Source: TPA_inf: Saccharomyces (lineage: Eukaryota). Taken from it: DNA of 64,000 bases. Shown in pieces: positions 1-64,000 of this stretch. The notes beneath the pieces were generated by a model. It worked only from the letters and a program-made list of their open reading frames with translations. It had not been told where the DNA came from and did no database searches. The stretch spans positions 704,001 to 768,000 of the forward strand of contig BK006946.2 of NCBI GenBank assembly GCA_000146045.2, given 5' to 3'. Numbering within the stretch: position 1 is the first letter of the stretch; every line of letters starts with the position of its first letter. The position numbers were made by a program, and so were the translations under genes.

Positions 1-2887
1 CATCCATATCAGTATTACATACTGCAATTCCTCTACTCACTTTATTCAAGCAGATCAATATTTTGTCAAGGACCGCTTTTTCAATGCATAGGTTACGTAT
101 CTTCGACTTTGTTTTATTCAGGTCTATTGAAGTCTTTAACAATCTAATTATCCTGTTTTCTTTGAATGCATCATAATCGTATTTCAACTTTTTCAAAATT
201 TCTAATTCCCAAAATGTTTTCCACTTTTCAAACAGAATAAACCATTCAACATCACCTTCAATAAGCACGGCGTCTGTAATAAAGCAATCTAGCTGTTCTT
301 TTAATGTGTTGTATCTAACTTTCAGATTAAAGATGTCTTTTGAATCGAAGTTATTATTGGCTGTGATTTCGTAGCAATTAATGAAACTCTCATTCCCATC
401 GAAAGTAATTAACGCGGGTGTAGTAGCGATGTAGTCACCACGTATGTTGTAATCATTTCGTGTATCTGGTGCTGATAATTCTGAACTATATAAAATTACT
501 GGCTCTTCCCTGACTGAAGAGTTTAGAAGAAATTTGAAGAAAAATATATCCTTTTTAAAAATATCTTCCACTGAAACAGACAGTTGTAAATAACATTGAA
601 TGCGGACCTTCTTGGTCTCACCAAAGGTGCCTTGATCATTTTTTTTGGTGAAGGATGTTTTAATTATTAAGTCGAAGGCGGTTATTTGGTCCAACAGATA
701 GTATTCTAGCCTAACGTTCTCGAATGGAGTATTATATCTCTTCCTTGCCTGAATTTCATCCATGGAAAAACTAACAGGTAAATTTTTCATGTTTCCAATA
801 TTTTTTTGCACCTCAACCTCTACTTGCAAAGATTCTAAAGCGTCAGATTGCACGCTTTTCAATTCAAGTGCATACTCTCCCAAGTTTAAATTATGCGCCT
901 GCTTCACCAGAACCTTAGTACTTTCCTTACAATATATTTCTGGCACTACAATAAACTCATCTTGATTCTCCGGAAACTCCTTTACAAAAGTAATCCCCTC
1001 AACAATGATTTCGAAAGAAAGCAGAGAAAATTCACCGTACATGATATCTCTACACTCCAATATTAGTTTATTTTCACCTTTCTTCAAAAGAAAATCACTG
1101 GCTCCAAAAACTATCACGTCTCCCCCCATATTTTTCAAAGATAATCTCATTGTTTTTGTACTGATATCCTCCGGAAATCCGTAGCTTTTCAAGTTAACTT
1201 CAATAGCACTAACATTCGCTCTTGCCAGATGAACTTTAGAATTCAAAGTTACTTCGAATAGCCCATCTAAAGGATACATTAGATGAATGTTATTTTTCAT
1301 TTGTAAATCCATGAACTTTTTCCACCAAATTTCCTTGCTATCGTTATCTTTGCATAACTTAAGTATATTGAGAAATGCATTAGTTAAAACGGCCGATGCA
1401 GAAACTGATTCCCCATCAATCTGTAAGACGTCTAATTTGGGGCAGTGGCTCAAGGAATCAATGAAAACTTGCAATATTTTCAAACCAATGCTATTCCAGT
1501 TCGTTTGAGTATAATATTCGTAACAGGAAAGGAAAAGCGAGACTGCCTCCTCATATTTCTTTCCCTGATAGTAAAGCAAACCTATCTCAATGGATAAAAT
1601 ATCTACTATCCTTTGACGCTTCCCTTCACATTTGTTGAAGAGAGAAAGAATTTCTTTGGTGAGAGTAAGGAAGTTTTCTTGGAAGACAGTTTCATCGACA
1701 AAAGTTTCTTTTAATAGATCAAATTTGTATTTAACGTCACTATTAGGGTAGTTTTTGTCCATTAGTCTATAACCACTTGTAGCCATAACACCTTGCACCC
1801 AGTTGTCGCGCTTCAACATTAATAACTCAGCTTTGATTTCACACAAGAGAGGATTTGAGACATTCTCAAATTCAAAATATGACAGCATCGAAGTTATAAA
1901 ATAGTGCTTAAATTCCAATAATCTCACAGACTTTCTATACTCTATTGATATGGATTCAATAAAATTCTTGATTAGTTGAAATGCTCCTACAAAGGCGGTC
2001 AACGTCTGGTCCTCTAGTTTTAGAAGTCTTAACCTTCTAATGAAAAAATACTTATGCAATTGAAACTTATCGAGTGTACCTTCTATTATTATGGAGCCCA
2101 GTGATTCATCTGATTTAGAAGATGATTCAAAAGGTACCTGAAGTTTTCCATCCGGCATATTCATGTTTCTACGGAGTATTTCTTTTTTGATTTTTTGCAA
2201 TTCCAGGCTGGCATCTTCCAAAATATTGAATACCACATATAACTCGTACAATTTTTCTCTTGTCAAAAGCTGTTCCTCAAAGTTATTTCCTTTTTGTAAA
2301 TTGGCCAACGAATGTTGCAAATGTGTCAATCGTTTTTGAAAGATGCTCAGTACGGAAGCCTTAATCTTTTGGCTAAATTGGTTCCAAAACTCCTGCCTTT
2401 CTTTGGGAGATCTATAAACCGATCGAACTTCCAAAGTTTGTACATGCGGAAAGTCTTTGCCAAATTTCTCCATTAGGGATACCGATTTGAATAGGTTAGA
2501 GTCCACTACTTCAGAATTGGCATACAGTAAAATAATTGGTTTATAAATCATTTTTTCTCCTGTCGATGAAGATACAGATTCCAGATTTGGTAGCCACTGT
2601 CTCACAAGAGGCCGTACTTTGGCCCTGTATTGGTCGATAGAGATACAGTTCACTATCAAAAATCTGATAAACGGCTGTTCATCATTAGACTTGTCTGCCT
2701 CCCCTCTACCTTCTGGAATCAATTCAATTGGAAGCCTGTTAACCGTTCGTACAGTTCCGTCAAATGCCTTCCAATGTATATTGTCTAACGGTAAAATCTG
2801 CTGAAACTCTGGCCTCAGACTCTCAAATAAATCAAACGGGTCAAAATAGCTGACAGGAACCGATCCACAATATATTTCTTTATCCAT
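1..2887 (-). CDS. TRS130: TRS130 (TRAPPII subunit), C-terminal ~962 codons; the N-terminal part lies left of the window
   Basis: Uninterrupted minus-strand reading frame from the window edge to an ATG at 2885-2887, translating MDKEIYCGSVPVSYFDPFDLFESLRPEF. Identity is inferred from gene order just upstream of ESC1 and from the protein start, both from memory. Confidence 0.8.
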   Translation of the reverse strand, partial: MDKEIYCGSVPVSYFDPFDLFESLRPEFQQILPLDNIHWKAFDGTVRTVNRLPIELIPEGRGEADKSNDEQPFIRFLIVNCISIDQYRAKVRPLVRQWLPNLESVSSSTGEKMIYKPIILLYANSEVVDSNLFKSVSLMEKFGKDFPHVQTLEVRSVYRSPKERQEFWNQFSQKIKASVLSIFQKRLTHLQHSLANLQKGNNFEEQLLTREKLYELYVVFNILEDASLELQKIKKEILRRNMNMPDGKLQVPFESSSKSDESLGSIIIEGTLDKFQLHKYFFIRRLRLLKLEDQTLTAFVGAFQLIKNFIESISIEYRKSVRLLEFKHYFITSMLSYFEFENVSNPLLCEIKAELLMLKRDNWVQGVMATSGYRLMDKNYPNSDVKYKFDLLKETFVDETVFQENFLTLTKEILSLFNKCEGKRQRIVDILSIEIGLLYYQGKKYEEAVSLFLSCYEYYTQTNWNSIGLKILQVFIDSLSHCPKLDVLQIDGESVSASAVLTNAFLNILKLCKDNDSKEIWWKKFMDLQMKNNIHLMYPLDGLFEVTLNSKVHLARANVSAIEVNLKSYGFPEDISTKTMRLSLKNMGGDVIVFGASDFLLKKGENKLILECRDIMYGEFSLLSFEIIVEGITFVKEFPENQDEFIVVPEIYCKESTKVLVKQAHNLNLGEYALELKSVQSDALESLQVEVEVQKNIGNMKNLPVSFSMDEIQARKRYNTPFENVRLEYYLLDQITAFDLIIKTSFTKKNDQGTFGETKKVRIQCYLQLSVSVEDIFKKDIFFFKFLLNSSVREEPVILYSSELSAPDTRNDYNIRGDYIATTPALITFDGNESFINCYEITANNNFDSKDIFNLKVRYNTLKEQLDCFITDAVLIEGDVEWFILFEKWKTFWELEILKKLKYDYDAFKENRIIRLLKTSIDLNKTKSKIRNLCIEKAVLDKILICLNKVSRGIAVCNTDMD

Positions 2888-3132
2888 CTACTATATTAGC
2901 ATGTAAAAGCAAGTTCACTGGCTATTTTTATTGCTTTTATGCTCACTTTCTTTCAAAACTTCTAACTTGCACTTTTCACCATTTTCATGTTCCGCGAGCT
3001 GTTCTTAAGAAGTGAAAACAAAGGAATTTAAAATGCGAGAAAGTCTTTAGTCCTATTGACAAGTATATTGAACACGTTGTAAATTCACCAAGGGGTTAAG
3101 TACAAGAACCAATAAATCTATACTGTGAAAAT

Positions 3133-6100
3133 ATGTCAAAAAAAAAAGAAACCTTTACTCCAAGGGCAAATAAACTTAAACTGACGACCCCAAGAAGAAA
3201 ACTGAAAATACTGTCATCTCTCCTTGACGCGGACGAGGATTCCAAAATGAAAGATCAACATGGGTACTCAAGGGTCCACAATGATAAATACAGAGTAGCA
3301 AAGCCTACTCAGCACTCGACTTTACATGAATCTATTTCCTCCAGGCGAAGCAGTCATATTCATAATAAATCCCTTCATGAAGATAGTGCGAGGGCATTAA
3401 GCTGGGTAGATTCTCTAATTAATAGGGGGAAAAGTATACTTACTACACTAGAAAAGGAAGATGCCTTGTTTGAGCGTAGTCTTGAGGAGGAAAGACAACG
3501 TTTTCAGCTTCATGACTCTTTAATGAACAAGTACACAGGAAACAGTAAATCTCATCAGCGACTAATCGATCTCAGGAAGAGCCAATACGGAACGGATACT
3601 TCTTTCCAAAATAATGATGAAATTCCCTTAGATAGTTTCATAAGTTCTCCCTTACCGGACGCTGAGGACGAGTCGTCCTCAAATATCGACTCCGATAAGG
3701 ATGAAGATCTGGAAGGTAAACAATCTTTAATCAAAGATTTCGATCTTGAAAATGATGAATACGAGCTCTCTGAAGAAGAAAAGAATAGTGACGGCCAAAG
3801 TAGTCCTTCAATAATGATATTATCAGATGAAGAATATGCAGAGGAAGGAGCACTACAAGATGTATCGAATGATGAATATGCCGAAGAGGAGGGGCAAGTT
3901 GAGAGAAAGAATATAGGGCAAGAACAGGCAAATGTAGAGAATGCTACACAAATTAGTTCTTCTGATTCCAGTGAAGGACAGAATTATTCAGAGGGAGTAG
4001 AAATGGAATTAGAAGACGACATTGATGTGGAAAGCGATGCTGAAAAAGATGAAAGTCAGGGTGCAGAAGGAACAGAACATTCGGTAGATTTTTCAAAATA
4101 CATGCAGCCTAGAACAGATAATACTAAGATCCCCGTTATCGAAAAATATGAATCTGATGAGCACAAAGTCCATCAAAGATATTCAGAAGACGGTGCATTT
4201 GATTTCGGTTCAGTAAATATTTCAGTTGACGATGAGTCCGAGGATGAAGAAAGTCAAGCTGAAAGTTACTCAGCAAATGCTGAAAATGTGTACCACCATA
4301 ATGAACATGAACTGGATGATAAGGAACTAATAGAAGATATAGAATCTTCAGATAGTGAATCCCAAAGTGCACAAGAAAGCGAACAAGGAAGTGAAGATGA
4401 TTTTGAATATAAAATGAAAAACGAAAAAAGCACGTCAGAAGAAACTGAGAATACCAGCGAAAGCAGAGACCAAGGTTTCGCTAAAGATGCTTATACTAAG
4501 AACAAAGTGGAACAACAGGAAAATGACGAAGAACCTGAAAAAGATGACATTATCAGAAGCTCTCTAGACAAAAATTTTCACGGAAACAACAACAAAAGTG
4601 AATACTCGGAAAATGTTTTGGAGAATGAAACTGATCCTGCTATAGTAGAAAGAGAAAATCAAATTAACGATGTTGAAGGTTATGACGTAACAGGAAAAAG
4701 TGTCGAAAGTGATTTGCACGAGCATTCCCCTGATAATTTGTATGATCTCGCCGCAAGGGCTATGCTTCAATTCCAACAAAGTAGAAATTCGAACTGCCCT
4801 CAAAAAGAGGAGCAGGTATCCGAATCTTATTTAGGGCACTCAAATGGAAGCAACTTATCGGGCAGGTCTTTAGACGAATCCGAAGAGCAAATACCCCTAA
4901 AGGACTTCACAGGTGAAAACAATAATAATTTAAAAACAGACCGAGGTGATCTTTCATCTTCTGTTGAAATAGAGGTTGAAAAAGTTTCTGAAAAGAAACT
5001 GGACGGTTCTACAGAAAAAGAACTGGTACCACTATCCACAGATACTACGATTAACAATTCATCATTAGGAAATGAAGACAGTATCTATTATTCACTCGAT
5101 GACGCTGATGCTATATCAGAGAATCTTACCGATGTTCCTCTTATGGAAATCAAAACAACTCCGAAATATGAAGTAGTAATTTCTGAATCTGTGTATAGTT
5201 CTACTTCTTACGAAGATAACACAGTTGCCATGCCACCGCAAGTGGAGTACACTTCACCATTTATGAATGACCCATTCAATTCGTTGAACGATGATTACGA
5301 AAAGAAGCATGACCTACTGAAATCAACGTTAGCAGCCCTTGCCCCAGCTTTCACCAAAAAGGATGCAGAATTTGTGGAAGCTGGAGTGACGAAATCATGC
5401 TTGACATCTACATCTGGGCACACAAACATTTTTCACACAAGTAAGGAAACTAAACAGGTGAGCGATTTGGATGAATCTACGGAAAACGTTACTTTTGAAA
5501 ATGAAAATACAGGTGATGAAAATAAAAATCAAAGTAAAAATTTTCCAGGCGTGGCTAACAGTACTGACAAGTCAACTGAAGATAACACGGATGAAAAGTA
5601 CTTTTCAGCGATTAATTATACCAACGTTACAGGAGACTCTTCCTGCGAGGACATAATTGAAACGGCTTCAAATGTAGAAGAAAATTTAAGATACTGTGAA
5701 AAGGATATGAACGAAGCTGAGATGTCTTCTGGCGATGAATGCGTAAAACAGAATGATGATGGTAGTAAAACTCAAATTTCGTTTTCAACAGATTCGCCAG
5801 ACAATTTTCAAGAAAGCAACGACAACACTGAATTCTCTTCTACTAAATATAAAGTAAGAAATAGTGATCTTGAAGACGACGAATCACTCAAGAAGGAACT
5901 TACAAAAGCTGAAGTAGTTGATAAGCTTGATGAAGAGGAAAGTGAGGATTCATATGAACAAGATTATGCGGATCCAGAACCAGGCAATGATGAAGGCAGT
6001 AATGAAAATATAGTTAAAGGTACAAAAAAGGATACTCTCGGAATAGTAGAACCAGAAAATGAAAAAGTTAATAAGGTGCACGAAGAAGAAACACTTTTCG

Positions 6101-8109
6101 AAGCCAATGTCAGTTCATCCGTAAATGTTCAGAACAAAGACATGCACACCGACGTCATCAATCAAGAGGCGCAAGCGAATTACGAAGCTGGTGAAAGAAA
6201 ATACTATATCCAGAATACAGATACGGAGGAAGCACACATTTCCATTATCGAAAGAATAGATGAGAATGCGATTGGAAATAATATGGAGATCCCAGAAAGG
6301 TCGTGCGTGGAAAAAACGCACAACGAAGTGCTCTTTGAAAGAAGAGCAACTACCATTGAAAACACAAAAGCCCTGGAAAATAATACCAATATGCATGATC
6401 AGGTTAGCCAAGCTTGCTCTGATTCAGACCGAGACCAAGACTCCACAGCTGAAAAAAATGTTGAGGGATCTGCAAAACATAATTTGGACATTCGGGTGTC
6501 CAGTTCGGAAATTGAGTCTGTGGAACCATTGAAGCCAGAATCTGATCGATCAAATATTTTTTCATCCCCAATTCGTGTTATTGGAGCTGTAGTTAAGGGA
6601 GTGGGTAAGGTAGTCGACGTAGCTGAATCATTCGTGAAAAAAATTGATGTTATGGATTCTGAGAGTGATGATAACGTTGATATTGGTGATTATAATCAAG
6701 ACATTTTTAACAAGTCGAATTCTACCGATGCATCTGTTAATATGAAAAGTGTAAGTAGCAAAGAGAGAGACAGCGATGAAGATGAAGCTGTCATACTCGG
6801 AGGAGTTACCGCAGAAGCACATAATGACAATGGTAATAATTCTCGTGTGATAAACATCGATCCCACGACAAACGGTGCTTATGAAGAGGACTCCGAAGTG
6901 TTTCGACAGCAAGTAAAGGACAAGGAAAATTTGCATAAGTCGGAAGAGCCGCTAGTTGAAGGTTTACAATCCGAGCAACATTTCGAAAAGAAAGACCACA
7001 GCGAGAATGAAGAAGAATTTGATACCATATATGGAGATATAACATCAGCAAATATTCACAGTAATGCCCCCGATGATATTAAGAGACAACAACTCCTAAA
7101 GAATCTAAGTGACCTAGAGAATTATTCTCAGAGGCTCATTGAAGATTCCAGGAGAGGAAAAAATCAAGAAGAATCAGACGAAGTTAATACAAGCCGTGAA
7201 CGGGATCTCACGTTTGAAAAGTCCGTTAATGAGAAATATGCTGGAGCAATTGAAGAAGACACTTTTTCGGAGTTAGATATTAGCATTCAACACCCCGAAC
7301 ATGAAGAAGACCTGGACCTATCAAACAATCAGGAGAGGTCAATAGAAGAACTAAATTCAGAGCCAGAAGAAGCTGAGTTGTACGAATTGGAAATAGAGGG
7401 CCCTACAGAGACAGCAGCTTCTAGTAAAATGAATGATGATGAAAGGCAACGCGGAAATATACCGTCCACAGATCTTCCATCTGATCCTCCGTCTGATAAG
7501 GAAGAAGTGACAGATTCTTATCCCTATTCAAATTCGGAAAATATTACCGCTGAAAAGAGTGCGCCAACATCACCGGAAGTGTATGAAATATTCTCAGACA
7601 CGCCAAATGAAGTCCCTATGGAAATTAATGATGAAATTCCCGCCACCACGCTTGAGAAACACGATAAAACCAATGTAACATCCGTTTTGGATGATAGATC
7701 AGAACATTTATCTAGCCACGATGTTGATAATGAGCCACACGATAATTCCATTAACATCAAAGTAAATGAAGGTGAGGAGCCCGAACATCAAGCAGTGGAT
7801 ATACCTGTTAAAGTAGAAGTTAAAGAAGAACAGGAGGAAATGCCTTCAAAATCTGTACTTGAAGAACAGAAACCAAGTATGGAACTAATCAATGATAAAA
7901 GTTCTCCAGAAAATAATAATGATGAGGAAACAAACCGCGAAAAGGACAAAACTAAAGCAAAAAAGAAAAGCCGTAAAAGAAACTACAACAGCAGAAGACG
8001 GAAAAGAAAAATCACAGAAGGCAGTTCTGCCGCATCAAATACTAAAAGGCGTAGGGGGCACGAGCCAAAAAGCCGTGGACAGAATACGCATCCAAGTGTT
8101 GACAAATAA
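3133..8109 (+). CDS. ESC1: ESC1, nuclear-periphery silencing protein; 1658 aa, highly acidic, low-complexity, Ser/Asp/Glu-rich
   Basis: A 1658-aa ORF whose length and composition match ESC1 (YMR219W) from memory, located immediately upstream of ERG8. Confidence 0.9.
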   Translation: MSKKKETFTPRANKLKLTTPRRKLKILSSLLDADEDSKMKDQHGYSRVHNDKYRVAKPTQHSTLHESISSRRSSHIHNKSLHEDSARALSWVDSLINRGKSILTTLEKEDALFERSLEEERQRFQLHDSLMNKYTGNSKSHQRLIDLRKSQYGTDTSFQNNDEIPLDSFISSPLPDAEDESSSNIDSDKDEDLEGKQSLIKDFDLENDEYELSEEEKNSDGQSSPSIMILSDEEYAEEGALQDVSNDEYAEEEGQVERKNIGQEQANVENATQISSSDSSEGQNYSEGVEMELEDDIDVESDAEKDESQGAEGTEHSVDFSKYMQPRTDNTKIPVIEKYESDEHKVHQRYSEDGAFDFGSVNISVDDESEDEESQAESYSANAENVYHHNEHELDDKELIEDIESSDSESQSAQESEQGSEDDFEYKMKNEKSTSEETENTSESRDQGFAKDAYTKNKVEQQENDEEPEKDDIIRSSLDKNFHGNNNKSEYSENVLENETDPAIVERENQINDVEGYDVTGKSVESDLHEHSPDNLYDLAARAMLQFQQSRNSNCPQKEEQVSESYLGHSNGSNLSGRSLDESEEQIPLKDFTGENNNNLKTDRGDLSSSVEIEVEKVSEKKLDGSTEKELVPLSTDTTINNSSLGNEDSIYYSLDDADAISENLTDVPLMEIKTTPKYEVVISESVYSSTSYEDNTVAMPPQVEYTSPFMNDPFNSLNDDYEKKHDLLKSTLAALAPAFTKKDAEFVEAGVTKSCLTSTSGHTNIFHTSKETKQVSDLDESTENVTFENENTGDENKNQSKNFPGVANSTDKSTEDNTDEKYFSAINYTNVTGDSSCEDIIETASNVEENLRYCEKDMNEAEMSSGDECVKQNDDGSKTQISFSTDSPDNFQESNDNTEFSSTKYKVRNSDLEDDESLKKELTKAEVVDKLDEEESEDSYEQDYADPEPGNDEGSNENIVKGTKKDTLGIVEPENEKVNKVHEEETLFEANVSSSVNVQNKDMHTDVINQEAQANYEAGERKYYIQNTDTEEAHISIIERIDENAIGNNMEIPERSCVEKTHNEVLFERRATTIENTKALENNTNMHDQVSQACSDSDRDQDSTAEKNVEGSAKHNLDIRVSSSEIESVEPLKPESDRSNIFSSPIRVIGAVVKGVGKVVDVAESFVKKIDVMDSESDDNVDIGDYNQDIFNKSNSTDASVNMKSVSSKERDSDEDEAVILGGVTAEAHNDNGNNSRVINIDPTTNGAYEEDSEVFRQQVKDKENLHKSEEPLVEGLQSEQHFEKKDHSENEEEFDTIYGDITSANIHSNAPDDIKRQQLLKNLSDLENYSQRLIEDSRRGKNQEESDEVNTSRERDLTFEKSVNEKYAGAIEEDTFSELDISIQHPEHEEDLDLSNNQERSIEELNSEPEEAELYELEIEGPTETAASSKMNDDERQRGNIPSTDLPSDPPSDKEEVTDSYPYSNSENITAEKSAPTSPEVYEIFSDTPNEVPMEINDEIPATTLEKHDKTNVTSVLDDRSEHLSSHDVDNEPHDNSINIKVNEGEEPEHQAVDIPVKVEVKEEQEEMPSKSVLEEQKPSMELINDKSSPENNNDEETNREKDKTKAKKKSRKRNYNSRRRKRKITEGSSAASNTKRRRGHEPKSRGQNTHPSVDK

Positions 8110-8315
8110 TCAAATTGTATACAGGAATATGTAGATAGTAATAATTATTGCGATGCGTTTTTCTATACGAGATCTAAAAGGAAAAAAGTTCGGTTTTAAG
8201 GCGGAGTTAACGTCATGTCGAATGGAAAGAAAGATTATATAAAGAATGGAAAAACAAAAAAGGTGAAAAAACATCTTGGAAGGCCTCATAATAAATCAAT
8301 CGGCTGCCTCGAGAA

Positions 8316-9671
8316 ATGTCAGAGTTGAGAGCCTTCAGTGCCCCAGGGAAAGCGTTACTAGCTGGTGGATATTTAGTTTTAGATACAAAATATGAAGCAT
8401 TTGTAGTCGGATTATCGGCAAGAATGCATGCTGTAGCCCATCCTTACGGTTCATTGCAAGGGTCTGATAAGTTTGAAGTGCGTGTGAAAAGTAAACAATT
8501 TAAAGATGGGGAGTGGCTGTACCATATAAGTCCTAAAAGTGGCTTCATTCCTGTTTCGATAGGCGGATCTAAGAACCCTTTCATTGAAAAAGTTATCGCT
8601 AACGTATTTAGCTACTTTAAACCTAACATGGACGACTACTGCAATAGAAACTTGTTCGTTATTGATATTTTCTCTGATGATGCCTACCATTCTCAGGAGG
8701 ATAGCGTTACCGAACATCGTGGCAACAGAAGATTGAGTTTTCATTCGCACAGAATTGAAGAAGTTCCCAAAACAGGGCTGGGCTCCTCGGCAGGTTTAGT
8801 CACAGTTTTAACTACAGCTTTGGCCTCCTTTTTTGTATCGGACCTGGAAAATAATGTAGACAAATATAGAGAAGTTATTCATAATTTAGCACAAGTTGCT
8901 CATTGTCAAGCTCAGGGTAAAATTGGAAGCGGGTTTGATGTAGCGGCGGCAGCATATGGATCTATCAGATATAGAAGATTCCCACCCGCATTAATCTCTA
9001 ATTTGCCAGATATTGGAAGTGCTACTTACGGCAGTAAACTGGCGCATTTGGTTGATGAAGAAGACTGGAATATTACGATTAAAAGTAACCATTTACCTTC
9101 GGGATTAACTTTATGGATGGGCGATATTAAGAATGGTTCAGAAACAGTAAAACTGGTCCAGAAGGTAAAAAATTGGTATGATTCGCATATGCCAGAAAGC
9201 TTGAAAATATATACAGAACTCGATCATGCAAATTCTAGATTTATGGATGGACTATCTAAACTAGATCGCTTACACGAGACTCATGACGATTACAGCGATC
9301 AGATATTTGAGTCTCTTGAGAGGAATGACTGTACCTGTCAAAAGTATCCTGAAATCACAGAAGTTAGAGATGCAGTTGCCACAATTAGACGTTCCTTTAG
9401 AAAAATAACTAAAGAATCTGGTGCCGATATCGAACCTCCCGTACAAACTAGCTTATTGGATGATTGCCAGACCTTAAAAGGAGTTCTTACTTGCTTAATA
9501 CCTGGTGCTGGTGGTTATGACGCCATTGCAGTGATTACTAAGCAAGATGTTGATCTTAGGGCTCAAACCGCTAATGACAAAAGATTTTCTAAGGTTCAAT
9601 GGCTGGATGTAACTCAGGCTGACTGGGGTGTTAGGAAAGAAAAAGATCCGGAAACTTATCTTGATAAATAA
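8316..9671 (+). CDS. ERG8: Phosphomevalonate kinase, 451 aa
   Basis: N-terminus [23 protein letters not shown] with the GHMP-kinase motif [10 protein letters not shown], and the length, match ERG8. Confidence 0.95.
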
Positions 9672-9930
9672 CTTAAGGTAGATAATAGTGGTCCATGTGA
9701 CATCTTTATAAATGTGAAGTTTGAAGTGACAGCGCTTAACATCTAACCATTCATCTTCCGATAGTACTTGAAATTGTTCCTTTCGGCGGCATGATAAAAT
9801 TCTTTTAATGGGTACAAGCTATACATACTAGGATGAGGATGGTACTGAGAACGATAAATAAACTTTCTAGATATATAACTTTATGTCATTTAAATATAAA
9901 TAAAGTGCGTGTTAGCTTGAAAGTGTGCAC

Positions 9931-11445
9931 TCAGATAGTTTGGTAGTTGGAGGACAATCCTCTTTCATTCACGGGCTTGGGCAAAATCTGAGATCGTATG
10001 TAAAATGTTAAAGTTAGTGAAAAAACGACTGTGAGGATTACCAGTGTAAGGTTTATTGGGAATGGATTCATGTTGAAAGTAGTATGTGTCCATTTGTCCA
10101 GTAAGTTTTGACTCATGTTGAAAATACCACAAATGCAGGACAATAACCCATAAACAGTACCAAATGTGTCAAATCCAAAAACTTTTGAAGAATAATCAGA
10201 AACAACTGTGTAATAAAATGGTCTGTACACTACCAGAAGTACTATACCTATTAAGTTCCAAGTGAATGAATTTGGAATCAAGCCAAAAACACCTATAGCG
10301 GTAGAAGTGGTGAACAATATTGTGAGAGTGGACAAAGTATCTGTATGGTCCAAGAGCAGCCCAATAAATGGTATGGAAACAGCACCGCCAAGTGGAAGTA
10401 ACATATCAAAAATGGAATTCAATTTTAGTGCTAAATCAGGATCATTTAATAAGTATTCTTCTTGTGTTCTGACGGTAGCAATAAAATAGTTTATCCTCAG
10501 CATGGCAACAAGCGCAAATAAAAGCATTAAATAAAACCACGGACTCTTTATTTGTTCATAAGCGGATTTCCCATGCAAGACTCCGAATATGCCGCCTGAC
10601 TTTTTCTGCAACTTATCTTCAACGTAAGTTTCCAATACCGATTTCCTTCTCTGCGGCCTTGATGGGATACTATCTTCTTCACGCTCGATTGCAATCAACG
10701 ATTGACGTTCCTGTTCATCAGGGATGATACCGGAGCCTGTATCACCCTCGATGAGTCTTCCGTTTTCATCTAAACCTTCCACAGCGATCTTAGCAATGTG
10801 ATTGACAGTTTTGTAGGAAGAATGAGGCATTATCGTGAGTTGACAGGCAAGAATAAACACTGGAACAATCAAATATAGGGTGAAAAATCTGGAAACGTTC
10901 AAGGTAGGAAACCAGTTTTGATATAACAACCTATATAACAGAAACAGCGCAGATGACGAATCAAATGATCCTGTTAGTAGGGCCAATACGGTTCCTGATC
11001 TTTGTGGGAAGCTATTTGCCAATTGAAAACATGAAATGAAGACGAACGGACCGGCAACTGCCAAAAGCGTGTAACCGACAAGATATGGGTCCCAAAGAGA
11101 CACTAGATGCTTGGCAGAAATAAAATTACCGCTTGCTAGGAACAAGAGACATGATCCTATTATTCCGCAGACACGAGGTCCATACATATCCAAAATCTTA
11201 CCGACAGGAAGGGCCATGATGTTTGTTACAGTAGCACTGAGAGCAAATATAAAATTTAATTTCAGATCCTGTGCAGTACATAATAATCTATCACCATCCT
11301 TAGGATCACACAATTCATGGTATACACCTTCTGAAATTAAAATAGGTTTCAAAGCAGCAAATCCAAAGATAATACCAGCTGAAAAAAGACACCAGATACA
11401 AGCACAGGCAACCTGTGCGTATCTCAACGTTCTTGTACTGGTCAT
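9931..11445 (-). CDS. FMP42: FMP42, MFS-type multi-pass membrane protein, 504 aa
   Basis: A 504-aa polytopic hydrophobic ORF whose position between ERG8 and FSH2 matches YMR221C. Confidence 0.85.
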   Translation of the reverse strand: MTSTRTLRYAQVACACIWCLFSAGIIFGFAALKPILISEGVYHELCDPKDGDRLLCTAQDLKLNFIFALSATVTNIMALPVGKILDMYGPRVCGIIGSCLLFLASGNFISAKHLVSLWDPYLVGYTLLAVAGPFVFISCFQLANSFPQRSGTVLALLTGSFDSSSALFLLYRLLYQNWFPTLNVSRFFTLYLIVPVFILACQLTIMPHSSYKTVNHIAKIAVEGLDENGRLIEGDTGSGIIPDEQERQSLIAIEREEDSIPSRPQRRKSVLETYVEDKLQKKSGGIFGVLHGKSAYEQIKSPWFYLMLLFALVAMLRINYFIATVRTQEEYLLNDPDLALKLNSIFDMLLPLGGAVSIPFIGLLLDHTDTLSTLTILFTTSTAIGVFGLIPNSFTWNLIGIVLLVVYRPFYYTVVSDYSSKVFGFDTFGTVYGLLSCICGIFNMSQNLLDKWTHTTFNMNPFPINLTLVILTVVFSLTLTFYIRSQILPKPVNERGLSSNYQTI

Positions 11446-11637
11446 TACAGTCTTTACTGCCCTAATACTGGCCTAACGAGGAATAAAATCATTTATAGAT
11501 GCCATTGTTATCGTTATCATAATGAAGCATCGTATCGGTAGTTAAGTTAATTTGACGTATTATTACCCGGAGGATTTAATCATGTATAAATATGTATGTG
11601 AAGATTATGTGAAGATTACGTGCTATATATACTTGCC

Positions 11638-12309
11638 TCAGGTCAACTGCTGGAGCCATTGAGCCACTTTTCTCACAAACCCTCTTGAGTTCGGCACAAA
11701 GTGGCCCCCAGAGTGCATTAGTAAAGTGCGAGAGTCTTCCGTACAAGAGTTATATAGGCCTTGCACTTTGGCCGGCTCTGTGATAGTGTCAAGTTCTCCT
11801 TGAACATGTAGAGATGGGACCGATATTGGATGCAGGTCGTACTGTTCTTGATACTGTTGTGGTTGGAACCTGAAACCACTGACCGCCATGAAAAATTCTA
11901 GCGGCGGCTGTTCTTCTGTTGTAAGGCCCAACAAACCATTGAAATCCGTTGCTAGGTATCCAGCTACACCGGCTCCTTGACTAAATCCTACAATACCTGC
12001 AAATGGACCATTTTCAAGGACATAATTGTGTAAATAGTCGATTGTCGTCTGCGGTATGAAATAGCCACCGGTGGAAGGGTCATTCTCTAGCCACGCAAGC
12101 ACACCGGTATTCTCACCATCCCCAGGTGCATCAGCAATTACCTCACCCAAGAAATCAGGAACATCAGCTGGGGGAAATTCATTGGGTGCTGTTGGATAGT
12201 AGAGTTTATATCCTAACTTTTCCATTTCGGCGCGAAACCCCTTTGTCTTAGAGGCAAAGTAGTCACCTGACTGCGCAAGCCCATGTAACATCAATACATT
12301 CTTCGTCAT
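11638..12309 (-). CDS. FSH2: FSH2, serine hydrolase of the FSH1 family, 223 aa
   Basis: A 223-aa ORF with the alpha/beta-hydrolase nucleophile motif GFSQG, at the YMR222C position. Confidence 0.85.
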   Translation of the reverse strand: MTKNVLMLHGLAQSGDYFASKTKGFRAEMEKLGYKLYYPTAPNEFPPADVPDFLGEVIADAPGDGENTGVLAWLENDPSTGGYFIPQTTIDYLHNYVLENGPFAGIVGFSQGAGVAGYLATDFNGLLGLTTEEQPPLEFFMAVSGFRFQPQQYQEQYDLHPISVPSLHVQGELDTITEPAKVQGLYNSCTEDSRTLLMHSGGHFVPNSRGFVRKVAQWLQQLT

Positions 12310-12714
12310 GGTTACAGCTATTAAATCTTATAGTCTTGTAGTATTGCACATTCTTTCTTCACTTATACCTTTTTTTTCTTCTCTATTCTTCCTTTTTTTG
12401 CTTTTCTTTGAATTTTTCAAGTGAAAAAAAATCCTCGATTATAGTGTGTAAAAAGCATCAATAATTTATATTGTATATGGGCTAGAAAGCTGTCGTAATA
12501 GCAAAGGGATTATATTAGTGGACCTGATTAATTCTAAAAAGATATTTTACGGATAATAATAAAGGTTTTCTTTTGAGACCAGTTAGTCCATTTCTTTCAA
12601 CTGGCTGTCATAATTTTGAATACTATTTATTGATCGGATCAAAAGGGAAAACTACAGCTTCGGTCCTCGTCGTCCTACTTGAAACCCTGCTTTTTTTATT
12701 TGTTATTAATAATT

Positions 12715-14130
12715 ATGAGCATTTGTCCACATATACAGCAAGTATTTCAGAATGAAAAGTCTAAAGATGGGGTTCTAAAAACGTGCAATGCTGCCAGGTA
12801 TATATTAAATCATTCCGTACCCAAGGAAAAATTCTTAAACACCATGAAATGTGGTACATGCCACGAAATAAACTCTGGTGCAACTTTCATGTGTCTACAA
12901 TGTGGATTTTGTGGATGTTGGAACCATTCGCATTTTCTCTCTCACAGTAAACAGATTGGTCACATATTTGGTATCAACTCAAATAATGGCCTTTTATTTT
13001 GCTTCAAATGTGAGGACTATATAGGGAATATCGATCTGATTAACGATGCTATCCTAGCGAAGTATTGGGACGACGTGTGCACAAAGACCATGGTTCCTAG
13101 CATGGAAAGAAGAGATGGGCTTTCTGGCCTGATCAACATGGGATCCACTTGTTTCATGAGTAGTATTCTCCAATGTCTAATCCATAACCCTTACTTTATT
13201 AGGCACTCAATGAGTCAAATTCATTCTAATAATTGTAAAGTGCGTTCTCCAGATAAATGTTTTTCATGTGCACTCGATAAAATTGTTCATGAACTTTATG
13301 GAGCGCTGAATACAAAGCAAGCTTCTTCGTCATCTACATCTACTAATCGGCAAACCGGATTCATATATCTTTTAACTTGTGCCTGGAAAATCAATCAAAA
13401 TCTAGCAGGGTATTCACAACAAGATGCTCATGAATTTTGGCAGTTTATAATTAACCAAATCCACCAAAGCTATGTTCTTGATTTGCCAAATGCCAAGGAA
13501 GTCAGCAGAGCAAATAATAAGCAGTGTGAATGCATAGTGCATACTGTGTTTGAGGGCTCCTTGGAAAGTTCTATTGTGTGTCCAGGCTGTCAAAATAATT
13601 CAAAGACAACCATTGATCCATTCTTGGATCTTTCTCTGGATATCAAGGATAAGAAAAAACTTTATGAATGTCTTGACAGTTTCCATAAAAAAGAACAGTT
13701 GAAGGATTTCAACTATCATTGTGGGGAGTGTAACAGCACTCAAGATGCAATAAAGCAACTAGGCATACACAAATTACCATCGGTTTTGGTTTTGCAATTG
13801 AAAAGATTCGAACACCTACTTAATGGAAGTAACAGAAAACTAGACGATTTTATTGAATTTCCAACTTATTTAAATATGAAAAATTACTGTTCAACGAAGG
13901 AAAAAGATAAGCATTCTGAAAATGGCAAGGTTCCAGACATTATTTACGAATTAATCGGTATTGTTTCCCACAAGGGGACGGTTAATGAGGGACATTATAT
14001 TGCATTTTGTAAAATTTCTGGAGGGCAATGGTTTAAATTCAATGATTCCATGGTCTCCTCTATATCTCAAGAAGAGGTTTTAAAGGAACAGGCATATTTA
14101 TTATTCTACACCATTCGTCAAGTAAATTGA
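12715..14130 (+). CDS. UBP8: UBP8, the SAGA ubiquitin protease, 471 aa, with an N-terminal ZnF-UBP and a USP catalytic domain
   Basis: The ORF-track frame begins at 12679, but the protein start MSICPHIQQVFQNEK is the in-frame ATG at 12715. The Cys box (GLINMGSTCFMSS) and His box are present. Confidence 0.9.
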   Translation: MSICPHIQQVFQNEKSKDGVLKTCNAARYILNHSVPKEKFLNTMKCGTCHEINSGATFMCLQCGFCGCWNHSHFLSHSKQIGHIFGINSNNGLLFCFKCEDYIGNIDLINDAILAKYWDDVCTKTMVPSMERRDGLSGLINMGSTCFMSSILQCLIHNPYFIRHSMSQIHSNNCKVRSPDKCFSCALDKIVHELYGALNTKQASSSSTSTNRQTGFIYLLTCAWKINQNLAGYSQQDAHEFWQFIINQIHQSYVLDLPNAKEVSRANNKQCECIVHTVFEGSLESSIVCPGCQNNSKTTIDPFLDLSLDIKDKKKLYECLDSFHKKEQLKDFNYHCGECNSTQDAIKQLGIHKLPSVLVLQLKRFEHLLNGSNRKLDDFIEFPTYLNMKNYCSTKEKDKHSENGKVPDIIYELIGIVSHKGTVNEGHYIAFCKISGGQWFKFNDSMVSSISQEEVLKEQAYLLFYTIRQVN

Positions 14131-14574
14131 TTCAGCAAATAGCATTCAACAATAATAATAAAACAAAAAAGAAGAAAAAGCTATGCATATTCCTATCACA
14201 GTTAACGCTTGCTTCCGTTCTTTTTTCTATATCATCGTTTCCATCATGTTTTTCTTTAAATTGAATACTTTCCTATGCTCTTAATGAGTTGCGATTGTGC
14301 ATATACTGTATTTCAAAATCCTTTGTATCTAACTAAGGAAGAAAATTACTATGACGTTTATTCAGGATTTTTTTTTTTCATTCCTTGCTATACGAACAAA
14401 AGAGCAAAGGCTGGAAAACTAAGTGAGTTTATATATAGTAATAATTAAAGAACATATCATTATCATGAATTTAGAATGCAAATTTGCTCCTCTCAAAATG
14501 GCATACCTTGTTGTTCGCGAAGGCAAGCCCTTGGTTATAAATAGGATATAATATAATATAGGGATCAAGTACAA

Positions 14575-16653
14575 CTATTTTCTTTTCTTAGCAAGGAGAC
14601 TTCCAAGAATATCCGTCTTTGGCGTCCTTGATGCTCTTCCTTTTCCCCTTCTGGAAGCGGTTTTGGTGCTCGCAGCAGGACGAGTCTTTGTTTTTGTTTT
14701 TCGACCATTAAGTAAACCATAACTAGCGTCCTCTTCGTCAGTACTGACCATAATTATGTCATTCTCATCAATATCAACATCATCTTGAGCATCGTTATTA
14801 TCACCGAGTTCATTTTCTGCATCGGATATGACAGTTGAGTCTGAAAAAGCAGGAATTTTCTTTTTCGTTGCAGTTCGCACTCGTTTGGGTTTGCTCGTTG
14901 GCTTACTGCTTTCCGCTTGACTAATATGGGTTATTCTTGATTCATTATCAACATGTGATTGGGTAATGTCTGGAGATCCAGTTCTTACTTCTCTATTACT
15001 AGACCGGAAGGAATCTAGCCCATTACCATTGAATGCGAAATTTGTCTCATCATTTTCTTTAGGGGGAGTCGGCCTAACACTGTTAGCACGCTTAACCTGT
15101 TTTATAAGCGCTTTCATTTCCTCTGCATCATCTGTTCTCAGAAATTCTTCATTCGTAGATAATATTCCAACTTCGTTCGATATTTCATGGCTAATAAATT
15201 CTTTAAGAGCTGTTTTCTCATCTTTATCTACAAACTTCTTTACTGCTTCATTCAAACCAACTTCTGGTAATAAAGATAGTTGCATTTTGTTCAAGAGATC
15301 ATTAACCAAAGTTTGAACTTCTAGTTCACCGCCACTTTCGCTGAAAAGTTTCTCAACATCTCTATCACTGATGCTTGTTCCATTTATACCGGATTTTTTT
15401 GATCTAGTTACAGGTGACCTTTTTTTATAAAACTGCACAACGTTATTACCGTTAGCAACACGTCCCACAAATCGATTGCTAAATCTACGCGGGTTTTCAA
15501 CTTGGTAATCTATTGGGGATTGTGTATTGGAGGGTGCACTATAATCAACACGTAATCTGATCAATGGTTTCGGTAATTCCGCAACCATGTCACCTTCACC
15601 ATCGTCCGCTAATTTTTGTTTAGTTTCCTCATTAGCGTCGCGGATCATTTCTTCAACTTGTTCAATAAGATACTTAGACGTAGCATCTTTATCGTGAGGC
15701 CTCAAATGGGGAACATCTTGTAACGAAATGGATTTCATTTTGAATGTCCGTATAGTCTCAAGAGGAATAGGTGTCATTTTTGGTGCTTCTCCATACTTTA
15801 TGTCAAGGATAAAGACATACTTGGGTTGTGCCTCAGCCTCACAAAGTGAAGTAGCTACAGATGAACCTGGTTGTAATACATCAAAATTTTTAATTGGATT
15901 GTGTACGAGATTCGGAATACACTCATGTTCATGACCCCATATCACCATATCCAGGAAATCTGGCAAGAACTGTTCAGGTAAAAATGCAGTATTCGTGTGA
16001 CCTGTATGATTTTGATGGACGCACATTAAATTAAACCATTCACCTTCTCGCATAGTCGGTACTTCAAAAGTGACACCACCATCCTTAAAAGTTCTAAATA
16101 ACCTTTCATCACGAACAGCGGCTAATCCGTACAATGCTAACTTAGTGGACCCTTTCTGAAATAATAATGGCACGACTTTTATTTTATCAGATTCGATGAC
16201 TTTCCCGAAATGATTTATTAGACCAGTCGCATGAAGTATATCCATAGGACACAACAGTGAGTCCCCCGACGCATCATCATGATTACCTGATATGCCGAAT
16301 ACGGGAATAGAAATATTAAAGTTGGGGTCCTCATAGTTAACGTTGGTAAATTCATCGTAGTGAAAAACTTGTGAGGGATCGCTCAATAATTCTAACTCGC
16401 AAGGCTTGTCACCCATGCAACATAATCTCAAAGTCTTCAGTACTTGGTAGAGTGACTTCTTGGAAGGCTTATTCACGTGAAAAAGATCACCGGACTGTAC
16501 AACCATGTCTACGTTGTTATTTTTGGCCAGCATCATGACTTCATGGAAAGTTTTCCAAGAATCATCGCCAGTAATGGGATCATTTTCGTTGTAACCCACA
16601 TGATTATCTGTAGTAATTAAAATCCTTATTGTGTCTGGATCAGGATAGTCCAT
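14575..16653 (-). CDS. MRE11: MRE11 nuclease, 692 aa
   Basis: The phosphoesterase motifs ([24 protein letters not shown]) and a 692-aa length match MRE11. Confidence 0.95.
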
Positions 16654-16959
16654 AGTCGAGTTTTATCGGATCTGAGCAGGTACAACTTGCGTCAATTGTC
16701 TGCATTCTCTTAATGTTGTTTCCACATTGTCTTCCTTACAAGCGTAAAGAGTAATTTAATATGGCTATAATGTTTGGGTTCTATTCGATTGGCCATACTA
16801 TTTAAACCTTAAGTCAGTTTGGTTGGGTATATCTATCTATACGTTTGTGTAATTGCATATATATTATTTACAGGCTTGCTTGTGAACTCTGACTTTGTTT
16901 TTGTTAGAATATTAGAAACGTGCATGCCTACAATGAGATTTGTAGATGCCTTTATTTTC

Positions 16960-17403
16960 TCAATGCATTTCCAACATATGTTTGAGATCCAGCTGTTTCG
17001 AGTGACGGTCGAAATGATTGGCTAATTCCTGAAAGTTCATGTTTGATGGATCGACTTCCATTTCTTTTTTGTCCTTGTAGGTTACTTTCACAAGAGGCTT
17101 GACTTTATTGTAATCTGAGATAATTTCCGATTGAATCTGCGTGCCCATGTTTCGTTGCGTTGGTGGAATGGCAGCAAGTACTAACCTAGCAACTTTCGCT
17201 GAAATCAATGATATGACCATATCATTTGCTGTTAGTATTTGTGATAGATCGGTTCGAGCCTACCTCAGCCTAGTTTAGCCAAATCTTTAAATCATGATGG
17301 CCAAAGGTAAGGAGAACGAATAACAGAGCGAAAAAAAATACATACCTTCCTTGCCAAAGGGATTAAACCTGACAATTACCTTACTGAAGTATTTAGTTAT
17401 CAT
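16960..17403 (-). CDS. MRPL44: MRPL44, mitochondrial ribosomal protein, 98 aa, encoded in two exons
   Basis: Exon 1 is 17346..17403 (ATG at 17403-17401, MITKYFSKVIVRFNPFGKE plus one nucleotide). The intron is 17199..17345 (147 nt) with GTATGT at its 5' end, TACTAAC at 17237-17231 and 3' splice site TTTCAG at 17204-17199. Exon 2 is 16960..17198. The spliced frame gives ...FGKEAKVARLVLAAIPP..., 98 aa. Confidence 0.8.
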
Positions 17404-17592
17404 GGCGAAGATATAATTAAGCTCGTTTCTTCTTCACATCTGTTCATCCTCTATTTGAGGATCCATAAGTTTATCTCTTTTATTTCGCCGGTATATTCCG
17501 TAGAATCGCGCAAAACGGTTCAGGGAAGAATGAAATAGCTAAAAAGTCTTACATGTATAAAAAGTATACAGATTTACTTAGTTTAGCTAGGT

Positions 17593-18396
17593 TTATCCAC
17601 GGAAGATATGATGAGGTGACGCTTGGTTTGTTGGAAAGATTAAAGTGTCTGCAATTACAGTATTTTGTTTTCTGGAAGTTGCATAGACGATCAGATCAGC
17701 CACGTCATCAGCCATCAATGGGGTAGTATCCTTGTAAACATTCTTGGCTTGTTCCTCGTTACCTCTGTATCTAACTAGTGAAAATTCAGTCTCGACTAGC
17801 CCTGGTGCAATTAGAATGACTCTAATTTTAGTGTTGATGAGCTCCTTTCTCAAACTATCAGTGAACGCCCCCACGGCAAACTTAGAGGCACAATAGATAG
17901 AACCTGTTGGGTATGCGTCTCTGCCAGCGATTGAACCCAAATTTACAATATCTCCTGAATTCTTGGCTTGGAATATGGGCAGTACAGCTTGTGTGATATT
18001 GATTAAAGCCGTGACGTTGGTGTCAAACACGTCCTGGATATCCTCCGTTGCGATCTGGCCCACACGGTCACTGCCAAGAGCCTTTCCGGCATTGTTCACC
18101 AGAATGTCAATATCCTTGAACTCTTGTGGCAAGTTTTCAATGAAGGGCTTGATTTTTTCTGCTTGAGTGATATCCAGCTGGGCCACATGAACTTTTGCGT
18201 TTGGAAACTCTTGATCAATGGTCTTCTTCAATTCCTCGAGCTTTTCTAATCTTCTAGCAGCCAAGATCAGTTTCATATCACCATTGGATGCCTCCAAGTA
18301 CTCTAATGCGGTCGCCTTACCAATACCAGCAGATGCACCTGTAATGAGGACAGTCTTCTTAGCCAATCTTTCTGCAGCTTTTCTACCTTGGGACAT
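17593..18396 (-). CDS. TMA29: TMA29, NADP-dependent short-chain dehydrogenase/reductase, 267 aa
   Basis: The SDR fold TGASAGIG and the catalytic YCASK are present. The start [14 protein letters not shown] is taken from memory, two codons inside the ORF-track frame. Confidence 0.85.
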
Positions 18397-18612
18397 TATC
18401 AAAATACGTTCTCAATGTTCTATTTCCCGCCTTTACTAGTGAGCTTGAACACTTTCTATGCGCCATGCTGTTTCATCTATCCTCCTTTCTTCAGCTTTTT
18501 ATATCGCTCCGATAAGAAAAATCGGTGTCGTGCCTTAATATATATCAATGCTATACGTCATAGAGTAGAGTCGTATAGTGTATAAGAGTAATATATAGAT
18601 GATAAAGAGAAC

Positions 18613-20385
18613 TTACTCATCACCCTCTGCACCAAATAGCATCATCATATCGAGATCGTTCTGGTCGAGTGTTTCCTCTGCGGGGGCTTCATCAAGTTCG
18701 CGCACCACCTTGTTCTCTTGTATGTGTTCCCGTTCATGCACATTATCCTCGTCCTCATCGTTTTCTTCGTCATCCTCCTCGTCTTCGTCCACTTCATCCT
18801 CTTCCTCTTCTTCTTCCTCTTCCTCTTCTTCTTCCTCGACGTTATTTGCAGTTTCTGCGTCAGAGCGATGTTGATGTTGTTTCTGGACAGAATCTTCGGT
18901 TTGTTGTAACTGCTTACGTTTTAGTTCAGCCTCCTTCTCGAGCTTTTTAATGCTATCTATGAACCTGCTTTTCAAAAGAGGATTCGTGGCTTTACTTAAT
19001 TTATGCTTGGTATGGGCCAGGGTGGTCTCTAGTTCGTTCAATTCGTCCGCAAGTAATTCAGTGTGCTGTCTGTTTTCGTCTTTTTCGTCATCAGATTCAC
19101 TTTCCCCACCAGCAGCTTCAATGTCACCGTCGTCATCATCGTCATCATCTTCTCCGCCTGTGTCTTGATCCACCTCATCACCGACTTCCTCTTGTTGTTG
19201 CTCCTTGTCTCCCTCGGCACCGCTACCTTCCTCTTCACTTTCAAAAGCAGCGCCTAGGTCAAGATCCTCCTCTTCTTCTTCTTCCATTCCTTCTTCTCCC
19301 TCTTCTTCTGCACCTTGTTTTCCTACTGCCGAAGCAATTGTGTGTATCTCTTCTTTCTTTAAAGCAGGTCTAGATAAAGGCTCTCCAGGCTCCTCTTTGA
19401 AATTTTCCCAACTAGAAACACGCTCTTGCCTCGCTTGCAGTTCACTTTTATCAACCAGATCATAGCTGACCTCTTCTGCCTGTTTATCTTGCTTCAAAAG
19501 CATATCAACCACTTTTTCTACATAGTCTATTTCATTAGGGTCCATTTTCCGTCTAAATCGTCTATTTCGAACATTGTACAAAGGTGGTGATATTCCATGT
19601 TTGTAGTCATAGCCCTTCAAAGCTATTTCTTTCAAATGTTTAGCCTCCATATCACTTAAAGGCGCACCATTGTATCCTTTTAAGAAGGTTTCTTTATTCT
19701 CCCAAATTTCATCCTCTATGCCTTCAAAATGCTTAACAACCAGATCTTCTGTATCAGGGGCTTCTAGGGCATATACTTCTTCCTCTTCTTGTATAGGTCT
19801 TATGCATAGTAGCATTTGTGATACGTCAAATGTCTTCAGGAGGTTTTTTCTATCGACGCTCTTGTTCACTTCTATAACTGTAGGCAAATCTACTAGAATG
19901 GCACCATACATTACATCGTTTATTGTTACGACAGCGTGTCTCTCGTTTTTCCACTTGATACTTATCCCAGAATAATCACCTGATTCTAACGAATTTTTTA
20001 CAAACTCTAACTGTATGTCTGGAAGTATCCTTAATATCACACCACTCTCTATGAGAGGGTCATCTTCAATATCAGAGGCTTCTGAGTCGTACGCTTCCCC
20101 AGGAATTCTAATAGGTTTGAGACGTAGCTTTGGCGCCTTGTGTATCTTCTTAACTGGTTCTTCATTTTTTTTCAAGTTTAACTTTAACTTCAATGAATTC
20201 TTCTTCTCTTTGCCGTCAGCACTCTCTTTCTTTTTCTTTAGGTTTATCTTTAATTTAGGCTTTGGTTTGATATCTTCATCAGTTACCTTTGTCTTTATGC
20301 GAATTCTCTTTAGTTTAGGCTCGCCTTCTAATGGTTGATCCTTCTCTCCTGGTCCTCTGGGTTTTTTAATTCTTATAACAGCCAT
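18613..20385 (-). CDS. TAF7: TAF7 (TFIID subunit), 590 aa, with long poly-acidic C-terminal tracts
   Basis: The protein begins [11 protein letters not shown] at the in-frame ATG at 20385; the ORF-track frame extends 13 codons further upstream. The C-terminus carries E/D runs encoded by GAA/GAG/GAT repeats. Confidence 0.85.
18796..18837. repeat. (GAA/GAG)n trinucleotide repeat encoding the poly-Glu tract of TAF7
   Basis: The plus strand reads CCTCTTCCTCTTCTTCTTCCTCTTCCTCTTCTTCTTCCTC. A second GAT/GAC run encoding poly-Asp is at about 19118-19152. Confidence 0.9.
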
Positions 20386-20625
20386 ATTTACGTCGATTAT
20401 TGCGACTAATTTGAATGGTAACACTGTCTCTTGTTTATGTAGTTCTTCCTATTCTTCTCGCTTTTATTATTTTTGCTAGCAAGTTTTGTCTTGAAATTTT
20501 ATTTACTGTTCTCATCGGCCGAATAACAGCGATATTATTGTATGATGATAATAGAGATGAAACTTTACAAATGCGGTTACTACGTCAGTCAATACCATTC
20601 TTTGAAGTAAGAAGGCTCAGCAACT

Positions 20626-21651
20626 ATGTCTGTTCCAATCCCTGGTATTAAAGATATCTCCAAACTTAAGTTCTTTTATGGTTTCAAATATTTATGGAAT
20701 CCAACAGTATACAATAAAATCTTTGATAAGCTGGATTTAACTAAAACGTATAAACATCCAGAAGAATTGAAAGTACTTGACCTCTACCCTGGTGTTGGTA
20801 TACAATCAGCTATTTTTTATAATAAATATTGCCCCAGGCAATATTCTTTATTAGAAAAACGCTCAAGTCTCTACAAGTTTCTGAATGCAAAATTCGAAGG
20901 GTCTCCATTGCAAATTCTAAAAAGAGATCCATATGACTGGTCAACCTACTCGAATCTAATTGACGAAGAGCGAATATTTGTTCCTGAAGTTCAATCCTCA
21001 GATCATATTAATGATAAATTTCTAACCGTTGCTAATGTGACGGGGGAGGGTTCTGAAGGTCTTATAATGCAGTGGCTGTCCTGTATTGGAAACAAGAACT
21101 GGTTGTATAGGTTTGGTAAAGTAAAGATGTTATTATGGATGCCAAGCACAACAGCTAGAAAACTTCTAGCTAGGCCAGGCATGCATTCTAGATCCAAATG
21201 TTCAGTAGTAAGGGAGGCATTTACAGATACTAAACTCATTGCCATATCAGACGCAAATGAATTGAAGGGATTTGATAGTCAATGCATAGAAGAATGGGAT
21301 CCCATTTTATTTAGTGCTGCGGAAATATGGCCTACAAAGGGAAAGCCAATTGCGTTAGTAGAAATGGACCCAATTGACTTCGATTTTGACGTAGATAATT
21401 GGGATTATGTCACGAGGCACTTAATGATTTTGAAAAGAACACCCTTGAATACTGTCATGGACTCGCTGGGACATGGTGGCCAACAATATTTTAATAGTAG
21501 AATCACTGACAAAGATCTGCTAAAAAAGTGTCCGATTGATTTGACAAATGACGAGTTTATATATCTAACGAAATTATTCATGGAGTGGCCTTTCAAACCA
21601 GATATTTTAATGGATTTTGTTGATATGTATCAAACAGAGCACTCTGGTTGA
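20626..21651 (+). CDS. MTF1: MTF1, mitochondrial RNA polymerase specificity factor, 341 aa
   Basis: N-terminus MSVPIPGIKDISKLKFFYGFKYLWNP and a 341-aa length. Confidence 0.9.
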   Translation: MSVPIPGIKDISKLKFFYGFKYLWNPTVYNKIFDKLDLTKTYKHPEELKVLDLYPGVGIQSAIFYNKYCPRQYSLLEKRSSLYKFLNAKFEGSPLQILKRDPYDWSTYSNLIDEERIFVPEVQSSDHINDKFLTVANVTGEGSEGLIMQWLSCIGNKNWLYRFGKVKMLLWMPSTTARKLLARPGMHSRSKCSVVREAFTDTKLIAISDANELKGFDSQCIEEWDPILFSAAEIWPTKGKPIALVEMDPIDFDFDVDNWDYVTRHLMILKRTPLNTVMDSLGHGGQQYFNSRITDKDLLKKCPIDLTNDEFIYLTKLFMEWPFKPDILMDFVDMYQTEHSG

Positions 21652-21933
21652 AAAAAGTGCTTTTAAAATTTACTTCATTATTTAATAAATATGTGATTTT
21701 AGCGTGTGAATATAAAAAATACATAGAACTCAATCTTCGTTAACACGGAACCATCTTGTAATCAAGAAGCGAGAAGCGGAACTAAAACTTTAAGAAAAGG
21801 AGCTCTACGAACCGTCAAAGCTAAATTGATCGATAGAAATTGCTTCTTGAAACTTTACATTCTATGTACTTTACAAATATACTTTACAAACTTAGCCATT
21901 TATATTACTTTACAGTTAAAAATCCATCAGGAA

Positions 21934-24900
21934 TTATTCGTCTGCTTTTTGAGATTCATGGCTAGCGACATACTCAGTAGCTTTAGCTTTAACGTATTCA
22001 ATGGTCTTTTCGTCACCTTCAGATTCCTCAAATTGTAACCATTTATTAAAGAAAAACTTAGCCTGCTTCCTTGTTATTTTTTTGGTTATTATTCTCTCAA
22101 ATAAATCTTCCACCTTCTTCTTATCTTTTGCCTTCACTTCCTGGTCTACGTAAACGTTCCACAGGTCAATTCTCTTTGGCGCATCAGCAACCAAACCTTC
22201 GAATAATGACCGACCCCTTTCTGGGTCACCCTTTGCAAATTCTAATTGAGCAAACTTGCGGACAACCTCGATATGATTACGCTTTGGTAGGGCCTTCAAA
22301 GCATTACCTAAAATAGTACGTGCCTCTTGCTCTTCATTGTGGCTGATCAAAAAATCACCCCACGATACCCAGATAGAAACTTTCTCGCCGCCAAATTTCT
22401 TAGCTGTAGCTTTGAATAATTCTGCTGCTTTGTCGAACTTTTCACTTATTTCATAAATACCAAGCAGTTTTGTATGAATAGTATATGAGTCCATATACTG
22501 ACAAGCCCTGCTAAACACTTCTTCTAAAGTTTCTTCGGTACCAAAAGTATTTTCTAAATTCAGCATTGCAATCCAAATATTCAACTTCTCGGCTTCTTCT
22601 CTGAAGTTGATGGTCTTTAGCGCACGTTCTGCGAGCTCTCGAGCCTTCTCGATCTCACTCAGTTGTAGTTGGAAAGCCATATAGTTCATCCACACTACGG
22701 ACGAATTTGGATTACCGATAAGTAGACGTTCAAAATCGGCAACAGATTCTGGTGCCCTAGTGTTGATATCAATGGTCTTATCCTGAACAACATTTTCCTT
22801 TCTTCTCTTGTGCTTGTGTTTCTTATTTTCAGTAAAGTCTTCTTGATCTTGGTCAGACTCTTCTTCTTCTTGCGCTTGATCCAAAATGGAAGCAGTCCAA
22901 TCAAAACCAGCACTCAAGGATAGCCCATCCGAAGATGTTTCAGGCTTCCTATCGGCAACTTCGGTGTTTTGGTCTCCGATATCAGATTCGCTGTCGGAAT
23001 CGTTGAAGCCAGCATCTGCCATGACTTCATCTTCATCCTCCTTTTCCAGTTGATCCACAGTAGTAGTGGTGGTGGTAGTAGAAGCCAATTCGGCTTCTTT
23101 AGAGAAATGAGACGCTTTCAAGCTCAATGAAATTTGTTTTTTTTCTGGATTTGTTTTCAAAACAATAGCTTTTACTCTGTCCCCAACACCAAACAAGGCA
23201 GAAAGATCTTCAGGTTTTTTGTCCGCAATTTCAGTAATATGTGCCAAACCAGTAACATTAACAGTGTTATCTAGTTTGACGAAAACACCAAAATCAGTGA
23301 CGCTTTTAATTGTACCCTCGAAAACATCACCAGCCTTAATGTCTGAATAGGTCTTTAGAACCTTTAAATCACCATTTATTTCGGATTCTCTTAGGGTTAG
23401 AGAAATACGAGAATCTTCATCGCATGTAACGACTTTTCCCAAAACGTATTGCATAGGCTTGTAAAACTTCTTCCATTCCTTCAAGTAAGAATCAGATAGT
23501 TTACTAACAGGGACAAAGGCTTCAACTTTCCTACTCAAGTAAACAAAAATACCTTTGTCATTCACATTCTTAACAATACCATCTACAATCTCGCCTTGCT
23601 TCAAATCTTCATGAGATTTGATCGAACGAGTTTTTGCAGTAGCAGGACGAAGGGATAGTTCAATTTTCTTATTCTGTTCATCAACAGATAAAACGGTAGT
23701 TGGAATGACGTTGTTAATTTTGTCTTCAAAAGCTTCCTTCAATGTTAGGGAGAAATCATTTAACGCATCCGTAATAAAGGAAATACCAGTCACTTTGTTA
23801 CCAAGGTCTAACAAAACATACTTTTCAGCTATTTTTAGAACACGACCTGGCAATTCATCACCAACTTTAATTGTGGACATATTTATGTCAACATGACTCT
23901 TTCCAATGGCATTGACAAAGCCATGCTCGCGGTCAATAGAGGCAACTTTCACTTGGAGGGCTGAACCTAATGGGAAAACAGATTCAATATTTTCTGAAAA
24001 ATTTGAATCGTTATCAGCTAAATCTAGTAGAGAAATTCTCGCCTTCAAAACTGGAGAAATTGTTAGCCATAGGTGGTTACCTGATGAATTGTTGACAAAG
24101 CCAGTTAACTCTTGCCCAATGTTGATTTCCTCAAGACTTTTTGTGTGCACTTCCTTAGATTTTAATTCTGATGGTTTCATGGATAATTCCAAAACGCTAG
24201 CCTTTGAGATTTTGTGTGTAATCGGCAAGAACTTATGGCTCTTGACATCGTGATTACCTATGATTTTTACCTTGATGACATCGTCTTTTTTGTAATTACT
24301 CAACGGCTGTTTCTTATCTGTAATTTCTTCATACGTGTCAAACACTTCAGCAATGTCCACTCTGCCATGCAAATTTGCCGCTAAAATAACATTCAATTGA
24401 TTTTTCTTGACGCTCTTGATTTTTGCTTTAACAATACTACCAATAGACAAATCGTCCCAGCTTTTGATAGACGAATCAACAGGATCTTCGATATTAGATT
24501 CAACTTTCTTCTTCTCTTCTTTGACCTTTGGAGCTTTTAGAGATAATAGGAATTTCTGGTTTTTGTCGTCTGTTCTTAATAAATAGACGGTAACGGATTG
24601 GTTAATATAAAACGCCTTGCTGATATCAATATCCCTACTATCAACAGCGTAACTTGGTAAAACCAACCCAATGAACTTACCGTTAAATGCAACAAAGAGA
24701 CCCTTATCAGAAATGGATTTAATGTAAGCGTGCATTGGTACATCTTTATTTAGATCCTTAACATCATCATATGTTAATGGAAGAGTCTCCTTTTTAGCGT
24801 CTTTAATCAGAGAACTTTTGAGGGACATATTGAAAACGCGGGTTCTTGTATCTTTATCAATTACCAAACCAGTCAGTTCAGTGCCGATTCTGAGCTTTTT

Positions 24901-27123
24901 CAACTGAGCCCTATTTTGTTCAATTCTGGAATCAGAGAGATGACCAACGTAGATGACACCACGCAAGCCAACATCAGGAATTTCAACAATAACAGAATCT
25001 TTGGTTTTTTCGATAACATGGACAGTAATGATTGTTCTGCCTGGAACAATATTTTCAATGGTATCTTTTTGTTGGGCAGCCTGTTCATTTGAAACTTTGC
25101 ATGTGGCAATAATTCTCCTCCTGTCAGCATCGACGTCAAGAAGTTTTACTATTACTGTTTGACCGAGTCTTAAATGTTCTTCTGGTCTCTTCACAAAGAC
25201 TTCTGAGATCTCAGAATTAGGTAAAAATCCCGATAAACCACCAAAAAAGGAAATGATGCAACCATTTGGTTTGAAAACTTGAATAGTTGCTAAAGTCTTT
25301 TCATTTTTTTCTTTGATATTTTTGGCGTTTTCATAAGTGGAAACCAGTGGTAATTCGTTGTCTTCAATATTAACTAATGATTTTTTCAAAGTGACATGCA
25401 CATTACCTCTTGAATTAACTGATATAACTCTACCTTTAACCTTAGAACCTATCTTGAACTTCCTTTCTGGATAAACTAGCCTGGTATCTGAAATGTGTAA
25501 TGGTGGAACAGAAGCCTTAAATTGCCCGTTAAATATCTTCAATTCAATACCTGAACTAGAGACGGAAGTTATTTCACAACTTGGTAATAATTCTCCGATT
25601 GGAATATCATTTGTTCTTAGATACTTTAATTTTAGGTATTTTGGATCAGTGGACAATTGATAAATGTCATCAACAGGGCTATAACCAAGGACCCTGGAAC
25701 TTAAATTTTCTGAATTTTCAATTTCACCAACTCTTGAAGAATGTACTTTACCTAATCTATCATCATCCAATGCTAAGTATAGATATTCGGAATCACGCCC
25801 TTTAATGCTGCATGATTCAAATGTGTAGCCGATAGGGAATGCATCAAGACCTTCAGTAGATCTCAAAGCGTCTTCTAGTTTTAAAATGTGTGGAAGGTTT
25901 GACAAAATCAAGACCTTGTCACCGCTTTTGTTTTCTAAACAAGCAATAATTCGGCATCTAATACTAGAACCAATAACAAATTTATGCTTTAAATCTTCTT
26001 CGGAAAATGTTCTTAAATGTGATACGTTGACAACACCGGATACTAACCCAAAAACTTTACCGGCAATACCATTTTTAGTGATTGATTCACACAATAAGTC
26101 GACGATTTGACCAGGGATAATGGCATCAATTGAGGAGATTTGAGTAATTTTGTTTTTCTTGTCCGAAAAGTCTGTATTTACAACAATTGATCTGTCGGAT
26201 TTTTTGGTGATATTACCTAAGAAAACAGCCCCCGGCAATAATTTTTCAAAATTGCCAAAATCCTTCTTAGCAATGAACCCTGTAAAGCCTGGCAGACCAA
26301 CATCTAAGGTAGCACCGTGATCCTCGATGGATTTGACCGCGCATTGAATAGACGTGGATTTAACCAAATCTTCATCTGCGTATATGTTGACGGATGAAGG
26401 TTCGATGGTTAACTCTATTCTCTTCTTTTTGGATTTCTTAGTTGATGGTTCTAAAGAGGTATTCTTGATGACAGAGCATCTTAGCCATTGACCAATGTGA
26501 AAGTACCTTCTTAAATTAGGTAATTCATTAGATTTATCTAATTTTTCATCTTCGTCGTCGGACGATTCGTATTCTGCATCTTCAACTTTGGATTTTTTCT
26601 CATCAGCAGCATCAGTATCACTATCCATATCTTCATCCAGATCTTCCAAAATCGAAGTAAATTCTTCTGAGATATGTGTTAGGTTCACATAACCAGAAAT
26701 TCCGTCTGTGAATGTTATACATAAATCTTGTTTAGTGATAGCAGAAATCTGACCAAGCAAAGAAGAGCCATTCTTCAACGTTTTAAAGTTGACATGTTCA
26801 ATTAGTCCAGCTCTAGCTTCATCAGAGTTTGCTGATGAGGCCTCGGAATCTTTAGAAGTGGATTTCTTTGTTGTCTTCTTCTTTTTCAAGGGTCTACTTG
26901 CTGGTTCAGATGCTTTGACACTTTCATTACCAAATAACACATCACTTGCAGCTTCGTTAGCAACTTGTTTCAGTTCTAAAGGAGTCAAAGCAGACGCACC
27001 ACCCCTTGGAAAAGAGACTTCCTCAGTGTTCCTTACTAATGATGAGGTAGAGGGCTGCTTTGTGGAGTCTTCCCTCGAAAGTGGAAAATCTTCATCTCTC
27101 TTTCTTTTGGTGGAAGCTACCAT
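21934..27123 (-). CDS. RRP5: RRP5, a 1729-aa pre-rRNA processing factor with S1 RNA-binding repeats and C-terminal HAT repeats
   Basis: A 1729-aa ORF with repeated S1-like blocks and a TPR/HAT-like C-terminus. Confidence 0.95.
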
Positions 27124-28222
27124 TTTTGCAACAGTACAGGTGTGTTTTTTATATTAAACGGTCCTTGATTCAGACTGTAGTAGTAGATACTAATAGCTTT
27201 AAATAAAAATGAATAGACGAACCTTACTGAGCTTTCTTCAGTTGCTGCTAATGTATAGAAGGGTTTAGCTCATCTCATCTTAAAATTTTTCAAAATTTTT
27301 CGGAATCAGAAACGACTTAGATCACTTTGCACGCGGGCATTGAATGACTGGCCAATGTAGTGACAATAAACTCTCTAATGGTGAAATATGTACCGCGGCA
27401 ACAAGTAAGTTTACGTCTACTAATAATTTGTTGAATAAAGTAAGCCCAGAAACAAGCATCCATCTGGCCAGAATAATGTTTTCCTATATGTACTTACCAA
27501 TTATGTAGTTGAAAAATCATACACAAATAATAGCACTATAAATAACGAGCAGGATATTTATAAAAGAGTTTAACAACAGAGTTCAGGATTGAATATTCTC
27601 AGTAACTGCGTAATACATATTGTTGGGATTTACGTTTTTTGCCTTAAACCCTGTTTAATATCTGTTTAGCAAAATGAAAAGCATATGGAAACCTCTTACG
27701 CACTGGAATTGATATGTTTTCTATTAATTAGGATAAACCGCTGAACAAGAACCTTTTTCATGGCATATCAAACTTTTTAACATTGGAAAATTAGAGAATA
27801 AGCTCAAGAGAGAGATGTACTGAAGTAGTTTTTTACCGCCGGATGAAGTGTTTCGCCTGCTGTTTGTTTCGACCCTGTGTATATGACCATTTAGGTAAAG
27901 CCACTTAATAGCCATCAAATATTGATCGAGTTCATATAAAGCTAAAGAGTAGGAAATATACCATCAATGGTGAGCACTTATTTTTTTTTGGATTTAGATG
28001 TGAGACATACTAAAAAAAAGTTGCTATCAAGCCTATAATTTGGCTACGTTGTCTTCCGGTGTTTTTCAATTGATTTAAGTTACAACACTCAAATCTGGGT
28101 AATTTGATCTTTTTTAATAATTATTTTAGTGACATATAGTTCTTAGAGTTCGCAGATTTATTTTGTCATTTTTTGGATCGGCGTCTTATAAAATCAAGAC
28201 ATAATACATCCGCACATCGCGC

Positions 28223-28234
28223 ATGTGTGGGTGT
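28223..28234 (-). promoter_or_regulatory. Rap1-binding site (ACACCCACACAT) in the RPS10B promoter
   Basis: The plus strand reads ATGTGTGGGTGT, whose reverse complement ACACCCACACAT matches the Rap1 consensus ACACCCRYACAYM. It lies about 180 bp upstream of the RPS10B ATG, the usual spacing for ribosomal-protein genes. Confidence 0.6.
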
Positions 28235-28413
28235 ATATGCCCTTTTCACGATTTTTAAGTTGCGTCTCAAAATAGTTTCCGAGTTGGAAGCCTGAGTTTT
28301 TCAAAACAATATAGGAATTAAAGGTATACGTCTTTGGATACATGTTATTTGAAATGGGGTAGAACTAGCACAACTGAAACCAAGAAAACACAGATCATAA
28401 CTAACCGTTCAAG

Positions 28414-29141
28414 ATGTTGATGCCAAAGCAAGAAAGAAACAAAATTCACCAATACTTGTTTCAAGGTATGTTTGCATTTTTTAGGTGAAATATGCAGTGA
28501 TATGCTCCGAAATGGATAGCAAAGATGATAAATGAAAATACAATTAAATTGAACTTGAATATCATTAAAAGTGGTAGAAAACCGATTGTTTCAAAAAGAT
28601 CTTTGTGGACAAGTACGGCAGTGCATGAATCCGAAAGAAAAGTGCAACCTAAGCAGAATTCCATTATTTCACGCGTCCATTTTTATAATGTTTGAACTTT
28701 TGAGTCCTTATAGAAATGCTAATATTATGATCAAAGCGATTATATCATTTACTTTACAGTTTCCGGAGTTTCCGTATTATTGCAAAAGGACCACAAACAA
28801 TTGAAATCATGATATCGTAAGAAATATTATTACTAACAAGGAAGATCATTGAATTACGATCGCATATCGAAATAGAAGGTGTTGTCGTCGCTAAGAAGGA
28901 TTTCAACCAAGCTAAGCACGAAGAAATTGATACCAAGAACTTGTATGTTATCAAGGCTTTGCAATCCTTGACTTCTAAGGGTTACGTTAAGACTCAATTC
29001 TCATGGCAATACTACTATTACACTTTGACTGAAGAAGGTGTTGAATACTTGAGAGAATACTTGAACTTGCCTGAACACATTGTCCCAGGTACCTACATTC
29101 AAGAAAGAAACCCATCCCAAAGACCTCAAAGAAGATACTAA
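28414..29141 (+). CDS. RPS10B: RPS10B, ribosomal protein eS10, 105 aa, two exons
   Basis: Exon 1 is 28414..28465 ([17 protein letters not shown] plus G). The intron is 28466..28875 (410 nt) with GTATGT, TACTAAC at 28833-28839 and 3' splice site AAATAG. Exon 2 is 28876..29141. The spliced product ...[90 protein letters not shown] matches eS10. Confidence 0.9.
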
Positions 29142-29544
29142 GTGCGTTGTTACGTTTAAGTAAACTATTTTCTATTTAATATTAGACTATTCTTTATTTT
29201 GTTCTCTCTCGTAATATATGTGGTTTTATGCATCAAATAAGTTTTTATCACTTTATTTCCTTTTACAATGTGTATTATTGTAAAATACTCACAATGTAAT
29301 CTATTTTTTCAGGATGTGTTACGATGCAGACATGTTTTGTGCATGCTCTTTAGCATTGTTGTGCATTTTAGATTGTCGTCGTTTGTTTCTGTATGTGGTG
29401 TACGGATTATGTGTAACTGTATTAATTGTTCAAGATTCATTCATAATATTAACTAATGATCCCTTCAAGAACGCGCCATATATAAAATATTCAAAGTTAA
29501 ACCTTCCAAAAATCATAGCGTTTCATCTATAGGCACAGCAAATC

Positions 29545-32500
29545 ATGTCCCTGAGCTCCTGGAGGCAATTCCAGCTTTTCGAGAATATTCCCATAAGAGA
29601 TCCTAATTTTGGAGGAGATTCCCTATTGTACTCGGACCCAACACTTTGCGCAGCTACAATAGTAGATCCTCAAACTCTGATCATAGCTGTAAATTCAAAT
29701 ATTATAAAAGTTGTCAAATTAAATCAATCGCAAGTAATACATGAATTTCAATCTTTTCCTCATGATTTTCAAATCACTTTCCTGAAAGTCATCAACGGGG
29801 AATTTCTCGTAGCGTTAGCTGAATCCATTGGCAAACCTTCCCTAATAAGAGTATATAAACTAGAAAAACTGCCAAATAGAGAACAACTATACCATTCACA
29901 AGTCGAACTGAAAAACGGTAATAATACATACCCTATTTCAGTTGTCTCCATATCAAATGACCTTTCCTGTATTGTGGTTGGATTCATTAATGGGAAAATC
30001 ATCCTTATTAGAGGTGACATTTCAAGAGATAGAGGATCTCAACAAAGGATTATATATGAAGATCCAAGTAAAGAGCCAATAACAGCTTTATTCCTCAATA
30101 ACGACGCAACGGCTTGTTTTGCGGCTACAACTTCAAGAATCCTTTTATTTAATACGACTGGTAGAAATAGAGGGCGCCCAAGTTTGGTTTTAAATTCAAA
30201 AAATGGCCTGGATCTAAATTGTGGATCTTTTAATCCGGCAACAAACGAATTTATATGTTGCTTAAGCAACTTTATCGAATTTTTCAGCTCTAGTGGAAAA
30301 AAGCATCAATTCGCATTTGATCTATCGCTGAGAAAGAGGATATTTTGTGTAGATAAAGATCACATTTTGATTGTGACTGAGGAAACAGGTGTACCAACTA
30401 CATCCATAAGTGTTAATGAACTGTCGCCCACAATAATTAACCGAATATTCATCATTGATGCTAAAAATAAAATCATTTCTTTGAATTTTGTTGTTTCTAG
30501 TGCAATTATTGATATTTTTTCAACCTCTCAGAGCGGTAAAAACATCACTTATCTGCTAACTTCTGAAGGAGTAATGCATAGGATAACTCCAAAATCTTTA
30601 GAAAATCAAATTAACATCATCATCCAAAAGGAACTGTACCCTTTTGCTTTACAATTAGCGAAACAGCATTCATTATCACCGCTAGATGTTCAGGAAATTC
30701 ATAAAAAATATGGTGATTATCTCTTTAAAAAGGGACTCAGGAAGGAAGCAACAGACCAGTACATACAATGTCTGGACGTTGTGGAAACTAGTGAAATCAT
30801 TTCAAAATTTGGTGTCAAGGAGGTTCCTGACCCAGAGAGTATGAGGAACTTGGCTGACTATCTGTGGTCTTTGATCAAGAATTCTATTTCTCAACGCGAT
30901 CATGTTACCCTTTTGTTAATTGTTTTAATCAAATTGAAGGATGTTGAAGGAATTGATACTTTTATCCAGCATTTCGATAGAAAAGGCATTTGGAATGAAG
31001 GTGTTGTGATGGACGATATGGATGATGTGACGTTTTTTTATTCAGATAACGATTTTTTTGATTTAGATTTAATCTTAGAGCTTATGAAAGAGTCAGATTT
31101 TAAGCGTCTCTCATACAGACTTGCAAAGAAGTATTCAAAGGATTCATTAATTATTGTGGATATTTTATTGAATCTATTGCATAACCCTGTAAAAGCCATA
31201 AAATACATAAAAAGTTTACCAATTGATGAAACCCTAAGATGCCTTGTGACGTACTCGAAAAAATTACTGGAGGAGTCACCGAATGAAACTAATGCTTTAC
31301 TGATAGAAGTATTTACAGGGAAGTTCAAACCATCCACTTTTGAAGTGGATCTGGACCGGAGAGATACGACGGGCGATTTTTCTGAAAATATTAGAACAGT
31401 TTTTTACAGTTACAAAACATTCTTCAACTACATGAACTCAAATGGTACATCAGACGCAATGAGCGAGTCTTCAGAGGCATCCCACGAACATGAAGAGCCT
31501 ACTTATCATCCGCCGAAGCCATCCATTGTTTTCAGTTCATTCGTTACAAAACCTTTTGAATTTGTTGTTTTCTTAGAAGCCTGTTTGGCATGTTACCAGC
31601 AGTATGAGGGTTTTGACGAAGATAGGCAAGTAATTTTGACTACTTTATATGACTTATATTTGAATTTGGCGCAAAATGATGTACCCGAGCGTATAGACGA
31701 CTGGCGTTCAAGAGCAACTGGCGTATTGCGTGAGAGCAATAAATTGGTGTATTCTGCCGCAAGTAATAATACTAGCAAAAGGGTGGATAACTCAATAATG
31801 CTGTTAATTTCCCATATGGATCAAAGTAGTGCTTCAGCAAAAGATAAGACGAAAATTGACATAGCTTCATTTGCCAATGATAACCCCGAGATGGATTTGC
31901 TGAGTACATTTAGGGCTATGACGTTAAATGAAGAACCAAGTACTTGTCTCAAATTCCTAGAAAAATATGGCACAGAGGAACCCAAGCTCTTACAAGTAGC
32001 ATTGAGTTACTTTGTTTCTAATAAACTAATCTTCAAGGAGATGGGCGGTAATGAAGTACTGAAAGAAAAAGTATTGAGGCCAATTATAGAGGGGGAAAGA
32101 ATGCCACTGTTGGATATAATTAAAGCGCTATCCCGTACAAATGTAGCCCACTTTGGGCTGATACAAGACATCATTATTGATCATGTCAAAACCGAAGATA
32201 CAGAAATCAAAAGGAACGAAAAACTAATTGAATCTTACGATAAAGAGTTAAAGGAGAAAAACAAGAAGTTGAAGAACACCATTAATTCAGATCAACCTCT
32301 CCACGTACCCCTGAAGAATCAAACGTGTTTCATGTGTAGACTGACATTGGATATTCCTGTAGTTTTTTTTAAATGTGGTCACATTTACCACCAACATTGT
32401 CTAAATGAGGAAGAAGATACTCTAGAAAGCGAGAGAAAGCTCTTTAAATGTCCCAAATGCTTGGTGGACTTAGAAACCTCCAACAAACTTTTTGAAGCTC

Positions 32501-32634
32501 AACACGAAGTAGTTGAAAAGAATGATCTTTTGAATTTTGCATTAAACAGTGAAGAAGGTAGTAGAGACCGTTTCAAAGTCATAACAGAGTTTTTAGGTAG
32601 AGGTGCCATCAGTTATTCTGACATCACTATTTAA
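29545..32634 (+). CDS. PEP5: PEP5/VPS11, HOPS/CORVET subunit, 1029 aa, with a C-terminal RING-H2
   Basis: A 1029-aa ORF with the C-terminal motif [26 protein letters not shown]...CPKC. Confidence 0.9.
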
Positions 32635-32704
32635 TGATGGATCATAACGATCTATTGTCGCCGCCGCGTCACAAATGCGCCCCGAACTTGTCGCGAAGTT
32701 AATC

Positions 32705-32732
32705 TGAAACATATATGTTACCTACTGAAACA
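32705..32732 (+). promoter_or_regulatory. Two pheromone-response elements (Ste12 sites, TGAAACA) in the FUS2 promoter
   Basis: TGAAACA at 32705-32711 and again at 32726-32732, about 200 bp upstream of the FUS2 ATG. A partial TGAAACC is at 32861-32867. FUS2 is a pheromone-induced gene. Confidence 0.6.
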
Positions 32733-32925
32733 GCGCATGTTGGAAAAGACAAAGGTGAAGACGAAGTTGTATATTTAAGATAGACCCTTTATACATCCTT
32801 TTGAAAAAATTATTAATGTGGCAACCGTCTTTTATTTGACAAAGTATCTTTTTTCTTTGTGAAACCAATTTTAGGTTTTCTTGTTATAGTAAGTTCTTAA
32901 GAAAAAGACAAGAAAACCCCTTGCG

Positions 32926-34959
32926 ATGTTTAAGACTTCATATAACTTGTACGATTTGAACTATCCGAAAAATGATTCATTAACGCCAATAAGAGACTAC
33001 AAAAATGACTATTTTCATAAAAATGATGACAAATTACCAGAAATTGTTAGAAAACCTACGAGAAAGTTATCGAAACATGAAAACAAACTCAACGATAAAA
33101 AATTCACGAATAAACGACCAGCAAGTCTGGACTTGCATTCTATAGTGGAGAGCCTGAGCAATAAAAAAATTTACTCTCCTATTAACACAGAGATATTTCA
33201 AAATGTCGTGAGACTGAATTTGAGCCCTCAGATTCCCAATTCTCCTCACGAGGGATGCAAATTTTATAAAATCGTACAGGAGTTTTACCTCTCTGAAGTG
33301 GAATATTACAATAATTTGTTAACCGCAAATAACGTATACAGAAAGGCATTGAATAGTGATCCAAGATTCAAGAATAAACTTGTCAAGCTTGATTCAAGTG
33401 ACGAGCTATTGCTTTTTGGGAACATTGACACTATTGCGTCAATCAGCAAAATACTGGTAACGGCAATAAAAGACCTACTTTTAGCCAAGCAACGTGGGAA
33501 AATGTTGGATGCGAATGAATGGCAAAAGATATTCACCAAAAATGAGGTACAACAGCAGCTATATTCAACTTTTGATATTTCAGAGGCGTTCGAGCAACAT
33601 TTGTTAAGAATCAAATCCACCTACACAAGCTATTTTGTTAGCCACCAAAAACAAATGGAACTATTTACTACATTAAGGATGAATAAGAATCATTTTTTTA
33701 ACAAGTGGTATGAATATTGTTTAAAAGAGAGTGGATGTATAAAGTTAGAGGACATATTGAAAAGCCCGATGAAAAGACTGACTCAGTGGATTGATACTTT
33801 GGAAACTTTGGAAAGCTGTTACGAAGATATTCTTTCGCCAGAATTGGGCTTGAAACTAAGCCCGACAAGAAGAAAATATTCTTTATTTTCCAATAAGTTA
33901 GAAACCGAGGTCTCCGAGTATAAGAGTAATTCCATGTATAATTTCAGTTTAACCCCATCAGAGATTATACAAAGTTATGATGAAGATCAGTTTACACACC
34001 TTTTAAAACCCCCAGACAAACAAAATAAAAATATATGTAATGCATCTCGACAAGAGAGTAATTTGGATAATAGTAGAGTTCCTTCTCTTCTTTCTGGATC
34101 ATCGAGTTACTACTCAGATGTATCAGGGCTAGAAATTGTCACTAATACTTCAACTGCCTCAGCTGAGATGATAAATCTAAAAATGGATGAAGAAACAGAA
34201 TTTTTTACATTGGCAGATCACATCAGTAAATTCAAGAAAGTAATGAAAGGTTTGTTAGAATTAAAAAAGAATTTATTGAAAAACGATCTGTCAGGCATTA
34301 TTGATATCAGTTTAAGAAGAATAAATGCATGGAAAAAGGTGATCGAGTGCGAACGCCCTTCTGGTGCATTTTTTGCGCACGATAACTTAATATCGACCAT
34401 GTGTTCTTCGTACATAGATAAACTGCATGAACAAAAAAATCAAGTAACAATTTTGAAACTCACAGAGCTCGAAACAGATGTGATGAACCCACTTGAAAGA
34501 ATCATAGCCCATTGTACTACCGTTAAAAGCAAACTAAAAGATTTGCAAGCTTTGAAGAAAGATTACATGTTATTTTTACAAGAAAAAAAAGCAAATGTGC
34601 GAGATATTAAACGTGACTTGTTGGGAATGCATTTCCAAAACCTGCAAAACCAGATGAAAAGGGAATTACCGGTCTTTATTACTTTGATCCACGATACTAT
34701 CGAATGTATCTTGTTGAACTATATCAAAGTCTTCTTAAAATATTTGGAAATCATTGCTGGTGGAAAAAAATACCTGCAAAAAGATCTTGAAAATATGTCT
34801 CTTAATGACTCTATAGCTACCGGCCAAATTAAAAATCTTGATATTTTGCAGTGTTATTCTAAATCACGATATATGACAAAACGCATGGTAAGAAAAGATT
34901 GGCCTTTCCCTGGAGACCCTAGTGGAAGCCGTGTTGTCAGAAAACTTTTCGAACTTTAA
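32926..34959 (+). CDS. FUS2: FUS2, cell-fusion protein with a Dbl-homology domain, 677 aa
   Basis: A 677-aa ORF at the YMR232W position with pheromone-response elements upstream. Confidence 0.85.
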   Translation: MFKTSYNLYDLNYPKNDSLTPIRDYKNDYFHKNDDKLPEIVRKPTRKLSKHENKLNDKKFTNKRPASLDLHSIVESLSNKKIYSPINTEIFQNVVRLNLSPQIPNSPHEGCKFYKIVQEFYLSEVEYYNNLLTANNVYRKALNSDPRFKNKLVKLDSSDELLLFGNIDTIASISKILVTAIKDLLLAKQRGKMLDANEWQKIFTKNEVQQQLYSTFDISEAFEQHLLRIKSTYTSYFVSHQKQMELFTTLRMNKNHFFNKWYEYCLKESGCIKLEDILKSPMKRLTQWIDTLETLESCYEDILSPELGLKLSPTRRKYSLFSNKLETEVSEYKSNSMYNFSLTPSEIIQSYDEDQFTHLLKPPDKQNKNICNASRQESNLDNSRVPSLLSGSSSYYSDVSGLEIVTNTSTASAEMINLKMDEETEFFTLADHISKFKKVMKGLLELKKNLLKNDLSGIIDISLRRINAWKKVIECERPSGAFFAHDNLISTMCSSYIDKLHEQKNQVTILKLTELETDVMNPLERIIAHCTTVKSKLKDLQALKKDYMLFLQEKKANVRDIKRDLLGMHFQNLQNQMKRELPVFITLIHDTIECILLNYIKVFLKYLEIIAGGKKYLQKDLENMSLNDSIATGQIKNLDILQCYSKSRYMTKRMVRKDWPFPGDPSGSRVVRKLFEL

Positions 34960-35184
34960 CAAAAGAGTATATTTAGCTTATAGTTTTTAGAATGTTTTGT
35001 TTTCTTTTTTATTAAAGTAGTACTACTGCGCTGGAGCAGTATATATGTTGAACTATAGTCAGTCACCTATAATTTGTTTGCTGGCGCGAAGGAGAAAGAA
35101 AATTTTAATTAATTCATGAAAAGCCTTAAGAAAAAGTTTAAGAGGAAATGAGCAAATAGAAGGCAAATAGAGGGTGAAAGCATT

Positions 35185-35865
35185 ATGGCCGACATCAATA
35201 AATATATTCCGATGGTTGACGCTATTTTGAGCGTATCCAACCCCGATGAAATAAGCCCAAAAAGGGTGAGGAAAGCCCTGCAAATTCTCTATTCAGTTAA
35301 TTTGGATTCACAAAGAAAGTTAATTAATGAATTGATTCTTGAGAGGTTCGGCGATATACAAGAAAACCCAAGAGTCTTAATTCCGAAGAACGACCTCATT
35401 AGTCGGGATCAAGAACTATCTTTGAGGTTACAGAAGGAAGAAGAAAGACCCTTGAGGTCTACGAGGAAAAGGAAAGGTAAAAGTGAAAGTAAATCTAAAA
35501 GGAAGAAGAAAAAGAATGATAGTCCTGATTCCAACAGCATTTCCGTCCGCAAAGTTCTGTTGTCAGCTCCTTTACAAAAGTTTCTAGGATCTGAAGAACT
35601 GCCACGAACGCAAGTAGTGAAGATGATATGGCAGTATATCAAAGAGCATGATCTTCAAAACCCAAAAGATCGTAGAGAAATTCTATGCGATGAGAAGATG
35701 GAACCAATTTTTGGCAAAAAAATGACGATGTTTTCAATGAATAAACTCTTAACTAAGCACTTGTTTAATCCCGATGAAATTGTGAAACATGAAGAGGAAC
35801 AAAAGCAAACACCCGAAAAAGAAATCAAATTGGAAAACGAATCTCTTCCCAATTTAAGCGGTTGA
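35185..35865 (+). CDS. TRI1: TRI1, protein with DEK-C and SWIB/MDM2 domains, 226 aa
   Basis: N-terminal DEK-C-like segment (ISPKRVRKALQ), a basic linker and a SWIB-like block (LSAPLQKFLGSEELPRTQVVKMIWQYIKEHDLQNP). Confidence 0.8.
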   Translation: MADINKYIPMVDAILSVSNPDEISPKRVRKALQILYSVNLDSQRKLINELILERFGDIQENPRVLIPKNDLISRDQELSLRLQKEEERPLRSTRKRKGKSESKSKRKKKKNDSPDSNSISVRKVLLSAPLQKFLGSEELPRTQVVKMIWQYIKEHDLQNPKDRREILCDEKMEPIFGKKMTMFSMNKLLTKHLFNPDEIVKHEEEQKQTPEKEIKLENESLPNLSG

Positions 35866-36265
35866 TCTTGGCTGTAGCACTTATACAAATTTAATGATTT
35901 TTTTTCCTCTTTGATGACATGTATAAAGCACACTGCACCTACTGTATTGTACTTGAAACAGGTAAATTAACAATTAATGTAGCATTAGTAATAAATAATT
36001 TCACTTCACGGCGTTAAAGAAATACTATGGCAAATTCGATTTGAGAATTTCGTCAAATTCTGATGATATCAATTAATGGCATATTTTTTTTATTTTTTAT
36101 CTGGAGAAAAAAATGTAAAAATGACAGCAGCATCAACAATGAATAAAAGCAAGTACAATAGTCGTAAAGATCTATATTAATTTCATGGCAGCACAATAAT
36201 ACACGTTGTTTAAATTAGTTAAAGTGTCACTCCTTGCTTATCGAAGGAACTATCGATTCCTAATT

Positions 36266-37312
36266 ATGGCAAGGCAAGGGAACTTCTACGCGGTTAGAAA
36301 GGGCAGGGAAACTGGGATCTATAATACATGGAATGAATGTAAAAACCAAGTTGATGGTTATGGTGGTGCAATTTATAAAAAATTTAACAGCTACGAGCAA
36401 GCGAAATCTTTCCTAGGTCAACCAAATACTACATCAAACTATGGAAGTTCAACGCATGCTGGAGGGCAAGTTAGTAAACCTCATACCACTCAAAAGCGAG
36501 TTCATCGAAGGAATCGGCCACTTCATTATTCCTCCTTGACATCGTCATCAGCATGTTCATCTTTAAGCTCTGCTAATACAAATACCTTTTATTCAGTAAA
36601 GAGTAATGTTCCAAATATCGAGAGTAAAATCTTTAACAATTGGAAAGACTGTCAAGCCTATGTCAAGCATAAAAGGGGTATAACCTTCAAGAAGTTTGAA
36701 GACCAATTAGCTGCGGAAAACTTCATTAGTGGTATGAGTGCGCATGATTACAAGCTCATGAATATATCCAAAGAAAGTTTTGAATCTAAGTATAAGCTTT
36801 CTAGCAATACCATGTACAACAAGTCTATGAACGTTTACTGTGATGGTTCAAGTTTTGGAAACGGCACGTCATCTTCAAGGGCAGGTTATGGTGCATATTT
36901 TGAAGGAGCGCCAGAGGAAAATATTTCAGAACCCTTATTATCGGGAGCTCAAACTAATAATAGAGCTGAAATCGAAGCAGTATCAGAAGCTTTGAAGAAA
37001 ATCTGGGAAAAGTTAACTAATGAAAAGGAAAAAGTAAATTATCAAATCAAAACTGATTCAGAGTACGTAACCAAATTATTAAATGACAGGTATATGACGT
37101 ATGATAATAAAAAACTTGAAGGGCTACCTAATTCTGATTTAATTGTTCCTTTGGTGCAGAGGTTCGTTAAAGTTAAAAAGTACTATGAGTTGAATAAAGA
37201 GTGCTTCAAAAATAATGGTAAATTTCAGATTGAATGGGTAAAAGGACACGATGGTGATCCAGGAAATGAAATGGCAGATTTTCTGGCGAAGAAAGGAGCA
37301 TCTAGACGATAA
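36266..37312 (+). CDS. RNH1: RNH1, RNase H1, 348 aa, with N-terminal hybrid-binding domains and a C-terminal RNase H domain
   Basis: The start MARQGNFYAVRKGR is the in-frame ATG at 36266. The motif FYAV..GxxxGIY..W occurs twice, and the C-terminal catalytic residues include YCDGSS and TNNRAE. Confidence 0.85.
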   Translation: MARQGNFYAVRKGRETGIYNTWNECKNQVDGYGGAIYKKFNSYEQAKSFLGQPNTTSNYGSSTHAGGQVSKPHTTQKRVHRRNRPLHYSSLTSSSACSSLSSANTNTFYSVKSNVPNIESKIFNNWKDCQAYVKHKRGITFKKFEDQLAAENFISGMSAHDYKLMNISKESFESKYKLSSNTMYNKSMNVYCDGSSFGNGTSSSRAGYGAYFEGAPEENISEPLLSGAQTNNRAEIEAVSEALKKIWEKLTNEKEKVNYQIKTDSEYVTKLLNDRYMTYDNKKLEGLPNSDLIVPLVQRFVKVKKYYELNKECFKNNGKFQIEWVKGHDGDPGNEMADFLAKKGASRR

Positions 37313-37511
37313 TGCTGTTTTTTGCTTGGCTTCTTACTGGACCTGTTGTACCTGTAATAGAAATATATATTTTATATCTTTTGCATACATATACATACAT
37401 CAGCTATTTGGTTTTTTAACTTACCCGATAACTATCTATAAGCGTGTCACCATGATATTTGCCTGAACCTCGTCCACAGTTGATTGTGTTTATTTTTACT
37501 TTTATTCATAG

Positions 37512-38735
37512 CTATTTGATTTCAGTTTCAGCTAAACGTTCAGCAAGATCATCTACTTGTACTTCTAGCAGTTCCTTTTCAAGCCTTTCCGTTTCAATTT
37601 CTTCGAGTTTTTCATCCTCGTCCTCGTCTTCCTCGTCCTCGCCTTCCTCATCTTCACTATCGACCTCTTCAAAATCGTCAACCTCTAAATCATCAAATTT
37701 GCTTTGGAGCAAATCTAAAGCATCAGAATCTTCATCTAATCTGTTACCATTTATTTCTAGCTTTTCCAATTCAGGTAAATTTCCCTTTTCCATAGCCGGT
37801 AAGAAGGATACTTCAATGGTTTCTTGAGCCATTTCATTATATTCGAATTTCAAGACATGCAAATTGGGGAATTTAACTTCGGTGAATACTTTAAAGACTT
37901 CATCTGAACCAGCAGTTTTCAAAAGACAGTCGTTCAAATTCAATTCAAATAAACTATCCTTCCATGTAGGCAAGGCCTTAGCAAGGATCAAAGAAGCATG
38001 TTTCGTGAAAGTATTGTCTTGAAGATCCAAGATTTCCAAGTTTTTCAAGTACTGTAAACCGTAATGAATTAGCGTGGCGACACCTTTAGGCCTAATACCA
38101 TTTTGGTACAGCTTTACGACTTTCAAACCTTCGGAGTGGCTTTTCAAACCCAGAGCTAAGTAGACTGCGGATCCATTCTCTAATCTATTTCTACCACAGA
38201 TAAAAGTTTCCAAAAATGGTTTGGAAGCAGCTTTCTTATTTTGAGCGAGATGAAATAGGGCCTTACCAATCCTTTCACCAGCAAAAGGGCCCATACCATT
38301 GTTACTTAAGATCAAATGTTTGATATTCACGGCATGTGCAATGTAATCTTCTAGTAACTCGATTGTTCTTAGCCCAAACGCATTATCAGAAAGGTTCACA
38401 ATCTCCAAGTGAGGACATTTCAACAGAACAGGCAATAAAAACTTCAACGAATCAACGACTTCGTCAACCAACCTCGAAGTGTATAAGTCAGCAAAATTTA
38501 CTTCAACCAAAGATTCCCTGACCTGTGTATTTTCAGCGATGCATTTAGCTAATGCTTCCGAAGCTTCAGTACCGATTGTATTCCCTGAAAGGTCTAATTT
38601 GGTACAGGTTTTCAAAGCTGCCAATTCTTCCAGGTATGGTTTGATATCGTCACTGGTTGTTAACTTGAGTGCCTTCCCAGAGATGGAGTAAACTTGTTCT
38701 TCCTCGTGCTGAGGAACGAAGTGCAAGGTAGCCAT
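37512..38735 (-). CDS. RNA1: RNA1, the Ran GTPase-activating protein, 407 aa, with leucine-rich repeats and an acidic tail
   Basis: LRR periodicity throughout, a poly-Asp/Glu C-terminus and a 407-aa length. Confidence 0.9.
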   Translation of the reverse strand: MATLHFVPQHEEEQVYSISGKALKLTTSDDIKPYLEELAALKTCTKLDLSGNTIGTEASEALAKCIAENTQVRESLVEVNFADLYTSRLVDEVVDSLKFLLPVLLKCPHLEIVNLSDNAFGLRTIELLEDYIAHAVNIKHLILSNNGMGPFAGERIGKALFHLAQNKKAASKPFLETFICGRNRLENGSAVYLALGLKSHSEGLKVVKLYQNGIRPKGVATLIHYGLQYLKNLEILDLQDNTFTKHASLILAKALPTWKDSLFELNLNDCLLKTAGSDEVFKVFTEVKFPNLHVLKFEYNEMAQETIEVSFLPAMEKGNLPELEKLEINGNRLDEDSDALDLLQSKFDDLEVDDFEEVDSEDEEGEDEEDEDEDEKLEEIETERLEKELLEVQVDDLAERLAETEIK

Positions 38736-38970
38736 AGCTAAAAATCTGTTTCGAAAGACAGCCTGTTAAAATGGCCTATATTCACCTTTTACCGTGATAT
38801 TATGCCTTTGATCAATATCTTCCTAATAAATTTTTTTCCATTAATTGTCCCACAACGTGCATAGTGACATGCATTCCATGACCAAACTAAGAGCTTTAAA
38901 TCAAAAGTAGAATTTGACATTATGAAACAACACGACAACAAGAAAAGACTAGAGGACTTCACAGACCATT

Positions 38971-39444
38971 ATGAACGGCGGAGGCAAGAATGTTTTGAAT
39001 AAAAACTCAGTGGGCTCAGTATCAGAAGTTGGTCCGGACTCAACACAAGAGGAAACGCCACGAGATGTCCGTCTTTTGCATCTGCTCCTCGCATCACAGT
39101 CGATTCATCAATATGAGGACCAAGTACCGCTACAATTGATGGATTTTGCACATAGGTACACACAAGGAGTCCTTAAGGACGCGTTGGTTTACAACGACTA
39201 CGCTGGCAGTGGAAATTCTGCCGGCAGTGGATTAGGAGTAGAAGACATACGGCTTGCCATTGCAGCGAGAACACAATACCAATTTAAGCCTACGGCACCT
39301 AAGGAGCTCATGTTACAGTTAGCTGCGGAAAGAAACAAGAAGGCATTACCTCAAGTGATGGGTACGTGGGGTGTCAGGCTTCCCCCAGAAAAATATTGTC
39401 TCACAGCGAAGGAGTGGGACCTTGAGGACCCAAAGTCTATGTGA
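38971..39444 (+). CDS. TAF9: TAF9, histone-fold TFIID/SAGA subunit, 157 aa
   Basis: A 157-aa ORF with an H3-like histone fold (RDVRLLHLLLASQSIHQYEDQVPLQLMDFAHRYT). Confidence 0.85.
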   Translation: MNGGGKNVLNKNSVGSVSEVGPDSTQEETPRDVRLLHLLLASQSIHQYEDQVPLQLMDFAHRYTQGVLKDALVYNDYAGSGNSAGSGLGVEDIRLAIAARTQYQFKPTAPKELMLQLAAERNKKALPQVMGTWGVRLPPEKYCLTAKEWDLEDPKSM

Positions 39445-39748
39445 ATGCACCGCTTATATATCATAAGTACACTAAATCAAGTTCTTCCGGAAGATGCGTC
39501 ATGTAGAATGCATAATAGAGTAATATACACTAAATAATGCGCTAGTCGTGTATCGTGATCATGTTCTCTAATGTTCTTTTTCCTGCCTGCCCTTTCCTAC
39601 ATGGAAAGTTAGAGAAATGAGATCTACACGATAATGTAGTAACAAATGGACCCTTAAACATCTCAATTCATCTTCTTGAGAGCACTTTCCGCGCTGTATT
39701 GATTTTTAGAACGTGAAAAGGATAAACTGAAAACTTGAAGTCCTAACC

Positions 39749-41923
39749 ATGTTGTCTCAAACCTCCATACCGGAAGTGAAAGAAGACGTGATAGGCTATG
39801 CGCTACACCAGAGGAGAGCCAGAGTGGGACAATTCCAAGACTTGGGTCCGCCTGATTTAATTACTTTGATCAAATCGTTACCTTCATCCTCGAGCACAAC
39901 AACTGCTACTGCCTCCGCCAACGATAACGGAGCAACTTCAAACATCAATGGACAAGATCCTACGACCATAGTTACGGAGTTACATTCCCATGACAAATTA
40001 AAGGGGCAGATCGGCACTTTCTTTTACTGTATGGGTATCGATACTTCGGATCCAACTTCTATTACAATCTTTGCCAAAAAGATAACCGATCTTTTCTTAG
40101 ACACGCCCCAAATTTGGTTTGGTAAGAAGAAGCACTTTCACGTATCGAAGATTTCTATCAGTTCTTGGAATGCGTTTAGGAAATATGATGTTAACATTAT
40201 AGTTCACATTCCAGGAACTGTGCAAACCTACATTATAAATAGCGACGGTGAACAATCGCAACTTCCCTCCGTGGCAGAAGCGTCATCTGGCCGCAACTCA
40301 CAGGATTTAAACGTCAACATGATTTGGGCGGAAACGTTTATGAGTGGTATTGTACGTGACATTATGATTATGAAAGATAATCGTGCGGATGGAGAATCCC
40401 AGAATTTGGTAGAAACACTAATTTTCAATCCATTTACCTCGGGTGAGTTGGAAGATGTTGCCAATAACTTTATTAAACTGTTCCCCTTGGTCTATGAAAA
40501 AGGTGTTTATTTAGATGCACCTACTCACGTTTTAAATCCCTCGTTAACCAATAATTATTTAGTGGAAACTTTAGTGGAAATAGTTAGGTTAACTAAGAGT
40601 TTGGAAGCATGTCGTAAAATGCTCAAGAAGTTAATAGAAATTCATCCAGAAGCAGTAATAATATTAATTCGTGTTTATTTTGCGTGCGATTTAGAGATAG
40701 ATGCAGTTGACCTGATCAACGAGCAACTAAATTCCCCCTCTTCGTTCTTAGCCGACGATTCAAAGACTAGCCATATCCAGCTAATCTTCAAATCCGAATT
40801 ATTAAGTATTCAAAGTGAATTCTTACTGGATGTCAAGAGAGATTACAAGCTTGCTAAGGAAGTAGCCATGGAGGCTGTTAACTGTGCACCAAACGAATTT
40901 AAAACTTGGTATTTATTGACTAGAATATACATTAAACTAAACGATATGTCAAATGCCTTGCTATCGTTAAACGCCTGCCCCATGTCACAGGTTAAGGAAA
41001 AATACGTTCTTAGAAGAATTGCGCCTATTACTTCAGATGAAAATCTTCATCTGCCATTACCATTGGATGCCTCAATTGAGGAGATTTCGTCATTGAACCC
41101 CATGGATGTCCAGTTGGAGCAAAAGTCCGCAGATCCAAACCTAGTCAATCTCTCTGCGTCAAGTTTAAAGTCTACTTTCCAACTAGCCTATAAATTATTG
41201 ACAGAAATTGTCCAAATAACAGGATGGGAGCAGCTGTTGAAATATAGATCAAAAATTTTCGTTATGGAAGACGAGTACCAAGGCTCCACTTCTTCCATTG
41301 ATGAAGCAGAAGTTCGCGGTAATGATATATCCAAAATGAGATCAAAGAGGCTATGCGAAAGATGGTTGGATAATCTCTTCATGTTACTATACGAAGATTT
41401 GAAAACTTACACCGATTGGCAATCAGAGCAATTGTATTTTGATGCTCAAAACAGTAAATATCACAAATTAACTGTTGAATGGGAATTATTCGGCCTTTGT
41501 GCGAAAAGACTGGGACATCTTCCAGAAGCTGCGAAGGCTTTCCAAATTGGGCTTTCCCAAAGATTTTCTCCAGTATGCGCAAAGAATCTATTACAGTTTT
41601 ACATTGACGAGCATAAGCGTATTAGGAGGGATTCAGTCTCAGCAAACTCCGAGTTAACCTCTTCTCAAATATTGTCAAGTATCAATGACATCGACAGCTC
41701 AATCATCGATCTAGTAGTCAAGATTTGTTGCTGGAATCATCGTTGGTACATCGAGTTCTCAATAATATTAATAGATGCTCTGAGTGTTGCAGTACAAGAT
41801 ATGGGCATTACTAAAGTACATAATGAAATTGCCTCTAGATTTTCTGACCCAGTAGCCCAATTGATTGACGATAACATTCTAAATTTTCTGAAGAATTTCA
41901 CGAATGACACTTTCGATAATTAG
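39749..41923 (+). CDS. BCH1: BCH1, ChAPs family member and exomer cargo adaptor, 724 aa
   Basis: A 724-aa ORF at the YMR237W position. Confidence 0.8.
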   Translation: MLSQTSIPEVKEDVIGYALHQRRARVGQFQDLGPPDLITLIKSLPSSSSTTTATASANDNGATSNINGQDPTTIVTELHSHDKLKGQIGTFFYCMGIDTSDPTSITIFAKKITDLFLDTPQIWFGKKKHFHVSKISISSWNAFRKYDVNIIVHIPGTVQTYIINSDGEQSQLPSVAEASSGRNSQDLNVNMIWAETFMSGIVRDIMIMKDNRADGESQNLVETLIFNPFTSGELEDVANNFIKLFPLVYEKGVYLDAPTHVLNPSLTNNYLVETLVEIVRLTKSLEACRKMLKKLIEIHPEAVIILIRVYFACDLEIDAVDLINEQLNSPSSFLADDSKTSHIQLIFKSELLSIQSEFLLDVKRDYKLAKEVAMEAVNCAPNEFKTWYLLTRIYIKLNDMSNALLSLNACPMSQVKEKYVLRRIAPITSDENLHLPLPLDASIEEISSLNPMDVQLEQKSADPNLVNLSASSLKSTFQLAYKLLTEIVQITGWEQLLKYRSKIFVMEDEYQGSTSSIDEAEVRGNDISKMRSKRLCERWLDNLFMLLYEDLKTYTDWQSEQLYFDAQNSKYHKLTVEWELFGLCAKRLGHLPEAAKAFQIGLSQRFSPVCAKNLLQFYIDEHKRIRRDSVSANSELTSSQILSSINDIDSSIIDLVVKICCWNHRWYIEFSIILIDALSVAVQDMGITKVHNEIASRFSDPVAQLIDDNILNFLKNFTNDTFDN

Positions 41924-42352
41924 AAAAAGATGAATACAATCAATAAAAAGGTGAAAGAAATCAATTAACAAGAAACGGGTTATGTATTTTATGTATGATA
42001 TCCTGGCATTGTCATGTATAGGTCACCTTCTTGGGGAATTTCCCATTTTCAAGTTATTCTGCCTCTAATGCGATAACCGTAATCTTAAATTGTTTAATTT
42101 CTTTTTCACAATCTGAGCCACGCCCGAAAAAAAAACAATGTAATCCGCGTAAAGCGAAACTGAGTATAACCCAAAAATAGAATGTAAATTAATGAAAAGC
42201 CCATTTCTCCAAAAGATCAGCTTTACTCAAATATCTAATTAAGTAATTGACTGTGTACATTGTCCTTTATCTCATTTTGAATCACCTTTATTAATTTTTG
42301 GTTGTTATATAGGACGAACAAATTAGAACGAAATCATATCCAGAACGCAGAT

Positions 42353-43729
42353 ATGATCGTCAATATTAGTGCGAAGATGATCTTATCGATATGCTTTACG
42401 TTTCTGTCATTTTTTAAAGCCACTCATGCCATGGATTTGGATACTACTAGCAAAACGTCAATTTGTGATGCGACAGCGTTAATTCAAGGTGGTATGCTGG
42501 ATTACTATGAGGGTACTAGATACGGTGGTACCGTTGGGATGTTTCAGTCACCATACTATTGGTGGCATGCAGGGGAAGCATTTGGTGGCATGTTGGAAAA
42601 TTGGTTTCTTTGTGAGAATGATACATATCAAGAATTACTATACGATGCACTATTAGCGCAAACTGGTTCCAATTACGATTATATCCCGTCCAACCAAACG
42701 ATGGTTGAGGGGAATGATGACCAAGGTATTTGGGGTATTACTGTTATGGGTGCTGTCGAGAGAAATTTTACAGACCCCGGTGACGGCAAGCCAGGTTGGT
42801 TGGCAATGGTACAAGCTGTTTTCAACACCATGTACTCAAGATGGGATTCAGAGCACTGTGGCGGTGGTCTGAGATGGCAAATTTTCACTTGGAATAGTGG
42901 TTATAATTATAAAAATACAGTTTCAAATGCATGTTTGTTCCAGATTGCGGCGAGGTTGGGCAGATATACTGGTAACACTACATATTTGGAGGTTGCTGAA
43001 CAGGTTTTCGACTGGCTAGTGGATGTCGGGTATGTGGTTCTTAACGATACTGCAAATGTCTTTGATGGTGCTGAAATTGATACAAATTGCACTGATATTA
43101 CAAAAATTGAATGGACTTATAATCACGGTATCGTGCTTGGTGGTCTTGCATACATGTATAATGCTACAAATGGAACAGGTGAATGGGAGACCAGTTTGAC
43201 AAAAATTCTAAATGGTGCTAAATCTTATTTCTTCAAAGATAGTATTATGTACGAAAGCGCTTGTCAAGACTATGGCACCTGTAACACCGATCAAAGAACA
43301 TTCAAAAGTATTTTTTCTCGTATGCTTGGTCTTACAAGTGTCATGGCTCCCTTTACTAGGGACACAATTGATGATTTGATAAAAACAAGTGCTGAGGCCG
43401 CTGCAAAATCATGTAATGGTGGTACAGATGGGCATACATGTGGTTTAAATTGGCAGAAACAAACCAATGATGGCTACTATGGATTAGGTGAGCAAATGAG
43501 TGCTCTAGAAGTTATTCAAAATCTTTTAATTCATGACAGGCCAGCTCCATATAAGGAAGATAATGGCGGTACGTCAAAAGGTGACGCGAATGCCGGTATG
43601 AACTCATCGACCACTAACGTGCTACAAAACAATTTAAACATTAAGAAAGGTGATCGCGCTGGTGCCGCTATCATCACAGCAGTCATACTGAGTGTGCTAA
43701 CTGGTGGGGCTGTGTGGATGCTGTTTTAA
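42353..43729 (+). CDS. DFG5: DFG5, GPI-anchored GH76 alpha-1,6-mannanase-like cell-wall protein, 458 aa
   Basis: The start MIVNISAKMILSICFTFLSFFKATHA is a signal peptide. The GH76 core is present, and the sequence ends in a hydrophobic GPI signal (AAIITAVILSVLTGGAVWMLF). Confidence 0.85.
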   Translation: MIVNISAKMILSICFTFLSFFKATHAMDLDTTSKTSICDATALIQGGMLDYYEGTRYGGTVGMFQSPYYWWHAGEAFGGMLENWFLCENDTYQELLYDALLAQTGSNYDYIPSNQTMVEGNDDQGIWGITVMGAVERNFTDPGDGKPGWLAMVQAVFNTMYSRWDSEHCGGGLRWQIFTWNSGYNYKNTVSNACLFQIAARLGRYTGNTTYLEVAEQVFDWLVDVGYVVLNDTANVFDGAEIDTNCTDITKIEWTYNHGIVLGGLAYMYNATNGTGEWETSLTKILNGAKSYFFKDSIMYESACQDYGTCNTDQRTFKSIFSRMLGLTSVMAPFTRDTIDDLIKTSAEAAAKSCNGGTDGHTCGLNWQKQTNDGYYGLGEQMSALEVIQNLLIHDRPAPYKEDNGGTSKGDANAGMNSSTTNVLQNNLNIKKGDRAGAAIITAVILSVLTGGAVWMLF

Positions 43730-43891
43730 ATGTGTCAAACTAGGCTCAAAAAAATTTTATTGTATTCTAATATTTAGGCTATCCTTTTCTTTCAGTAAAA
43801 ATGTTTATGTGCTACATACAAAACCCTTCATGATCAAAAACTGATTAAAATTTAGAGAGGAACAATTGTTTTTAAAAAAAATACTAAAAAA

Positions 43892-43963
43892 CACTCACGA
43901 TGGGGGTCGAACCCATAATCTTCTGATTAGAAGTCAGACGCGTTGCCATTACGCCACGCGAGC
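43892..43963 (-). tRNA. tRNA-Arg, anticodon UCU, 72 nt, no intron
   Basis: The minus-strand sequence GCTCGCGTGGCGTAATGGCAACGCGTCTGACTTCTAATCAGAAGATTATGGGTTCGACCCCCATCGTGAGTG folds as a cloverleaf. The acceptor stem is GCTCGCG/CGTGAGT with G-U pairs, the anticodon loop is CT-TCT-AA, and the T-arm is GGTTCGACCCC (B box). Confidence 0.9.
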
Positions 43964-44135
43964 TAGTCATATGTTTCTTTCGTCTTTTTCATCTGATGAC
44001 ATTCTAGTGGAACATTTATGGTAAGATACCGATTCCATTTTAAGGATTTCTATACCCTCGAGGAGAACTTCTAGTACATACATAATTTTATAGCTTTGAC
44101 CAACAATGGAATCCCAAAAATTATCAAATTTTTTA
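43964..44135 (+). mobile_element. Degenerate or truncated solo Ty4 LTR (tau) remnant directly upstream of the tRNA-Arg gene
   Basis: The stretch GATTCCATTTTAAGGATTTCTATACCCTCGAGGAGAACTTCTAGTACATACATAATTTTATAGCTTTGACCAACAATGGAATCCCAAAAATTATCAAA is about 80% identical to my remembered tau LTR 3' portion (...CCTCGAGGAGAACTTCTAGTATATCTACATACCTAATATTATAGCCTTAATCACAATGGAATCCCAACAATTA...). More 5' there are short matches (TAGTCAT, TAGTGGAA). The location 5' of a pol III gene is typical for Ty insertions. Confidence 0.55.
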
Positions 44136-44261
44136 TCAAATATTCAAATATATCAAATATTCTAATGTTTTATAAACGTTTTATGAATGACATATATGCG
44201 ATAATTATATGGCTAAAGAAAATCAATGCAAGTTCCATCATGGTTGTGTAAAAGGAACGTT

Positions 44262-45677
44262 TCAGCTTGTATCTGAGAATTTTCTTTTCTTATTCTTTTG
44301 TGAGGGATCTTTTAACACAGATTCACTCCTAGGAATGGCAGCTCTTTGTTTGGCGTAAAAATCTAACATTTTTTTGTCACGAAGAGCATTTTCTGCAGCC
44401 CTAATACCCGCAATTTTGATATTTCTGCCCACACCGGTCCCTAAAACTGTTCCATCACCTACTCTGCACTCAACTATGGAATTAGGATCAACTGCAGTGG
44501 GTTTTTTTACGGTAACATAATGTAGACGTAATGAAGCATAGCCAATCAAAGAGTAAAGCTGCCTTTTAGCATTCATATCAAGTTTATCCGTCTTCTCCAA
44601 GGCAACTTGATTACGGGTAGCCTCCTCAATGACAGGTTTGGCAAGCTTTCTTAACCATTTTCTTATTTTGGGCAAATTATTCCTTGGATCATCTTCCATC
44701 AAGCCGCCAATGTAAGCTTCGAACACATCTGCATACAGTTTTAGTTTGCCGTTTTGAAAATTGGAATTTTCATCCTTCAAGTCAAAATTTGTCTTAAGTT
44801 TCTCATGGAAATTGTACATTATTGACCATTGTTTGATCTGTTCGTTGCTTACCAAATTCATCCTTAATGTTGATAACTGACCCTCGCTGTAATCGGGAAA
44901 CTTGTTATAAATAATTAATGTCATAACAGAATTTAAGATCGAATCGCCTAGGAATTCTAGTCTTTCATTATGTGCGTTGATCATTTCTGATCCAGACAAG
45001 TAAACTTTATCCTTTATTGTGGATTTGTGAATAAATACCCTGGCCCTAATCGCTAAATCTTGAATCTCTGGTAATTTTGGAGGCCATTTTGTTGCCTTGA
45101 CGATATCACCAGCCTTTGTTGGGTCATAGCTATCTTCTCCTTCGTCTTCTTCTTCATCTTCCTTTTCATTTAAATTTTCGTACACATTTACATCTATTTT
45201 CTCTCGCTTTTCCCTTTTAACTTGTTCTAGCTTCTCTAACTTTTCCATATCAGCTTTACTGATTTCTTGCAATATAGGTTGCTTTTGTTCAGTATCAAAT
45301 TCATTTTCATAATCAGTAATTTCTGTCAAAATTGCGTCTTTTTTAAGATCATGTAAGGTTTTTAATTCAGCTGCCAGTTTTAATTGATAACGTGATAGAG
45401 AAGGAAGTATCTGAACAGGCACTCTATCTTGATTGTTAACGGCTTCATTGTAAGCTACCAAATTTGGTGAAAGTTCAATTATTTTATTGTAAGACTCCAC
45501 CAATTTTGTCACAGCATGTTCTAGTTGAATCACCTCAAGATATTTGTAATTTGATATCTTAAGGTTGCCTTTCAAAAGCGTCTTGGTATTGATATTTTCG
45601 CGCTGCTGTGAACCATTTTCGTTATCTAGTTTATTATCATTCTGGGTTTTCTTTTTACCTGCTACTTTTGAGCCCAT
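44262..45677 (-). CDS. RNT1: RNT1, RNase III, 471 aa
   Basis: The start [22 protein letters not shown] is an in-frame ATG 69 codons inside the ORF-track frame. The RNase III signature ERLEFLGDS and a C-terminal dsRBD are present. Confidence 0.85.
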
Positions 45678-45929
45678 TGTTTTGAAAAGCTTGTAAATAG
45701 GACAGTTTTGCTCTCTTCTATATGCGCATTTACTTGCCTCACTTTGATCGAGCAGGATTCTCCTGAGAGTGACTATATGACCTGATAATGAGATAAATTT
45801 TGCGATGAGCTCATGAAAAATTTCAGCATGGTTTAGGGCCGCATTTAAAAAAGAAAAAAACTCGTACGTGAGAAATAGTACCACATGTAAAATTTTGTAA
45901 AACTGAAGTACCTATGCGATATTTAGTAG

Positions 45930-47240
45930 TTATTTCAATACAGTATATAGTTGCTTCTCCGATTCCTCTTCGTTTCTCTCAAGTTTTTCTTCTGCGCTTG
46001 TCACTTCGGATATGTCTTCCTGGAAGTGATCTAACTTATGCTCTACTTCATCATCGATTTTGTCATCTTGGCGCCCATTTTCCGCATTCGCCTGTGTATC
46101 CTCTTTTGAATTTTCAAATTCAGGGGTTTCAAATGAGATCAATGCGCCAAAATAGTTTCTACCCTGTTTCTTGGACCTTGAATGGTGATTAGGGATTATT
46201 TTTCCGTAAACGTCGCCTTTTAAATTCGTTATATCCCAATTCAAGCCGGCAATTTTCAGATCAGGATATCCCGTAGGTAATCCAATGTCTTTCATCTTCA
46301 TACACCATGGTGGTAGTTGACCTTCGGGTAAATTCATTATGGCACGAAGCTCTTGGCTAATTCTCCCCGGTCTCTTATGATCAACCATTCTTTTCCAGTT
46401 CGTTTCCTCGAAAAGATTCCTATTTTCATAATAGACGTCACCGAAGCATAACAAATGGTCAGGTTTCCAGTTGGCTCCTATCTTGAAAAACACATCGTGT
46501 AACTTCTTGTAATCCAAATCCAAGGCGCCCATTTTCGGCTGCACTCTTGCTCTTGAGGCCTCCTTTAGTGACTTTTCATCTTGACCATCCAGTCCGCTTT
46601 GCGGAAGCGTCGATCTCATTTGTTCTATATTTGTCTTCTTGATAATGTCAGGAAGTTCAAAAGGTCTTTTACCTAACAGAGAACGGCCAGATAGATATTC
46701 CTTCTTGGACTGCCAGTGGCTTGGAACAGGAATGACATTTTTGGTGCACTTAATTGACGCTAGTAAGCCTGGATATCTTGCGTCACAATCGTACCATTCT
46801 ATAATTTGAGGATACGGTACCTGGCTTTTTAACTGCGAAAGTGAAGGTTTTTCAGTCTTCCTACGTTTTCTTGCCGATAGATGCTCCTCAATACCATCCG
46901 AGGGTGTATCCTCCAATTCATCTTCTGCTGTATGCTTTCTGTTCATAACTGGGTTTTTCTCAACAATAACGACATGATTGTTCTTTTCATCTTTCGTGAT
47001 TTCCTTCGGCGTATCATTCTCTTGCACTTGAAATCGTTGTAAAACGTCTTTGAACTCTTTTTCTAACTTCGCATCCACTACCTTATTCGTCTTTCCTTTG
47101 CTGTTAGTCACCCCACCCTTTTTCTTTTGCTCAAGCCTTCTTGCATCAATCATGGCGGCGATCTCAGCCTTATTATTTACCACAGACGCATTCTTATTTT
47201 GGTTATTTCCGGAACGCTTCCTACTTTTGGTTCTAGCCAT
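45930..47240 (-). CDS. CUS1: CUS1, U2 snRNP SF3b145 homolog, 436 aa
   Basis: A 436-aa ORF with a basic N-terminus at the YMR240C position. Confidence 0.85.
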   Translation of the reverse strand: MARTKSRKRSGNNQNKNASVVNNKAEIAAMIDARRLEQKKKGGVTNSKGKTNKVVDAKLEKEFKDVLQRFQVQENDTPKEITKDEKNNHVVIVEKNPVMNRKHTAEDELEDTPSDGIEEHLSARKRRKTEKPSLSQLKSQVPYPQIIEWYDCDARYPGLLASIKCTKNVIPVPSHWQSKKEYLSGRSLLGKRPFELPDIIKKTNIEQMRSTLPQSGLDGQDEKSLKEASRARVQPKMGALDLDYKKLHDVFFKIGANWKPDHLLCFGDVYYENRNLFEETNWKRMVDHKRPGRISQELRAIMNLPEGQLPPWCMKMKDIGLPTGYPDLKIAGLNWDITNLKGDVYGKIIPNHHSRSKKQGRNYFGALISFETPEFENSKEDTQANAENGRQDDKIDDEVEHKLDHFQEDISEVTSAEEKLERNEEESEKQLYTVLK

Positions 47241-47960
47241 TTCACCACTATCTTTATGATCTGATGCTCTGCCTATAGATATATACTCTGTATGCTACTG
47301 CCTTCTTAATACCTTTCTAAACAATACCAATATACTGTATTGGATTTCTATATGGTTGAAAGTTATTATTCTTGCAATTATAGCCCTGTAATGAAGCTGC
47401 GTGATTGGACCTGTGCCCTCTTCTTCCATTACTTACCCTATCACTTTTCTTTCTCAAGACCTAGGTCCTGTCGGCAAATTCCGCTGCAATAACGCGAAGA
47501 TCATGACTTTTTTCACTCAGAAGGCAGAGAATCACGATTGATAAAGATCACGCAAAAAAAAAAGATGATTGGCTAAATGCATAGGGCGACAAACATGGGC
47601 CCTTCTTTTGCACTCATGTTTTAGCTTCCTTTGTCCCATTGTGTAAACTTATGACAAGATATCGCACTCTAAAAAAAAAAAAGAAAAACGCATTAGCCTC
47701 TTGCATGGATCTTACCTTCTGTAACATTTATATATCTCGAGAAATCTACGGACATTTAAAAAACGCTGTCAATACAATCTTCTAGATATTCGGATTTGAA
47801 TTTTGCAAAAAGTCCGAAGCTGCCCACCTCAAGTCATTGTTTCAACTCGCTTACGGTATATATATCTACTTTCATTGAGATATAAACAGCGCTGATACAA
47901 TCTTTTTATATAAGTCTTTTGTACAAATAAAGCTAGGAAAAGCCCGACGTCATTATAGCT

Positions 47961-48905
47961 ATGCCATCTACCACTAATACTGCTGCAGCAAACGTAATAG
48001 AAAAAAAGCCAGTCTCGTTTTCTAATATCCTATTGGGTGCCTGTTTAAACTTGTCAGAGGTGACTACATTAGGGCAACCTTTGGAGGTTGTTAAGACCAC
48101 AATGGCTGCAAACAGAAACTTCACATTTTTAGAATCTGTTAAGCATGTCTGGTCAAGAGGTGGTATCTTGGGTTACTACCAAGGTTTGATTCCATGGGCA
48201 TGGATCGAAGCCTCCACTAAAGGTGCTGTGTTGCTGTTCGTGTCAGCTGAGGCTGAGTATCGTTTCAAAAGTTTGGGGTTGAACAACTTTGCCTCAGGTA
48301 TATTAGGTGGTGTCACGGGTGGTGTCACTCAAGCCTACTTAACCATGGGGTTCTGTACCTGTATGAAAACGGTGGAAATTACAAGACATAAATCTGCCTC
48401 CGCAGGTGGTGTCCCACAATCTTCTTGGAGTGTGTTCAAGAATATTTATAAAAAGGAAGGTATTAGAGGTATTAATAAGGGTGTTAATGCTGTTGCTATT
48501 AGACAAATGACCAACTGGGGTTCTCGTTTTGGTTTGTCCAGACTAGTGGAAGATGGTATCAGAAAGATCACCGGGAAAACCAATAAAGACGACAAGTTGA
48601 ATCCGTTCGAGAAAATTGGTGCCAGTGCTTTAGGTGGTGGTTTAAGTGCTTGGAATCAACCAATCGAAGTCATTAGAGTTGAAATGCAATCTAAGAAGGA
48701 AGATCCAAACAGACCAAAAAATTTGACTGTTGGTAAGACATTTAAATACATCTATCAATCAAATGGTCTAAAGGGTCTTTACCGTGGTGTCACCCCAAGA
48801 ATTGGTTTAGGTATCTGGCAAACTGTCTTCATGGTTGGTTTTGGTGATATGGCGAAGGAATTTGTCGCCAGAATGACTGGTGAAACCCCAGTTGCCAAAC
48901 ATTAG
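47961..48905 (+). CDS. YHM2: YHM2, mitochondrial citrate/oxoglutarate carrier, 314 aa
   Basis: A 314-aa ORF with a tripartite mitochondrial-carrier repeat structure. Confidence 0.85.
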   Translation: MPSTTNTAAANVIEKKPVSFSNILLGACLNLSEVTTLGQPLEVVKTTMAANRNFTFLESVKHVWSRGGILGYYQGLIPWAWIEASTKGAVLLFVSAEAEYRFKSLGLNNFASGILGGVTGGVTQAYLTMGFCTCMKTVEITRHKSASAGGVPQSSWSVFKNIYKKEGIRGINKGVNAVAIRQMTNWGSRFGLSRLVEDGIRKITGKTNKDDKLNPFEKIGASALGGGLSAWNQPIEVIRVEMQSKKEDPNRPKNLTVGKTFKYIYQSNGLKGLYRGVTPRIGLGIWQTVFMVGFGDMAKEFVARMTGETPVAKH

Positions 48906-49224
48906 CGTGTATTGTACTATAAGTTTTTTTTAAAAAAATTAATTATTTAGCTTAGTCATTTTTTTTTTTTCTGAGGATATTGCTCTTATGCTGGGGTGCT
49001 TCCTATTTGTCTCAACTTGTTCTAATTGTACTAAGGTTATCAGCTATTTACTTCATGCAAACCTTAATATCTATAGATTCTTTGAAAGGAAGCCTTACCC
49101 ATTTACCTCTGGCCGTTCATGAAATGTTGAAATTATTAAATTCTACAGAATTGATAATACATAAAAATAAACTATTAAAGTATCAGAAAAATATTTTATA
49201 TCTTAAAATTCAAATATGCACAGT

Positions 49225-50220
<996 letters not shown>

Positions 50221-50296
50221 TTTTCCGCACTGTTTTTCCTTAAAAGACTTGAGGAACTATATAGATGCTTATGATTGTCCAAATTCTTCAACCTCA

Positions 50297-50386
50297 ATGT
50301 TTAAAATGAAATTTGGCGATACCTTGCCACGGTCAGATTTTGGTACAGGAGGGAACAAGCAGGCGCCCGGCTTAGAGTTGGGCTAA
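50297..50386 (+). CDS. Small 29-codon ORF (MFKMKFGDTLPRSDFGTGGNKQAPGLELG). I believe it is catalogued as the uncharacterised YMR242W-A; there is no sequence evidence that it is expressed
   Basis: An in-frame ATG inside the 65-aa ORF-track entry 50189..50386. It lies in the RPL20A upstream region, and the assignment is from memory only. Confidence 0.25.
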   Translation: MFKMKFGDTLPRSDFGTGGNKQAPGLELG

Positions 50387-50572
50387 GAGCATCAAATGTG
50401 CGCTGGATTCTGCCTCAATGCACTTAGTAAATTGCAGCAGGGTTTAGAGGGGAACGCTTATTGAGAAGCGGTATTCCTGGGCTGGTACCACACCGAAGTG
50501 AGCTTAATTTGTTTCCTGCTCTGCGCGCGCTGAAAAAAGTTAACTATTTGAGACATAAAAACGCTATTCTGG

Positions 50573-50584
50573 ATGTATGGGGGT
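50573..50584 (-). promoter_or_regulatory. Rap1-like site (ACCCCCATACAT) about 350 bp upstream of the RPL20A exon 1
   Basis: The plus strand reads ATGTATGGGGGT, one mismatch from the Rap1 consensus reverse complement. A second ACCCAAACA-like sequence is nearby at about 50594-50602. Confidence 0.35.
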
Positions 50585-50837
50585 ATTTTATGTTTGGGTT
50601 AAAAGTCTCAAAAAAAAGATGAGGAAGGATTGTGGCACATATTGCATACAAATTTTTAATGGAGATTTATAGCTAAAAGATAGCGTATTCATACATTGAA
50701 TAACGCAGTTCTTGAGTTAGGAAGAACTGCCTTCTTCCTATACGTCTAAGAATTAATTATGTAAATAGTATATAGTTTATGTTCTCTGTAGAACCATGGG
50801 ATAAATTCACCGACGGCTTCAGCCCTTTATATCTTTA

Positions 50838-52166
50838 TTACAGGCAATTGGAAGTATTGCAGTTTACAGCGTCATCTACAATACAATTAGATGATGCTGT
50901 AGTAGCACCATAGGCAGTAGGTGAACGCTTTTTTCTACCATGCTCAGTGTTTCCATGGCTGTCAAAGGCTTCTTGAGACGAAGATGGTGAACCACCTGCT
51001 ATGATAGAAAATCTTCTGCGAATATCCTCATTAACATCTCCAGAAACAAATTCTGGTTGAACAGTTGCAGAATGAATACCGTGTTGATGGAATATTTTTC
51101 TTATCAGCTTGGCGGAGCTCATGAATTTATCAGGTGCACAGTCTATTTGAACGTGGATAGATGCAATATATATTGATTCAGTTAAGTTCCAGACGTGGAA
51201 GTCATGGACCGCTATCACGCCAGGTACTGCCAAAATCTCTCTTTGAATCTGATCAGCAGAAATTGTAGAAGGAGTAGCCTGTAGTAAAATTCTTGAAGCT
51301 CTACGTGATAAGGGCAGAGCGGAAGAGAAAATAATAATGGTGATGATTAAAGAAACGATTGGATCCGAGTAATATCTCCAAGAATATTCAGTTTTCCAAA
51401 TAAACAAAGCAGCTGCAATAACACCAATATTACCCAGAGCATCACCTAGTACATGTAAGAAGACACCATGCATATTCAAAGAGCGATGACCTGGTTTCTT
51501 CGATTCATGGCTGTGGTCATGATCATCGTGGTTCAATAAGGGTTGGCTTTCGTTTGATAATCTGTTTACTACTGATTGTGGCAACACTTCACCAATTTGC
51601 CCTGAGGGCCCAGGACTCGAAATAGCATCTTCATCGATGGCCAAATTATCGTTTGGAAGAGATGCATGAGAGTGGGAATGAGTCGCATTAGATTCTATGT
51701 CCAAATCGTTATTCCCGCTTTCCACAGAGCCATGAGAGTGTGAGTGCAGACTATCGCTGCCATGATCGTGGAACAAAAATAAACCTACGACATTAGAAAT
51801 TAACCCTGCTACACCAACGTATAAAACCAACCTTGGGTTTTGAATTTCTTGAGGTTCAATCAATCTTTGTAAAGCTTCAATCATAATAGAGAAACACAGG
51901 GCAATAAGAAAAACAGCATTGATTAAAGCACCCAAAATTTCTGCTCTTTTCCATCCATAAGTGTATTTAGCGTCTGGACCCCTGTTTTTGGCCACATCCA
52001 CAGCCCATAGTGCCACTAAAAGAGAGATGATATCATTCAACATGTGAAATGAATCGGCAATCAAGGCCAATGAATGTGACATATAACCTATGGTAATTTC
52101 CAATAGGAAAAAAACCGTGTCTAAGGTCAAAAGAGAGATGATTCTCAATTCTTTACCGGTGATCAT
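50838..52166 (-). CDS. ZRC1: ZRC1, vacuolar CDF-family zinc transporter, 442 aa, with a His-rich cytosolic loop
   Basis: Six transmembrane segments in a CDF core (SLALIADSFHMLNDIISL) and a His-rich loop (HSHSHGS...HSHSHAS...HDDHDHSH). Confidence 0.9.
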   Translation of the reverse strand: MITGKELRIISLLTLDTVFFLLEITIGYMSHSLALIADSFHMLNDIISLLVALWAVDVAKNRGPDAKYTYGWKRAEILGALINAVFLIALCFSIMIEALQRLIEPQEIQNPRLVLYVGVAGLISNVVGLFLFHDHGSDSLHSHSHGSVESGNNDLDIESNATHSHSHASLPNDNLAIDEDAISSPGPSGQIGEVLPQSVVNRLSNESQPLLNHDDHDHSHESKKPGHRSLNMHGVFLHVLGDALGNIGVIAAALFIWKTEYSWRYYSDPIVSLIITIIIFSSALPLSRRASRILLQATPSTISADQIQREILAVPGVIAVHDFHVWNLTESIYIASIHVQIDCAPDKFMSSAKLIRKIFHQHGIHSATVQPEFVSGDVNEDIRRRFSIIAGGSPSSSQEAFDSHGNTEHGRKKRSPTAYGATTASSNCIVDDAVNCNTSNCL

Positions 52167-52471
52167 GACTCTATTAGTTTCCTGGTATTCCTGACGGATA
52201 TCGATAGGGAAAAATTACTGCGCCAAGCCCTTTAAAGTATCTTGAATGTTATATTCTTTTATGAAACTTTGAGCTCTGATGACTTTGCAATGAAAAGTTT
52301 TAGCTGATGCAGCAACCACCTCATTCCTCACCTTCAAGGCCATCTGAAGAAGGAAAACAGAGGGAGGGACGTTATTTTTCGCAAACAAAAACGGCATTTT
52401 TTTTCTTTTGAAAAATGAGGTTTTCCGAGGGTGTGTGGGTCTATGCCAAGAAATCATATTAGAGTTTTTGT

Positions 52472-52482
52472 TTCTTTAAGGT
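52472..52482. promoter_or_regulatory. ZRE-like (Zap1) element TTCTTTAAGGT about 310 bp upstream of ZRC1
   Basis: Matches the palindromic ZRE consensus ACCTTNAAGGT at 9 of 11 positions, and the conserved NAAGGT half-site is perfect. Confidence 0.35.
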
Positions 52483-52943
52483 TGACCAGCAAAAACAAAA
52501 AGGAGTCACCGTTTATGACTTCCGTTATATGACATATATATTTTCGGCGTAGGTAGGGAAAGACAAATGCACTCACTACGCTGCGTCATGAAGAGAAAGT
52601 AGCAAGAATTTTTTTTGCTTCCTGGGAAGTAGGCTCAGCTAGTAAAAAGGGTTGTAGAAAGGAAGTCTGGCTGAACTTAGCCAGACGCCTTCCCCTTAGC
52701 AGAATGAATACTGTAGTCCGGAGATACATCAAGAGTCCAGAACTCAACGCAAAAGTTTATCTCATGGGACCTGCACCGATCTGCAAACCGAGATAACTTT
52801 CTTTTTATGTAGTAAAGATCTCAGTTTTTTTTTTTTTTTTTGAATCTGTAAACCTACCAGTGCCACGGCGGTAGTTTCTTTTTTCAAGTGGAAGTGCTTT
52901 AGTAGCAGCGGGTCCGCAAAGCATTATTGTTTCTTTTTTTTGA

Positions 52944-53030
52944 TTTCTTCTTATTTCTTATTTCTTATTCTTTTTCTTATTCTTTTTCTTATTCTTTTTC
53001 TTATTCTTTTTCTTTTTCTTTTTCTTTTTC
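52944..53030. repeat. Pyrimidine-rich tandem repeats: (TTCTTAT)x3, (CTTATTCTTTTT)x4 and (CTTTTT)x3
   Basis: Directly visible in the sequence. The block lies in the ZRC1/YMR244W intergenic region, and a 17-nt poly(T) run sits at 52825-52841. Confidence 0.9.
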
Positions 53031-53249
53031 TACATCATCTTACTTAGCTACTCAGTCGATTTCATGGGCGATGTATCGGTGAATAAGAGAACGATATTTA
53101 ATTTCTTTTTAGCTAGTTCTCTTTTTTTCACCTATAAAAATGCAACTACTTTCATATCATTTCCTTTCCCTCAAACAGGTGAGATAAAGATAGGACTCTT
53201 CTACTAAACATATATATTACTGAACGTCCCAATCGAATATCGAGAGAAA

Positions 53250-54317
53250 ATGGTACTTTGCAAATTACTGACACCATATTTCTTACTGTCAATTTTGAGT
53301 GTCGGCGTGTTCACGGCGACCGCCGCGCCATCGCCCAGTATTCAAATGACGGAAAATACAAATCAAGATCATCATGAGCATGCCAAGCGTGGAGGAACGT
53401 GTGCGTTCCCTAACTACGATGGGATGGTCGCAGTACAAAAAGGTGGATCTAATGGAGGATGGGCTATGAGCCCTGACCAAGAATGTTCCTACGGTTCATG
53501 GTGCCCTTACGCTTGCAAACCAGGTCAACTAATGGGGCAATGGGACCCTTCGGCTACCACATACTCTTATCCTAAATGTCAAAATGGAGGTTTGTACTGT
53601 GATTCTAACGGTAACTTGCAAAAGCCAAACAGTGATAAAGACTATTGTTATGATGGGAAGGGAACCGTAATAGCGAAAAACAACGCTAACAGCGGTGACG
53701 TTGCATTTTGCCAGACCGTGCTTCCGGGCAACGAAGCTATGCTGATCCCAACCTTAGTCGGCTCTGGGTCAAAGCAAACGCTGGCTGTGCCTGGTACAGA
53801 CTACTGGGCCTCCAGCGCGTCGCATTACTACGTAAATGCTCCCGGTGTAAGCGTAGAGGATGCATGCCAGTGGGGTAGTAGTGCAAATCCACAGGGGAAC
53901 TGGGCCCCATTTGTAGCTGGTTCCAACATGGACGACAACCAGAACACTTTTGTAAAGATTGGATGGAACCCCGTCTACCTGGAATCGTCATGTCCGTTCA
54001 AGAACGTTAAGCCTTCATTCGGTATTAGAATTACTTGTGATGACGAATCACAATGTGAAGGCCTACCATGCTCCATTGACCCAAGTTCTAATGGAGTCAA
54101 CGAAGTGACAAGTTCTGGCGGTGGTTCTTCCGGGGCTGGTGGTGGAAACTTTTGTGTTGTCACCGCCAGAAACGGCGCCAAGGCCAACATCGAAGTTTTT
54201 GATGTTGGTAGCGGCTCATCTTCTAAAGGCAAGAGAGAACTGAATCCGCTAGACGTTATTACCACAACGGTCACCGAGACCAAGTACAAGACAGTCACCG
54301 TCACTGCCAAAACTTAG
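53250..54317 (+). CDS. YMR244W, a secreted Cys-rich protein of unknown function (355 aa) with a SUN-family-like Cys motif
   Basis: Signal peptide MVLCKLLTPYFLLSILSVGVFTATAAP. The motif CSYGSWCPYACKPGQ...KC follows the C-X5-C-X3-C-Xn-C pattern of the SIM1/UTH1/NCA3/SUN4 C-terminal domain. There is a Ser/Gly-rich region and a Thr/Val-rich C-terminus. Confidence 0.8.
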   Translation: MVLCKLLTPYFLLSILSVGVFTATAAPSPSIQMTENTNQDHHEHAKRGGTCAFPNYDGMVAVQKGGSNGGWAMSPDQECSYGSWCPYACKPGQLMGQWDPSATTYSYPKCQNGGLYCDSNGNLQKPNSDKDYCYDGKGTVIAKNNANSGDVAFCQTVLPGNEAMLIPTLVGSGSKQTLAVPGTDYWASSASHYYVNAPGVSVEDACQWGSSANPQGNWAPFVAGSNMDDNQNTFVKIGWNPVYLESSCPFKNVKPSFGIRITCDDESQCEGLPCSIDPSSNGVNEVTSSGGGSSGAGGGNFCVVTARNGAKANIEVFDVGSGSSSKGKRELNPLDVITTTVTETKYKTVTVTAKT

Positions 54318-54516
54318 CGCGGTTTTTTCTACCTTCCCTTTTTTCATCTTTTTGTTATATATATATACAGAGACACTCATGCGAATTTTCGCAAAACGAA
54401 GAAAAAAACATAAAATTTTCGTTTGTATCTACATGACTATCCTTTAATTATTACCTTTCTGTCAAATGTTTTATGGGAATATATATGTTAATATGAGCCA
54501 ATAACTCACTAAAAAC

Positions 54517-54831
54517 TCACTGATTTCGTTCCCTCTGTTTAGCTTCCTGCTCGATTCTCTTGATGGTCTGCTCTCTCTTAAAGTCGATGACCCTCTTCTC
54601 CTTGAAGTACTTGATCCAGCTATGGGCGCAATTCTCCTCAAATTTTTCATTTTCCACCTTGCAGTGCGACTTTATACTCTTGCTATTCTTGGGGTCCATT
54701 GCGTCCAAGATGTCTGCCTTGTCCAAACACTGGAAGAATGCGTCCCTGGACTCCCAGCACAACTTTCTCTGTGAACGGGTATTAGGGGGTTGTGATTCCT
54801 TTTTGCCACCATCAAATGAAAATAAGCCCAT
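54517..54831 (-). CDS. COA6: COA6, cytochrome c oxidase assembly factor, 104 aa, twin Cx9C/Cx10C CHCH-like
   Basis: A 104-aa ORF with the pattern CWESRDAFFQC...CKVENEKFEENC, at the YMR244C-A position. Confidence 0.8.
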   Translation of the reverse strand: MGLFSFDGGKKESQPPNTRSQRKLCWESRDAFFQCLDKADILDAMDPKNSKSIKSHCKVENEKFEENCAHSWIKYFKEKRVIDFKREQTIKRIEQEAKQRERNQ

Positions 54832-54906
54832 CGCTATATTACTACTATTCCTTTCTGTATATTCGTGTATCTATGTTCCTGCGCAGCGCTACAATAGTAC
54901 CCGTCT

Positions 54907-54930
54907 ATGTATGTATGTATGTATGTATGT
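54907..54930. repeat. (ATGT)6 microsatellite
   Basis: ATGTATGTATGTATGTATGTATGT in the COA6/FAA4 intergenic region. Confidence 0.95.
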
Positions 54931-55806
54931 AGGCGAATCTTCTCCCCCATTCTACAAAGCAGCACCTACCACCGCAGCACCGTTTCACATGTCCGTCTCT
55001 TTTGTTCAGCTCAGCTACAATCGTCAATCGCACTTTCTTCCGCGCGGGCGAGCCCGGTTTTGTTGGATTTGCTCAGGTGCCAATATACCATCAAGGAACG
55101 GACAGGGACCTGACAATACAATAGGCCATTTACATCACAATGCACAGGGACAGAAATTTATACACGATAACAATACCAACTAAACAAAAATATCTCCCGA
55201 GCCGATGCTTATTCCGCGGGTTCGATGCCGAAATAATTGTTGCATACGCTTTATCCAACACGATGGAGCGTGTTGGGCGCTTAAAGAAGAGACTCACTAA
55301 ACTGTTCGGCTTTTTGGCTGCGCGTCTTTGCCGTTTCCCAACAAAAAACAATCATACTTAGTAACAAGAAAGACAAAAGCGCAAACCGAACCGCCCAGCT
55401 CAACCATCTTCGCCAAGTAGCGGCAAACTTATATAAGCTCCAACGATGTCCCCATCAATTAAGAACCCTCGATTGTCGGCGATCTATTTTTCTATTCTGG
55501 GTGTTTCTCGGCCTTCGTTCATCTCGTTCTTTCTACTCTTAGCCCTCATCTTTCTCTTCTGCATTCTTTTCACCTCATTAAGAACATTCGCGGCGCCGCT
55601 TTACCCCAACAAAAACAGCCCATCTTTTGTTCTACCTCTTTCAGATAAGGCTCAACAGATAGACAATAACTGATCATTCTTTCTTTTGTTTGCAACCCCT
55701 CTGAGTTGACATAAAAGCGAGAATACAAAAGAACCAGCATTAGTAACACATCATTTTTTTCTCTGTTCTTCACTATTTCTTGAAAAACTAAGAAGTACGC
55801 ATCAAA

Positions 55807-57891
55807 ATGACCGAACAATATTCCGTTGCAGTTGGCGAAGCCGCCAATGAGCATGAAACCGCTCCAAGAAGAAATATCAGGGTTAAAGACCAGCCTTTGA
55901 TTAGACCCATAAACTCCTCAGCATCTACACTGTACGAATTCGCCCTGGAATGTTTTACCAAGGGTGGTAAGAGAGACGGTATGGCATGGAGAGATATTAT
56001 AGATATACATGAGACGAAAAAAACCATAGTCAAGAGGGTGGATGGTAAGGATAAGCCCATCGAAAAAACATGGTTGTACTACGAACTGACTCCCTACATA
56101 ACCATGACATACGAGGAGATGATCTGCGTAATGCACGACATTGGACGTGGGCTGATAAAGATTGGTGTTAAACCTAACGGTGAGAACAAGTTCCACATCT
56201 TTGCCTCTACTTCTCACAAGTGGATGAAAACTTTTCTTGGTTGCATGTCACAAGGTATTCCTGTGGTCACCGCGTACGACACTTTGGGTGAGAGCGGTTT
56301 GATTCACTCCATGGTGGAAACAGATTCCGTCGCCATTTTCACGGACAACCAGCTGTTGTCCAAATTAGCAGTTCCTTTGAAAACCGCCAAGAACGTAAAA
56401 TTCGTCATTCACAACGAACCCATCGATCCAAGTGACAAAAGACAAAATGGTAAGCTTTACAAGGCTGCCAAGGATGCTGTTGACAAAATCAAGGAAGTTA
56501 GACCGGACATAAAAATCTACAGTTTCGATGAAATTATTGAGATAGGTAAAAAGGCCAAGGACGAGGTTGAATTGCATTTCCCCAAGCCTGAAGATCCAGC
56601 TTGTATCATGTACACTTCTGGTTCCACTGGTACACCAAAGGGTGTGGTATTGACACATTACAACATTGTAGCTGGTATTGGTGGTGTGGGCCATAACGTT
56701 ATCGGATGGATTGGCCCAACAGACCGTATTATCGCATTCTTGCCATTGGCTCATATTTTTGAATTAACCTTTGAATTCGAAGCGTTCTACTGGAATGGTA
56801 TCCTAGGGTACGCCAATGTCAAGACTTTAACCCCAACTTCTACACGTAATTGCCAAGGTGACCTGATGGAGTTTAAACCTACCGTAATGGTGGGTGTCGC
56901 CGCAGTTTGGGAAACAGTGAGAAAAGGTATCCTGGCCAAGATCAACGAATTGCCCGGTTGGTCTCAAACGCTTTTCTGGACTGTCTATGCTTTGAAAGAG
57001 AGAAATATACCATGTAGCGGCTTGCTGAGTGGGTTGATCTTCAAGAGAATCAGAGAAGCAACCGGTGGAAACTTAAGGTTTATTCTGAACGGTGGGTCTG
57101 CAATCAGCATAGACGCCCAAAAATTCCTCTCCAACCTTCTATGTCCTATGCTCATTGGATATGGGCTAACTGAGGGTGTGGCTAATGCCTGTGTCCTGGA
57201 GCCTGAACATTTTGATTACGGTATTGCTGGTGACCTTGTCGGAACTATTACAGCTAAATTGGTGGATGTCGAAGATTTGGGCTATTTTGCCAAGAATAAT
57301 CAAGGTGAATTGCTGTTTAAGGGTGCACCCATCTGTTCTGAATACTATAAGAATCCTGAAGAAACTGCTGCGGCCTTTACCGATGATGGCTGGTTCCGTA
57401 CCGGTGATATCGCTGAATGGACCCCCAAGGGACAAGTTAAGATCATTGATAGAAAGAAAAATTTGGTTAAGACCTTAAATGGTGAGTACATTGCATTGGA
57501 AAAATTAGAATCCATTTACAGATCAAATCCTTACGTCCAAAACATCTGTGTCTACGCTGATGAAAACAAAGTTAAGCCTGTCGGTATTGTGGTCCCTAAC
57601 TTAGGACACTTGTCTAAGCTGGCTATCGAATTAGGTATAATGGTACCAGGTGAAGATGTCGAAAGCTATATCCATGAAAAGAAGCTACAGGATGCCGTTT
57701 GCAAAGATATGCTGTCAACTGCCAAATCTCAAGGCTTGAATGGTATTGAATTATTATGTGGCATTGTTTTCTTTGAAGAAGAATGGACTCCAGAAAATGG
57801 CCTTGTTACATCCGCCCAAAAATTAAAGAGAAGAGATATTCTAGCGGCTGTCAAGCCAGATGTGGAAAGAGTTTATAAAGAAAACACTTAA
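55807..57891 (+). CDS. FAA4: FAA4, long-chain fatty acyl-CoA synthetase, 694 aa
   Basis: The AMP-binding signature YTSGSTGTPKGV, the FACS motif and a 694-aa length. Confidence 0.9.
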   Translation: MTEQYSVAVGEAANEHETAPRRNIRVKDQPLIRPINSSASTLYEFALECFTKGGKRDGMAWRDIIDIHETKKTIVKRVDGKDKPIEKTWLYYELTPYITMTYEEMICVMHDIGRGLIKIGVKPNGENKFHIFASTSHKWMKTFLGCMSQGIPVVTAYDTLGESGLIHSMVETDSVAIFTDNQLLSKLAVPLKTAKNVKFVIHNEPIDPSDKRQNGKLYKAAKDAVDKIKEVRPDIKIYSFDEIIEIGKKAKDEVELHFPKPEDPACIMYTSGSTGTPKGVVLTHYNIVAGIGGVGHNVIGWIGPTDRIIAFLPLAHIFELTFEFEAFYWNGILGYANVKTLTPTSTRNCQGDLMEFKPTVMVGVAAVWETVRKGILAKINELPGWSQTLFWTVYALKERNIPCSGLLSGLIFKRIREATGGNLRFILNGGSAISIDAQKFLSNLLCPMLIGYGLTEGVANACVLEPEHFDYGIAGDLVGTITAKLVDVEDLGYFAKNNQGELLFKGAPICSEYYKNPEETAAAFTDDGWFRTGDIAEWTPKGQVKIIDRKKNLVKTLNGEYIALEKLESIYRSNPYVQNICVYADENKVKPVGIVVPNLGHLSKLAIELGIMVPGEDVESYIHEKKLQDAVCKDMLSTAKSQGLNGIELLCGIVFFEEEWTPENGLVTSAQKLKRRDILAAVKPDVERVYKENT

Positions 57892-58087
57892 AGGAAGACA
57901 TAGTTTTTTACTTTCCCCCCTGCCCTTCATAAACACTACGTTTCATTTTCTAAGAGCATCAATTTGCAAACACCTGAACTACTTGCACAATACATAGTTT
58001 CTTCTCCTACAGATACAGTTAATAATTAATAAATAACATTACACATAAACATGTTTAAGTTTCATTTCAGCAAGACAAGATTGACAT

Positions 58088-59091
58088 TATTAAGCGTGAT
58101 CTAAACTATGAATTTCTCCCGGGTATGAAACTACATTCTACTATTGATTTTAATAGATGAGCGATTAAACGGGATATTTGAATTTATGACTTCTGTAAAC
58201 CATCGAATGCCCCAACTTTTAGTAATCAAACATGCACCGAAAACAACCATATCAATCAATGTCTTGCTTCATTCTTGATTTCTCATCTCTTTCTTTCCTT
58301 CGTAATTTCACCTTCTCCCTCCGCTCCTTTTATCGAAGAAACATCGTATTACAATTAACAACGCATTGCACTATAGTACACCAAGTTTGAAAATAAAAAC
58401 CTCGCCCACGTTCATTTATGCAACAAGAAAAAAACTCCCATCACAGTTAGAAAGCAATGAATAAAAGCCATGCGTAATAAATACATTCAGAGAGGATGAC
58501 GATAAAAAAAGAAAAGAAATCACGAGGAGAGTAAACCAATATAAAAAGAACAAATTCAAAAAATTTTCTTATAATAAACCTTAACATGGAGTTTCCGTTA
58601 ACACACTATATGGAAGCGAAACGTGTGAATCAACAGAATCAACCACAGCATATCATAAACCTGAACATAGACACGACTGAAAAACTCAAACGTGCTATAC
58701 CGCCAAGCAGAAAATCCATTTGCTCCTACTTTATTTTCTACGTCTCCTTGCAATCTCCGTTCCATTTTATCATCCTCCCTCAAACTGAACACACCCCTCC
58801 ACCAGGATTAATTCATAGCTTCCGTCATGCTACCTGAATATTTTAGGGTCCGGTCACTTAAAAATGAACGCGTTCATAGCAAGGCACATATATCCAAAGT
58901 TAAAATGAACAAAGTGCATCGCATAGTTGTATATGCAATACAATCAAATTTCCTCAAATAAAAAGAACAATTGAGAGAATGAAAAAGGAAGAAAAGAGTG
59001 ATAATTTGAGAAAAAAATAGCTAAACAAAACGATAAATGATTTTGATTGAAATATTTCGGTGCAGTCCTTTTCCGAAAATTGGGGACATTC
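58088..59091 (+). ncRNA. Candidate position of the long (~1 kb) H/ACA snoRNA snR86; boundaries and strand are approximate
   Basis: From memory, snR86 (about 1004 nt) lies in the FAA4-YMR247C intergenic region. This 1.45 kb gap has no credible ORF. On the plus strand there is a small hairpin (TTTCGG...CCGAAA) followed by ACA at 59086-59088 and then 3 nt, which resembles an H/ACA 3' end. Counting 1004 nt upstream gives about 58088. This is not validated structurally. Confidence 0.35.
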
Positions 59092-59350
59092 AATAGAATT
59101 TCATCAATGGTTATCCCTCTTTTAGTAGCTAAAAACTGAAAACAAGGCCTGAACTAAAAACCATTCTTCTTTCAAGTTCGATTTTTATCCTGAAAAAATC
59201 CTGAAGAGAAAAAATTTCCAGAATATCCGGGTGATGGGCTGGATTGGCAAGGTATAGGGCTGGATTGTATAATTTGTAAGAGAGCACAATAATAAAAGGA
59301 ACTTTGTTTAAAAAATGTAGTACATTTATATGAAATTTATATGCGATAGT

Positions 59351-62300
59351 CTACCTTCTAAATGGAATTTCACTACGGCATAATGGACATGTATTGTTAC
59401 CCGATGATCGAAACCACTTGTAAAGACATGCTCCGTGGAACTTATTTTTACAAGTCGGACATGTCTTCGAAGGTAGTTTCCTATCCACGGCATGTAGTAT
59501 AGAGTAACATATGGCACATTCCTCGAAACCAGAAAATTGTAAGTGCACATTTTTAGTAAACAACTCCAACGAATCCAAAACGGATCCATTCATGCCTGTA
59601 ATTACATGTTGTGTAGACATTATCCATTGTTTCCATTTTTGTTCACTTATACCAACTCTAGAGACGCCATTAACTTGGATATTTGTTAAAGGGTAGTTTT
59701 TTGGTAGTTTGAAGGAAATCTCCAACTTTTGGTCGTCAATCAAATAGCTTGCCTTCACTTCATTAGTAATATTATTTAATTTAATAGTCAAAGCATCATC
59801 ATTAGAAGTCAGGCGGTCCATCTTAGAATTGATATCGTCAAATTCATTTTTGATCAAAATTGGGGAGATGAACTCTGAGACAAACTTTTCAATATCATTT
59901 TGTAATGTCCTATCTTTTATATTTAACCACCAAATACTCGTTAGACAACCGACGTTGTTAAACAACTGATAAAGTGTATGGCCCAAAAGTTTTTTACATT
60001 CTTCAAATATGTCTTCTTTATAAGGAGAGAAATTATTGCCGACAATGTTGTATTCCGAAATTTCCTTGGTGTCGACCTGTTTCCAAAACTCAGTATCTCT
60101 TAAATCTATTTGATCTGTTATGAAATCAAACATTCTATTGATTAAACCAGCTTCCTTTAATTGTTCAATAAATATTTGTCTCATATTATAAGACGTATCT
60201 TTGAAGTACATCAGTATCAAGTGCCAATACCATAGATATTTAATAAATGAATTTTTATTCTCGTATTCAAGGTATTCTTTTGGCACCTCATCAGTAACTT
60301 TTTGTAATAATTTTTGAGGTAGTTTAAATTTTGAGTTTACATCATTATCAGATGCACTACCATCTACGTCTGAGCCAGTTTGTTTTTGAATCCTCAGTTC
60401 ATACTCAATTATAATATCCTGCTGTGTTTTTACCACCAAAGAACCCAACAAAGTAGTTAATAATCTTGATTGATTAATATTACTACCGATATCCTTATCA
60501 TTCAATACAACCTCGAATATTCTTTTGTATTGAGATTCTAACTTTTTGAGTTCCATTGAGGAAATGACCTTGTACAATTTCTGGTAGAAGAGTGTGGATA
60601 CTTGGTTATTTCTTTCTTGATTAAAGTTGAGAAACATCAGTTCAATCAAATTTTCTTGAATTTCATCACCATATTCTGAGATTTCCTCGCCATTTTTGGA
60701 AACGCCTTGCGACAATGTTTCATATAAGTTCAAACAGGAAGAGCGAAGTTCTAACAAATATAAAGTGTCATCAATTTGACACATCGATAGAGAGTCTGCC
60801 AGCAACCTTTCCGAAAGTTCAAAAGCTGTTATGCCCATATCTCTGACTCCTTCAAACCTCATCAGTTTGGTGAAAAAATCTAGTAGTAACAATCTAACGG
60901 TGCTAAAGCTAGGCTCGTAGGCAAGATCACTATCCAACCATTTTAGTATTGAACGGAATATCATGTTCAGTCTCTGCGGTGCTATAGGAACAAACTGTTT
61001 ATCTGCCTGTGGGATATCCAGCAGATTATTTAAAAGAGCTAACGACTTGAATTCTTGATCGACAAGTTCTACTTCTCTAATCCCAATCAATTGAGATGCC
61101 AGCAATGTCCTTAATTTCGTTATCTCATCTTTTGAGTTGGACCTGTTAAACATCAATAGTAATATAGCACATAGGAGATAATCTTTATCAGTAGATTTTT
61201 GATCCCTCACAGTTTTCGTGACAAAACTTTCAACCGATGCTAATAGCCCATTTAATGTGGTGGATGAAACAGTATCAATGCTGTTCAATAGAACCTTATA
61301 TAATACTCTTGAATAATAAAAAAAGTAGACAGAATTACTTTCAGCAATATCAAAAGTAAGCATAGCATCACCACCATTAGCAGGCTGAATAACGTTTCCA
61401 ACAATATCAGAAAAGTTCAAATTTACTTTGCCATGTTTGAAAAAGGTATGCCCAAAATCATAGTAAAGATCATTTGGTTCCTCTGAAAGGCAATTATAAT
61501 CAGTGACGAGCTCAGAAACTACAGTTATAAATGCAACAATATGGTTATTAACGCGCTCTGGAAGAGCATCAAGTAGGGCATCTAAGAATAGAGCATACCT
61601 GATGAGCTTTTGCATATTTTTTAAATTGATAGGCTTATCATCTGTAAGGAGCAAATGCGTGTTAGTACTTAAGCTGCTCACTAAGGATGACCTATAATCA
61701 ATTGCTGGCATATATCTGGCAAAAACTTCGATTGCGTTAGCGGGAAAAAAAATCTGAGAAGTATCGTTGCAGCCATTAATTAGCTCCACGGCGTGTGTGA
61801 CATATTTTTCTTTTGCCCCGGGGCTGAAATAAACCTGAGCATGTTGCAAAATCACTTGGGCCAACTTATTAGCGATTTCAGAATTCCCTTTAGCCAACTG
61901 TAATGACAACTTGAATAGTTTCTCATTAGTGTCTTCTGAAACTTCATACAATGCACAAGAAAGAAAATCGGTATTCAGCAATAACGTTGAAAAAAAAGTT
62001 TCATCTAATTTAGACAAAACAGCACAAAATTGTTCAACTTGGCCATTGGCAACTGCGCTTCGGTAAAGTGTGGTGATAGTCCTTTGATTTAAAAATTTAT
62101 TATTACCTTTAAATATTTCCCCACTGTCGTCAAACTTATAATTTTTCATAAAGTCTTCAATGTACAATTCTAATTCTAGGGAATCTGATTTCATTAATTG
62201 TTGATAAATATCATTGTCCAACTCATTCATTGTGGCTAAAATTATTGTCTTTGGTAAGTTAAAAGAAAGCGCAACGATAAAAAAGTCTTCCAACGAAGTA

Positions 62301-64000
62301 ATCGCGTCAGTATTCATTTTGAAAAATTTGGAGTTTGAGTACTGTGCCATGATACCAGCAAAGTTTTGATATGTTGATTCTTGGACCAACGTTGGAATTT
62401 CGTTTATAAATTTCCCTATCTTCCCATTCAAGAAAATCATATCTGAATCTAAAAAGTAATTGAGAGCATCATATACACCGTCGTATTTGTTGAAAACATT
62501 TGAGGGATCTGTTTCGATTAATTGCACAAAAAAATCGAATAAACGACTAATTGCGGATTCGTTATTAGGAGAAGTAACCAATAAAGCAAAAAGATTCTTC
62601 TCAAAGCTCACCTTTATTTTTCTTATGTCTTCGTCTGAAGTGAAGTAATCTTCAATCTCTCTCTCCCATTTATCGGGTGGAAAGACGCCACTAAGAGTCT
62701 GGTTCAGTTTTGTGTACTCAGATAAAGATTTCCCGCAAGACAGAGAGTTAAAAATCTCACTTTCCACCATTTTTTTCACTCTTTCTTCTGATGAATCCTC
62801 AGCGAACTTCAAAAAATTTGTCCAAAACTCATTAAGAACCTCAGCGCTGTTTCTCGCAGAAAAGCCCTTTTCATTCAGTCTTTGCACCGATTTTTGCCAA
62901 AATGGAAGCCATTCAAGATAATAATCAAGAAAACTGTGTCTTTTAGTCGAGCTGTACAATGCAAACACAGCATTGAAAAATCCTGGCGATGGTGAAGTAC
63001 GGGAAACCGATAAAAATTTGAGTACTTTTTCTTTAGAAGATTTATCGTATGACCATATTGTCCCATCTTCATAGTCATCCAAGGTAGCTAAAAGGTTCAG
63101 TATTGATGGGAGAACAGGGCATACTTTTAGAATATTCTTTGACGTAATATGAGTCAACGATTTCAATAGTTTTTTCACCGCTAACTTCATTATATTTTTG
63201 TGGGAAGGCATGTAACCTCTTGTATAAAGAACATCAATCAATCGAAGAACTGTTTCGTAGGCATTTGTATTTTGCCCATTTTTTAAGTTAAGTAGTTTCC
63301 AGATTGACTCATCAGAAAGAATCACCTTAAGACTGGAAGAATTACGTTCTGAGACGTCTTTGTTATGAACAAAAAGCTTAATCAGCAGCAATACGGCACT
63401 TGCTATAACTCTGTGGTATCTAAACTCAGATTCTTCTTTACTGGAGTAACGTTCATCAGAAATGGTATCTTCATTCTCGTTTACAACAATCTCCTTTACT
63501 AAATTCAATAGTTGTTCTTGAAAAACAGCCCATAAGGCGTTAATTTTTGCTGGGTCTTTGTTGAAACACTCTGTTAATTCATTAAGAGAAGGTTTGGAAA
63601 CACTATAATCGAGTTCGCATGTACCGAGAAGTATCAAAGGTATAAAATCCTTTAAAAACTTCGATATTTTCTTCCGAAGGCTTTTGACAAGCATTATAGT
63701 AATTTGATGTGATTGCAGTCTGATGACCTTGTAATCACTAATTATCAGTTTAGCATATATCTGCGACCAACAAAGAAGAAAAATGTCATTGAAAAAGTAC
63801 TCATTCTGGTTAAAGTCGCTGATCAAATTGGAAAGATCCATTAAAGCTTTTTCTTTTGTAGTTTCATCTCTTTTCAGAAGAGATTTGAAAATGAGTTTCA
63901 GCTCGTTCGAGTACAAGGAGTTTAAAAGACTTGGATCCGGCAAACCATCAAAGTAGTTTAAGGATATTCTAACACCATTATGGCCGAGCCCTAAATCTGT
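59351..64000 (-). CDS. RKR1: RKR1/LTN1, ribosome-quality-control E3 ligase, C-terminal ~1549 codons including the RING-CH. The N-terminus (about 13 codons) lies beyond the right edge
   Basis: The frame is open to the window edge. It ends with the RING variant CAICYSILHAVDRKLPSKTCPTCKNKFHGACLYKWFRSSGNNTCPLCRSEI, and a HEAT/ARM-like helical repeat body precedes it. Confidence 0.85.
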   Translation of the reverse strand, partial: TDLGLGHNGVRISLNYFDGLPDPSLLNSLYSNELKLIFKSLLKRDETTKEKALMDLSNLISDFNQNEYFFNDIFLLCWSQIYAKLIISDYKVIRLQSHQITIMLVKSLRKKISKFLKDFIPLILLGTCELDYSVSKPSLNELTECFNKDPAKINALWAVFQEQLLNLVKEIVVNENEDTISDERYSSKEESEFRYHRVIASAVLLLIKLFVHNKDVSERNSSSLKVILSDESIWKLLNLKNGQNTNAYETVLRLIDVLYTRGYMPSHKNIMKLAVKKLLKSLTHITSKNILKVCPVLPSILNLLATLDDYEDGTIWSYDKSSKEKVLKFLSVSRTSPSPGFFNAVFALYSSTKRHSFLDYYLEWLPFWQKSVQRLNEKGFSARNSAEVLNEFWTNFLKFAEDSSEERVKKMVESEIFNSLSCGKSLSEYTKLNQTLSGVFPPDKWEREIEDYFTSDEDIRKIKVSFEKNLFALLVTSPNNESAISRLFDFFVQLIETDPSNVFNKYDGVYDALNYFLDSDMIFLNGKIGKFINEIPTLVQESTYQNFAGIMAQYSNSKFFKMNTDAITSLEDFFIVALSFNLPKTIILATMNELDNDIYQQLMKSDSLELELYIEDFMKNYKFDDSGEIFKGNNKFLNQRTITTLYRSAVANGQVEQFCAVLSKLDETFFSTLLLNTDFLSCALYEVSEDTNEKLFKLSLQLAKGNSEIANKLAQVILQHAQVYFSPGAKEKYVTHAVELINGCNDTSQIFFPANAIEVFARYMPAIDYRSSLVSSLSTNTHLLLTDDKPINLKNMQKLIRYALFLDALLDALPERVNNHIVAFITVVSELVTDYNCLSEEPNDLYYDFGHTFFKHGKVNLNFSDIVGNVIQPANGGDAMLTFDIAESNSVYFFYYSRVLYKVLLNSIDTVSSTTLNGLLASVESFVTKTVRDQKSTDKDYLLCAILLLMFNRSNSKDEITKLRTLLASQLIGIREVELVDQEFKSLALLNNLLDIPQADKQFVPIAPQRLNMIFRSILKWLDSDLAYEPSFSTVRLLLLDFFTKLMRFEGVRDMGITAFELSERLLADSLSMCQIDDTLYLLELRSSCLNLYETLSQGVSKNGEEISEYGDEIQENLIELMFLNFNQERNNQVSTLFYQKLYKVISSMELKKLESQYKRIFEVVLNDKDIGSNINQSRLLTTLLGSLVVKTQQDIIIEYELRIQKQTGSDVDGSASDNDVNSKFKLPQKLLQKVTDEVPKEYLEYENKNSFIKYLWYWHLILMYFKDTSYNMRQIFIEQLKEAGLINRMFDFITDQIDLRDTEFWKQVDTKEISEYNIVGNNFSPYKEDIFEECKKLLGHTLYQLFNNVGCLTSIWWLNIKDRTLQNDIEKFVSEFISPILIKNEFDDINSKMDRLTSNDDALTIKLNNITNEVKASYLIDDQKLEISFKLPKNYPLTNIQVNGVSRVGISEQKWKQWIMSTQHVITGMNGSVLDSLELFTKNVHLQFSGFEECAICYSILHAVDRKLPSKTCPTCKNKFHGACLYKWFRSSGNNTCPLCRSEIPFRR

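Follow-up and report, generated by a model that had tools for sequence, protein, structure and literature searches.

SNR86, a minus-strand gene for a 1-kb box H/ACA snoRNA, in the gap between FAA4 and RKR1 of Saccharomyces cerevisiae

The gap between the convergent FAA4-like and RKR1 open reading frames almost certainly holds SNR86, the gene for the box H/ACA snoRNA snR86. It is encoded on the minus strand, is probably transcribed from a promoter of its own, runs from position 59113 to position 58110 and is 1004 nt in length. All positions refer to the window, i.e. the whole stretch of 64,000 nucleotides that was analysed. The RNA is already known: it is annotated, has an Rfam family of its own, and has been the subject of experimental work. 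The value of the present check is one of calibration: the initial annotation named the locus correctly, while the sequence clues it gave point to the wrong strand.

The gap spans positions 57892–59350. On the plus strand it is preceded by the stop codon (57891) of a 694-aa AMP-binding ORF, whose FAA4-like product is classified by Pfam as an AMP-binding acyl-CoA synthetase, and on the minus strand the RKR1 ORF, encoding a listerin/Ltn1-type RING ligase (Pfam), stops at 59351. Exact-protein look-up found the FAA4 protein in chromosome-sized S. cerevisiae contigs, flanked there by the same genes. The measured length of 1459 bp agrees with the roughly 1.45 kb given earlier. The gap had also been described as lying between two convergent 3′ ends. 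This holds for the flanking protein genes, but RKR1 and snR86 are arranged in tandem, both on the minus strand and with RKR1 237 bp upstream, so that the gap is not merely a place where two 3′ ends abut. Open reading frames within it reach at most 83 aa (58586–58837, plus strand, ATG-initiated), followed by 64, 52 and 52 aa; the single weak 83-aa ORF mentioned in the initial annotation is indeed the longest. Elsewhere in the window, a tRNA-Arg gene with anticodon UCU is found at 43892–43963 on the minus strand (Rfam, 67.5 bits, in agreement with ARAGORN); it is unrelated to snR86.

Scanning the whole window against Rfam gave a sole match to RF01272 (snR86), which extends end to end over model positions 1–1008 of 1008 and is located at 59113..58110 on the minus strand. 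Its score of 923.2 bits (E = 3.9e-251) exceeds the curated gathering score of 120 bits. Alignment of the known snR86 sequence had been proposed as the way of checking the locus, and this full-length alignment, combined with the published position on chromosome XIII, bears out the assignment of the gap to snR86. In the list of Freyhult et al. (PMC2551606), snR86 is candidate 11, a Crick-strand locus at chrXIII 762101<762294. With an offset of 704000 (11 × 64000), these coordinates translate into window positions 58101–58294 and overlap the 3′ portion of the Rfam match. The study further reports a positive Northern blot for this candidate, an RNA length of about 1000 nt, and good conservation across yeasts that is limited to the 3′ hairpin. 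It cites Torchet et al. 2005 (RNA 11:928) for the dependence of LSU Ψ2314 on snR86, and the modification table of PMC5699541 likewise assigns 25S Ψ2314 to snR86. The 1004-nt sequence recurs in five more S. cerevisiae contigs, three times identically and twice with one SNP. Family match, chromosome, strand, coordinates, target, and the length of about 1 kb all agree with S. cerevisiae snR86 (SNR86; RF01272); the gene in the window is snR86 itself, and the window copy shows no difference from it.

The strand can be fixed without recourse to Rfam. The 5′ domain of the RNA folds with −306.1 kcal/mol in the sense and −176.6 kcal/mol in the antisense orientation, an asymmetry that follows from the share of G–U among the 337 predicted pairs, which is 20%. 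This bears directly on the opposite reading, in which snR86 would be transcribed from the plus strand, end at a hairpin–ACA–TTC arrangement at 59086–59091, and be driven by a promoter near 58005–58030. The elements it builds on do exist in the sequence. There is a small plus-strand hairpin at 59055–59079, followed by ACA at 59086–59088 and by TTC, so the hairpin, the ACA and the three terminal nucleotides of the initial annotation were correctly seen; they are the antisense of snR86 nt 23–28, though, and play no role in the gene. As the plus strand of the gap contains 39 ACA triplets, the hairpin–ACA pattern is not distinctive either. The TATA-like sequence reported at 58005–58030 is a genuine AT-rich stretch, yet it lies 80–105 nt beyond the 3′ end of snR86 (about 115–140 nt past the FAA4 stop) and, being downstream of the gene, is no promoter for it. 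In addition, the RF01272 match is confined to the minus strand, folding of the plus-strand RNA is less favourable by 130 kcal/mol, snR86 is a Crick-strand gene according to the literature (PMC2551606), and the plus-strand ACA lacks a preceding pocket that could pair with rRNA. A plus-strand origin is hardly credible.

Read on the minus strand, the RNA has the hairpin–hinge–hairpin–tail layout of the family, in which nt 18–914 are paired in the 5′ hairpin, the hinge contains the H box, the 3′ hairpin occupies 58174–58117, and a tail of 7 nt follows. The hinge carries the H box ACAGAA (58191–58196, minus strand), which was read from the sequence and fits ANANNA; UUUACAGAA is conserved in the Rfam consensus. 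The 3′ guide hairpin (58117–58174, minus strand, 58 nt) starts with a lower stem UCCCG/CGGGA; UUUAAUC and UUCAUACC form the two sides of the pocket, above which an upper stem opens with the pairs G–U, C–G and U–A. Minimum free energy (MFE) and centroid folds as well as the Rfam structure support this hairpin, and the pocket is present in both the MFE and the centroid fold of 58196–58110 (z = −2.6; none of 200 shuffled sequences folds as well).

The pocket strands match the surroundings of a single target. Reverse-complemented, the LSU2314 flanks read CUCGUUAAUC (3′ flank) and UUCAUGCGCG (5′ flank) in Table S1 of PMC2551606. The 5′ guide element UUAAUC (58163–58168, minus strand) equals the last 6 nt of CUCGUUAAUC and pairs with 25S G2316–A2321, 3′ of the target, and the 3′ guide element UUCAU (58125–58129, minus strand) equals the first 5 nt of UUCAUGCGCG and pairs with A2309–A2313, 5′ of the target. 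Both strands meet the LSU2314 flanks directly beside the upper stem, giving 6 + 5 = 11 bp and leaving U2314 and the next base unpaired. Among 44 published pseudouridine sites in yeast rRNA, LSU2314 alone allows such two-sided pairing, the runners-up being one-sided. The initial annotation had suggested folding candidate hairpins and looking for an H box and a pocket complementary to 25S rRNA; ACAGAA and a pocket matching the flanks of U2314 are what such folding reveals on the minus strand. The bare motif TTAATC-N25-45-TTCAT is not enriched in the window, where it occurs twice against an expectation of 3.4. As this guide motif is not rare, the pocket is convincing only jointly with fold, boxes, spacing, and family match. 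At the 3′ end the Rfam consensus conserves CCCGUU..AUC, UUCA, CCGGG and GAAAUU; conservation of the pocket and the 3′ box is judged from this consensus and the statement in PMC2551606, while the one orthologue described below covers model positions 1–652.

In the proposed mechanism, the 3′-terminal 87 nt form a standard H/ACA guide unit made up of ACAGAA, the pocket hairpin, and a probable AAA box of the ANA type. Pairing of UUCAU with A2309–A2313 and of UUAAUC with G2316–A2321 would bracket U2314 of the 25S rRNA, which Cbf5, the pseudouridine synthase of the H/ACA snoRNP, would then turn into pseudouridine. As a separate observation, the upper stem of this hairpin contains AUAGUAGA at 58137–58144 (minus strand, nt 970–977), which is the complement of 25S 2342–2349, a flank common to Ψ2340 and Ψ2351; 8-mer matches of this kind occur at chance frequency.

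A literal ACA is absent from the 3′ end of snR86, where the tail reads CGGGA-G-AAA-UUC. The place of the ACA box is probably taken by the triplet AAA (58113–58115, minus strand), an ANA variant followed by the tail UUC, which is recognised by its spacing and by the conservation of GAAAUU in the Rfam consensus. Counted from the closing pair of the upper stem, where the 3′ pocket strand begins, its distance is 14 nt, within the 14–16 nt that separate the target position from the H or ACA box according to PMC6800473. Moreover, just 3 nt lie between it and the end of the RF01272 match, which is an annotated end rather than a mapped 3′ end. Three ANA triplets come into consideration: AGA at 58117–58115 (12 nt), AAA at 58115–58113 (14 nt), and AUA at 58109–58107 (20 nt, beyond the annotated end). 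Judged by spacing and annotated end, AAA is probably the box in use, and AGA and AUA fit less well. The history of computational detection is in line with such a variant. For Fisher, ANA boxes 13–16 nt from the ψ4 element had to be allowed, which AAA at 14 nt fits, and snR86 was detected only with the middle base of the box left free; snoGPS missed the RNA altogether (PMC2551606). A search for literal ACA would overlook the 3′ box of snR86. Every H/ACA feature that can be checked in the sequence is found in snR86 except the literal ACA box, for which AAA probably stands in.

The remainder of the RNA, nt 1–917 (58197–59113, minus strand), is predicted to form a single giant, irregular, rod-like hairpin with a three-way junction at its end. 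The MFE of this 5′ domain is −306.1 kcal/mol, compared to −215 ± 7.7 kcal/mol in dinucleotide shuffles (z = −11.9). Its 337 predicted pairs, 20% of them G–U, include 283 long-range nested pairs, with nt 18–914 forming the nested hairpin, and the consensus structure of RF01272 has the same nesting. An inverted-repeat search at the DNA level did not reveal the hairpin, because its formation depends on G–U pairs and bulges. Nor does the MFE fold of the 5′ domain contain a recognisable pocket adjoining the H box; the nucleotides 14–16 nt upstream sit inside the closing helix, which explains why none is apparent there. The 917-nt rod stands in for the usual 5′ hairpin of about 60 nt, with its sequence conserved only at the base and in an apex of about 150 nt.

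This distribution of conservation is taken from a partial orthologue. Two routes were followed in the search for further copies. A metagenome scan with the H box and the pocket as pattern returned three contigs, all of them S. cerevisiae copies with 0–1 differences, and provided no comparative information. With the RKR1 C-terminus as bait, syntenic loci were searched, and seven proteins were recovered, all of them fragmentary. One of these loci, L010 from a Logan assembly, has an RKR1 C-terminus that is 85% identical and carries a partial snR86 orthologue corresponding to model positions 1–652. In five others (L011, L012, L014, L015, and L016), the Rfam model found no snR86 downstream of RKR1, for which either a loss of synteny or short contigs that end too early may account. 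The RKR1 C-terminus of these five loci is 52–59% identical, and in several of them another ORF lies downstream. An orthologous 3′ hairpin was not recovered among the loci found.

Overall, L010 and the snR86 of the window are about 69% identical, and the identity is uneven. Pairwise MAFFT alignment classifies the predicted pairs as unchanged (63), preserved despite a change on one side (27), preserved with changes on both sides (8), or broken (33), but at 69% identity the alignment is unreliable in the low-complexity stems, and independent folds were relied on instead. Both sequences, folded separately, are predicted to form the long stem with the three-way apex (z = −6.1 for the L010 segment and −6.7 for the window segment). 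Within the first 25 nt of snR86, position 13 is the sole difference. The second conserved region is the apex itself, nt ~401–550 (58564–58713, minus strand), where two apical hairpins sit on a three-way junction, as delimited by identity to L010 and the independent folds. Here the identity amounts to 86–90%, whereas the flanking stem reaches 42–74%. Six S. cerevisiae copies differ by a single polymorphism, G793A (window position 58321; seen in L002 and L008), which replaces the predicted G–U pair with nt 144 by A–U. Together with the matching independent folds, G793A supports a structural constraint on the 5′ domain. A structural constraint was proposed by Torchet et al., according to PMC2551606.

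The 83-aa ORF at 58586–58837 invites a different explanation of the gap, namely that it encodes a small protein from this or a shorter ORF. The ORF does start with ATG, and it lies antisense to the apex, the most conserved part of snR86. L010 does not preserve it: across the 652 aligned nt no antisense ORF exceeds 35 aa, and the one of that length is found elsewhere. Conservation tracks RNA helices with wobble-type changes instead of codons. A small-protein gene therefore has next to no probability, and we return to snR86 as the product of the gap.

Searched alone against Rfam with E values up to 10, the apex retrieved snR86 itself and two matches at chance level only. A match of GUUUCGCU (58622, in the apex loop) to the complement of 25S 2352–2359 was considered and rejected as a chance-level 8-mer match: snR86 has 8 such matches to the 88 published flank complements, compared to 6.2 ± 3.1 in shuffles. 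In addition, both L010 and the Rfam consensus have A in place of its G, which speaks against pairing of GUUUCGCU with rRNA. Conceivably, the giant hairpin is more than neutral ballast and its apex at 58564–58713 is a separate functional module, e.g. one at which a protein or pre-ribosomal RNA docks, which would give snR86 a second role beyond Ψ2314; we regard this as a tentative and rather unlikely proposal.

Independent transcription of the gene is suggested by sequences upstream of it. A motif scan upstream identified the putative promoter elements AGCCCTA (59261–59255, −148), TCACCCG (59234–59228, −121), and ATAAAAA (59188–59182, −75), all within 59182–59261 on the minus strand. They resemble Tbf1, Reb1 and TATA-like sites, respectively; Tbf1 and Reb1 sites along with TATA-like elements are typical of yeast snoRNA promoters. 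L010 shows AACCCTA at −167, TTACCCG at −141, and ATAAAA at −86, in the same order as upstream of snR86 in the window. The distance between ARCCCTA and TYACCCG is 26–27 nt in both the window (59228–59261, minus strand) and L010 (2812–2844, plus strand), and the remaining spacer has diverged. From its sequence, the pair looks like a conserved promoter footprint. Downstream of the gene, putative Nrd1–Nab3 signals were detected by motif scan at 58039–58080 on the minus strand, comprising a tandem UCUUG-UCUUG (58080–58071, +30 to +39) and GUAA (58042–58039, +68). Two or more copies of UCUUG occur in merely 3.5% of 150-nt windows across the 64 kb, and GUAA and GUAG motifs come after the tandem. Such an arrangement is consistent with termination by Nrd1–Nab3–Sen1, which these motifs may serve to direct.

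Alternatively, snR86 could have no promoter of its own and be processed from transcripts that read through from RKR1. The tandem orientation and the short spacer of 237 bp are compatible with this, as is the placement of the consensus TATAAAT, whose sole occurrences, at −228 and −217, immediately follow the end of the RKR1 reading frame. Against it, the ARCCCTA/TYACCCG pair and ATAAAA have kept their order and spacing in L010 despite the diverged spacer, as would be expected of an independent snoRNA promoter. A cap-dependent pull-down, in which 5′-processed RNAs and Pol III RNAs are depleted, left snR86 undepleted, yet did not enrich it. On balance, processing from RKR1 read-through is improbable, and transcription of snR86 from its own promoter is the preferred reading.

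Functional counterparts of snR86 outside the Saccharomycetes have been described in "The fungal snoRNAome" (PMC5824354), where Neurospora crassa Nc_HACA_7 is listed as a distant and S. pombe AJ632008 (HACA_46) as a functional homologue; both are predicted to guide pseudouridylation of the corresponding LSU position. According to the same source, Nc_HACA_7 has a length of ~180 nt compared to ~1 kb for snR86, the guide element is located in the first hairpin of AJ632008 and in the second of snR86, and the 1-kb form (HACA_36) has been reported only from Saccharomycetes. Compared to the canonical H/ACA snoRNAs of about 150–250 nt, such as snR80 and snR82, snR86 is alike in its hairpin–hinge–hairpin–tail layout, in the ANANNA H box, in a pocket that leaves the target U and one base unpaired, and in the box distance of 14 nt. 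Conversely, the 5′ hairpin of the canonical RNAs is about 60 nt long, while that of snR86 measures 917 nt (about 15 times as much) and has no pocket beside the H box, and their 3′ box is ACA, while that of snR86 is probably AAA. Large non-guide domains attached to an H/ACA module are also found in yeast snR30 (~600 nt) and in vertebrate telomerase RNA. In snR30 the extra domain provides elements for 18S processing, and in telomerase RNA it contains the template as well as the pseudoknot. Likened on general grounds, snR86 shares with these two RNAs the combination of an H/ACA module and a large extra domain; unlike the 5′ domain of snR86, the extra domains of snR30 and telomerase RNA have a defined job.
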